Assembly: GCA_044892525.1 (NCBI GenBank)
Contig: CM097886.1
Coordinates: 22,506,001-22,570,000 of the forward strand
DNA: 64,000 nt
From: Schmidtea polychroa
Taxonomy: Eukaryota
Reading direction: 5' to 3'
The position numbers were made by a program, and so were the translations under genes. The notes below the pieces were generated by a model. It saw nothing but the letters and a program-made list of their open reading frames with translations, did not search any database and was not told the origin of the DNA. This document shows, piece by piece, positions 1 to 64,000 of this stretch; positions within the stretch are counted from its first letter, which is position 1, and every line of letters starts with the position of its first letter.

Positions 1-582
1 TAAAATCTTCAAGTTGAATGTGAAAATTCTATGATTCCATAATTATAGGAAGGAAATAACCTTTGGCTGCAATTTCTTTATAAATATATGACAAAGGAGA
101 GGAAATCCCTTATTGGTCAAATTAAACCCGTAAATGTCTTCTTATTGGTCAAGAATAAATTTCAGTTTCATTACTATTTTAATACAAAGTTTGGAAACAT
201 TTTACCAAGTATTATTTTATAATATATGATAAATAATTTTCGATTTTATTAAGATCCTTTCAATTTTGTCCGACGGAAAAGAAATTGTGAGTTAATTTAA
301 CAATTGAATTAATTTATTTGACACTTTCTATTTTGATGCATCAAAACTGAATGATAAATGACTTTTAATTATGCGCTATGGTAATACCTCTTGAGTCCTA
401 AGGCAAGTTGGATATAAATATTGTAAAAGAAATGACAGTTAGAGCAACGCTTTTACTATCCACAACAAATACTATTCAACAAGTGCGATCGCACTGAGCC
501 CCTAATTTTGAGGGGAACCCAAATATTAAATATATTAGAAAAAATTCATTAAAATCAATAAAAATGAATGAAGTAATTGTAT

Positions 583-733
583 TGTAAGTATCTTGAGCAA
601 GATATGCACATGCATCAATAATACAATATTACACCTTTGACATTCAGACATACATTACATAATAATCAGACATACAAATTCAACATGCAAAAATATATTT
701 TTTTCAAACAGGTATTTTTACAGTTATCCTACA
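583..733 (-). repeat. 3' LTR (~150 bp) of Gypsy element 1
   Basis: TGTAGGATAAC...GATACTTACA termini, preceded by the PPT; homologous to 2895-3016. Confidence 0.8.
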
Positions 734-2894
734 TCCCCTCGTTTTAAAATGTTTGATCCATTCCACATTTCTAATTTTCCATTTTCCATTCTCAAATTCG
801 ATCATGAAATTTCTGTCATGCAACTTCTTTATTATTTTACCTGGACCCTCAAATCTGTCTTCATTTTTATTTGCCACGTGTTTTTTATCAATACAACATC
901 CCCGACATTGAAAAATCGATTTATTCTTCTTTCATTGAAATATAAATTATATTCCTTATTTCCTTGTATCCGTTTTTGTATCTCTAATCTTTCTGATTTA
1001 CGTCTTTCCATTAATAATTGTAGTTCACATGGTTCGTCATTTTCATACCGTTTCCCAAAAAAGATTTGTGTAGGACTCAAATGAGTAGTTTTCTGAATTA
1101 TCTCATTCAATATAAATTCAACTTCAGCAAGTATTTCGACCCAGCCTGTGTTCGTTCTTTCTTTTAATGAAATTTGTATTGCATCTCTAATAGTTCTAAA
1201 TTGGCGTCCATTAGCTGAATGGTGATACGGACTTGAATATACTAGATTAATACCATGTTTCCCTGCAAATGCTTTTAATAAAGCTGACTCAAATGCTTTT
1301 CCTCTATCACAATGAATATTCCTTGGAACACAAAATTTCAAAATCCCTTTTTTGTTAATAATTGTTGCAACTGTCTTTTCATCTTGATCAGAAATATGTT
1401 TACTAAATTGGTCTATAATGGCCAAAATATACTTCTTTTCACTCCTAGCAGTTTTCATTATGCCACAAAAGTCAATGAAAATTGATTCAATAAAATAAAC
1501 TTATGTAGGTTGAATTAGTTCTTCTGCTGTTCGTGTAGTCATAACCTTTCTTTTTTGACAATTTTCACACGACCTGACTACTTCTTTATTAAATTCTTGT
1601 ATGTTTCTCATGTTTTATTTTCTAAAAATATGTTCGGGGACTTTATTTACCCCAACATGACAGAAACTTTTATGGGTGTACAAAACAAATTCGTCTTTTC
1701 TTGTGTCTGGAATCATTATTTTACCTTCACTTGAATGAATAATGTCATTATTTATTTCTTTTAATATTTTCTATTTCTTTAGAATTTTGTTGCGACGGTT
1801 TTCCATCTTCTTGACACATGAGTGCTAGAATCTTTGTTTCTAATTTTCATGTTTTTGGTTCACATTGAATAGTTTGACATTGCATGCACGTATCGCATTC
1901 AGTTCTCGATAAGGCATCTGCATTAGAATGCGTTTCACCTTTACGGTATTCCATTTCAATGTTTAAACCAGTTAATTGGTTGATCCATGTTTGAAATTGT
2001 GGGGTGATTGGCTTCTTTGTTTTCATCATAAACGTTATTGCCTTATGATCTGTCCTCAGTTTAAACCTTTTACCATATAAATAATGTTTGAAATGTTCGA
2101 TAAATTAAATTATTGCTATTAATCCTTTGTTTGTTCATTGCGTTACGTCCAAAATAAAGTCCTTTGTCAAGTCAGGGAATAAAAAAATCGTAGCTTTTAC
2201 TAATGCTTTCTTTAATTCTTGAAAGGCCTCTTCGCATTCATTTGTCCACATAAATTTTGTCTGATTTACAACTCACAACTTTTCAAGGGGTTTTGAATAC
2301 ATACTATAATATTTTATAAATCGACGATAATAATTTGTTAATTCATGAAAACTTTTTAACACATTTTGGGGTTTAAAAAGTTTTAATCGTGATAATTTTG
2401 TTATCATCAATGTTTATGATGCGTTAAATATTTTATCTCTTTTTTAATAAAATAACATTTTTCTGAACTAACCTTTAACCCAGAATCACTTATTCTTCGA
2501 AATACTTTTCTTATTCGATTATAATGTTCTAGCAAGGAAGACGGAAATATTAATACGTCATCAAGATAAAAAACGGCGTCTTTACCATTCAGTGGTCCTA
2601 ATACTTTATTTATGAGCTTTTGATATGTTGCAGGCACAGCTGCAATGCCAAAGACATACAGTTAAAACAATATTGAGTATTATTTGTGGTAAAATCCTGT
2701 TTTTAATCTAGATTCATCTTATAGCTCAACTTGATAATAAGCATTCCCTAAATCAAGGGTGGTAAAATATATGGCGTCATACAAAATTTAATGGATTATT
2801 TGTCGTGAGTCCTGGCATGGTCGCCATGTTAGAAGACTTTGGAGACATATAATTTATTAATATCAAAATATTGATTATCCTTCCGGAGGAAGTA

Positions 2895-3016
2895 AGATAC
2901 ACACATGCATCAATAATACAATATTACACCTTTGACATTCAGACATACATACAGACAAACAAATTGAACATCCAATAATATTATTTCAAACAGATATTAT
3001 TTACAGTTATCCTACA
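2895..3016 (-). repeat. 5' LTR (3'-truncated) of Gypsy element 1
   Basis: Shares acatgcatcaataatacaatattacacctttgacattcagacatac...cagttatcctaca with 583-733; joined directly to RT sequence. Confidence 0.8.
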
Positions 3017-3522
3017 TTAATCATTGAGAAAAGGCGTTTTTTTACCTCAGAGCTAAAAACTCAAATCTTTGTAAACCATTTCTTTGTGTGTAGTTCAATA
3101 GTATGATATCAAGACAGAGTTCTTCTTCACGTTGACTGATGTCATTAAAATTGGATCCATTCTGGTTTTTTTCTTTAGTTAGTTGGTTCTATGTATGTGA
3201 AAGAAATATAGAAATACAATGATAATCAGCTTGAATATGATTTTAATACTTACAATTGCAAAATATCTTATTTGCACATGGACAGGTTTTTAGAATTCCG
3301 TTATGACAAACAGTGTTTGTAGATAAGAAAGATTTTTTGATTTTCTAAAAAGATCGTGCACTTTCTCATTAATTTAGTGTCAAGGTTAGGTTATGATGAT
3401 GTAATATTGAATATTCCCTTTGTTTGTCATACCTCACGTCATTGGATATTTTCTTATTTTCTTAAGGGGAAACATAAAATTTATGATACTTACTGAGCAT
3501 ATTACGAAGTCATTACATTTTC

Positions 3523-3526
<4 letters not shown>

Positions 3527-3568
<42 letters not shown>
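3527..3568. repeat. (TA)n microsatellite
   Basis: About 20 uninterrupted TA units. Confidence 0.95.
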
Positions 3569-3574
<6 letters not shown>

Positions 3575-3640
3575 GAATTCTTTCAATTTTCACCACTGAC
3601 TTCTTTTCAATTGACATTGTATTTATAAAAAAAGCTTGAC
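3575..3640 (-). repeat. ~65-bp dispersed repeat (other copies ~47525-47590 and ~48053-48115 on +)
   Basis: Core aataaatacaatgtcaattgaaaagaa(a/g)tcag(t/a)ggtgaaaattg occurs three times; probably a small TE fragment. Confidence 0.7.
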
Positions 3641-6600
3641 TTTGAATCAGTAACGATATCAATATCTTTACTGATTCATAGTCAAGTTTTTTAATAAATA
3701 AATATATGTGTGTGTGTTTAGATGAATCCGATCTATCAAGCATTCACTCTAAATTGATTCTGGGATCCGATTTTGCTGGGAAGGATATATTTCATGGACT
3801 TATTGCGGGTAAGTTTTATATAGATACATAATTTAGCCAATATTTTTAAAGGTCTGTAAGTTCTTTAAATTAATTGCTAGGTGAAACATTTATTGTCTCT
3901 GTAATATAAAATATCTTCTCTCGTCTTTTTCCTTAAAAAAAGTCCATTTTCATTATTGTTGCTATAAAAATAATATTCATCAATCAACATCTATCGCAAT
4001 TTATTTGCAATTTTTGTTTTATCATTGTCTTTCTATTTATTATCCTATCTGCCACTCTATTTATGCACCACCCTATAGTATTAAAGGATATAAATATGGT
4101 AAATTGTATACATTCCTCTAATTGCAATATAAAGAGATTGTAAGAACTGGTCTAATAATGATGAATATCCTATCTTATTTTATACATTTTTAAAAGAATT
4201 CCAGATTCAAAAAGTGGTTTACTTCTTTTTTGACATTTTCTCAAAAAGAATATAAAACTACATTTTTGCAGGTTTTCAGTGGAATGACAGAGTTTTGGCC
4301 GATAAAAATAAAACAGTTTGGAGAAATAAAAAAATAATTCCTTCAGAATCCATGCGGCTAAGAGTTTTTCCTTATCAAGATTTGAAATTAATAAAATTAA
4401 GTAAATCTGTGGATTTACAAAATTCTTAATATACTTCCAAATTAGCTAATAGAAAACTTTCTCCGATATTATGGAGCATCATTCTGACGATTCTATTAGC
4501 TTCCAGTGCTTTTTATATTGGAAGGAAGCGATTTAGATACATTCAACATCGAAGTACATATTTATTTTATACAGTAATAGGATTCATTTGATACCATTTA
4601 GATTCACTGAAGAAAGACTTCATTCCGGTGAAACTTATTATTTGATTATTTANNNNNNNNNNNNNNNNNNNNNNNNNNNNNNNNNNNNNNNNNNNNNNNN
4701 NNNNNNNNNNNNNNNNNNNNNNNNNNNNNNNNNNNNNNNNNNNNNNNNNNNNNNNNNNNNNNNNNNNNNNNNNNNNNNNNNNNNNNNNNNNNNNNNNNNN
4801 NNNNNNNNNNNNNNNNNNNNNNNNNNNNNNNNNNNNNNNNNNNNNNNNNNNNNNNNNNNNNNNNNNNNNNNNNNNNNNNNNNNAAATGAATCTGAAAGAA
4901 ATAGTGATTTCGTTTCATCATCTTTGGACACTCCTATTCAAAGATCTCATAATGAGCCGATTAATGACAGAATGAAAAGTCATTACAGGTAATTTAAACG
5001 CTTATATATGCTCATTATGTGCATTTACTAAAGGTCGAACCGAATTCTAATATTTTATGATTTTGATGGTGCCTGTAAACAAAACTTTATAGATATTTTG
5101 TTCCTGCCCTCAGAATCACATTTCGTTATCATCACCAATGAGTTTCCCAAATCTGAAGTAAATAAATTTTGTGTATCTGTACATAATAAATTAAGCAAAA
5201 TGTATCAAAATCTTTTCTCGGAACTTTATTATTTCTTTCAATAGTATTTATTTTGATTAATCTGAACAGAAAATCTATGTGTACCTTATCGAAGGTTAAA
5301 TGAAAGGCTTTAGTTTAATATTAATTAAATGAACTCGTATTTTTTAGCCCAGTGTTAAGTTTTCTGGCGGCAATACAATTTCATATGCATTATACGTCTA
5401 TCTCTAGTATAAAGGTATGAGCAGTGACAAACTTTAAGATAAATCAAAAGTTCATTTAAGCGCTCTTGTTTACCTAACCAAGCTTTGACAGTCAACCGTT
5501 CTCGATCATTGCTCTCTCTATAAATTTTATCAGTATATGGAATATTACCAAAATAAAATTATGATTTTTCATTTAGTTAAACTAGATCCTTCAAAAAAGA
5601 ACTTATCAAAGATCTTGAGAAAAGACCAAAGTAAAACGATAGTGTTCTTTGATTCTTGATTATAATCTGTTATTTAGGTTTAAAAGAATGTTTCTTAATT
5701 TCAAACTTACTTCTTTGGCTTGCCTGTTTTTTAAAATTAAAATAATTATTATATTTTAATTTTTAAATGTCTATTTATCTTAGAATTTTGACCAAATATT
5801 TCCTACTGATTATGGGGATTATGAATATTCATGTTATTCCCTCGGTGCATCGTCGAACTTCCAGTTTATGTATTCACACTCGAAACGTTCTGATTCACTT
5901 CAGGACGATGACTTAATGGAATTACAGGTTTTTATTAGAACTACTATTATTACCTTGATTGACATGATTAGGTCTGGAAAATGAAAGATGTTTGGATTCA
6001 CATTTGTCAACCACCTAATGTAAGGTTTACGTTTTCATGTGTAATTCCAAATAGGCCACCAGAGTTGGTTTTGTTCAATCGACATTCTCATATGATCTTG
6101 ATCTGGAATATGGAATTATCATCAATTATTTGGCAGTTGACATTGACTTCTGTGATGGATCTTGCATTTTTTTCTCTGTCAGTTTCTCATAATTCCAATA
6201 ACATTCTGATCAATTATGGCTCAAGATTATTAATCGTCAATTTCATCGATGATGGCTTCGTTTTCCAGCTTGGTGTTCTTGACTTTCCAAATTCAACTAG
6301 ACCTGAACAAATTTTTCCGATCCACTATCATNNNNNNNNNNNNNNNNNNNNNNNNNNNNNNNNNNNNNNNNNNNNNNNNNNNNNNNNNNNNNNNNNNNNN
6401 NNNNNNNNNNNNNNNNNNNNNNNNNNNNNNNNNNNNNNNNNNNNNNNNNNNNNNNNNNNNNNNNNNNNNNNNNNNNNNNNNNNNNNNNNNNNNNNNNNNN
6501 NNNNNNNNNNNNNNNNNNNNNNNNNNNNNNNNNNNNNNNNNNNNNNNNNNNNNNNNNNNNNNNNNNNNNACTAAAAGTTTATTAATAATAATTATATAGT

Positions 6601-7847
6601 TACAAATGATCATAAAAAAATAAAAACAGAAAAAAAACAAAAGAGGCTTTTGGGGAGAAGGGGTAACGATATGATTGCCACTACCTTTCAGTGACATTGC
6701 ATCAAGAAATTCCAGGATATTTTTATTAGTTTAAAATGGTGTACAGTATATTGCCACCACCTTAGAAAGGGTTAATGATTTTTAAAAATTTAGAAGCAAA
6801 TATATTTAGCTCTTTCATAAAAGGTTAACAATAGATTTTAATATTTTAAATAGTAATAAATAAAAGACCAGTAAAATGTGTTCGATGAATGAATGAAATC
6901 TTTACTAGGACTTCAGAAAGAAATTATAACTTTAATATTCCTTGTGATTTATTAATTGTCATTTGCCATTCAATACTACAATTTAATAATTTTATATTTA
7001 ATTGTTCTTGTATTATATTTTTGGTACACAGATTTTGAATAAAAAGCAAATTAGGCTTGCTTCTTGTAAATCCTTACATCCCAAAGGAGCAACAGTCAGC
7101 TGAAATTTGACATAAGAATAAGTTAAAACATATTGGAATGTCAGGATGGAAACGAAGGATTGTTTCAGGATAAACATTTACTCTGTTTTGATATAAATGA
7201 TAAAATATGGCGATACAATAAAATACCTTAAGATATTAACAACAATTACAAGTTCTAGATATTACCAATATTTATTGTATATCATAATTACAATTGATTT
7301 GATTTCTGATAACACAATTATACAAATGAGTCACCTCTCAAAATTCAACACTCGTGACTAGTACGACACACAGTGAAAAATAGTCCGAATTAAAAATAGA
7401 TAAATTGCTTCTTCAATTGAACTTCCTCGATATGCTTGTATCAACCGATCGGTTATTTTAATTTCTGTTTATTTTCTTTAATCTCTGTGATACTGTTTCT
7501 CCACTTCTATAGTTTCAACTATGTCGTCCATTTTTTTCTGTCTCTTCTAGGTTTTCTTTTGTTTTTTATTTGCATGGAGTGTTTTCACCTGGATATTAGT
7601 CCTTTAACTCAATAACCTGATGCGATAGAGAATTGTGAATGATATTTTTAAATTCAGCTCCTTATTTTTGAGTTACAAAAAAGAAATTTTTGTTGCTCAG
7701 TTTTATAACAAAAAAAAAATTATTTTTTCTTATAATTCGTGTCAAACCGACATCGCAGGAAACATCCTAATTTACCCCTGATATTTGAATTTATAAGATT
7801 TTCTAATTTAAGGGAATTCGAAAAAAGAATTAATTGTTTGTGACACT

Positions 7848-8325
7848 GTGAATCAGACTTTCAAAAGGATTTTGAACCAGTTTCAAGTGAACTTTCTAGC
7901 AAGATCAGAGTACAATGGTGAAATCCGATGGGCTTTCCAACTAAGCAGCGGGGAAATATATTTGACAAGAGATTTCGAAAAAGATCTTTATCAAATTCTT
8001 CATCCCACGTGTCAAGCCGAAGTAATTATTACCAAATTGAAACTATATAAATGTATTCGTTCATTTGTTCTAGATCAAATGCTTGAAATTCTCAATGGAT
8101 AGCTCAATGATTTGTGCGGGTTTCGTAGGGAATTTGTTTCGGGTATGGAAAATCAAACCGGATATTTCAGTGTGCCGTTTTCATTCGATTCGTGCACCGA
8201 AAGACTTGAAGGATTTATTTTTCACTACTGACAGAAAATTTGTTGTTTTCATTAATTTTACCGGCTCAAATGACAATTCCTCAGAATGCGTTCTTGGCAG
8301 ATTCAGTGGATTAAAATTACAATAG
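7848..8325 (+). pseudogene. WD40-repeat-like coding fragment (two overlapping frames)
   Basis: KFSMDSSMICAGFVGNLFRVWKI resembles a WD40 strand pattern (FSxDxSxxxAGxxxxxxRVW). Frame change near 8090; no clear gene model. Confidence 0.3.
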
Positions 8326-11300
8326 CTTTACCTCTATTTCTTTTTTGTTTATGATATTATTTTTAATACAACTTTTTTACTTGATCGTTTGACATTTAAA
8401 ATTTAATGGGAAATAAAACGGTGAAAACTAGTGACGCATGGAGCCTGGTGTAAGTTGTATGAATTGATAAATGACATTTGCATTTTCACAGGAGGATATT
8501 TCTCCCTGATCGTCTTTAATTAAATGTTTACTTCTTCAAATTTTGATTTAATTTTCTTATATTGGTTTGATAATTGAAACCTTAACTGAAATAAAATTAT
8601 TGCTGTGCTTGTTTTAATGGTTCAAAAATCGAATGGGGAAATGAAATTTATGATCCAATGACAAATTCTGATTCAAAATTTATTGATCTGTTGTGAGCGT
8701 CGAGAATATTAAGCATAATGACGATCTCAATTCATTTTTATGGAATAGGTTTCCGGATTCAGAGTTATGTAGGAAACCAAATCTTCTCGAAAAGATTCAC
8801 AGGAAGAATTGCTTCAACTGATTTGATGTGTTAATAATACAATTCAATAGTTTGAGTAAAAATTTTATTAATCTGATCTTGCTTTTTAATTTTCTCCTTT
8901 CTCCAAGTCTATTTTAATCTTAGATTTTCTCTTCATTATTTTCTTTTATATGACAGTTTTATTATTAGTCATGAGATTTCTATGAAGCTTCCTAACCATT
9001 CTTCCATCTTCGGGAGACCTCAGACGATAGCAAGAAAGACCAATAGCCTTACCAACAATCCGGCGATTTAGTTTAGGTTGGATTTATACTATCCGTTACT
9101 GCATTAATTTTTGTTTAATTTTTGATTTTTGAATTTCTAATCAAAATATTCCATTAATTAATTTATCGATTTATCAGTTTCTGTATTGCCCAGATTAAGA
9201 TATGATCCTAAAAACAGTTATTAGAGATATTCGTCCTCGCTAGATAATATTCCATTAATTAAGGGCATAACAAGAATTTTTCTCTTTAGGCCCGTTGCTA
9301 TTCATTATAAATAATGTAAATCAGTGGTTCCAAGGCTTCTATCCGTGTTCACCTGGGTAAATTTAATTAAATACAAGGACAGGTGCTGTTGTTAATGTTT
9401 TTATCAGTAGACCTATTAGAGTGTTGAATTGATCGTGTTGTTATAATTCATGTAATCAATTGTGATAATCAATAAAGGTTTATCTTGTCTGAGAATTGTT
9501 ATTTTGTGGATCAAATAAAACACGCTTTGGAGTCAGAGATTTGATTGGTGACTTTTAAATATTACCACCAACTCAATAACCCAACAATTGTGATAGATTC
9601 AAGTACTCCGTGTTATGTAATAATGATACACTATGATAATGCTGTAAAAGTTGACTTCTTAGGGAACTCTTTGGAGATTCTTATATCTGGTGGAGACAAA
9701 TCCTTCTAATAATTATCAATCAATGAATTTTATTTGAATTTCATTACTGTTTGCCAATCTAATGGTCTTATTTGACATTTAATGGTCAAATATTCTACCT
9801 TTTGGACAATGACAATCTTCGTATTGATAGTTCAATTCAATAAACCTAGAAGTTGAAGTTGTATTTCACTTAGGCATCAAAAGACTTAATATACAGTCAG
9901 AAGTGGCTTACTGGAACCAAAAGAAATGAGGAGTCCGAAGTAACTTTTATTTGTAATTGAATTTATACTTAAACTCGGGTAAAAGGAAATCTGTAGTAAT
10001 ATTATCCTGAGTCTCTCCCAAATGATACAGAGTAATTTTGACCTGCCCGATGGAAATGGTGATCCCAAAAATATTATTTTAATCAAAGTGATTATCTTTA
10101 AAATTAGTAATTATTTATTTATTCAAGAACTAATTGAAATATTTTGAATCAAATTTTAAGAATTTTGCTAAATAATGTCAACATTGAAATAACAATTATT
10201 TGATAAATTATCAGCACAATTAAAACAAAAATATTTCTTAATGAGTTTCAGTTAAACATTATTGATTTTGATAATGAAATAGTTGGTGCAGCAAAGGTGC
10301 TGATGATGAAGGTATTTATGGTCGTGTCAATATTTATATTGTTGGTAATAAGTTGCAGATCGCAATGTAATAACATCCGCAAATTCTCGCTAAACTTACG
10401 CTTTGTCACGATGAGCTTTGGAATTCACATTTTTAGGAAGGATTGAATAGCAGTGATTTACTACTATTTATTATTCATAAAATTTTATTTTAATAATCTT
10501 CTTATTTCATTTTTACTGCAAATTTACCCCCTAATTCAAAATTATCAGGTTTTTGTATTTTTTGATAACATTTTATAACTAAAGGACTACTTTTGGATGC
10601 TCCATTTTGGTCTTTACCAGTGTAAGTTTGTTACAAGCAAGATTCCTTTCAAGCCCATAAAATGGAAACTAGATACATAGGAAGCCATAATGGAAGATAG
10701 AGTTCAGTGAATCGTGAAATCTTTCACGACAGTTTGTGGTTTAAAGAGATCTTTTCGCTGCATCTTTATGTTGATATCTAATTCTGATATATTTTGTTAA
10801 TTATGTTAGGCTTAGACAAAATAATAGAAAAACGGTGACAAAAACATAATAACAATTCCACACATTGTCTGGTTGCCTTTATAAACAAATGAAATACCAT
10901 AAAGTCTCTAAAATTAACCAAGTTCCTATTTTGAAATCTAGATTGGTTAATCATTTGGCGAACGTCCGCAATTACAATGAGTGTTTCTGTTGCATTTTCT
11001 GTACTTTTTGTTTAAAAAATAAAAATATATCACTGTAAAAAGAAAGAAGAAAGAAAGAACTTTTTGAACACAGAGATGTTTGCTTGATTTACTGCAAACA
11101 TTATTTATAACATATTTTATCAAACAAATCAAAAAAGAAAATAATTAACTATATTATAATAATTTAAAATGTATTTACCCGAAATTGACCAAAATAAAAA
11201 TTGAAATTTTCCAGAAAATATTGTTTGACTTGAGTACCAATTGGTGTCCCTCTGTGAGTGGCGCCCAAGGCATGATACACCTTCTTGTCTACATCATTAA

Positions 11301-12091
11301 TCTGGGTAATAAATACCAAATTTAATGGGTGAAAACTTGGTCATTTAGCAGAAAGATATAGAATCCATAAGAAAAACAATTGAAACTATTAAATTTATCT
11401 TTTAGGTTTCACTTTTGATCTTTTTTTTAATTCAAAGATTTGCATACTAATATTTGTAAGACTATAGATCAAAACAATATATCAGCTACAAGATATTTCA
11501 GCACAGCCTTTATCAGATACACATAAATTGCATTTTCGACCACTTATTTGCAAGAATTAAGTTTATCAAATATTATTGCAATCATAAAGTTTCCAGAAAA
11601 GATCTTTTATAAGAAGTTTTCGCATTATATTAAATAAAATTTTCACTGCTATTTCCGATATTTACGTAAAGAATATTTCGCATTTTGTTTATACTTATGA
11701 CGTTATTTATATTAATTTTTTTTTTGACTACTGATAACAAATTAGAAAATCAGCGTTTCCAAAATAATGGATTGTGACCCGGCTCCCGGTCTCGAATGCC
11801 AAATGCCAAATCTCCCAAAGAACTTTTCAGTCTTGTTTTAAAGAGTCCCAAGTTTTAGCAGAACAGCATTTAAGTTCTTAATGCCGTTAGTCATAACCTA
11901 TGAGAGTGAAAAGGTTTTTCAACTGGTTTTCTTAAAAAATAAATATAGAAACCAATTGGAATTCAAACCAGATTTAGGAATAAAGTTATTTTTTTCTTCT
12001 AACCCAAAATTTCTCATAAACAATAGAAACCATAAAATAAAATTAATGAATCGGATGGTGTGTCACAAAAGCAAATATTAGAATAACAGCC

Positions 12092-12328
12092 TAAGGTGAC
12101 CAGACGTTCTTAGCGGGACAGTCCCGATTTTTCACGATTTATCCCGCGTCAAAATGAATAAAAATTATGTCAAGGAATAAAATATTATACAATTTTTTAT
12201 ATTTATGTACTTATGTTAAAAATCAAAAAATATTACCATATTATTTTTATTCTATATGAAAATATTTGTTGATACCCCCCTCCTTCAAAGCTGTCCCGCT
12301 TTGCCCATCTAAAAATCTGGTCACCTTA
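12092..12328. mobile_element. hAT (Blackjack-like) MITE
   Basis: TIR TAAGGTGACCAGA / TCTGGTCACCTTA; subterminal GGGACA/TGTCCC motifs; degenerate 8-bp flanks TAACAGCC / ACATAGCC. Confidence 0.8.
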
Positions 12329-12585
12329 ACATAGCCATATGGAAAAATGGGAAACGATGTATTAAATAATTGTATAAATCATTGCGATTTTGTTCACTTT
12401 GAAGCTAGCAGTTTTAATTCTTGCTCATGTGACGGGAGGATAAAAGGCTCTAAAGCACTGGGTTATTGAATAAAAGTTAAGTGAATTGTTAATAAATGAA
12501 TTAAAACAGAAATTGACAGAAAATATTGTAAAAATCTGAATAAAGTACAAAAATAAATTTAATAATCTGCTGCTATAAGGAAAAA

Positions 12586-12786
12586 TTAAATTCCTTCCGC
12601 ATCCATAGCCTCTTGAATAGCTTCATTTAATTTCTTTTGAAGTTTAAAGACTTCTAATTCTCTTGATTTCACAATGTCGACTAAATGTTTTATTCGTAAT
12701 GCTTTTCTTTTACGACACAATTTAGCGTTTTCAGATAACGTTTTATCTCTGTCAATGGATTTACGATTTTTCTGAACTTGTTCCAT
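12586..12786 (-). CDS. Small divergent bZIP protein (Jun/ATF-like basic region + zipper)
   Basis: 66-aa ORF with NAKLCRKRKALRIKHLVDIVKSRELEVFKL, aligning with the Jun-type CRKRKLERIARLEEKV pattern. An upstream exon cannot be excluded. Confidence 0.55.
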   Translation of the reverse strand: MEQVQKNRKSIDRDKTLSENAKLCRKRKALRIKHLVDIVKSRELEVFKLQKKLNEAIQEAMDAEGI

Positions 12787-13337
12787 GAAGAATTATTAAT
12801 GAACGAATACAATTAATAGTAATTCAGATAAATGAAATTATTGCAGTCAAATCACAATAAAAATTTTTGATAGAAGTCAATAATATTTTCAAATTATAAA
12901 TAAAAATAAGCATAATATGAATGATTTAATTATTGACCTTCAATGAATTATTAAAACAAAATAATTTTAATTATTAATAAAAATAATATTAAACCAAAGA
13001 GCATAAATTATGTTTGACAAGAACGCATATTGACAGATTGTAAGTTAAAAGTTATATTTTTCATTAAATTTTAAAATATTGTACCGGTATGTAGGAGACA
13101 TAATGATGGCGTACTTGTAAATAAATATTTTTGAGAAAAACGAGTCCTACAAATGAGGTGTAGTCCTAAAAGAATAGGGCCAGGGTGCTTAATGTAAACA
13201 AAAAAACAATAATGTTCAAAATCCTAAAATATTTATTAAGAGTATTTAAATATATTTACACATTTAACTTACGCTATTTTGTACAATACGCGATATTTGT
13301 TGCGTACGAGTAACAACCACATCGGTGATGTACAAAG

Positions 13338-13543
13338 CAGTGCTCGAAGTGGAACAAAATATGTGCCGGGGTAGGCATGCTGTGGCACCCGGGATTCCAG
13401 GCTTTTATGCAGAAATTTTCAGTTGGGGGTGTTGCAAAACTTTGGGGGGGGGGGTGTCCACCCATTTAATCATAAGTTTCAGAATATACCTACCTATCCA
13501 TTACTGCTGCTTGGGAAATTCTTAATTGAATAGAGAATAAAGA

Positions 13544-13576
<33 letters not shown>

Positions 13577-13744
13577 TGGATGTACTATGTGTGACCTTAA
13601 TTGCAGTATTTGTGTGCCTATAAAATGAAATAAGTACCGGGATAAACCTATAGATTATATGAAATGAAGTGCCGGGATGCAATTCCGCCTACATAATCAA
13701 TGCCGGGATAATATCCCGGCTATCCCGCCTCACTTCGAGCACTG
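13338..13744. mobile_element. hAT MITE (407 bp)
   Basis: Perfect 14-bp TIR CAGTGCTCGAAGTG / CACTTCGAGCACTG; perfect 8-bp TSD GTACAAAG; subterminal CCGGG repeats; internal (TA)n. Confidence 0.95.
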
Positions 13745-13836
13745 GTACAAAGTAACTAAAATCAATAAGTAAATGAGCCCCATTCAGAGTCAGATTTACT
13801 CTTGAGGGGGCCCCAGGCTGAAAATCTTATGGGACT

Positions 13837-16470
13837 TGTTAGGATTCGTCCTAATTTTAGACATTAATAAATTCAAAGTCGTGAATAATTCTTTCTTATG
13901 TAAACAACGTATTTTCTTAATTCATTTCTGGGAAATTAATTCAAATCCAAATAATATTTCGAACAATTGCACCATACCACAACATTCAAATAATGAAATA
14001 TAAATACTTTAAATATGTTTATATAAAAACATCTTACACCCCCTCCTTTAATAATCTTTTTCAGTTTTCATATTCGTTTAGCCATTCTATATTTCTAATT
14101 TTTATTTTCCCAGTTGGAATTTTCGCCACATAGCTACGATTGTGCCGTTTCTCAAAAATTTCACCAGGACCATCATACCTATTATCCTCTTTAGAGATAA
14201 CATCCTCTTTTATCCACACAAAGTCCCCAAGATTAAATTCTCGATTTTTTCGTAGTTTATTGTTATATGATACTTTTCTTTCATTCTTTTCCAATTGTGT
14301 AGTCATTATTTCTCTTTTTTTACTCATAATATTCACGTATTCTTTAAAGTCTGAATCCTTGTTATCTCTTGATTGCTATTCTTTGTATATTTTCTTGCCG
14401 TATACTACTTCCGCAGTACTAAATCCTATTGAAATCTGAATTGTCGAATTAAGCATAAATTCCATCTCTGGCGGTAAATCTGCCCAATTTTTATACATTT
14501 TATCTTTTAATGAAATTTGAATTGCATCCCTTATGGTTCTGAATTGTCTTTCAATTATTCCATTAGCCGAAGCGCTTGATTATACAATTTCAATTCGGTG
14601 AATGTTTATTAAGTCATTTATTAGTTTTGCTTCAAAGATTTTCCCAATGTCGCAGTGTATAAACTTTGGTGCTCCGTATTTTAAAATCTAATTATTTTTC
14701 AAAATAGCTGCTGTTGTATTCTCGTCTTGTCTTTATATTGCAGTTAATAATATATATCTACTANNNNNNNNNNNNNNNNNNNNNNNNNNNNNNNNNNNNN
14801 NNNNNNNNNNNNNNNNNNNNNNNNNNNNNNNNNNNNNNNNNNNNNNNNNNNNNNNNNNNNNNNNNNNNNNNNNNNNNNNNNNNNNNNNNNNNNNNNNNNN
14901 NNNNNNNNNNNNNNNNNNNNNNNNNNNNNNNNNNNNNTTTAAAGATCCACAAAAATCAATAACAATCGTCTCAAATAAAGACGAATTATTATGTTTTAAA
15001 ATAGTTTTTTTCGTTCGTATTGTCAATGTTTTTCCTCTTTGGGATTCTTTACAACTGCGGATTACAATCTCAATTTGTTCACGTTTATTTTCAAAATCAA
15101 ATGTTTGTGAAATATAATCTTGTACTTTCTTAACCCCTGATAGCATAACGTTTGATGAGTGTGTTCTACGAATTGTCGTATCTTTTCCTTTGGTATCCAT
15201 ATTTTCCTTTTGTTCGTCGTTATCACATTGTTGTTAATTTCAAATTTGATTTCTTCTCCTTTCAGTATTTTTTCTCTTATATCAGCAATCTCTATAGAGT
15301 CTTTTTGCCACATGGAACCATCATCTCTAAGCATCAACGCTAGAATTCTTGTCTTCAACCTTCCTTTCTTTGGTTCTTCGTGTATTGTTTGGCACTGTAT
15401 ACATGTGTCACATTCGTTCCGTGATAAAACATTAGCAATGACATGTAATTCACCTTTCCTGTACTCTAAATCCATATCCAAACCACTAAGATGATTAATC
15501 CACGTCTGAAACTGTGGTGTAATAGGTTTTTTTGGTTTTAATAATAAATGTTATTACCTTGTGATCCATTCTAAGTCTAAATCGCTTCCCATATAAATAA
15601 TGTTTAAAATGTAACGTAAAATAATAAATTGCAAGTAATTCTTTTCTACTGATGCAATACTCTAATTCGTGTGTACTCATTGCACGCGATCTATACGCAA
15701 TCACTCTTTCATTCCCATTAGAATTTAATTATGATAACACCGCTACTATTCTTTCAAAGCTTGCATCAGTATCTAATATAAATTCTTTTTTTAAAATCCG
15801 GGAAAGCCAGTATTGGAGCTCTCCTTAATTGTTCTTTCATACCTTGAAACGCTATTTCGCATTCATCTGTCCATATTAATTTTTTTGGTTACTCCCACAT
15901 AATTTCTCCAAGTTCTTAGAAAACTTTGTATAATTTTCAATGAATCTTCGATAATAATTCTTAAGTCCCAAAAACTCCTCAACATTAAACATTTTGGTCT
16001 TTCGAACTGTTTTATTGCGTCAATTTTACGATCCTCCGCTCTTGTACCATCTTTATTTATGATATGGCCTAAAAACATAGTTTCACATTTCAAAATGTGA
16101 CATTTCTCTCGGCTCAACTTTAATCCAGTTGTTTTAATTCTGTCTAGAACATTTTTTACTCTTTTTATATGTTCCTCTTTAGTATTTGAAAATATTAGGA
16201 TGTAGTCCAGGTACTTTTTCCCAGGTTTTTTTCCAATTTAGTGATCTAAATACTTTGTTCATTAATTTTTGGAAAGTAGTAGGAGCCGCTGCTATCCAAA
16301 ATGTCATACGATTGAAGCAATATTGCTCATTCTTTGTAGAGAAAGCCGTTTCTTTTTTTGAATCTTTAGCTAACTCCACTTGGTAATATGCACTACCTAA
16401 ATCCAGTGTTGTGAAAAATCTCGATTCATTCTGCTTTCTATAGTAATTATATATGACTTATACAGGTCCC
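13837..16470 (-). mobile_element. Ty3/Gypsy LTR retrotransposon remnant (5'-truncated, frameshifted pol + 3' LTR 13837-14038)
   Basis: RT (KKETAFST...TTFQKLMNKV; FLGHIINKDG), RNase H (SRKELLAIYYFTLHFKHYLYGKRF; YRKGELHVIANVLSR) and integrase fragments. PPT AAAGGAGGGGG precedes the LTR TGTAAGAT...ATCCTAACA. Same family as element 1. Confidence 0.88.
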
Positions 16471-16862
16471 AGTAATTTTTGTCCATATTTCAAATGTGTG
16501 TATATATTTTCTATATAAGTTAATTATATCTTATGGTAGGCCTTAATATGTAGCTAAACGTCCATAATTTTTGTATTAGTATTATAATTTAGAAAGTTAT
16601 TAAATATTGATAAATAAAGATTAAAGACTATAAAACTGTATTCATGTATTTTTGATTTTTAAAAGCATTTTGCAATATCTTGAATTGAGCTTAGAAAAAT
16701 ATTTTATTCCACATTAGTAGTATAAAAAAGTTCGACACTTTTCCAAATATATATATTTTGTTATTTAATCAAATTTTATTATTTAAAATATCAATATTTT
16801 ATCGAAGTATTTTTCAACGTTAATATTTGTCAACCTGTAATTTACAACATAGTAAATATTAA

Positions 16863-16944
16863 CCCTTTCGCGGACGCACTTTTTTAGTTGCTGTTATTAT
16901 ACACAGTAGTATGACGTGTATACACGTCAATGTCCATTAAAGGG
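16863..16944. mobile_element. Minimal piggyBac-type MITE (82 bp)
   Basis: TTAA on both sides; TIR CCCTTTCGCGGAC / GTCCATTAAAGGG; internal perfect palindrome TGACGTGTATACACGTCA. Confidence 0.7.
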
Positions 16945-17145
16945 TTAAAAGTCTTAAATTCAAAAATTAAAATTTTCATTAACTTATGAATTAATGAATG
17001 CCAATTTCAAATTTTCTATTAAATAACATAAATATCAATTCTTTGGATTAAAATTTATGTAATTTTATAATTTCTATTATAATTTCTATAATTTCTAAAT
17101 TTTAAAATTAGCTATTCTTTGTTTATATAATATTTTTAAAGCGCA

Positions 17146-17708
17146 ATGTTTGGAAGGTCATTAAGAGCAGAAACAAGAAGTCGAGCAAAAGAAGATTTGA
17201 AAAGAGTCTCAAAAACTACTGAAAGAGTTCGAAAATGGTAAGATGTTATTCAAATATTTCTAAAATAATACTTTTTTATTTCAAAGGACAAAAAAATGGA
17301 TATCTATTAAGGATACTACATTAATGGTATTTAAATGGACACCTGGTCCATATCAGGAAGGTTTGTGTGGAAAGAAAAGTGTTTTCCGAACTACTAGTGT
17401 AGTTAATTCAAGTAAAACTCCTCGATCATTTACATCAGAGCAATTTTCTAACGAAAGTAAAGATTCAGTCGATGACAACATGCCTCCAAATATTGCTGAA
17501 GAAAGTAATTGTTCAGAAGTAACAGATGTTACAAATATTACAGAAGGCAAACAAATGGATTGTAATTCAGCTCGAGGTTGTAATGGTCAATTAGATGAGT
17601 CAATTACCCAGGACTCTGAATCTTTAATCAATGAAGATGATTCTACTAATATGTCTTATCCAAACCCTGGAACTTGGAACACTCTTTCTCCCAATCAACC
17701 AGTTGAAG
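17146..17708 (+). CDS. BCL7: BCL7 family protein (SWI/SNF subunit), exons 17146-17237 and 17287-17708
   Basis: Spliced translation [31 protein letters not shown]|[19 protein letters not shown] matches the BCL7 N-terminal domain. 49-nt GT-AG intron; second exon ends at donor G|GTAAAT. Confidence 0.9.
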
Positions 17709-18590
17709 GTAAATTGTATTTAAATAAATAATCAAATTTTTAATAAAACGAATAAATTCTTTTTATATTTTAATTGAAATGTATATTGGGATTATATAAT
17801 TTAAACAGTATTTTTAAATTTGTATTATAATTAAAAGATTTCTATGAATTGATTTGAAATTTGTTGCTGTGCCACTGTTCTTTATCACGAAGCAATATTT
17901 ACTAGAGAATTTTTAGTCTGCCAAGGTTCTATGACTATCTATGAGATGGTTCATATTGAGAAAACCACAATATTTTTCTTATTAAATATTATTAAAATAG
18001 ATGTTCACACAACAAAATTTTCCAAAGATAAAAGTCAGAAACCAATTTTCTAACGATTGGTTCATCAAATTTATCAATTTTCAGTACTTCTTTCCTGGCG
18101 CTCAACAGAAACTTATTTAACTTATTAATATAAAATTAAGATGCCAACCTTACTTTCGTTATTGCACTGGGGATTTAATGCGTAAGAAAATTCATCCGTA
18201 AAGAACATTTCATTTTGGTGGGAAGTTGTAACATTTTAAAGTATAGAATAAAACTGAAAAGAGTAAAATGTTCTATTCTCATTGCATTTTTTTCTACTTA
18301 GTATTTTTATTCGTTTTCAACAACTTCCATATTATCAAATTCCAAAATAAAATCCACTGGTAGCAATTTATAATTTTACTGTTCACTTACAATGACAAAA
18401 ATAAATTCTATTTATGATTTCAGCCAATATCTAATTAATTATATGTATTCATTTACTATACCAAATTAAATCGGAAAACCAATTTGTCGAGTTTTAATTT
18501 AATTATTTTATGCGATCAATCAAATTATATTATTTTCTTCGAGTCTAACTTCGAATTACGACATGCTTCTATTTATGATGTATTTATAAT

Positions 18591-20876
18591 TAGGGCTTCC
18601 AAAACCGGCATTTCGGTATTATATTTCATAGAATGTATTCAAAAATGGGAAAAAGCACAAATCGAAATACAAAGAGATAAATAAAAAGTTCAAAAACTTT
18701 TATCGTTTAAAGTAACAAAATTGTTAAAATCGATTAATTTAAAAACAGATAGACGTAAAAATAAAGAATTATCTAGTATTAAAATATGACATCAAAAAAC
18801 ATAAATTATTTAAAGAACGAAATTTGGTACATAACATCCTTGAAGAAGAGAAAGTCCTTTCAGCTTCCACGCTTGTTGGGGGAATAGTTAAAATATAGTA
18901 AACCAATTTCAGGTTAATACCACGCGTGCCGTCTTCCTCAAATATTTCTATTTGTTTTTAGCACACTTAATTTTTAATTCATTGTTTATGGCCATATCTA
19001 GCTGTTTCAGATTCAGAAGCTGATGGTTTGGTTTCAGCTGGGGTTGATGAAAGCTGCTGTATAAGATTCACAATTAAATTTACTAAATCCTTTTTAGTTA
19101 ACCTTTTACATATAATATGAGAACCAAAAATATTTTGAGCTTGATCTCCTTTATGAAGATATTATATCAGATTAGATAAGTTTGAGTGTCTTTCTTTTTT
19201 TTCTTCGAATTAAGGAGGTCTTCATATTGTTATATAAGGGGGTTGTGCCCAAATTTTGCAGCATAAATGCTAGTATGGTATCAGCCCACAGAAGATTGGT
19301 ATCTCTTCTACATAAAGCCTCTACAGCCAATTTCACGGGCAATAATATATCCATTGTTGATGGTATCGATTCTAATTCTGATTCCATAAAAACAACAGTT
19401 GAATTTAAGTCGATCAGGGCTTTTTGTATGGAATTTTTTATTTTATAAAAACGTTCTAACATAAAAAGTAAGCTGTTCCACCTGGTCTTATTATCCAATA
19501 TCAAAGATAACTCCTTTCCATATTCAGTTTTTACATAAACTTGGAGTATCTCGTTTTTTATCGTTGAACGTTTGAAAAGCTTTACAACTTTTCTAACTTT
19601 ACTTATCAAATTATTTGCAAGGTCATTTGAATTTTGTGGGCCTTTAAAAATTCTTAATCCGTCAAAATCTTCTTAATTGTTTTCATCAAAATTTTCATCA
19701 TCATCATATTCAAGATAATCAGTTGTCCAATCCACAAGTGTAGTTTTATATAAAACATCAACCACGACCAGTTGGATTCCATGGGTCAAACAAAGTTGTT
19801 GGTCGATGAATATTAATTGTCCTACTTTTTTCATAATCGAAGCACCATATTTTTAAGTTGTGTTCTTTCAATATATTATCAATTAACTTTACACACATTT
19901 CTGCTGGGAGTCGTCCATTGACTCGTGCTAACCCAAAATTCCAGAATTTATTGTGAGAATGAACATTAATGTTCAAATAACGTCTATTTATAACAGAAGT
20001 CCACTCATCAAAAGTTAGACTAAACCGATTTGCTTGTTGTTGAAGTTCTGTTAGTTATTTTATTATCGAGTTTCGAATTTTGATGTCATATTTCATAACT
20101 ATTTGGCAAATTGATTCGATTGATTTCGGAATGTCGAAACCTCTAGATATAAGTGATTTTCTTAGCTCAATAGAAGTTATAAAAACTATGAATGAAAAAC
20201 CATTAGTAGCCGTCATTTTAGCTAAAACATTAGGAAGAGTATCTTTGTCTTCGGTTTTTGTAAAATAAGAAGAAATATTAGTTCTAGATTCATTGGAATG
20301 TATTTCAGATGTAATAGAAACACCTGGAGTACCGGAAGAAGCTGAAACATCAAGCGGATTACGTTTCAACAAATTTATGTGGTCCTTAAATGTGTATGGA
20401 GTCCACGAGTAGACCCTCCACAGGTCTTTATTTCTCTTGCACATTTTTTACATTTTGCTCTAACCCCAGATTTTTGCGCAAAACGTAGTGTCAGACCGTG
20501 TTTTTCTCTTGATGTCCTCTTTTAAATTCTTCAAATTCTTTTGATTTACCAGCCATGTATGGGCAGTACTTTTTTTGAATATTACAATTTGGAATATGAA
20601 TAACAGAATAATTTTGGAATATAAAAATTTAAAATACTTAGATATAAAACAATTATATTCTATTTCATTTATTTAATATAATATTTAAATTTTTATTATA
20701 CTTAATGATGCAGTTTGTTTAATCTTGTTTTTTAGTCAAAGTTTATCTGAGCTTAAAGATCTGAAAATGTGTTTTTGGTCGAAGGGAAAATTTACTGAGA
20801 TACCAGTATATACTGGTATTCATTTTTCAGTATCGGTATTTGAAATTAGCCCGGTATACTGGTATTGGAAACCCTA
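18591..20876 (-). mobile_element. Full-length hAT DNA transposon with disrupted transposase
   Basis: TIR TAGGG(C/T)TTCCAA(A/T)ACC; perfect 8-bp TSD TTTATAAT. Transposase fragments include LDNKTRWNSLLFMLERF and the hATC dimerisation motif TIPPTSVEAERTFS. Confidence 0.95.
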
Positions 20877-21869
20877 TTTATAATTACAATATTAAATAAT
20901 CCGTTGTATAAATCTCGTATAAGAGCCTGAACCACATTATCAGACGGTAACTGAATTGTGGCTGTGTTTGTCATGTTTAATTTCGGATATCAAAGTGATA
21001 TTTCATAGGAATCTTGTATACTATATTAGCTATATTGTTTTCTGGTAACTAGATTAATCATTTCAGTTGTAGTCTGAACGGAATGATATGTTGAAAATAG
21101 AATTCAAATGCACAATTTATACATGGTACGCGGTACAGGCGATTGTGACATATTTATGTGCTTACCTTTAGAGATTTTTGTAACAGGTTTATCCATGTCC
21201 TGATATTTTCCCTAGAGGCACAGATTCAAGCAGAAAGTAAAATAGTGTGGTCATTGGTAGATATTTACATTTATCATTTGCGGCGTAAATTAAATTATTT
21301 AATAAATCGCATTGGTAGTATTCATATACAGCGAAAAATAAGTAATAACTGTTTTGAAATTATCGCACAGATTTTTAACCAAATTCTGGAAATTTCGCAC
21401 TTTAAATTATTTATGTGGATTTTACTAGAAAAAATTATTCTTAGAAAAAATTATTTTTAATTGTTAAAAATTTCTAACTAAATATTCTTAAGATTTAAAA
21501 TTAAAATTGATGCCAACAAATCTTAATTTAGATTTGAAAATTTAATACCGCAATTATTCAGACTGCTTTTCAGAATGAAAATGATTTTTTAAAAACAATT
21601 ATTAATAATAAACATTTAATTTCTTTGTATTTTCAAAGTAAAAGTGTACTTCCTAAAAAATATTTTCAAGTTGATTTTTTAAAATATATTTGCCTAAAAT
21701 AGGTGCATTTTATCTCTAGTTTCATGCTTGTTTTATTATAACAATTATATGTGCCGTGTTTATGTTTAGATATTTTTTTCTTAAAATTCATAATAAATTG
21801 GAAAGTGTAACTGCTAAACCTTCAGTTAAGTTTGTATGTTTCTTATAATATAATTTTTTGATTATTTTT

Positions 21870-23590
21870 TTATACACCTGGTTCCATTCAATAAGAAATT
21901 TGTAGTGTTTGTTGGATTGTAGCATTACATTGCTAGATTTAATATGTTTATCAGGCCATTTTGCTATAACATTTTAAATTTAATTTTTAAAATTTAAATT
22001 AAATTAATAATTATTTTTAATAAATTTTTTTTAATTATTTAGATATGCTTTTTAAACATGAAATTTCATGAAAAAATGATTTAAGTAAGTTAATTATTAG
22101 TAAATAATAAAGTTCTTGGAACATTTATTTAAAATTACAAATATAGATTTCAAAATTCATTATTTAAAAAATAATTAATAAAAAAATACTCTGATTCACA
22201 CTATCGGGCTTATCGATTATTTCCATGAATTGTTTGGTAGCGGTTTTATTATTGGAATTTTTTTTGATGGAATCATTCACCTGAACATACACTTTTATAA
22301 TGCATGTTGATGTGCATAATTTGCCAGATATTATTTTTTTTAATTATGGAATTTTAAAATACGGTTTTTGAATTTTTTAAAAGTTTTAAACAAAGTTTTC
22401 TGACTCTTCAAATTTGTACATTATAGAGCTATATGAACTTTTTGTTATTTATAATATGAAATTCATCTTTGTCTTACTATTTTTTATCTTTATTTTCTCA
22501 ACAAGATTTATTTCAATCGATTTTTTAGCATTAAATTTTATATTTATATCTGTCGAAAGTTAGTATGTATTTTTACTGTTTTATGCATGTGTATTCAATT
22601 TATTTCTATCACTTTAATTTCCATATGAAAGATTTTATTCCATGCAACATTAAAATTCAACACAATAAAGTTTTCATGTTTCCATAATATAATTTTATAA
22701 GTTTTTTATATTATAGAAGTTTTATTTCGTGCAAACAGGTTTATGGAAAGTGTTATTCAAAATAGCAATGATGTGTCACCAATTTTATAAAATTTGATTT
22801 TTTTTATAAATTATAGAAAATTTCCAACGGAACCAAGTGTATTATAGGTAGTTTTTTGCGACTGCAACACTTGGCTCTACTGGAATTGCTTAATAATTAA
22901 AAAATCAAATTTTTATAAAAATAAGTACATTTTTCATGTAATAATAGTAATATTAAAATTAACTTATTATATAAACACACCAACTTACATGAGTTGAATA
23001 TTAATGTTGTATGGGATAACATCAACTAATATATAAATTGGGGAAGTAGTTCGAAAAAATAACTTTAATACACGAACATAACATAAAAAATGCATTTAAA
23101 CATTAAATGTGTTGAAATGTTCCATGGAATAAAAGCATTTTAAATATTTATTATTTGAAGAAGTAAAAAACAGTAAAAACAGTAACTTGCAGTTAAAAAT
23201 TATTAAATCTCAAAATTGTAAAAAATCCAAATTTCATAAATTTATAATATAATTTCTCCTATAATGAAAAACGACTACCAAACCAGCGATCAAAATAATC
23301 GTTGCCCAAGATTGCTCTCAAATAAGTTTTTATAAAAATGGATTTTGAAACATTTCAAAATATTTTATTATTTACTAATAATAATTTCTTTAATTTGATA
23401 CTTAAAATAGATGTCTAATAATTAGAAAGTTTCGTTAAAATTAAATATTAAATAATATTTAAATAATTACGTAAAACTTATTTAAAGATATTTAAGTAAA
23501 ATGGCCAAATAACAAATATATTCTATTGGTTGGCTTGCAGTGTGACAATTCGACACGCTATAAAATACAATTGAACGAAACCAGGTGTTA
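21870..23590. repeat. Large degenerate AT-rich palindrome / foldback element
   Basis: Several inverted pairs: cacctggttccattcaat / attgaacgaaaccaggtg; ggccatttt at ~21953 / aaaatggcc at ~23500; tttggtagcgg at ~22235 / cgactaccaaa at ~23275; centre ccaagtgt...acacttgg near 22855. Confidence 0.6.
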
Positions 23591-24191
23591 TTGTATTAAT
23601 TGAATATAATTGAGCCTTTTATTGTGAATTTACTGCTTAAGTTCATTTTGATATGGAAAATTTAATTTTCTTCAAAATTCTTTGGTAAATGAACATTTAG
23701 TATAAATATTGCATTATAGGGAAATATATTAATTCATAAGTTTTTGAGCTCACGGATCTGTATTGCGAAATTAAAACAACGGATAATTTTGAGAATGTGG
23801 AAAAAAGAAAAATTGAAATTAATGCAAAATATATTAAAGATTTTGAATGAATTGCAAACAATATTTATTTACAATATCAAAATTAGAGAAATTGCAGATA
23901 AAATGAAATTGGGTCATTTTAAATTTGGGACAAAATCCTTTAGGTATAGCAAACTTTTTATTTTTAACAGGCATGGATTATGAATTGACATTATATACAG
24001 CTACAAAACACAAAAATTTATTATAAGATCAGCTTATCAATATTTTTAATTTTATTTGCAATGCAAATCTTTAAATATCCTGATATAACAAATATTGGCA
24101 CAATTTCAAAATAAACGGCTCAATGATTTATTAAGGAAAACCAATCTATAATGTTATTATTCCTTTTTAACTGGTTTATTTTCTTCTTCAG

Positions 24192-24256
24192 ATGACGACA
24201 CGAAATCGATGAGTGACTTTGTCAATGCTTTGAACCGCGAAGATTCAAATTTGTAA
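24192..24256 (+). CDS. BCL7: Putative terminal exon of BCL7 (DDDTKSMSDFVNALNREDSNL*)
   Basis: Strong acceptor ttttcttcttcag and correct phase 1 for the donor at 17708/9. An alternative nearer exon (17838-17857) is also possible. Confidence 0.4.
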
Positions 24257-24799
24257 TTAATATTTTTATTTTTAATGGAACTCATTTTGTCGAATAAATT
24301 TTATTGTGAATAATTAATTTGTTTTGATTTTTCTGATTGTATTATGATATGTTCGAGGGTTGAGGAGTTGTGGTCTTTTATGGATATTTTGTTTGGAATG
24401 ATTGTGATTATATAGTGAGCGCACAAGTATTTCCATTCCAGGAATGCACAGGAATATTGAGTTATTCACTGTCTAAGACTTGCTCCTCGTTATGACAGTC
24501 GAACATTACGATTTTGAGAATTTTGGTACGATTTTTAGTAAAAATATAAAATGAAACAAGTGTTTGATATAGGAATTGAAATCAAGATGTTAAATTGTTA
24601 CATGGAAAATATTAAAAATGATATATTTTTTGAACTATTTGAAATAACAAGTGGTGAAACTTAACTTGGGATAATTGCCTGCCAACAAGGAATGCATGCT
24701 TTTACAAAAGTTAAAGAAATGTAAATTTCCAGAAATATACGGAAATACGAAGCTATGTATCTGTAATATGAAGGTGATAAGTAATTACACAATAGATTA

Positions 24800-25640
24800 C
24801 TAAATAAAAAATATGAGTTCATGTCCAGATTGTTCAATTATTTCCCTCATATCATTTCCTTTATGAATACTACAGTTAACCATAATAATCTTCACACTTT
24901 TCATGCCTTCCATGTTTATTCTGTTCAAAAGATTTCTCAAAAATTGTATTAAAGCCAAGTGCTTGTAAGCGGACTCTTTAACTTCATGAAATAATAATTT
25001 TCGTTTACAAATGGCTGTACAGACAGAAAAGTTCTTTGACCTTATTGCTCGTACCTGTTTTCTCGGTGTTTCCCCGACCAAGCTTCTTTCAAGTCGTTGC
25101 CTTGTAGAGCAACTAACACTAAATTCATCGATAAAAACTAAATTAGAATCATCAAATCTTAAATACCTATTACAATAAAACTCTTTCATCATTATTATTT
25201 ACCGCATTTCTTCTTTCAGGAACGATTTCTACCTTAAAAGTATAATGAAGAGTTTATACCATTATTGATAGTTGTAACAGAGAACATCTAATGCTTAAGT
25301 TTGCCACTAATTTAATTTTTAATGCTCGAAGAGAAATTGATACATCATTATCTATTTCAGTTCTAATGAAATCCATGGCTGCGAGTGTTAGAATTTTTTC
25401 TCTGGGTTCTCTAGAGACTGTTCGGTCTATTATTCCAGTTGTTTTGTGCACGTTTATAATAGAAGCAACGGTTTTCTTATTTATTTCGAGATCTTCAGCA
25501 ATTTTTTTTATACCTATGTTGTTTTCATATTTATTATTAATGCCCTTTCATTATTAGTTGTTCTTCTCGGAGTAGTTTCTTCGCTGTCATTGAACCTTGA
25601 ATTTGTTTTTTTAAGTGAGAAATTCAGCGATTAAATTAAT
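24800..25640 (-). mobile_element. IS630/Tc1-like (DDE_3-type) transposase pseudogene
   Basis: LVFIDEFSV...KNFSVCTAI...IIMVNCSIHK...GHELIF motifs plus an N-terminal HTH-like region (IAEDLEINKKTVASII); frameshifted and 3'-truncated. Confidence 0.75.
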
Positions 25641-26136
25641 TTTGAAGGGGATTAATTTAAATTTGAACAGGATTATTTTAATTTAAAAACGCTGTATTAA
25701 TATCACAAATAACAAATAAACTGACAAAATAATCAAATTAAAGATTCGCTCTAATTCTCCTGCAATTTAAATTTGAAAAATTTACTGACAACACTCCAAA
25801 TTTATTATAAAAGAATTTACACCTCAACAGATAAATGCAAAACAAGGATTTGTAACCAATGAAAGTTTTTGTAACAGTCAGTGCTTTAATATCTAATGGT
25901 CTATTATCAGTCATTCAAGGCATACCTAACTTCCAACGAAAAAACGTTTTAAAATTTTGATTCAAAATTTCGTGTTCAAACCTCTACCGCTTTCTAAACC
26001 TTTTCTCTTTGTTCTTGTTATTATTTTTTACGAAATCCTTAGTCATGGAGCTCCTAGGATGAGGTTGTATGGTATAATGAAGTTTTAATCAACCCGGAGA
26101 TGCGGACAGAATCTTTAGACAACAATTCTAACCATA

Positions 26137-29068
26137 TTGAGCGAGTCGAACTTAACTTTGTCCAGTGTGAAAGAAGAGTCAGATATCTTAGCAAAATACA
26201 TGAAACTGATGTATTCCAGATATGAGTATCAACAGAATCTGGCTCGACAAATGGCGAAATTAGTAAAAAATGGAATTAAAGATAGTCAGACGGATACGGT
26301 AGTAAAACTGATATCACAAGTCGAAGATGATCCAAAATATCATAAAGACACGCAAGCAATTCTATAGAAACTAGGCCTTGGAACACGCATGGGATCTACA
26401 AGATGCCCAGCTGAATATAAAACTCCCACAGGATAAGGAATATAATCTCGACAAAAATTTGAGGTGTTGAGCCGATAAACTAGTAGAGACATTGAAGGGT
26501 ATAAAACATCAAACATATGATTTGTACCTATGCGGAACAAAACTAGTAGCAAGCGAAACACTTCTACAGAACAGAATACTTCCCGACAGAGTGACAAAAC
26601 TCATCGCCTAAATGGGCACAAAAACAGTTGTATTCTTGATCACACAAATGAAATCAAGCAGTTGGATGAATCTCAACAATTAACCCTGCGACTAGGGTTG
26701 AAATTACAAAAATCAACGCGAGATGGAGAAACGATAAAGGAAATACTAGACTGTACGCTAGTATCACGAATACTGGTGGATATGTTGGAAGCGATAATCC
26801 CATTTATTTTACCTATAGTAAAGGAGACTTGCCAATTTCAGTCGCAAATCTAGGCGCTGATGAGGAAAAATGGGAAATCAATTCAAAGCTAGCCTGAGAG
26901 ACAAAGCAATATTAACTTAGACGCCCGAATGGTTGGAAAAGAACCATTACCAATGATATACAATTGTTTATTCAAAGTAAAAACATTGAGGATCCATGTG
27001 GTTGCCACCGAGCAAACAACAGGCATATTTCTGATAATGATTCACGGAAGGCAAGTGGAAACAATAAAGGTAATGATTATCTCAGTAACGGCACCCGAGT
27101 CTCAATGATCTACCAGACACAGTAGATGAAATAGTAGATGTGATTGAGGAAATAAGATTAGATTAAATTGATCCGCGTCAATATGTTTATATTCACGCTG
27201 AAAATTATTTCTCGCAATAGGTTAGATTGAATTCTGAGGAAACAAACGTAGGAGCAACGTCACAAGCAATAGAAAATCCGGAACCTGTAAAACCTCCAGT
27301 GAAACCGACAAAAGCTGGACGAGTTCGTTCTAGAAAAGATCTAATGAAACCTTCACCAAAAGAGCGTTTAAATATAAAAACTGAAGTTAATAAAATAACT
27401 GCAGCAATCAGGAAGACCATGGATTAACTGTCAAAGGATATCCCAGCAGGAGAAATTCAAGATGGAATAGAGCCATTCGTACAGCAAGAATTAACAAGAG
27501 GGAAGGTAATAATATCACTATCTATGATGGTTCAAAATTCCTTAGCCCAAGTTGGAGACGATAAAAGGCTCATAAGTCAAGAGATAAATCAAATTGTAGA
27601 ATTGGTAGATTATTATCTCGACTTCTGAATGACCGCAAATAGATTCCGGGACTATATAGCCCACCTAAAACCACGTTATAAAGTCGTAGAAGTAGTAAAT
27701 TTAGGAACAGGAAATATAACAAGCCTGGTATTCCTAATAATGATGGGTATATTAAAATAAACTATATATTCGCTTGTAGATGCAATTGAGTGCAAAGAAG
27801 CGTATCCAGAGAAAGTGCATTTAGGAGAAAAGGCCATGTATTGTTTACCAAGATAATGAATTTTATACAACATTTATAAAGTAATACAGAGTGCACAGAG
27901 TATTATTACGTTTGAATATTATTGCAGCAACCACATAGGCTTTCTAATCAACGAATTTAATAGAGGAGTTCCAAGTTGGGTTCCGATCAGGAACCTTACG
28001 AATTAATAATGAAGTGTTAGTAAAAGCGGAAGTGGGCAAGACCGTAGGAGTCACCATTACTTGAGGGGAACCATTGGACCCCACGAAACTTGCAAAAGAT
28101 GAAAGAAAGTCCGAGGAATATCGAGGAATATCGAGGATTTTTCAATCGAGCTGAGAGAATATGAAGGAACGTTTGAAGTCACCACAGGAAAGTTGATGGT
28201 ACATCTGCATTGTTTGATAAAGTTCGGGAAATGCAAAAGGGGAACTACCACGTTCATATATGAATCACTGATGAATCATTGTGAGTTGGCTCTGATCAAA
28301 AAATTAACTTTCACTAAATTGAATAAAACCAGGTATAGAGATGGACCAAACCCAGAGCAGGTTTGTGACAAAGCAAAGACCTTGAGAATTAAAAAGCAGG
28401 AGAAAGAACACATGGATCTCTTAAACACTACCAGTCCCACACTCACGTTATGAATCAGAAACAAATGATCGGTAGCAAGTGCAAATAGGCCGAATCAGAG
28501 GTTGTGTATGTTGGGCACATTATCTCAGAAGATGAAGTAAAACCAGATCCAGTAAATGTTGATGCCAAGAAATTCCCAGAGCCAAAAACCGTGAAGCATA
28601 TATTGTTTCTTTTGAGCGTTTTTTAGCCTAAGGAATGGAAATAGACTACCTGTATTTTACCAGAACCTACGAAGGATTTCGTATATTCAGAACATGTGAA
28701 AACAAGACACGATTCAAAATCAACATTTACTACGATTACCCAATTACACGTGAACTAAACTCCGAAAGAAGAGAAAAGTTTTTGACGACTTGACTATAGC
28801 TTACATGTAGTCGTTTCCCAGTTTGTGTGTACTAGTTGGGCAACTTTCCTAGCATCTCATTGGTGTTTAGAACTGCTGATTTTACGAAAAATATCAATAT
28901 CTTATGGAAAGAACAAAGTGTTGTTCTGACCGCAAATCCGTGGGGAGGAAAAGGTAAATTTCAATCTACTAGACGGAAAATCGACAATAGAAACCTTATA
29001 TCTAGACAGCAACAATCTTACTCAATGGGGTCTCGACGAGTGGTTTGAGGTATTTGAGGAAAGGCAAA
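26137..29068 (+). mobile_element. Highly decayed Ty3/Gypsy element (gag-like, RT, RNase H remnants)
   Basis: RKVDGTSALFDKVREMQK matches the RT KKKDGxxRLCVDYRxLNK motif; EVVYVGHIISEDEVKPDP...FPEPKTVK is the RT thumb; many stops and frameshifts; abuts the 3' end of the NeSL-like element. Confidence 0.65.
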
Positions 29069-32000
29069 ATTTATTTTATTAAAAATGTTAAACAAGTGCA
29101 CATTTAAGTACATCAAACAGGCATGGGCAAACTGTTGAAGGTTCTTCCATAACTAGAAATAGACATCAAGTGCACCCTTTTATGGATGTTAGTGCAATCA
29201 TCCTGGTCCTGGCTCTTGTGCTCATGTGTGGTACCCTCTGTGTAGCTCGTATGTTTTCCTTGACCCTCTGATAACTTTCTCAATCATTCTTTCTTTGGTC
29301 TGTTTGTAGTCTGTATATTTAATCCCAAGCTTCCTGAATATGGAGTTGTTGTCCTTGACCCATGTGCCTAAGGAGCAGACTATGAAGGTTTCGACGGTGG
29401 TATGTATTCCAGTCTGCTCCTTTATGTCCATTGCCAACTGTCTATATTTGTTCATATTTGCCGTCCTTGCCAATTCTATGGTTTCCTTGTTGTCGAAGGG
29501 GCACTTGATGTCTATTATGAATATCTGTTTGTTAGTGCGGACCACCACATCTGGTTTTAGGGTCTCTTTCGCTTCTTTTGGAATTGTCTCTACTTCGAAG
29601 TTCATGTTCTTGATCTTTAATATTTCTACTAGGGCCTTTTGTATTTCGTTATGTTTGGCCGTCCTTGACCTATTACCCTTTCTGCATATGTTTATCACAT
29701 GTGATGCTGATTCCTGTGGGCAATCACAATGCCTGCAATTGGTTGGAGCGATCCTACCTCCTTGGTTGGACTGCTTCATTCCGACATCCAGCATGTTTGC
29801 CCGGGCCTTTATAATGAATTTCCATTCTGGGTCTTTAAGGACCCGGCGCATTTTCCATTCCATTTCGTCGGATGTCGAAAGACTTATAATATAACCTTGG
29901 CATTTTGCAGCCAACCATATTTTGAAATATGCGTCCTTTATCATCCAGTGGAGGGTTTTTGATATATGATCTAAGTTTGGAGGTAGGATCCAATCTGGCT
30001 TATTGTCTGTGCTACATTTTATTGAGCAACCCACGGAGTCTCCTTTATAGATGAATGTTATCTCGATTCCGTGGGTTGTCTTTAGGGTTTTAATTGATTC
30101 TCTTGTTTTGTCCAGCCACGACTTCTTTGCGTCTTTCTGTCTTTTGTGCTCGTAGCTTCCTTCCAACCACTTGCAGGCATCTCTGATGTTCTGGATATCC
30201 ACTTCTGTTCTTGTTTGTGCGACATCTATTAGCTCCTCTCTCAAGATTTTGACAATGGGGAGGTGACCGCTGTTTATGAGTTTTATGAATCTGTTGAGGG
30301 CTTGGATTAGATATTCGACACTGACTTTTGTGATTCCAAGCCCTCCCCTCTCCTTTGGCGAATAGATGACAGCGTCCATAAGAGGGCTTTTATTTGGTAG
30401 GTCAAGGACGTTCTTGTCTTTTATCATTTTTCTTATTGTGTCGTCGAATTTATCTGAATGGGTTTTTGATATTTCCTCTGCTTGTAATGGGAATATGAAC
30501 TTGGAATGGCAAAACGTATTGTAGGCCTCGATCTTCTGGTGGGCTCTCAAGAGGGAGTTGAATATATTGTTGGTCTTTGCCTCTACCTCTTTGAAAACTT
30601 CGCCCAAGTCGCATTTCTTTTTTTGCCCAACTCGTACTCCTAGGTAGGTGTATTATGTATTATGTGCCTGATGTTCTGGCCGTTTATGGTGATGATGTTT
30701 TGCCATCCCAAGTCATCGTTTTTGTTCCTGTAGTAGCCACATTTTTCAGGCTTGAATGTGAGCCCAGCTAGTTTGGCTTTCTCAACTACGATGTTCAGCA
30801 TTTCTTGTATTTGGTGGTGTTGAGGAGCCATTAACACTAGGTCATCGGCATAAGCAAGGATGCTGATGTTTTCCCCCGCTATGTTTACACCTCTGTTGCA
30901 GTCTATCGCTGTTTGTATAAGGTATTCTATACACAGACTGAACAGAGTCATAGACAGGGGGCATCCCTGCTTTACTCCTTTGGTCTGCTTTATTTCGCTT
31001 GATTTTGTAGTTCCACTTTCGTAAATGGTGAAGCAGTCCCTATAGCACTCCTGCAGCAGATGGATGGTGCTTTTGTTCATACCCATCTTTTGCAGTGTGT
31101 GCCAAATTACTTCATAAGGGACGCTTCCGAAAGCATCTGCAAGGTCGAGGAATACCAGGTGGCACTGCTGGTTTTTGTATCTGGCTCTATTGCATTTTTC
31201 CCTCTTAACTTGTATAATATAGCTGTGTTCATCGCAGCCATTCGCTCTGTTTACAGCTTTCTGCCAACCGGAGATTAACTTGTTTCTGTGTACCCATTTC
31301 AACACTCTTTGATTTAGTACTTTCATGAAGATCCTATAGCTTGTTGGCATAACTGCTATAGGTCTCCAATTTGATGGGTTCTCCGGTTGGTTCCCTTTCC
31401 CCGGCTTTATTATTAGTTTTGTCGAATATTTTCTCCATACTTCGGGAATTTGATGCGTCTCCAGGATTTTGTTGAAGATAGGTCTTAGCGCATCAAATGC
31501 CATCCACTCCCTCCATTGTCTGAGTGGGATTTGGTCCATACCAGGTGCAGCATCTTTGCTGTTTATTATTGCTTCATCGATGTCTGCCCTGGTTATTGGT
31601 TGATTTGTTTCCCACTCAGGAGCACTTTTAATGGGTGCTGGTTTTTCTCTCATTTTCGGAGGAGTGGGTCTTTCGAAGTATGTGTCCATCACCGCTGTTG
31701 TTAAATCGGTAGACGGTTCCAGGATTCTGTCTATCTCCTTGATAGCCCTACCAGGTGCCACTGTGAATATTCTCTGTATCTGGTAGGAGCATTTGGCAAT
31801 TGTATAACTTTTATCTCTATGATTCCTTTGTGGTTTTCGATCTTTATTGAACAAATCAGTGAACCATTTGAGGATTTGATTGATGTCGGTCTTGTGCAGG
31901 CGGAAGCTGGTTATGATAGCCTCAATTGCTACATTTCTTTTGATTGAGGCTAGGCTATCATATTTGTCGATATTTTCCATTATGATATTTTTTAATTGCT

Positions 32001-33540
32001 CCCTGATTGCCATTGAGTTCGGGGTCGTAAATCTGATCCCTCTGTCGCTGGATAGGAAGTCGGATATGTATTGGAGTACGAATACCCCACAGTCATAATC
32101 ATTATCCTGTTTGGGGTATTCGTCAATTGATATTCTGTTGAATGGGGCTTGATCCTGTGTCGTCATCCTTAGTATTTCATCCATTTTGGCCTTTATTGTG
32201 TTTTTCTCTGATTCGGATATTTGGTCATCAGGATCAAGAATTACCGACTCCCTATTTTCTTTGTCCGCTAGGTATATTGACCAGGGACAGAGTTTCCAAT
32301 GGATCAGCCATACGACCCTATCAGAGCCTATGATTGTATCCAAATGGATATTTCTGTAGAGACCAGCCTTATTATTCTCTATCAAGTCCGAGGCACATGC
32401 TGGTTTAATATAGGCCACGGTATTTGGAGTAGGTATATTGAGCGATAGAAAATTTATGTAATATTCTATCGCTGTCTGTGATAGTCAGCTGGTCTCCGTA
32501 GGGATGTCCCCCTCTGTTGGTTTGATCGCCGGCTGCTGTATGTTCCTTTCTTTTGTATTGTATTCTCTATGGACCATTATATGTTTGATTGCTTCATTGA
32601 TAGTGATGATGGCTTTGCATATTTCACACTCTATTATTGGATCTCCGGAAAGTGGATGTATCTCTTTGAAGTGTTTGGCGGCATTGATATCTGTTGAGTA
32701 CGTGTACCTACTTTTGCAATTGCATTGGATTTTTAGTTCATCGTTGATTTTCATATTTGGCTTATTATAAGTGGTCGGTGGAGTATTTGCCGTTGACGGT
32801 CCTCCACCGGTACGTATTTTTTTGTTATCCTTTGTGTTTTCCGGGTATTCGGTGTCATCCACTTGTCTTTTTTTCTTTATGCTCTTGGACCTGATATTCT
32901 TTGGTTGTTGTTTCGATTTGCTGACTGATGTTGGTGCAGGTGTTGTGGGTTTCTTTACCAAATCTCTATCTGTTTCACTAATTTCTATATTTTCGTTGTT
33001 TGTGGTTATCTGTGGTTCTTCGAGAGCTGTGGGCTCTATTGTTATTGGCAGGTCCACAGTATCATGGACTGGTTCCTCAATGACTGCATCTATCATATCA
33101 GAGGAGGAAATTGAATCATCATGTTTTTCCTCCACTTCAATGGGTACTTCCATCGTTTCTGACTCCATTACATCTGTTTCATAGATTCCTCGATCCATCT
33201 CATTTTGGGTGTGTATTTGAACATTATTTGTCTCTCTTTTAAAAGGTTCAATCCTCCTTCTTAGTGAGAACCATTTCGTGAGCCCTACGATTGTTCTGTT
33301 TAACGTAAACTGGAAGAATTGGATAGCATCTGTTTGATCCTTTTGGCAGTCAAATCTATATGACCTCAAGGTGTCTATGATGATACTGATCCACTTAGGA
33401 AGCCTATGCTACATAATGTTACAAAAAGAGTATTCAAGGAAAATATGGTGATACATCCTGTAATGCGGCTTTATCTCAGGCAATATCCTGAGACGAAAAA
33501 ATTATATCGTGTGAACCCACTCCAAATTGGACAAGCTACG
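29068..33540 (-). mobile_element. NeSL-clade (RLE-type) non-LTR retrotransposon: C2H2 fingers - Ulp1-like cysteine protease - RT - CCHC - PD-(D/E)xK endonuclease
   Basis: 32485-33369 has two C2H2-like fingers. 30640-32418 has Ulp1 (IHW...QDNDYDCGVFV) and RT (WRPIA, FLDLADAFGSV, GVKQGCPLS, YADD). 29222-30607 has CRHCDCPQESASHVINIC and KPDVVVRTNKQIFIIDIKCP. One in-frame TGA (32485-7), one frameshift (~30625), ~150-nt 3' UTR ending AATAAAATAAA. 5' boundary uncertain. Confidence 0.92.
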
Positions 33541-33989
33541 AATCAAGTAAAAAAGGTCAAAGTAGCATGTAAAAAAAAGACAAGAAATAAAAAATAAATA
33601 AGACAACAATTTAAATTAAGTTAAGCAAACATCTACAAAAACTTTCACTGTTCTTAATGCCATCCCTAAAAATAGCCTGCTTATTTCATGAAGTTACCTG
33701 TAGGCTTATGGGTAACCATATCATTAGTATTGGCAATGACCATCATGGCAAAACTTTATTTCAAATAAGCAAGAAATGTTTAAGAAGAGATGCATATGAC
33801 ACTGTTTTGACAATTACCGACGTCATCAGTGGCAAAATCATATATCATAAAACATACAATTATGTAGAGCTTGTGATAGCATTAAAATCCCACACTCACG
33901 GGATGAATCAATATTGCTAATTTCGGCGAAGACTGTGCTGACAGAATCTTGAAAATTTACAACCTATTAAACGTCATTGGGTACCCAAA

Positions 33990-34530
33990 ACAAGGAGCTT
34001 TGGGGAAAAGATATTTGCGAGTGTTATACATTTGGTGGAACTCGAAGGGAATAATTTTGTATGAATTTTTATCTGAAAACGACACAATAAATTCAGAACA
34101 ATACTGCGCCCAACTAAATGAACTGAAGCTAGTCTTAGAACAGAATCAACCTGCATTAGCCAACAGAAAAGATATTGCTCTTCAACAAGACCACACATTC
34201 CTCTGCCACCTGAAACGATTTATCGAAACTCAATTTTGATCCATCCATCCTACTCTCTCGCCTTGCACCATCCGATTACTTCCTACTTAGATCACCTCAA
34301 AATAGCTTAACTGATAAGACATTTTGTTCCTTGAAAGAGTTGAAAAGTCACTTCTTTAGCCAGAATCCCCAGAGCGTCTGTGGGAACTGCTCATGTAACT
34401 GTCCGAGAGACGGAACAAGGTGATAAAACTCAATGGAAAACAATTTACTGATTAAATGTGATTTTTAATAAATAAATTTTTAGCTTCATTTTGTTCTAAA
34501 AAAACAGCACGAATTTATGCATCATAATAT
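33990..34530 (+). mobile_element. mariner (DD34D-type) transposase 3' fragment with right TIR
   Basis: YIWWNSKGIILYEFLSENDTINSEQYCAQL...NRKDIALQQD; terminal AAAAACAGCACGAATTTATGCATCATAATA resembles a mariner TIR. Confidence 0.78.
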
Positions 34531-35002
34531 TATTCACAAAAATTTGCATAAAAATAACGTTTGAAAATTATTTCATAAAAATATCTTTCACTACTTTTTA
34601 AATTATCTTACGTTTTTTACTTTAATTTCCCAGGCAAAATTTCATCAAAATAAACTTTAATTATTTAAAAATTATTTACATAATTTGCTTATTTTTAAAT
34701 ATAATCTCTCAGAAGACATCGTGGCACACTCCAAAAGTTAATTTTAACGTGAAAAAATTTCACTATATTGTTTCACATTGAGACAGGAGTTACCACTGCT
34801 GCAGAGTGCTACTATTTACCTACTTAAGTCTTTATTTGAAAATGTTTTATAGTGAAATTATGTTTGAAAGAGAATGGGACGAAAGAAATTTGTTAGAATT
34901 GGGAAATAATCAAGTTCTGTCACCATACCAATTGGTGATAAAAAGACAAATAAAATTTATTTATCGTGTAAATGAGCATTACTAATATAAAATGAAACCG
35001 AT

Positions 35003-35065
35003 GCTCGCATCAGGAAAATCTGATGTCGGTGTCGACATTTACAGATTCACCATCATTGAGTGAAC
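35003..35065 (-). promoter_or_regulatory. Type II SECIS element in the TrxR 3' UTR
   Basis: Minus strand A-UGAU GGUGAAUCUG UAA AUGUCG-ACAC-CGACAU CAGAUUUUCC UGAU: non-Watson-Crick quartet, 10-bp helix II, unpaired AA, 6-bp mini-stem; about 65 nt after the stop. Confidence 0.9.
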
Positions 35066-35129
35066 ATAAAATTTCATTTATTTTCTCGAAATTCGATTCC
35101 AAGTCCTTTATCAAGACTCAAAATCGAAA

Positions 35130-40752
<5,623 letters not shown>

Positions 40753-43199
40753 TTTAATTCCTAAAAACAATTCACATTTTTATATAGATTAAGTAAATAA
40801 ATCAAAAACCTGTTGCGAATGACCGTGATGCACAATAAGTCACAATAATAGCATAGCGACAAAATCTCATACTGAAATCCAAGAATATCCAAAATAATGA
40901 TATTTTAAAAATTTAGTATGTCAAAAAATAATAGAACTAAAAATCAAATCAAGAAATAACTTGAATTTAACCAGAACAAAACTAATTTTAAATTTTATTA
41001 ATTACCAATATTTTAAAACATTTAGCTCAAAATCGGAGTTTTTAAACAAAGAAAATAATTTAATATAATTTAAATAATTGAAATAAAAATGATATAATAA
41101 AGAAATTAATTATTGATAAAGACGAGAGTAACTAAATATTTATTAAAATAAAAATGTTGATTAATCTTTTTAAAATTTATTGAGAAAAATTCTTTTTAAT
41201 TTTATTTAATAATGCTGTTAGGTAATATATTGTGAATAATTTGACTTAGTAAATTAAAATGTGTTTTATAATTTAATAATTCATTTGTCCGATTAGTTGA
41301 GATAATTAGTCTCAAGTAAAAATTATTATTTTCGTGTTTATTTTGTCTTTTCTTAAAAATTAATACCCAATTTACCTAAAAATAACTCGGCTTTTTATTT
41401 TCTAATAAATCGAATGATTACTACTTAAAATTTTCAAATTGAAATAATCTTTTTATAATTTACGTTCTTTGTAGAATATATTAAATGTAAAAAAGAATAA
41501 TAATAATAAATAAAAATATTAATTAAATGATTAAATAAAAATTAATTATAAAAGTAAAAAAAACTATTAATAATAATAAAATAATAATAAATATATAATA
41601 AAATAATTAATTAATAAATGTAATAAATTAAAAATTATTAAAAGTATTAATTAAAATCAAATCATAATAAAAATATAATAACATGTAATAGATTAAATAG
41701 AAGTAATTAAATAAAATTTAAATTAAAAAATTGATACGATTGGTCTATATTTGATCTTGACATTAAATGATACTAAACTTGAAAGTGAGTTGGAGTCCTT
41801 ACTACATCTCATTGTACATAAACCTTTATTTAATGAAATCCTTTTATTAATAGTAGAATAGTTAAACAAACTTTGGGAGTTTTAATTTAATAGTAATATA
41901 GAACGTAGTTAGTCACGAATGAGATAGAAAAGCTTTGGCTTCAAGATGAAAAGTAGACTTCAAATAATAATTTACTTCAAGTGTATTGTTAGTATTTAAT
42001 TGTTAATACCAAAAGTATTTAATTTTTATCATCTATTATTAATAACTATTCTTTTTCGCTACGATAAATTACAGTATTAATGTTACCTGCGCTAATAATT
42101 TAGTTTTTTTAATGGGTTCTTTGCAGTAGACCCTGTGGAGAAGTTTAGACATGACGTCGCGCATTATATATCCGAATCATCCCAAAAGGCCGAAAACCCC
42201 AAAGCACTAGTTCGGCGGTGCAGCAGAATAGAGACGACGTGGTTCAGACTAGAACATGCCTGCAATTTGAATCATGGAAAAAACCTCAGAATGAAGATCA
42301 AGATATAATCACTTATCTCAAGATTACGATACTAAAACAAGTGCAGAAGATTATAGAACCCCGTGCGGGAATTCACACAGATGCTGGGGTCAAACCAATT
42401 CAGTCTTACTCAGAAACAGAGCTGTTTCCAGCTATAGTAGTCCTTATCTCGAGATTTCCAACAGTTGCTCCAGTATCTAAAAACCATGCAAACTCAGACC
42501 TGGAATGTTCCAAAGAAATTGAATCTGTATCTAGAATCTAGATCATGAAGCTCTCAATAAAACCGGTTAAAACATAGTAATAACTTTTAAATAAAACACA
42601 ACTAAATTCGAATCACTGTTTTCATTAAAATTCAGTCAAATTAAAGTCTGGTAATTAGAGAAATGTAAATCAAGTAAAATATTGTACCATTACTGATACC
42701 AACCAACATTTCTAACCCCTGAGATGTTGGGAATCGCGATGATATTAAAGATAGAAACTATTATGTTGTACTTTTAAAAATAGAAAATTGTTTTCAAATA
42801 ACAAATATTATTGACAAATAACAAGAATTGTCACTTTAAATTAAGAGCAACAAAAATTTAGTATACTGAGGAAATTTCCAGTTAAACCACGCCTAAAAAT
42901 CATTGTGATTAAGAAGAATTTAATTGTTGTTATTGACTATTAGAAATTTTAATGTAGAGCATCGAGATCANNNNNNNNNNNNNNNNNNNNNNNNNNNNNN
43001 NNNNNNNNNNNNNNNNNNNNNNNNNNNNNNNNNNNNNNNNNNNNNNNNNNNNNNNNNNNNNNNNNNNNNNNNNNNNNNNNNNNNNNNNNNNNNNNNNNTT
43101 AAACTGTAATATTTGTATCAGATAAATATTTTGTATTCATAATATCAGTAAAATTTATTAACCACTATCGACTTAGTTATTTATATACGATCATCGAGT

Positions 43200-43610
43200 T
43201 GAGATTATGTGAACCTCAACACGTTTTGTTTTCATACCACAGTGAATAATTTGTGATGACAGTTGGCTGAGCCAGTATAGTGTAGGGCTAAGCTGCAAAC
43301 CGAATTTCTTCCATAGATTTAAGAAAATGCTTTTGATTTTAAATGCTATTATTTTAATAATTCATACATACCATACATGCGCAATTCAAACACAAGACAT
43401 AAATGGCCATGATACATGAAGCGATTCTTAAGGTGAGTAATACAATTGGCATTCCAATGAAGCACTGTCACTATGTCCTGATCTTCCTGATATTTTGCAA
43501 AACTTCTCAATAATCTGATATCTGTTTCCACTTATTGAACAAAACTTCTCCAATTACATGTAATTTTTAAATGCAACTGGTGTCGTAACCAATCTAATGG
43601 CGGCTGCCTT
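43200..43610 (-). pseudogene. DYRK-family (CMGC) protein kinase pseudogene fragment
   Basis: VAFK / ...FVQ*VETDIRLL...ITHLKNRFMYHGHLCLVFEL and IIHCGMK resemble DYRK1 (VAIK..QAQIEVRLL..VHLKRHFMFRNHLCLVFE..IIHCDLK). In-frame stop, frameshift, and catalytic Asp changed to Gly. Confidence 0.55.
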
Positions 43611-44188
43611 TTCGGTTGATAAATATAATGATATGAATTTCTAAATAGTCGGCAGCTGTTTGCTAACAATATCGTGATTAAACAATGAAAATTTGAAAAG
43701 TGTTTATAAGATGAGTAGGATATTTCATATGGAATGTAGATTTTTATTTTTAAATTATGCAAAGGATGACTGTTTGAATCTTTCAAACTACCCATGGCTT
43801 CCAAAAAATTTCTGTTTCTGTAAATCAAAATGAAGATGTAGATGGTTGCTGTTTCTTAATTTTTGCATAAATTTGGAATTCCTTATGAGTTCCTTATCAA
43901 TTCCAGCTGCTACAATTTACATAATACTATTTTTATTCTCTTTTTATTGTTCTTCTTGTAGCTGCATTCAACCTTTGTTGATCTTTCAATTTTAGTTTCT
44001 GAAAATATATCCCCTCTTTTTTAGTTGTTTTATGAGTTTCTTTCTGAATAGTAAGGCCTATAAAATATTATCACTGAATTGAAAAACTACTTCAAAAATT
44101 ATTATTTACTACTTACTTACAGTTATTAAAGAAATTATAAAAATTTAATTTAGAAAATAGACACAAAAATACAGCTATTATAGATATA

Positions 44189-45329
44189 AAGGGTGTCCCG
44201 AATTAACGCAAAATTTTAATTTACCGCCATTTGTGCAGTAAATTGTTGGCAACCCTGAAAAAAGACAATTTGACAGATGAGAGTTTAGGGTTAGTAAAAA
44301 TGGAGCGTTACACGATTCAACAACGTGTTTTCATTGGCGGCCACAGTTCGAAAATTTCATACAAAATATGGTCGGAATAGTGTTTTAACTTCGTCAACTG
44401 TGAAGAGATTAATTGAAAAATGCAGGGTTGGTAAAAATCACAGAACATCTATTCAGCGTTGTAGACAAGAATTGCAAATTTCAAGAAGCTCTCTACAGCA
44501 TATACTTCCAAGAGATCTGTATTTATATGCCTACAAAATTCAATTAACACAACAACTGAAGCCTGATGACCATGCACAGCGAAGAGAGTTCGTTAAATGA
44601 ATTATTTAACATCAACAAGTGGATGGTCATTTTTCGAGCAAAATCATCCTAAGCGATGAAGCACATTTTCGCCTTGATGGCTTTGGTTATCGCCAAAATT
44701 GCGTGTTTAGGGTTCGGAGCACCCACATGTGATTGTCGAAAAACAAATGCATCCGCAACGTGTCAGTGTTTGGTGCGAATTTTAGGTTGGTGGCATCATT
44801 GTACTATAATTTTTGAAAATGAGGCTGGACAAGCGGTGACTGTTACTGGTGCTCAATATCTCGACATAATAACACAGTTCTTTCTGTCGAAATTTGATGA
44901 TATTAATTTGGCCAATATATGGTTTCAAAAAGACGGTGCCACATGCCATACAGCCCGTGAAACAATTCACTTAACGCATGAGACATTTCTTGGCCATGTA
45001 CTCTCTCATTTAGGTTATCAGAATTGGTCCCCTAGATCGTGTGATTTAACACCATTAAATTTCGTTTATGTGGTTATTTAATGTCAACAAGTCCACAACC
45101 ACCCGTGCATTACAGCAGGAAATTAAAAGCTACATCAACGAAATTCAGCAACATTTAAAAAAGATTGTGTATGTGTCAGCAAAGCCGTGGAGGCTATTTG
45201 CCCGATGTGTTATTCGATAAATAATCCTATTCTATGCACTTTATGATTCAATAAAAAAACAACAATCTCAAGTCTAAAAACTGTGTTTTCTATTTAATTC
45301 AAATCTTGCGTTAATATTGGGACACCCTT
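44189..45329 (+). mobile_element. Tc1/mariner DD41D (rosa/Visitor-type) transposon, full-length ends, disrupted ORF
   Basis: TA flanks; TIR AAGGGTGTCCC(G/A)AxxTTAACGCAA. Motifs SDEAHF, WFQKDGATCH and WSPRSCDLTPLNF, with 41 residues between the second and third catalytic positions. Confidence 0.92.
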
Positions 45330-46556
45330 TATAAACAAATTACACTAAGCAATTATAATGATGTTTAAAAAAAATTATTTTACAAAAATTTTTTTAAATA
45401 TTTTTTTTAAACCGCGAAAATGCGGAATCGTTTTTCATATCTTCTGAGTTTCGAGATAAATTCCTCTTGAAATCAGACATGGGACAACCGTCATAGAAAA
45501 TGAAAATTTNNNNNNNNNNNNNNNNNNNNNNNNNNNNNNNNNNNNNNNNNNNNNNNNNNNNNNNNNNNNNNNNNNNNNNNNNNNNNNNNNNNNNNNNNNN
45601 NNNNNNNNNNNNNNNNNNNNNNNNNNNNNNNNNNNNNNNNNNNNNNNNNNNNNNNNNNNNNNNNNNNNNNNNNNNNNNNNNNNNNNNNNNNNNNNNNNNN
45701 NNNNNNNNNNNNNNNNNNNNNNNNNNNNNNNNNNNNNNNNNNNNNNNNNNNNTTAATATCTGAAAGTTAAAGCTGACAAATTGTTAATATTCCGCGCATC
45801 TGATTTATCCAATAAGATTTCAACACACGTTTTAATTAAAGTTGGCGTTGCATAGATTATTAGCATTATTATCATTGTGGAGCAATGTGCACCAGTAGCT
45901 ACTCATTAGTGTTGTCAACTGCACAACTATGTCAATAGATCACTGTGATCTGACAGATAGTATCACATAATTATTCTATTCTGAGATCAAATTTCTGATG
46001 GATATTGAATCAACGTCGTGATCGAATAATATTAATGGATAATACTGATGTGTTCACTAGTGAAGATGACGGTGTATGTCGACGGCGACTAAATGGATTC
46101 ATGAGACCCTATGCTGTCCCAAATACTCCAAGTCGGAAAATACAGTTTTTCAGGAAAAGTTAGTTATTATTGTCTGTTTTAATTCAAACAAAGTTTTTTT
46201 GAAAAAACAATTAAAACGATGTTTTTCACATTTCCCTCGATAAACATTAAGGCTGATAATAATGATAAGTACAACAGATCGCCATAGCAACAGATTTTTA
46301 TGTCTATTTCAAGGCGATCGACACAAAAATGAGTCACAGATTCCGTTCAGCTAATAAACCCGGGAATAAATTAATTCAATTTATTATATGCCATCCTTGA
46401 CATCTGATTGGAGAAATATTATTAGAAAAAGTCTGTCTGAAAGATTCCCAATTCTCGATTTTGATTGACTGATTATTCGAGCTATGAAATTAATATTTCA
46501 CGATATTTATTTTTCCACAACTTCATCCGAATTGTATATTTTAAGATTCAAAAACA

Positions 46557-49500
46557 ATGAAAACGTCAATCCATACGAATGTTTCAAATCTGATTGATGC
46601 GGTTTCCATTAATAATTTCGACAAGGTCAAAGAATTTATTCGGGCTGGACATAACTTAACTATTGATAAAGTAGTTTTCTCGTTCCATATGTGATAAATT
46701 AAAATTTCAATTAGGACGGAAAATCACCCATTCATATTGCAGCAGAAAATGGACAGCTGGAGATTCTGAAATATCTTCTTCAAGCATTTCCTATGTACAA
46801 TGTCAANNNNNNNNNNNNNNNNNNNNNNNNNNNNNNNNNNNNNNNNNNNNNNNNNNNNNNNNNNNNNNNNNNNNNNNNNNNNNNNNNNNNNNNNNNNNNN
46901 NNNNNNNNNNNNNNNNNNNNNNNNNNNNNNNNNNNNNNNNNNNNNNNNNNNNNNNNNNNNNNNNNNNNNNNNNNNNNNNNNNNNNNNNNNNNNNNNNNNN
47001 NNNNNNNTCTCCGCAAAAATATTCACTAAAAAATGTAATCAAGTTTGGAATTTTTTCTGGGATCACCAGATTGAAAAAAATACTTTTTACTTAATGTACT
47101 TGTTCTAATACTTTTTAGTACTAATTCAAGTCAAAAAGTTTTTTTAAAATTATCTGAATAAAAGATTAAAAATAAATGAACGAATTATTTGCCACCAACA
47201 TTTTTTGTCACTTATACATCCTATTGTAAGTCATAAGAGTACTTTATTAATCAACGTTTGGCTGATAGTTATATTTTAAATCCAATTAATGAAAAATAAT
47301 TTTTACCCTCAATTTTATCGATTTTTCAGCACTTATTTTAAAATTTATTTCGAAGCAATATTTTTAAATCTCTACACCCATATCTTTAAGCAATGTCGAC
47401 TGAAGGAATTGATTTATATTACGGAGCACAGTGTGGGATTTGACTAGTGTGTATGCAGAGAATGATGTTCATGGAATGAATGTATATTTAGTAGCATATG
47501 GAAAACTAATGTTTACTAATTCGTTGTCAAGTTTTTTAATAAATACAATGTCAATTGAAAAGAAATCAGAGGTGAAAATTGAAAAAAGTTCCTTATAATA
47601 CAAAATTATGTTAATATTTTTGCTTTGAATGTGTTTATAAAATAAGGATGCTAAAATCTAGTGTATATGGTGTTTGTTTTAAATGATTTGAATGATTAAA
47701 TCGTTATGTAAAAATGTAAGAATTATTCATTCTAATAAAATTAATTTAAAAATTTTAATTGTTTAATTTCGTATATGAATATATTTTAAAAATAATTAAT
47801 TGGTTTATGATTTTTTTTTAAATTGGTTTGAAAAAGCAATTTAGAATTTGTAATTTTCTTTCCTACTTGATTTTAACAGTGAACTTAGAATGAACAGAAA
47901 TATATCGTATAAGTGATGTTCAAGTGCCGTTTTTTTAATATTTAAAAAAATTTTTGGTTATATAAGCGCTAGAAATTCTTTAAGTGACATTTACGAATTT
48001 AAAACTTTATATTCTTTAATATATAATTATAATTCCATCTACAAATCAATAGTCAAGCATTTTAATAAATACAATGTCAATTGAAAAGAAATCAGTGGTG
48101 AAAATTGTAAAAAGTTATTATTTTTAGAACTGTTATATGTAAAGAGAGTGTCGAAAATGTTTGTTATATAAAAAATATTGTTTTATCGTCAAAATCCTAA
48201 ATGAATAAATATTGAAGGTTAAGAAAAAGATATTATATAGATAATTTATTATTATATTATTTAAATAGCAGTGCTATTATAGCACCCAAAACATATTAAT
48301 TGGTTCATGAAAAAGAGTAAACACCCATTACTTCATTATATTTTTTATGGGATGAATTTTCTGTCATATTGGGCTCTTTATATTTTTAATAAATATTAAT
48401 TGATTTTATTTTTTGAGATTTTTGCTGTCGCTCTCACTGTGTAATTATATTGTATTTTTCCGTGATATGACAGTTTGTATCAAAACCACTCNNNNNNNNN
48501 NNNNNNNNNNNNNNNNNNNNNNNNNNNNNNNNNNNNNNNNNNNNNNNNNNNNNNNNNNNNNNNNNNNNNNNNNNNNNNNNNNNNNNNNNNNNNNNNNNNN
48601 NNNNNNNNNNNNNNNNNNNNNNNNNNNNNNNNNNNNNNNNNNNNNNNNNNNNNNNNNNNNNNNNNNNNNNNNNNNNNNNNNNNNNNTTGAATTCCTTTTC
48701 AATGCGCTTTTGTCTATTCTTTAAAGTTCTCCTTTATGAAAATTTCTTAAAAGTATATCAATTTTTCGGGTTGTTTTAATCAGCTATTTAAGATTGCATG
48801 AAAACAAAGATGTTTAATTTAACAGATTTTTGAGCGCTTGCTGTTCCAAACATTTTCCATAGATCATGGTATTTTGTTTAAAGACCATATTTATTAACCA
48901 CAATTGGTAACGTTTAGTATTATTGGTTCAGTGGACTTTGTAATCGGTCAGACTCTATCAAACCTTCCTAAAACTATTAAAGGTAATGGGCTTATGATTG
49001 CTCCATTTCATAGAAATTTATATTTGCATTATAAATGTTCTTAAGACTTAAAGATCTTAATTTTCTCCATATAGCCAGTCGAAAGTGAAAAATTATCCAG
49101 GAATTGTTGCAATATTAAATTTAGATCCAATGCCGGTGAATACAGAACACTGTTACAGATGACTGGTATAAATTGAATTTCGTTTAAACGAATAACCTCC
49201 CTTAGTTGCATAATCATTCTTGATTAGATCATATGGGTTTTATTCTTAGGAAGCAATAAGACAAGAGAAACCCATTTATTTGTCCAGTTTACGCTTGTCC
49301 TTTCTCCTTATACCTGATCATGAAGTGATACACAGTTGGTCAAAATGAGTGTGACTTGATTTCAAAGTCCCTTCAATTCTTAAATTTTGTTGTTGAGAGC
49401 ACAACATCTTGGATATGAATTCAATATCGCCAAAGACAATAATTTTATCAACTAGCGTATTTTCTCATAAATGCCCCTATCCCGCAGACCCCTTGAAGAG

Positions 49501-52500
49501 TTTGTAAAATTTCCTGTGATTGATTGACAGTAAATATCCACGATTTCAGATACTATTTTTGACAGTATCATTTTTCATCGTTGTATAAAACACCATTGTA
49601 TTCGTAGTTATTTACACCATTTAGACTGACTATTTAGCCTGTGATCATTAGGTAATAGTATACCACGAAGTGCTTTTCATAAAGTATCAAAATTAAAGCA
49701 ATTATTAACAATACTGGCTATGACCAATCAAGATGACGAACATTTTCATGTTTAAATTTTAGCTATAGATAATTATTTATTTTCATGTCCTAGCAGTGTA
49801 GAAATTAAAAAACATCACTAAATAATAATTATGTATTATTTTTATTTATTGGTTATTATTATTGATAACTAGCTGGGGTACCTGGCGTTGCCCGGGGCAA
49901 TATAAGTTGTGTTGTTAAATTTTTTTCTTTCAGTAAAAACGCTAATTGCGCCAATGAATATAACCACAAAATAAATAAGAAGAGTTAAACATAGAATCTT
50001 ACCACTTTAGTTTTTTCATCTTCCTTTCTGGATTTCGTGCAGTTTTGACTGAAATTATAATTTTGGTTTTGTCTTACGAATTGATTCAAATTCTTCTGTG
50101 TAGTAGCTATTTATAGCTGTTACGAAGTAATAACAGGCACACAAATTGGCAGATATGGTAAAAATTATTAAAGCCCAAGTTGTATTTCAGACATATTTGC
50201 CTCCAAGGACTGTTGTTGATCTTGGTGAATTTTGGGTCTAATTATGTAGTCAGCGATCTGGGCCTGTACAAAAGAGATGGTACTGAAAAAAACTTGTCCC
50301 TGGGCAGTCATTAAATTCAAAGTTATACAAATTTCTTTTACAAAAACTAACATAAGCATTTGAACCTCAACCATTAATGGTTGATAGTTAGGTCACTTCG
50401 CAATCTCGATGCTGCCCCACCCCATGTAATCCTAGCTGACTGAAATCAAAATTTTATTATGCAAACCCACCCTGATAAATAACCTTTGCTTCAAACAATG
50501 TGCCCTATCTTGAACCTTATACCCTATTTTATCGGGGTGTAATTTAACTAGGGCGGGCTGTCAAAAAACCATGAACATTGTGTTATTCAAACCTACCCCG
50601 AGGAACAGTTTATATTTATGATAATTTTCTGATATTTGCTGCTTACTGGTGGTTTGCTTAGTAACCAGAAAACAGGATCAGTAAATAAGGTCCCCATGGG
50701 GTCAAAACTTTTGGATAGAAAGTAGCCTATAATCTCAGCCTGGGTGAAAGAGGAAGCTGTGTTAAATTTGGTTGAGACATCTTCAGAAATTTGGATTTGT
50801 ATAGTGAACATACAGACAAACAGACACACATTCACAATTATATGTTAGATTATTTAAAGGTTTAAAATGAAAACTAATTAAATATTATTCATTTTAAATC
50901 ATTAAATAGTGTTACAGTCATTACAGATATTATTGATTATTTATTGATTATAAAATTAAATTCAAATTTGATTTTATTTTTTGAAAAGAAATATTTAAAA
51001 AGTACTTTAATTAAAAAAATTGTATTAATGGATCGAATCGAATGTTAAACTTTCAAAAAAAAGAATAAAATACATTAATCTTAATATCCCATTGTAACCT
51101 AAAAGATTTTAGGTCTGATAGAAGAAAACGACCAAACTGTCTATGAATATTTTAAATATTTTAACGTATTTTATTTTGATTATTTTTCAAAAAAGTCTTT
51201 CCTTTGAATTCCCAGTACTCCTAAGTAATAATTATTCTCTATGGACAAATATCTCATTAAGAGCTTTGCATGATCTCAATCTCACCGGTTATTCGCCTGG
51301 TAAGTGAACCAGGTTCACGACACCTCCTTCGGTATTTATTTATAAATTGTTTTCGTTTTCTGAGGTTCTAATGAAATAATTATTTATAATGAATATATTT
51401 TTTAAAGCGATTAATTTATTATTAAAATTTCGCCTACTCATCAATTTGTTGAACTCAGCTCGCTACATTATTATGCTTTCTGGATTACAATGTCCGTCAC
51501 GCTCCATTGGTTTTTCACAGAGCATTTTTCATAGTTGACAGATTCAACTTGTTGTATTATTTTTCCTAGATAAATTTTAAGCAAAATTTCTAAAATGAAA
51601 CTTCAAACTTCATTTACTTTCATTCGGGAAAATGATGTATCCATTATCTTTACTTTTCTACAATAATTATAATAATAATAATAATAATAAAATAATAATA
51701 ATAATATTAATAATAATAATTATTATTATTATTGTATTTTTATTATTAATCGTAATAAATTTTCAGAATTAATTATTATTCCCGTACCAACAAAATTTAA
51801 TTTCAAAACGTAATTAAAATTGTTTTAATTTCCATATGTAATTAATGTTGACATTTAATTGTAAAATATTTAAACAAACAAATAATTCATTTATACTAAT
51901 ATCCGATGATTAAATATTCAAAAAAAGTAATTTGTTATAATCTCACAATTATCATTTATTATTATTATAAATATTATTATTATAATTAATATAATTATTA
52001 TTGAAATGGAAATTGAAATTTAAGGACGTCAGATTTCTTTAAACTTGAGGTAAAATTGCTAAAAAAGTTAGAATTTATTAATGAACGTAAAATAAAAAGT
52101 GAATCCAAAATTCTACAAAAAAAATAAGATTCTGTGCTTCACGGGCAACCTAATTGTGATGACATTAACGAGCCATTAGTAATCGTGTTAGATCTCCTTA
52201 TTAGATCTGCGAGTGCTACATTTCTATAATTGACAGCTACATGAGTGAAACATTTTTCTTTTCCACCAAATAATATTTTCTGCTATTTTCTAATTTAGAA
52301 TTTTCTCCCATTTCTAAAATATGATTATCAATAATATTTTAAATAAAATTCCAATTAATATTTTACTTTTAGTTTGATAGCACACCTCTACACAAGGCGG
52401 CTAGCATTGGACAAATTGATATAATTCAAATACTGCTTGAGAGAGGGGCTCAAGTCAACATCCAGGATTCTACGGTAGGTAGATGCGTAGGGTATTTGGA

Positions 52501-55500
52501 TGTATTGTCGTTTTTGTTAGCATGGTAATACTTCGTTGCATGAAGCCGCATGGAAAGGCTATTCTCAAACTGTTGAATATCTTTGTCTAATAGGCAGACT
52601 TCCTAATCTTGTAAATTATGTTAGTGGAACACAATTTGACAATAACATGTTGAATTTTTCAGTTTTTAAAATATTTTATTATTTATAGTCTCTTTTCACT
52701 CCTCTACATCTTGCTGTTCAAGGGGGACACAATCAGACTACTCGCAATTTGATAAAGTGTGGAGCTGATATTTTGGCTCAAAATAGGGTGATTTATTTTC
52801 TTTTTCTATTATTTTATGGCATTCTAATTAGTTTGGAGACACCCCACTGCATACTGGCGTTCGATACGGCCATGCTGGAGTATCAAGAATACTGATTTCT
52901 GTCAGTACAGATGTCAATCAAAGAAATCAAAATGGAGATACCGCTTTACATATAGCAGCCGCTTTGAAGCGACGAAAAATCACAAAATTGCTTGTTGAGT
53001 CTGGCGCAAGCATGGACATAAGAAATATTCAAAACGAAACTCCTTTGGATGTTGCATTGAAAAAATCTCATTCCGAAATCATAGAAATATTGAAAACGTG
53101 CAGTCCAAACACGAATCAAAAAACTGTTTCATTTCTTCCTGAAGTTTGTCTTTTAAACTTTCATTCTTTCTTATGGTTTTATTATTACTCATTTAGAATT
53201 TAAGGGAGAATTTCTCTGTGCAATCTCGCCATGTGTCTATACCGAATGAAATGTGCAGTGTAATAAATATTCCCGAACAAAAACCTTACCGGGCGAAATC
53301 TGAATCTCCCAATGAAAAAACTAAACCTTCAAAAAAGAATATTGTCAAAGGTATTTTTAGTCGAAAGAAAAAGGTTTGCTGGAAAAGCCATATAATTTTA
53401 TGATTGTTTTGAATTTCACAGGAAAAAGTAGACAAAGCTGATAAAAGTCAAAAGAAATCAAAGGAGAATCCCAAGCCACTTCCAACACAAACCACAGCCA
53501 GTAAATCAATATTGTGCAACAATATCAGTCGACGCAATTCCAATTTCAATTCCAGCGTCAAACAAGATTCTCCATTGACGAAAATTGCCCCAGTCCCAGG
53601 AATGATGAATATGTATCAGCCTCAATTAGGAAGTCAACTTTTCAAAGATCTTGCAGGAAACATAAAGCAGGTATTATTAACAGTCAGATGCTTTCAACAA
53701 GCACAAATATGTATTAAATTAATTTGGAAGGGGTNNNNNNNNNNNNNNNNNNNNNNNNNNNNNNNNNNNNNNNNNNNNNNNNNNNNNNNNNNNNNNNNNN
53801 NNNNNNNNNNNNNNNNNNNNNNNNNNNNNNNNNNNNNNNNNNNNNNNNNNNNNNNNNNNNNNNNNNNNNNNNNNNNNNNNNNNNNNNNNNNNNNNNNNNN
53901 NNNNNNNNNNNNNNNNNNNNNNNNNNNNNNNNNNNNNNNNNNNNNNNNNNNNNNNNNNNNNNNNNNNNNNNNNNNNNNNNNNNNNNNNNNNNNNNNNNNC
54001 ATACGACGGCAGTGCCTTGTAAGTACGACATTAATTAAGTTAGAACTTCATGAAAACCTTGCGTTTTCCAATAAAGGATTTTTCGTTTGAATTTCTTGAT
54101 GATAAATAATAATGAATAAATTTATTTGAAGAGTAATTTTCAAGTCCATAACTCCCTAAAATCAATAATAGTTCTTAATTTCTATGGATAATCAATAAAT
54201 TGAAATTTTAATTGCTAGAAAAAATTAATAAACTGAAAAATAAATTTCTTGGGGAAATATTTTTTATTATTAAATATTTCGAATTTAAATTATTAACACA
54301 GATTTCCCGGACAATTGTAGAATATTCTCTCCGTTCCAAAAATTATTTTCGATTTGTCAAGGAAATTGATCAAAAAAAACTGTCTGATTTAAAAAGTTAA
54401 TCTTTATTGGTACCTTTTAATATAGAAAAATCAAAACAAGAAAAGTAATACGATAATAGAATATGTAATAAACGATTTTACAATAGTTATTTTGGGTTTT
54501 ATTTTTCAAGTCGGTTCCCTCTGACTTCTCGTATTCTTATTTAAACAAATAAATCGATCAAAACAAATAAATCGATCAAAACAAATAAATAAATTCAATC
54601 AAATTACAATTTTTCACTAGATTTGCACCTTTCGTTGAATATAAATATTATTCGCTAAAAAAATAACCAGCAATCACCATTTTCTGATACGAGAATTAAA
54701 CTTTTTTTTCAATTACTATATTTCGTTCTCCGATCATTGGTCGCCTGATTCCCTGAGCTTCTCTTTGTTTTTTCGACCAACTGACTGTTTCTGAACTCTT
54801 TTTTATACTATTTTTGAGAGGGCAATTATCTACAGAATTGCAATTAATTATCTCACGGGAATCCTGGGTAAACATTTGAGGGTTTCCAAATTATTTTAAT
54901 TTGTTCTAGATTGGCGCTCGGAATATTCCCTCTCTTATCTTATCAATCGGGTCACACTGTGCCTCGGATTTCCTTCAGCGCTCGAGTTTCCCATAGGTAC
55001 GGGCTTTCCATTACAGATTAATTAATTTTAATTAATTTGTTTTTTCGCATTAACTTTCTCTGTGAACCTCTTTTTAAATTTTCTTTATAATTTTTGAACT
55101 CGTCTATCAATTTCGCGTTCAACCATACCCGATATTGATTTTTGATTTCAAGTAAGTTTTAATTAATTTTGCACTTTTATTGATTTTGTTATGCCTTCCT
55201 TTTATATATAAATAAATTTGGTTTTCTTACCAAACCTAAAAGTTTTAAGTTTATTTGTCTGTACAGCATAATAGGTTCTCTTGTCAATAAAATATTTTTA
55301 ATAAAATATTTTTTACCAAATCGGACAATTTTTTTGAAAAGGAACGAGTAATCTATAATTCATCACACTTTAATTCTACTTTTGATTAGGGGACCCAAGT
55401 GAGAGTTTCATGATCTTTTATAGGTGAGAAAATATATCATTTCATACAAGAGAGTTAAAGAAAAAATGCCCAATGTGTTATTCGGTACATATAATTTTCA

Positions 55501-58500
55501 ACTTGTGATGGTATAAAATATCTTTTTTTACGGATGTCTAACATTAAAATAATATAGACATTACTAGCTTTGTGATACCCAGTGCAAATCACAATAGTAG
55601 ACTAGTTTCTAGCTTTTGTCTCTCATCAGTACTATGCAGGAGACGCGAAGATTTCTCTTCGCGCCAGGTAGGTATACAATATTGCTGATTCAACTCTATT
55701 GCATACTTTCCCTGCTACACTGGATATCACATCACTTGCAAATTAGTTAAATCAAAGAAAATATATCTGCAAACTCGTAAACATGGCGTACGAAAAATCA
55801 TATTCGCCTCTGGAGGCACCGTCTATACACAGAAACTGTTTACAATTGCATCCGTAAACCTTTAGCATTTTTAACTTGTGATGGTATAAAATATCTTTTT
55901 TTACGGATGTCTAACATTTGAATAATATAAACATCACAAGCTTTGTGATACCCAGTGCAAATTCCAATAGTAGACTAGTTTCGAGCTTTTTCCTTCGCGT
56001 CTCCTGCATAGTACTGATGAGAGCCAAAAGCTCGAAACTAGTCTACCATTGGGATTTGCACTTGGTATCACAAAGCTTGTAATGTTTATTTAATTTTTAT
56101 GTTGCGAAACCTTTTCTGTATGTCTAATTTATCTACTCGGTTATCAAAGGTTTTACATTAGGTCAACTTTGAATTAAATTCCAAATTCTAAATTCAAAAA
56201 TAAAATAAGAATGTTATGAAATCAACTGGTTGATAGTTAGCTAGGTTAATTAACATAAAGTATGTCGTAATATTCAATGAAATATCTAACGGAAAACTAA
56301 TTATGTTTTCGAACTTGAATTACATCATCACTGGGTTTCATTCCAGGTATAATCAAGTTTTGATATTATAAAATATTTGAAAATTATTTTTAAATGAGAA
56401 ATTCATTTCCTCCGCAAGTGTTTCGGATAAAAAGTATCTTTTCATTCAAAGTGAAACATAATTTATGCAAATTCCAAAAATCTCGTGCCCCCTTATGGTG
56501 AATAACTGATCTGCAATATCATGACAACAACATTTGTAAGTTGTTTATTCATCCGACCAAATTTTGAATTCAAAGAAAGTTTTCAATAAATATTTTTATA
56601 AAAAATATAATTTCATTTTTTGTTTAAATAAAAGTTTGAAATCCACCATGAAAATGATAAATACAACTTTTGATAGGCCAATTAAAATGCTGGAAAATTT
56701 TCAAAGTACACTCGATTTGTAACGAATTTTAGTNNNNNNNNNNNNNNNNNNNNNNNNNNNNNNNNNNNNNNNNNNNNNNNNNNNNNNNNNNNNNNNNNNN
56801 NNNNNNNNNNNNNNNNNNNNNNNNNNNNNNNNNNNNNNNNNNNNNNNNNNNNNNNNNNNNNNNNNNNNNNNNNNNNNNNNNNNNNNNNNNNNNNNNNNNN
56901 NNNNNNNNNNNNNNNNNNNNNNNNNNNNNNNCAATGATTTAAATATAAGATAACGCCAATCAAACATTTTTTCACGATATATTTCGGCAGTTTTCCTGTC
57001 ATCATCAGGTGGGATATAATAACTACATAAATTAGGGATTTTAAACAAAATTATTTATTTTAATTATGGTAAAAGAGACTGTTGACAAATTTATTAAAAA
57101 TCCTACGGATCCATGTTTGAGAAAATCTGGGTGATATGTTGTTGAGGTATGTGAGTCTGATGAGTTAAATTAATTAATTAGTGTGCGCAAGGATGATGAA
57201 CCTAAATTTGTGTTAGTATTGCCGTACTCAGAAAGTTTTAAGGATTATAAAGTGAAGATAAAAAAGCAGTTAGGGAATTTAAACTATAGGATAGTGTCAA
57301 CTTCATGGAAAGTACGCAATATGTTTATTAATGAGTCAAAAAATCCGGTCGAATTGTGATCCGATCTCGTTTATCAGTTAATATGTAATGGGTGTAATGC
57401 CACATACATTGGAAAGACTTCCCGGCATCTCTGTATTCGAGCTCGAGAACATTATAGATCGAAGGCTTTGACCCATATTATTGAGCACAATAAGGGCTGT
57501 AAGATATAAGATAGGTATGTCTGATTTTAAAATTTTATTAAAAAATTTCGATAATTATTGGGAACGTATAATTTGTGAGACGTTATTGATAAAGTCATTG
57601 AATCCAAAAATTAATGTGCAGAATGCAGTGAATACTTGTGTTTTAAATGTTTTTTAAATATTTTTTTGTATATTGTATGTATTGATTGCTATTTGTGAAA
57701 TTAATTAATTAATAAAAAAAAATTTTAATAATAATTTATAATTTTAATTATGATTTTTAAAAAATGAAATATTTTTATTAAATAATAAAAATAAATTTTT
57801 AAAATAAATAAATTTGTTTGAAAATCCTTAATTTATATAGTTATTATATCCCACCTGGTGATGTNNNNNNNNNNNNNNNNNNNNNNNNNNNNNNNNNNNN
57901 NNNNNNNNNNNNNNNNNNNNNNNNNNNNNNNNNNNNNNNNNNNNNNNNNNNNNNNNNNNNNNNNNNNNNNNNNNNNNNNNNNNNNNNNNNNNNNNNNNNN
58001 NNNNNNNNNNNNNNNNNNNNNNCATGTGTCTGATTGGATAATTTGTGTGAGATCCAATTACACCGTAACGAACGTCATAAATGCTAATCTAATTCAACAA
58101 CCACATCTGGGTGCCGTATTGATTAGGCGTAGGGATTGATTGATTACTGATCGGATCAGGTGTTGGATTGGTTACATGGTCGATATAATTAGTAAATGAA
58201 TTATTATCATGTCGATCAACCGGTTGATGCTGATGTAGATTCATCAATTTTTTTTCTCTATTTCACGATTTATTAAAATTTATAAATTAATGATTTTTAT
58301 AATTTGAAAAAATTTATCGATTGATCCTGAAACGGATCAATGTTCATTGATGGATTATTCATAGATTTCCGATCAATTCCACCAGGTAACTGTCGCAGAC
58401 TTGATTTATATGCATTGTATAATTTGAATGAACCTGCCAATTGGCCGATAATTGTGAAATATATAATCTAGGGCCCGATCGGGTACATGCCCATTGCCAA

Positions 58501-58819
58501 CAATTCCACTTGCAACTGCTCACAGAATCACAACAAGAGATCGGCCAACCAATTCTATCCGTCGAATGTTTGCATGGATCACGGATATATCGACTATCAC
58601 GGCTCATTAAATCACACATCAAACAAACCGTCCAATGACGCACCATTTCTATCAAGAAATCCGGTGAGACTTATTGTTGATTAATTATGGATGAGAGGGA
58701 GATTTGAAGTCATTGTTTACGTAAATTTTCTTAATTGTCTCGGTTTCCTCCAGATAAAAATCGGGAATTCGTTGATCCGAAACCGGAATTTTATTTTAGA
58801 CTTCAATAGTGATTATTAA
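46557..58819 (+). CDS. ANKRD6: Ankyrin repeat domain protein 6 (diversin/Diego-like), multi-exon, interrupted by gaps
   Basis: Exons at ~46557-46805 (DGKSPIHIAAENGQLEILKYLL) and ~52370-53670 (HGNTSLHEAAWKGYSQTV, GDTPLHTGVRYGH, GDTALHIAAALKRRKITKLL, LFKDLAGNIKQ). A phase-0 exon at 58472-58663 (GPIGYMPIANNSTCNC) continues the diversin-like LYxxxDGxxxQxPIxxCxC segment. Start and final exon (58754-58819) are tentative. Confidence 0.75.
48740..49600 (-). mobile_element. Decayed MULE (Mutator-like) transposase fragment
   Basis: IVFGDIEFISKML...IEGTLKSSHTHFDQL resembles the MULE DGTF..F.QL motif, and a TNN motif lies downstream; many stops. Confidence 0.5.
49869..50850 (+). mobile_element. Helentron/DINE-1-like non-autonomous element (HINE)
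   Basis: 5' CTAGCTGGGGTACCTGGCGTTGCCCGGGG and 3' CATACAGACAAACAGACACACATTCACAATTATATGTTAGAT termini typical of Helentron-associated repeats. Confidence 0.55.
55594..55635 (-). ncRNA. Type I hammerhead ribozyme (helix II weakened)
   Basis: AUAGUA CUGAUGA GAGA-CAAAA-GCUA GAAAC UA GUC^UACUAU; two mismatches in helix II. Confidence 0.85.
56008..56049 (+). ncRNA. Type I hammerhead ribozyme (intact core)
   Basis: AUAGUA CUGAUGA GAGC-CAAAA-GCUC GAAAC UA GUC^UACCAU; 2-bp helix III in palindromic ACUAGU; predicted cleavage after 56043. Confidence 0.92.
56932..57864 (+). mobile_element. Penelope-like element, 5'-truncated, GIY-YIG endonuclease region, with inverted copy of its 3' end
   Basis: LVLPYS...SDLVYQLICNGCNATYIGKTSRHLCIRAREH...ERIICETLLIKSLNPKINVQ (stop at 57655-57). 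56932-57065 is the reverse complement of the 3' region at 57795-57864+. Both ends run into gaps. Confidence 0.88.
56973..57014 (-). ncRNA. Minimal type I hammerhead ribozyme of the PLE terminal repeat
   Basis: UCCCAC CUGAUGA U GACAG-GAAAA-CUGCC GAAA UAU AUC^GUG; extra nucleotide before helix II and palindromic helix III, as in PLE hammerheads. Partner copy at 57850-57864 (CUGGUGA, cut by a gap). Confidence 0.75.
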
Positions 58820-59989
58820 ATTCAACAACAGAAATTTCACTTTCCACATGCCCAGTAAGGCCTCAAATTAAGANNNNNNNNNNNNNNNNNNNNNNNNNNN
58901 NNNNNNNNNNNNNNNNNNNNNNNNNNNNNNNNNNNNNNNNNNNNNNNNNNNNNNNNNNNNNNNNNNNNNNNNNNNNNNNNNNNNNNNNNNNNNNNNNNNN
59001 NNNNNNNNNNNNNNNNNTTTTTCTCTAACTTTAATCAGTTAAGATCAAAAAGTGGGATTAAAGGTCTTAACACTAATCTGACTCCAAATAAATGTGAATA
59101 AATAGAAATATAACTTATCATATATAAGTTATAGATATGATATAGTGGGTTGCGTTCTATATAAATAAATAAAGTAAAGACAATTATTTATCACTAATGC
59201 ACTTTATTTATAATACAAGTTTATAATTATTTTTGTGTAAAATGTACAAGAAATAAAGAAACTGGATCAATGGATCCCTAAACAATGGTCTGAAAGAAGT
59301 CGATGGATCATTTGCAGCGCATCGACTTATCTTTAATCTGACAGTAAGGTGAATGGTGCTGATTTTGGGACTCCTCGGGTGCAGCGGAAACTGTCGTATA
59401 TTTCGAGGATTGTCAATGTTAATAATATTATTTAATTAATTATATCCGGATTAATGAATCCGTTGAGGTTTCCTTTTACTTTGAATTTAAAGAATTACAG
59501 ATCAGGATATGAGGTATCCTTATTTTGTTAAGAAATGAGGCTTGTCTGCAGGTTCGTCTTTGTTTAGGATAGAATGCATCTTCAAAACGCTGCTTATTTT
59601 TAAGGTTGCTAGATTCTCTCTGGATACTTACTGAAAATTCTGCAAATATCTTAATTGATTTCTCTTTGTCTCTTGAGCTTCGGAATCGACTTTCCTTTAA
59701 TAGGGAAATGTATTCCTGCTGTTTCCTATATATAAGACTTCTTGATCAACTAACACCACCTGTTGAATTGGTTCTATAAAAATCTGGTTCCAATTTTTTA
59801 AATCTACTCCCAAGCTGTCGCTTTTATATTCTATAATCGTAATAATTTGAGATTTCTTCGTTCTCCAAACTGCAATCGAGCATATTTAATGAATGTTTCT
59901 TTTTTCTTTCGGCCATCAAAATTAAAATGGTGGGGTTTATATATAAAATTAATTATAAAAATAATTATAATTAATAATAATAATGAGTG

Positions 59990-60410
59990 TAATATTCTTT
60001 GTCGGACACTTAATTGAAATAACAAACGCAAGCTTTGTTTGTGATACCTAATGCAGGTCTCAATAGTAGGCTTGTTTCGAGCATTTCCCTCTCATCAGTA
60101 CTATGTAGGAAGCGTGAAGATTTCTCTTCTCACCATCTAAGTATACAACAGTGTTGAATCAACTTCACTGTATACTTTACCTGGTACACTGAATATCACA
60201 TTGCTTGCATTTTTGATTGGTCACAGAAAATCTGTAAACTTGCAAACATGGTGTATGAAAAATTATAATCACCTCTGTGCACTAATAAAATTAGTCAAAA
60301 TGCAGAAACTGTTTGCAAGCGCATCCGATCACATTTAGCATTTAATTTTCAAAGTAGGGATGAAATATATTTTTGTCGGATGTCTGACATTTAATTAAAA
60401 TGAACATTAA
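59990..60410 (-). mobile_element. Divergent retrozyme-like monomer (~374-nt unit plus ~50-nt terminal redundancy)
   Basis: Colinear homology with the 55.5-kb unit along its length; ttgtcgga repeated at ~59999 and ~60373. Confidence 0.82.
60063..60104 (-). ncRNA. Type I hammerhead ribozyme, degenerate cleavage site
   Basis: AUAGUA CUGAUGA GAG-GGAAAUG-CUC GAAAC AA GCC UACUAU; GUC changed to GCC, predicted inactive. Confidence 0.8.
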
Positions 60411-62271
60411 TAATAATTTTTCACTTTCTATTAGTCAGAAAAGTCTATCGGTATTTCCAACCGAGGTCTATTAGAAATTCAGGTTGTCAGAAGTAAATGA
60501 GTAACGACCAAAAGCTATCCTAAAAGTAGGAAGGTGTGTCACCTCTGAAGGTATAAGACTACTTAGTGTAATGGGAAATAAAATAGAAATGGGTGATGAT
60601 GATAATGAAAATAACAATAAACATGGCCGCGAGGCAATGGGAAGTTTGGAGATTAGATATTGGAAAATGAAAATATTGAAACCAAGAACAAACTTCGTTT
60701 CTTTTGTTATGTGGCTCATTGAAAAGGTAGTAAGCAAAATTTAACAGCTAAATTAGGCCACGGTTTACCAACACCGGCAAAGAAATTTACACGAAACTGA
60801 TCAGTTGTGAAAGGTCTTTATAAGATTATTTGGTAAGTTGACATTCACCGATGACGATTTTTGGACATATTGTATACCTAAAAAGGCATTTAAATGTAAT
60901 ACGATGGAGGAAAATCATTACAAATTAACGAAGTTATTGCCAAAGAATTTGTGCAAATGGATCACCACTTTTTGTGTAATGGAAAAGTTAAGGAGCACCA
61001 CCAAATTTAAGGATACTAATTTCTGCATGTTGAGTAAATACTAAGTAAATCGGATATTTGTTAGTTTGTTTGTCCTTATCAAAACATTAAAGGGGTCTGT
61101 GATGAGACTTATTACACATATTTATGAAATACACAATAGTTCTTCAAACTTCCTATATATAGTGCCCACCAGGGTTATCTTAAAGGAAATCCGTCTCTGG
61201 ACAGACATGAGCGGATGTACTGGTCAGTTTTTACTGCGAATATGATAAAATCAAAATTGATGTATGATAAACATTCTGGATTTATTAAACCTTTTCTTAA
61301 CTATTTGTCAATGTTATTTCTGGCTCGGTATCCTTAATTTTTGATTCTTTGATATATTCTCAACCAAATAATATATAATGTTTGGTTCGGTATCTGTCAA
61401 AATGTAACCAAATCCAAATTAAAACTAGATTCGTACGAATACGCAAAAAGTCACTGCTTTGCTTTGCATGTCTCTGTAACATCAGATCATATAGCAATAG
61501 AATTACAGAAGAACTGAGGTTCTGAATACATTCGATATTGAAGATATTATTGGGTGTGTTTATATCATTGTATATGTATAATCTTTGCTTTCCCTCCAAT
61601 GTTCATAAAGGTCATGGTTACTAATATATGTGAAAACTACTGTTAGCAGCAGAGGCTGAAGTAGAAAAAGAAAAATGCATCCCTACAAAATTTGTAATCT
61701 TTTTCTTGAACATATATTTAGGTAGGTGTATAAAAATGCAAATATAATATCAATAAACACAAACCTTTTTCTATCCCATTTTTATTCTTCGTCTAGGAAG
61801 GTGAGCCCTGACAATTCTTTTGGATTGTTTTCAGCTAGGTGAATATACACATTTTAATATATACAAGTTGTAACATTTTAATCTACAAAGGATTTGAAAC
61901 ATGTTAAATTTGTCATATAGTTACAGACACATGATAGGAAAGTCCTAAGTTCAGCAATGTAAGTATTCGGATAGTATTATGCGACAGATTTATTCAGATG
62001 CATAAAATTACATAGATTCAGTTACAAGTACTTCATTTCCAACAATACGTATACAGTCCTAATCCCCGCGAGCTACATATGTACGTCTTTCTCAATTACA
62101 TATGTTGCAAAATGAGATCATTTGTCATTGAGAATTAAGAAATGTATCTATTTTCATGATTTACCGTATACAAGATACTTTTGTTTGATTGTTTCGAAAA
62201 TTCAAAATAAACACATTTGGTTAGGTATTAATATATGTCTGTAAAATTTTCATAAACCAGTGGTTTTAAAT

Positions 62272-62469
62272 GAGTATAGGACAATATCCCCCTGGACAAA
62301 TACCCCCACTCTTGTTAATAATGCATATATTTTAGTATGTATATAATAATAAAGACATTGTAGTTGTATGCATTATTAATTAATTGTCTCGGGGATATCG
62401 TCCATGGGATATCAACCGGTGGGATATTATCCAGGGGGATATTGTCGGGGGATATATTGTCTTGGTACT
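62272..62469. mobile_element. MULE-type MITE
   Basis: 9-bp TSD GTTTTAAAT; inverted arrays of GGACAATATCCCC / GGGGATATTGTC motifs. Confidence 0.8.
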
Positions 62470-63171
62470 GTTTTAAATACAAGAAAATTGATTTAAAAAA
62501 ACTCCAGTTACTCTCGCCTCGTCCAAGCAGCATCCGAGGCAGCGTTTTTTCCTACTCAATTCTTGTTCAGCCTCCGCTTATAAAAATTCAAAAGATCATA
62601 CAAAGTATATTGAATAAATTTGATTCTTTTCACAAATGCGCTCTATCAATCAGTTCATCCAATCATATCCATCCAAACTGCATATAGTAACAGTAATATT
62701 CACTTTGTACAATTTTCACCAAATCTACACAAATCTTCTTTAAATTTTTTTCACTGATTTTTTTTATAATTTTTACATTATTTTATTCTTCTTTCTATAT
62801 GAAGCTGGTTCCATTAATCTTAGTTCCGTTCTCTCGCTTATTTCCCTTTCTGTTTACTTAATTCACAGGTGTATGTAAAACTTGACTACATGTTTAAAAG
62901 ATGTAATATAAAATATTTTCTTCTCCTGTCCATTACAGCCAAATTCTCATCTATTGCCGTGATCAGGATTCCCGAAAACCTTTGCGTTGTCTTTTAAATT
63001 TGTAACTTTGTTACTTATCTGTCCTTTTCTTTAATTAATTAATAATTCTGTTTTTCACTCTCTTCAATACAAGCCTTCACGTACCAAAAATATTTTGTTC
63101 CGCAAATTAATTTCTTTCCATAAGCTTTAATCCAGGCTATCTTTCAGTTTGCTATCCTTTCATACAGTGAG

Positions 63172-63620
63172 CATGGCCGTATTAATAAGTTTGAGCGCCC
63201 TGGGCTAAATAAAATTTTGCACCCCTACATACTTTTATTATAAAAATTCAATTTTATTTTCAAAAATTCAAAACTTAAATATGCATTTACGCCAAACAAA
63301 ATTCAAAAAATTTATATAAATATGTGAATTAAATATTAATTTTTAATTTAAATATGTCTTTTGCGGCATTTATTTTTAGCAAATATATCTATAATTTTCT
63401 TGTGATCCAGTTTCTCAAGGACATCCGATTCTATTGACAAAATACTTAAATTATTTAATTTGTATTGTTCTAAAGATGATCTTAGATGATTTTTTATTCT
63501 CTTGAGAGTTGAAAACGACCTTTCTCCGCTACAATTTGTACAGGCGATACTTAAATACATTCGTAGAGCTGTTGTTATATTCGGATAAATTAATGTGATT
63601 CAATAATACAAGGTTTGCTC
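63172..63620 (-). mobile_element. hAT (Tip100/ZMYM1-like) transposon 3' end
   Basis: Dimerisation domain YLSIACTNCSGERSFSTLKRIKNHLRSSL (63348-63560); terminus CATGGCCGTATTAA...GCGCCC. Confidence 0.8.
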
Positions 63621-64000
63621 AATCTGTAAAATACAAGGTCGGCTCAAGCCGCCATTAATGAGGAGCAAATTTTTAACTGACAAGCAATTAATTTTATTTT
63701 TAAATTGGTTTTAAATGTGGTTAAATAATTATGTATAAAGTTTTTTTTTTCTTTGGTAATTTTTATAAGAATTTTAATAAAAGTTTGTGATACTTTAAAA
63801 TGTAATCAAAGTCGAATTTAATCTTTATAGAAGTTAGGTCATTAGCATACATGGTTTATATGGATGAGAAAAAATATAACATTGAACACATTACTAACTT
63901 AAATCACAGATACGCTAAATATAAAGAAAATTACTTTTTTTTTAATTAAAAAAAGCAATTAAATTTCACCATCTTCTTTTCTTAGCGCCCTCGGATCGAT

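Follow-up and report, generated by a model that had tools for sequence, protein, structure and literature searches.

The window analysed here, a 64,000-nt stretch of Schmidtea polychroa DNA, holds a remnant of a GIY-YIG Penelope-like element (PLE) and, 828 nt away, a copy of a retrozyme, a small non-coding tandem unit with a type I hammerhead whose array units are 99-100% alike (Table 1). A first-pass annotation had correctly placed the two less than 1 kb apart. The PLE remnant belongs to a family that we designated P; the genome sampled for both elements comprised 781 Mb at 30% GC. The P copy and the retrozyme lie between exon-like minus-strand frames, and ankyrin-repeat exons of a host gene lie at 52373-53200 (+), with a Pfam E value of 1.9e-23 for 52832-53200. 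Farther along the window are a dispersed repeat (62255-62480), small in size, whose ends are inverted and which contains an internal repeat of 15 nt and served as a control, and a remnant of a hAT transposase dimerisation domain (63351-63596, minus strand; Pfam E 1e-8).

Table 1 Features of the PLE remnant and the retrozyme copies in the window
Feature	Position	Strand	Basis or remark
Minimal type I hammerhead of the family P copy	56973..57011	-	Sequence, descriptor and shuffles
Inverted 5'-truncated arm, family P 3' end with tail	56932..57058	-	blastn against intact copy L068: P2624-2750; reaches P2771 in genome copy L001
Direct 5'-truncated arm, family P	57046..57864	+	P1820-2681, 84% identity (7.9% substitutions) to L068
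GIY-YIG endonuclease remnant with CCHH-type motif, frameshifted	57360..57654	+	Three stops just upstream
U1 snRNA nt 1-16 look-alike	55660..55675	-	15/16 here, 16/16 in young copies; 76 nt upstream of cut
Retrozyme direct arm: 373-nt monomer and 124-nt partial copy, long 3' end	55494..55990	-	
Retrozyme inverted arm, intact hammerhead core (56014-56043), short 3' end	55993..56103	+	
Core of the retrozyme type I hammerhead; loop 3 is CTAG, and mutation has weakened stem II	55600..55629	-	
Further member of this retrozyme family, older and more decayed	59981..60412	-	

The P copy consists of two arms joined head-to-head. When mapped to family P, the inverted arm (56932-57058) and the direct arm (57046-57863) overlap by 13 nt, and within the window the inverted 3'-end copy at 57000-57061 pairs with 57802-57863, which bears out the annotated PLE integration signature of a 5' inverted copy of the 3' end. 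In the genome copy of the locus (L001), the inverted arm continues for about 21 nt past its window-visible part, and the short end of the direct arm lies about 25 nt past its own. In that copy the inverted arm carries the long end of the family, and the direct arm, after a 34-nt deletion, carries the short end. The direct arm contains, in order, the end of the linker, the GIY-YIG domain, the 3' UTR and a damaged hammerhead. The GIY-YIG remnant has 84% DNA identity to the intact family P member and a Pfam E value of 0.0035 (18 bits, below the cut-off of 22.6). The copy begins 3' of the RT (reverse transcriptase) domain, and it cannot be autonomous because it has no RT, three stops and one frameshift; the proposal that this copy was itself the autonomous partner of the retrozyme therefore fails. 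It is a dead, head-to-head, 5'-truncated member of its family, an ordinary PLE remnant that differs by 6-8% from its nearest relatives. Simple repeats border it on both sides, so its target-site duplication (TSD) is unreadable.

The remnant does have its own minimal hammerhead, as annotated, and it is intact on the inverted arm. A strict hammerhead descriptor gave two matches in the window, this one and one in a retrozyme, and none in 100 shuffles. The core starts at 57008 and the predicted cut falls between 56976 and 56975 on the minus strand. Stem I is CAC/GTG, an extra U follows A9, stem II has five base pairs with one mismatch, and loop 3 is the palindrome TATA. A short stem I and an unpaired base ahead of stem II characterise the P hammerhead, and by motif a minimal hammerhead is present in the family P pLTR. 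Among 29 copies (L002-L030), 19 have an intact core, and 15 of these have one of two palindromes, TATA or TTAA, as loop 3; a palindromic loop 3 is what a putative dimeric ribozyme would need. An Rfam scan placed none of these hammerheads at gathering score, and single-strand folding of the hammerheads and 3' regions gave z-scores of -1.0 to +0.6, with nothing common to PLE and retrozyme. The direct-arm hammerhead is damaged by a G in the core and, in the genome copy, by the 34-nt deletion. An identical deletion, with loss of the hammerhead core, occurs in one arm of two P insertions, the window copy L001 and L004:321-439; it lies between short repeats and may reflect RT skipping over a fold.

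Searches with family P gave 4580 first-look candidates by DNA and 7636 by protein, of which the best 40 and 150, respectively, were scored. A full PLE, whose reconstruction the first-pass annotation had proposed as a check, is present in L068: this intact copy has a single 873-aa ORF with an RT (RVT_1 E 1.8e-9) followed by a C-terminal GIY-YIG domain (E 0.02, below the Pfam cut-off), a 477-nt pLTR from a partial tandem, and an inverted arm that is 99.7% alike. The ORF start falls within the hammerhead core, in stem II, and the protein begins MMTGK in L068; the ORF of the anole Poseidon element also starts in hammerhead stem II (PMC11167929, in the part available). These features suggest that family P is active. 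The L068 protein has the CCHH motif and is without the CX2-5CxxC linker (criterion of PMC8557442, as given in its accessible sections), which points to the Penelope/Poseidon clade, a placement made on motifs alone and not on a tree. As far as sequences were compared, P appears to be a new family. A PDB sequence search with the 873-aa protein returned only weak retron and group II RT matches (E 0.03-0.6).

Insertions of family P have a regular end structure. At 30 young loci, 3' ends after the predicted cut were found at +32-40 (12), +59-76 (14) and elsewhere (4), and all 10 two-armed young inserts combine a long and a short end. A 31-nt tail is present at one end only. TSDs of 12-15 nt flank 7 of 7 readable young two-armed inserts outside microsatellites, while 42 cross pairs used as a control gave at most 9 nt. 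The first-pass annotation had noted no TSD hallmarks in the retrozyme array and had named TSDs on retrozyme copies as evidence that would refute the partnership; neither holds, given that short duplications occur in both PLEs and retrozymes where readable, that P makes them, and that short TSDs are described for PLEs (PMC3846280, as far as its text is available). In what is accessible of the papers on Penelope/Poseidon EN+ PLEs (PMC8557442, PMC3846280, PMC11167929), these elements are like P in having an RT followed by a C-terminal GIY-YIG, a pLTR by partial tandem, an inverted 5'-truncated arm, an optional 31-nt tail at one end, short TSDs and AT-rich targets, with no difference of kind. Layout, tail, TSD and microsatellite bias of PLEs are described in PMC8557442 and PMC3846280, and the tail signature was traced to two internal RT start sites in PMC11167929, again in the portions available.

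The retrozyme in the window (55494-56103) has the same direct-plus-inverted layout as the PLE, as annotated. It was described as an array, but its length is only 1.33 monomers, to which an inverted arm of 111 nt is added. A DNA search gave 2337 candidates, among which a young subfamily has 378-nt units that are 97-100% alike and range from monomers to arrays of 11 units. In 38 young inserts (one duplicate dropped), 3' ends lie at +46-52 (32), +92-96 (7) and +30 (1). Long and short ends are combined in all four two-armed young copies (L188, L241, L386, L388). The older set comprised 56 loci after the window's own copy and two duplicates were dropped, and by hand count 13 of its 20 two-armed copies have a long and a short end, one has two long ends and six have an arm that does not reach an end; an apparent cluster at +75-79 comes from the alignment breaking off at an A-run and was not used for end positions. 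Of the seven inserts whose flanks are plain, three (L233, L241, L388) have duplications of 10-12 nt and the other four of 3-8 nt; L188, in a minisatellite, was excluded from this count, and three retrozymes with a microsatellite on one side have duplications of 13-18 nt. The retrozyme thus integrates like a PLE, with two 3' ends and with long and short arms, although the TSD part of this likeness is weak (3/7). The genome-wide comparison of ends and junctions that the first-pass annotation had called for therefore supports PLE-type copying.

Retrozyme 5' ends at the hammerhead cut were considered and rejected; the 5' ends are scattered over Y1-Y319. Units within L222 and L233 share variants, as a rolling-circle origin of arrays might leave them, but L248 and L244, in which a variant pair comes back every four units, suggest that units were duplicated once the element had inserted. 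In the 11-unit array at L244:2065-6222, two linked variants are found at unit 2 and again at unit 6, as a block duplication after insertion would leave them. The retrozyme is seen in assembled contigs; none is recorded as RNA.

The retrozyme unit also carries a piece that resembles the start of U1 snRNA. It matches the 5' end of this genome's U1 at 16/16 positions and two other U1 types at 18/19. The piece is kept in both retrozyme subfamilies; among older copies it is exact in 28/51 and has one change in 17/51. A related repeat in the contigs of a second organism has a similar U1-like motif. A matrix built from 10 U1/U2 upstream regions scored the region upstream of the retrozyme piece no better than random, with 36-79% of positions scoring as high. 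As a post hoc hint, a TGCAA box lies at -65 in the retrozyme and at -66 to -68 in four of the upstream regions. A literature search found no paper on a U1-headed retrozyme or on tail-type retrozyme ends; its coverage left out most subscription journals.

The tblastn search revealed a second PLE family, P2, with 23% protein identity to P. All 150 scored matches to its endonuclease are identical and several frames of 856 aa are intact (e.g. L383:1448-4580); P2 is therefore multiplying now, in a current burst. Its hammerhead core is of the U3-A8 form described for Schistosoma Cercyon (PMC4209133, in the part available). The linker before the GIY-YIG domain is cysteine-rich and reads C-x4-C-x6-C, which differs from the literal Neptune/Nematis motif CX2-5CxxC. 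At 28 of 30 loci, P2 3' ends lie at +50-64 (17, of which the 11 at +64 merge with the AAT target) or +90-96 (11). Long and short ends are paired in 16/17 cases. P, P2 and the retrozyme have in common two fixed end sites after the hammerhead, random 5' truncation, and AT-rich or (AAT)n targets.

The families differ in where these ends fall and what they touch, with the caveat for all such counts that end windows were set after the data had been seen and that the samples are the best matches per search, not random copies. Ends touch (AAT)n in 26/36 cases for the young retrozyme, 39/51 for P2 and 9/31 for young P, against 28/980 background positions; the retrozyme is thus like P2 (P = 0.80) and unlike P (P = 0.0006). 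Against this, older retrozymes and older P copies show no difference in microsatellite contact (13/64 vs 11/71, P = 0.5), and simple repeats border even the window P copy. The tail measures 31 nt in P and about 43 nt in the young retrozyme, and the short-end positions of retrozyme and P2 overlap in part only. On end spacing and target choice together, P2 is favoured as the partner of the retrozyme. We consider that the window P copy is dead within an active family and that the retrozyme beside it is a separate insertion, probably made in trans by a PLE RT and endonuclease, more probably that of P2 than of P. Partnership with P2 is the reading that we hold, with some confidence, ahead of partnership with the neighbour's family, which we regard as improbable.

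Proximity does not alter this assignment. P lies within about 1.5 kb of 11/56 older and 4/42 young retrozymes, and P2 within the same distance of 10/56 older and 6/42 young ones; among the controls, 29 loci of a different repeat had P nearby in 1 case and P2 in 3, and 60 random windows in 2 and 4 cases, respectively. Conversely, a retrozyme is near 3/88 P loci and 0/50 P2 loci. Both PLE families are thus mildly enriched near retrozymes, as shared AT-rich landing zones would give. Because P and P2 are about equally frequent beside retrozymes, the neighbourhood does not name the partner, and the P copy likely lies beside the retrozyme by chance. The window pair as one co-mobilised unit was rejected: the best-matching neighbour pair (C1:209.39 Mb) is laid out differently, with a P2 fold-back in between. 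Likewise L046, where a retrozyme abuts P2, was rejected as a chimera, its P2 part being 98-100% identical to the young family and its retrozyme 85%.

Two head-to-head junctions of retrozyme and PLE arms were found, at L107:3607-5381 (L107/L037) and L140:1003-1632, and both involve P and none P2; they are possible template-switch chimeras. In L107, a retrozyme long end and a like-oriented 86-nt piece of P are joined head-to-head to a short-end P arm; in L140, a retrozyme arm meets a P arm via an overlap of about 9 nt, and both ends are long. The L107 P arm has diverged by 9-10%, and the 86-nt piece and retrozyme by 4-7%. The ages and ends of the two loci fit a single event imperfectly. These junctions bear on the alternative that family P, through members other than the dead window copy, mobilises the retrozyme alone or with P2. 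The L107 layout is the product expected of one integration with a template switch, the L140 junction also counts for P, the window P copy and retrozyme are of the same age, and P is enriched within 1.5 kb of older retrozymes over random windows (P = 0.007). However, the parts of L107 have diverged unequally and L140 has two long ends, and both junctions could have arisen when sequence between neighbours was lost at a later time; P2 is enriched to the same degree, few P loci and no P2 locus have a retrozyme nearby, and the end spacing and microsatellite rate of P are unlike those of the young retrozyme. We therefore judge mobilisation by P unlikely.

No similarity was found between retrozyme and P (best E 0.048), and alignment of the retrozyme post-cut region to P2 and P was no better than to shuffles (505-720 of 1000 for P2), so derivation of the retrozyme from the pLTR of either family was rejected. 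A third PLE family, outside the P and P2 samples, could be both parent and mobiliser and share the 3'-region sequence of the retrozyme, as in Xenopus retrozymes and pLTRs, where the accessible text of bioRxiv 10.64898/2026.07.22.740005 gives pLTR homology for 24/57 families. A tblastn search with the P protein of 94 retrozyme and 49 control loci yielded only P and P2, however, and the best 40 matches scored in the retrozyme DNA search were retrozyme copies only, which leaves such a family quite improbable.

The missing homology to P and P2 would also suit movement of the retrozyme by a LINE or by non-specific repair, the inversions arising by twin priming and the likeness to PLEs by convergence; 5' inversions are known from L1. 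Twin priming would not, however, leave a 3' end on both arms, long on one and short on the other, and the two-site end pattern is the same as in both PLE families. The retrozyme also has no poly(A) and no element-encoded tail. This explanation is therefore very improbable.

The mechanism by which P2 would act can be sketched from the ends. By analogy with Poseidon biochemistry (PMC11167929, in its accessible part), the PLE protein would nick both DNA strands at ATT, and reverse transcription would begin at two internal RNA sites; use of one start would yield a single arm, and use of both a head-to-head pair. The retrozyme would be transcribed through its tandem units, perhaps from a U1-type start, and its hammerhead may cut the RNA and close it into a circle. 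Copying that starts at +50 or +93 and runs back across the unit junction, on a template that would be a circle or an uncut multimer, would give copies longer than one monomer. The neighbours in the window have similar ages, each being 6-8% away from its closest relatives, and probably landed in one AT-rich zone. We put forward only tentatively that the P2 enzyme copies in trans a hammerhead RNA that begins with a U1 piece and shares no sequence with any PLE, and that it recognises this RNA through structure or through the hammerhead spacing of the +50 and +93 starts.

The two-component idea itself is already known. PLEs have been proposed as likely mobilisers of retrozymes (PMC7229834), and vertebrate retrozymes are presented as PLE derivatives, from co-occurrence and pLTR trees, in bioRxiv 10.64898/2026.07.22.740005; in the accessible portion of this preprint we found no junction, tail or TSD analysis, and other organisms are stated to be unexamined. 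The animal non-LTR retrozymes of these two sources, as far as the sources are accessible, are like the retrozyme described here in a non-coding unit of 373-378 nt, a type I hammerhead, a range from monomers to 11-unit arrays, and co-occurrence with PLEs. In contrast to their arguments from co-occurrence and pLTR similarity, our case is made from the integration footprint, with no detectable pLTR homology and with U1 nt 1-16 in the unit. Non-coding passengers with PLE architecture are also described, in the parts of PMC8557442 and PMC3846280 available, for non-autonomous Chlamys PLEs (MRC1) and pLTR-driven trans mobilisation in Adineta; MRC1-type and Adineta passengers have 3' or pLTR sequence in common with the partner element, whereas the retrozyme has none detectable against P or P2.

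The part of the annotated two-component system that stands is the PLE-type footprint, which is found genome-wide and gives the idea new support; its assignment to the neighbour's family is less likely, the ends and targets fitting P2 better. Arguments about the enzyme that mobilises retrozymes in animals still start from likeness of sequence and from co-occurrence. Retrozyme insertions bear the two-start-site signature that has been tied in vitro to reverse transcription by PLEs, and for the two candidate enzymes, both with intact ORFs in this genome, the predicted start sites and targets differ, so the question is directly testable with an existing assay. If true, assignment to P2 would for the first time link an animal retrozyme, at the level of its footprint, with a single named autonomous partner in the course of multiplying.

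The U1 genes themselves are diverse. At least five divergent U1 variants are present in the genome (L249-L260), one of them in a 1771-nt tandem array on C4. Inside a U1 cluster in L252, about 340 nt downstream of the start of the U1 match, a U1-like 5' end sits on an unrelated body, and its first 19 nt match the retrozyme U1 piece at 18 positions.
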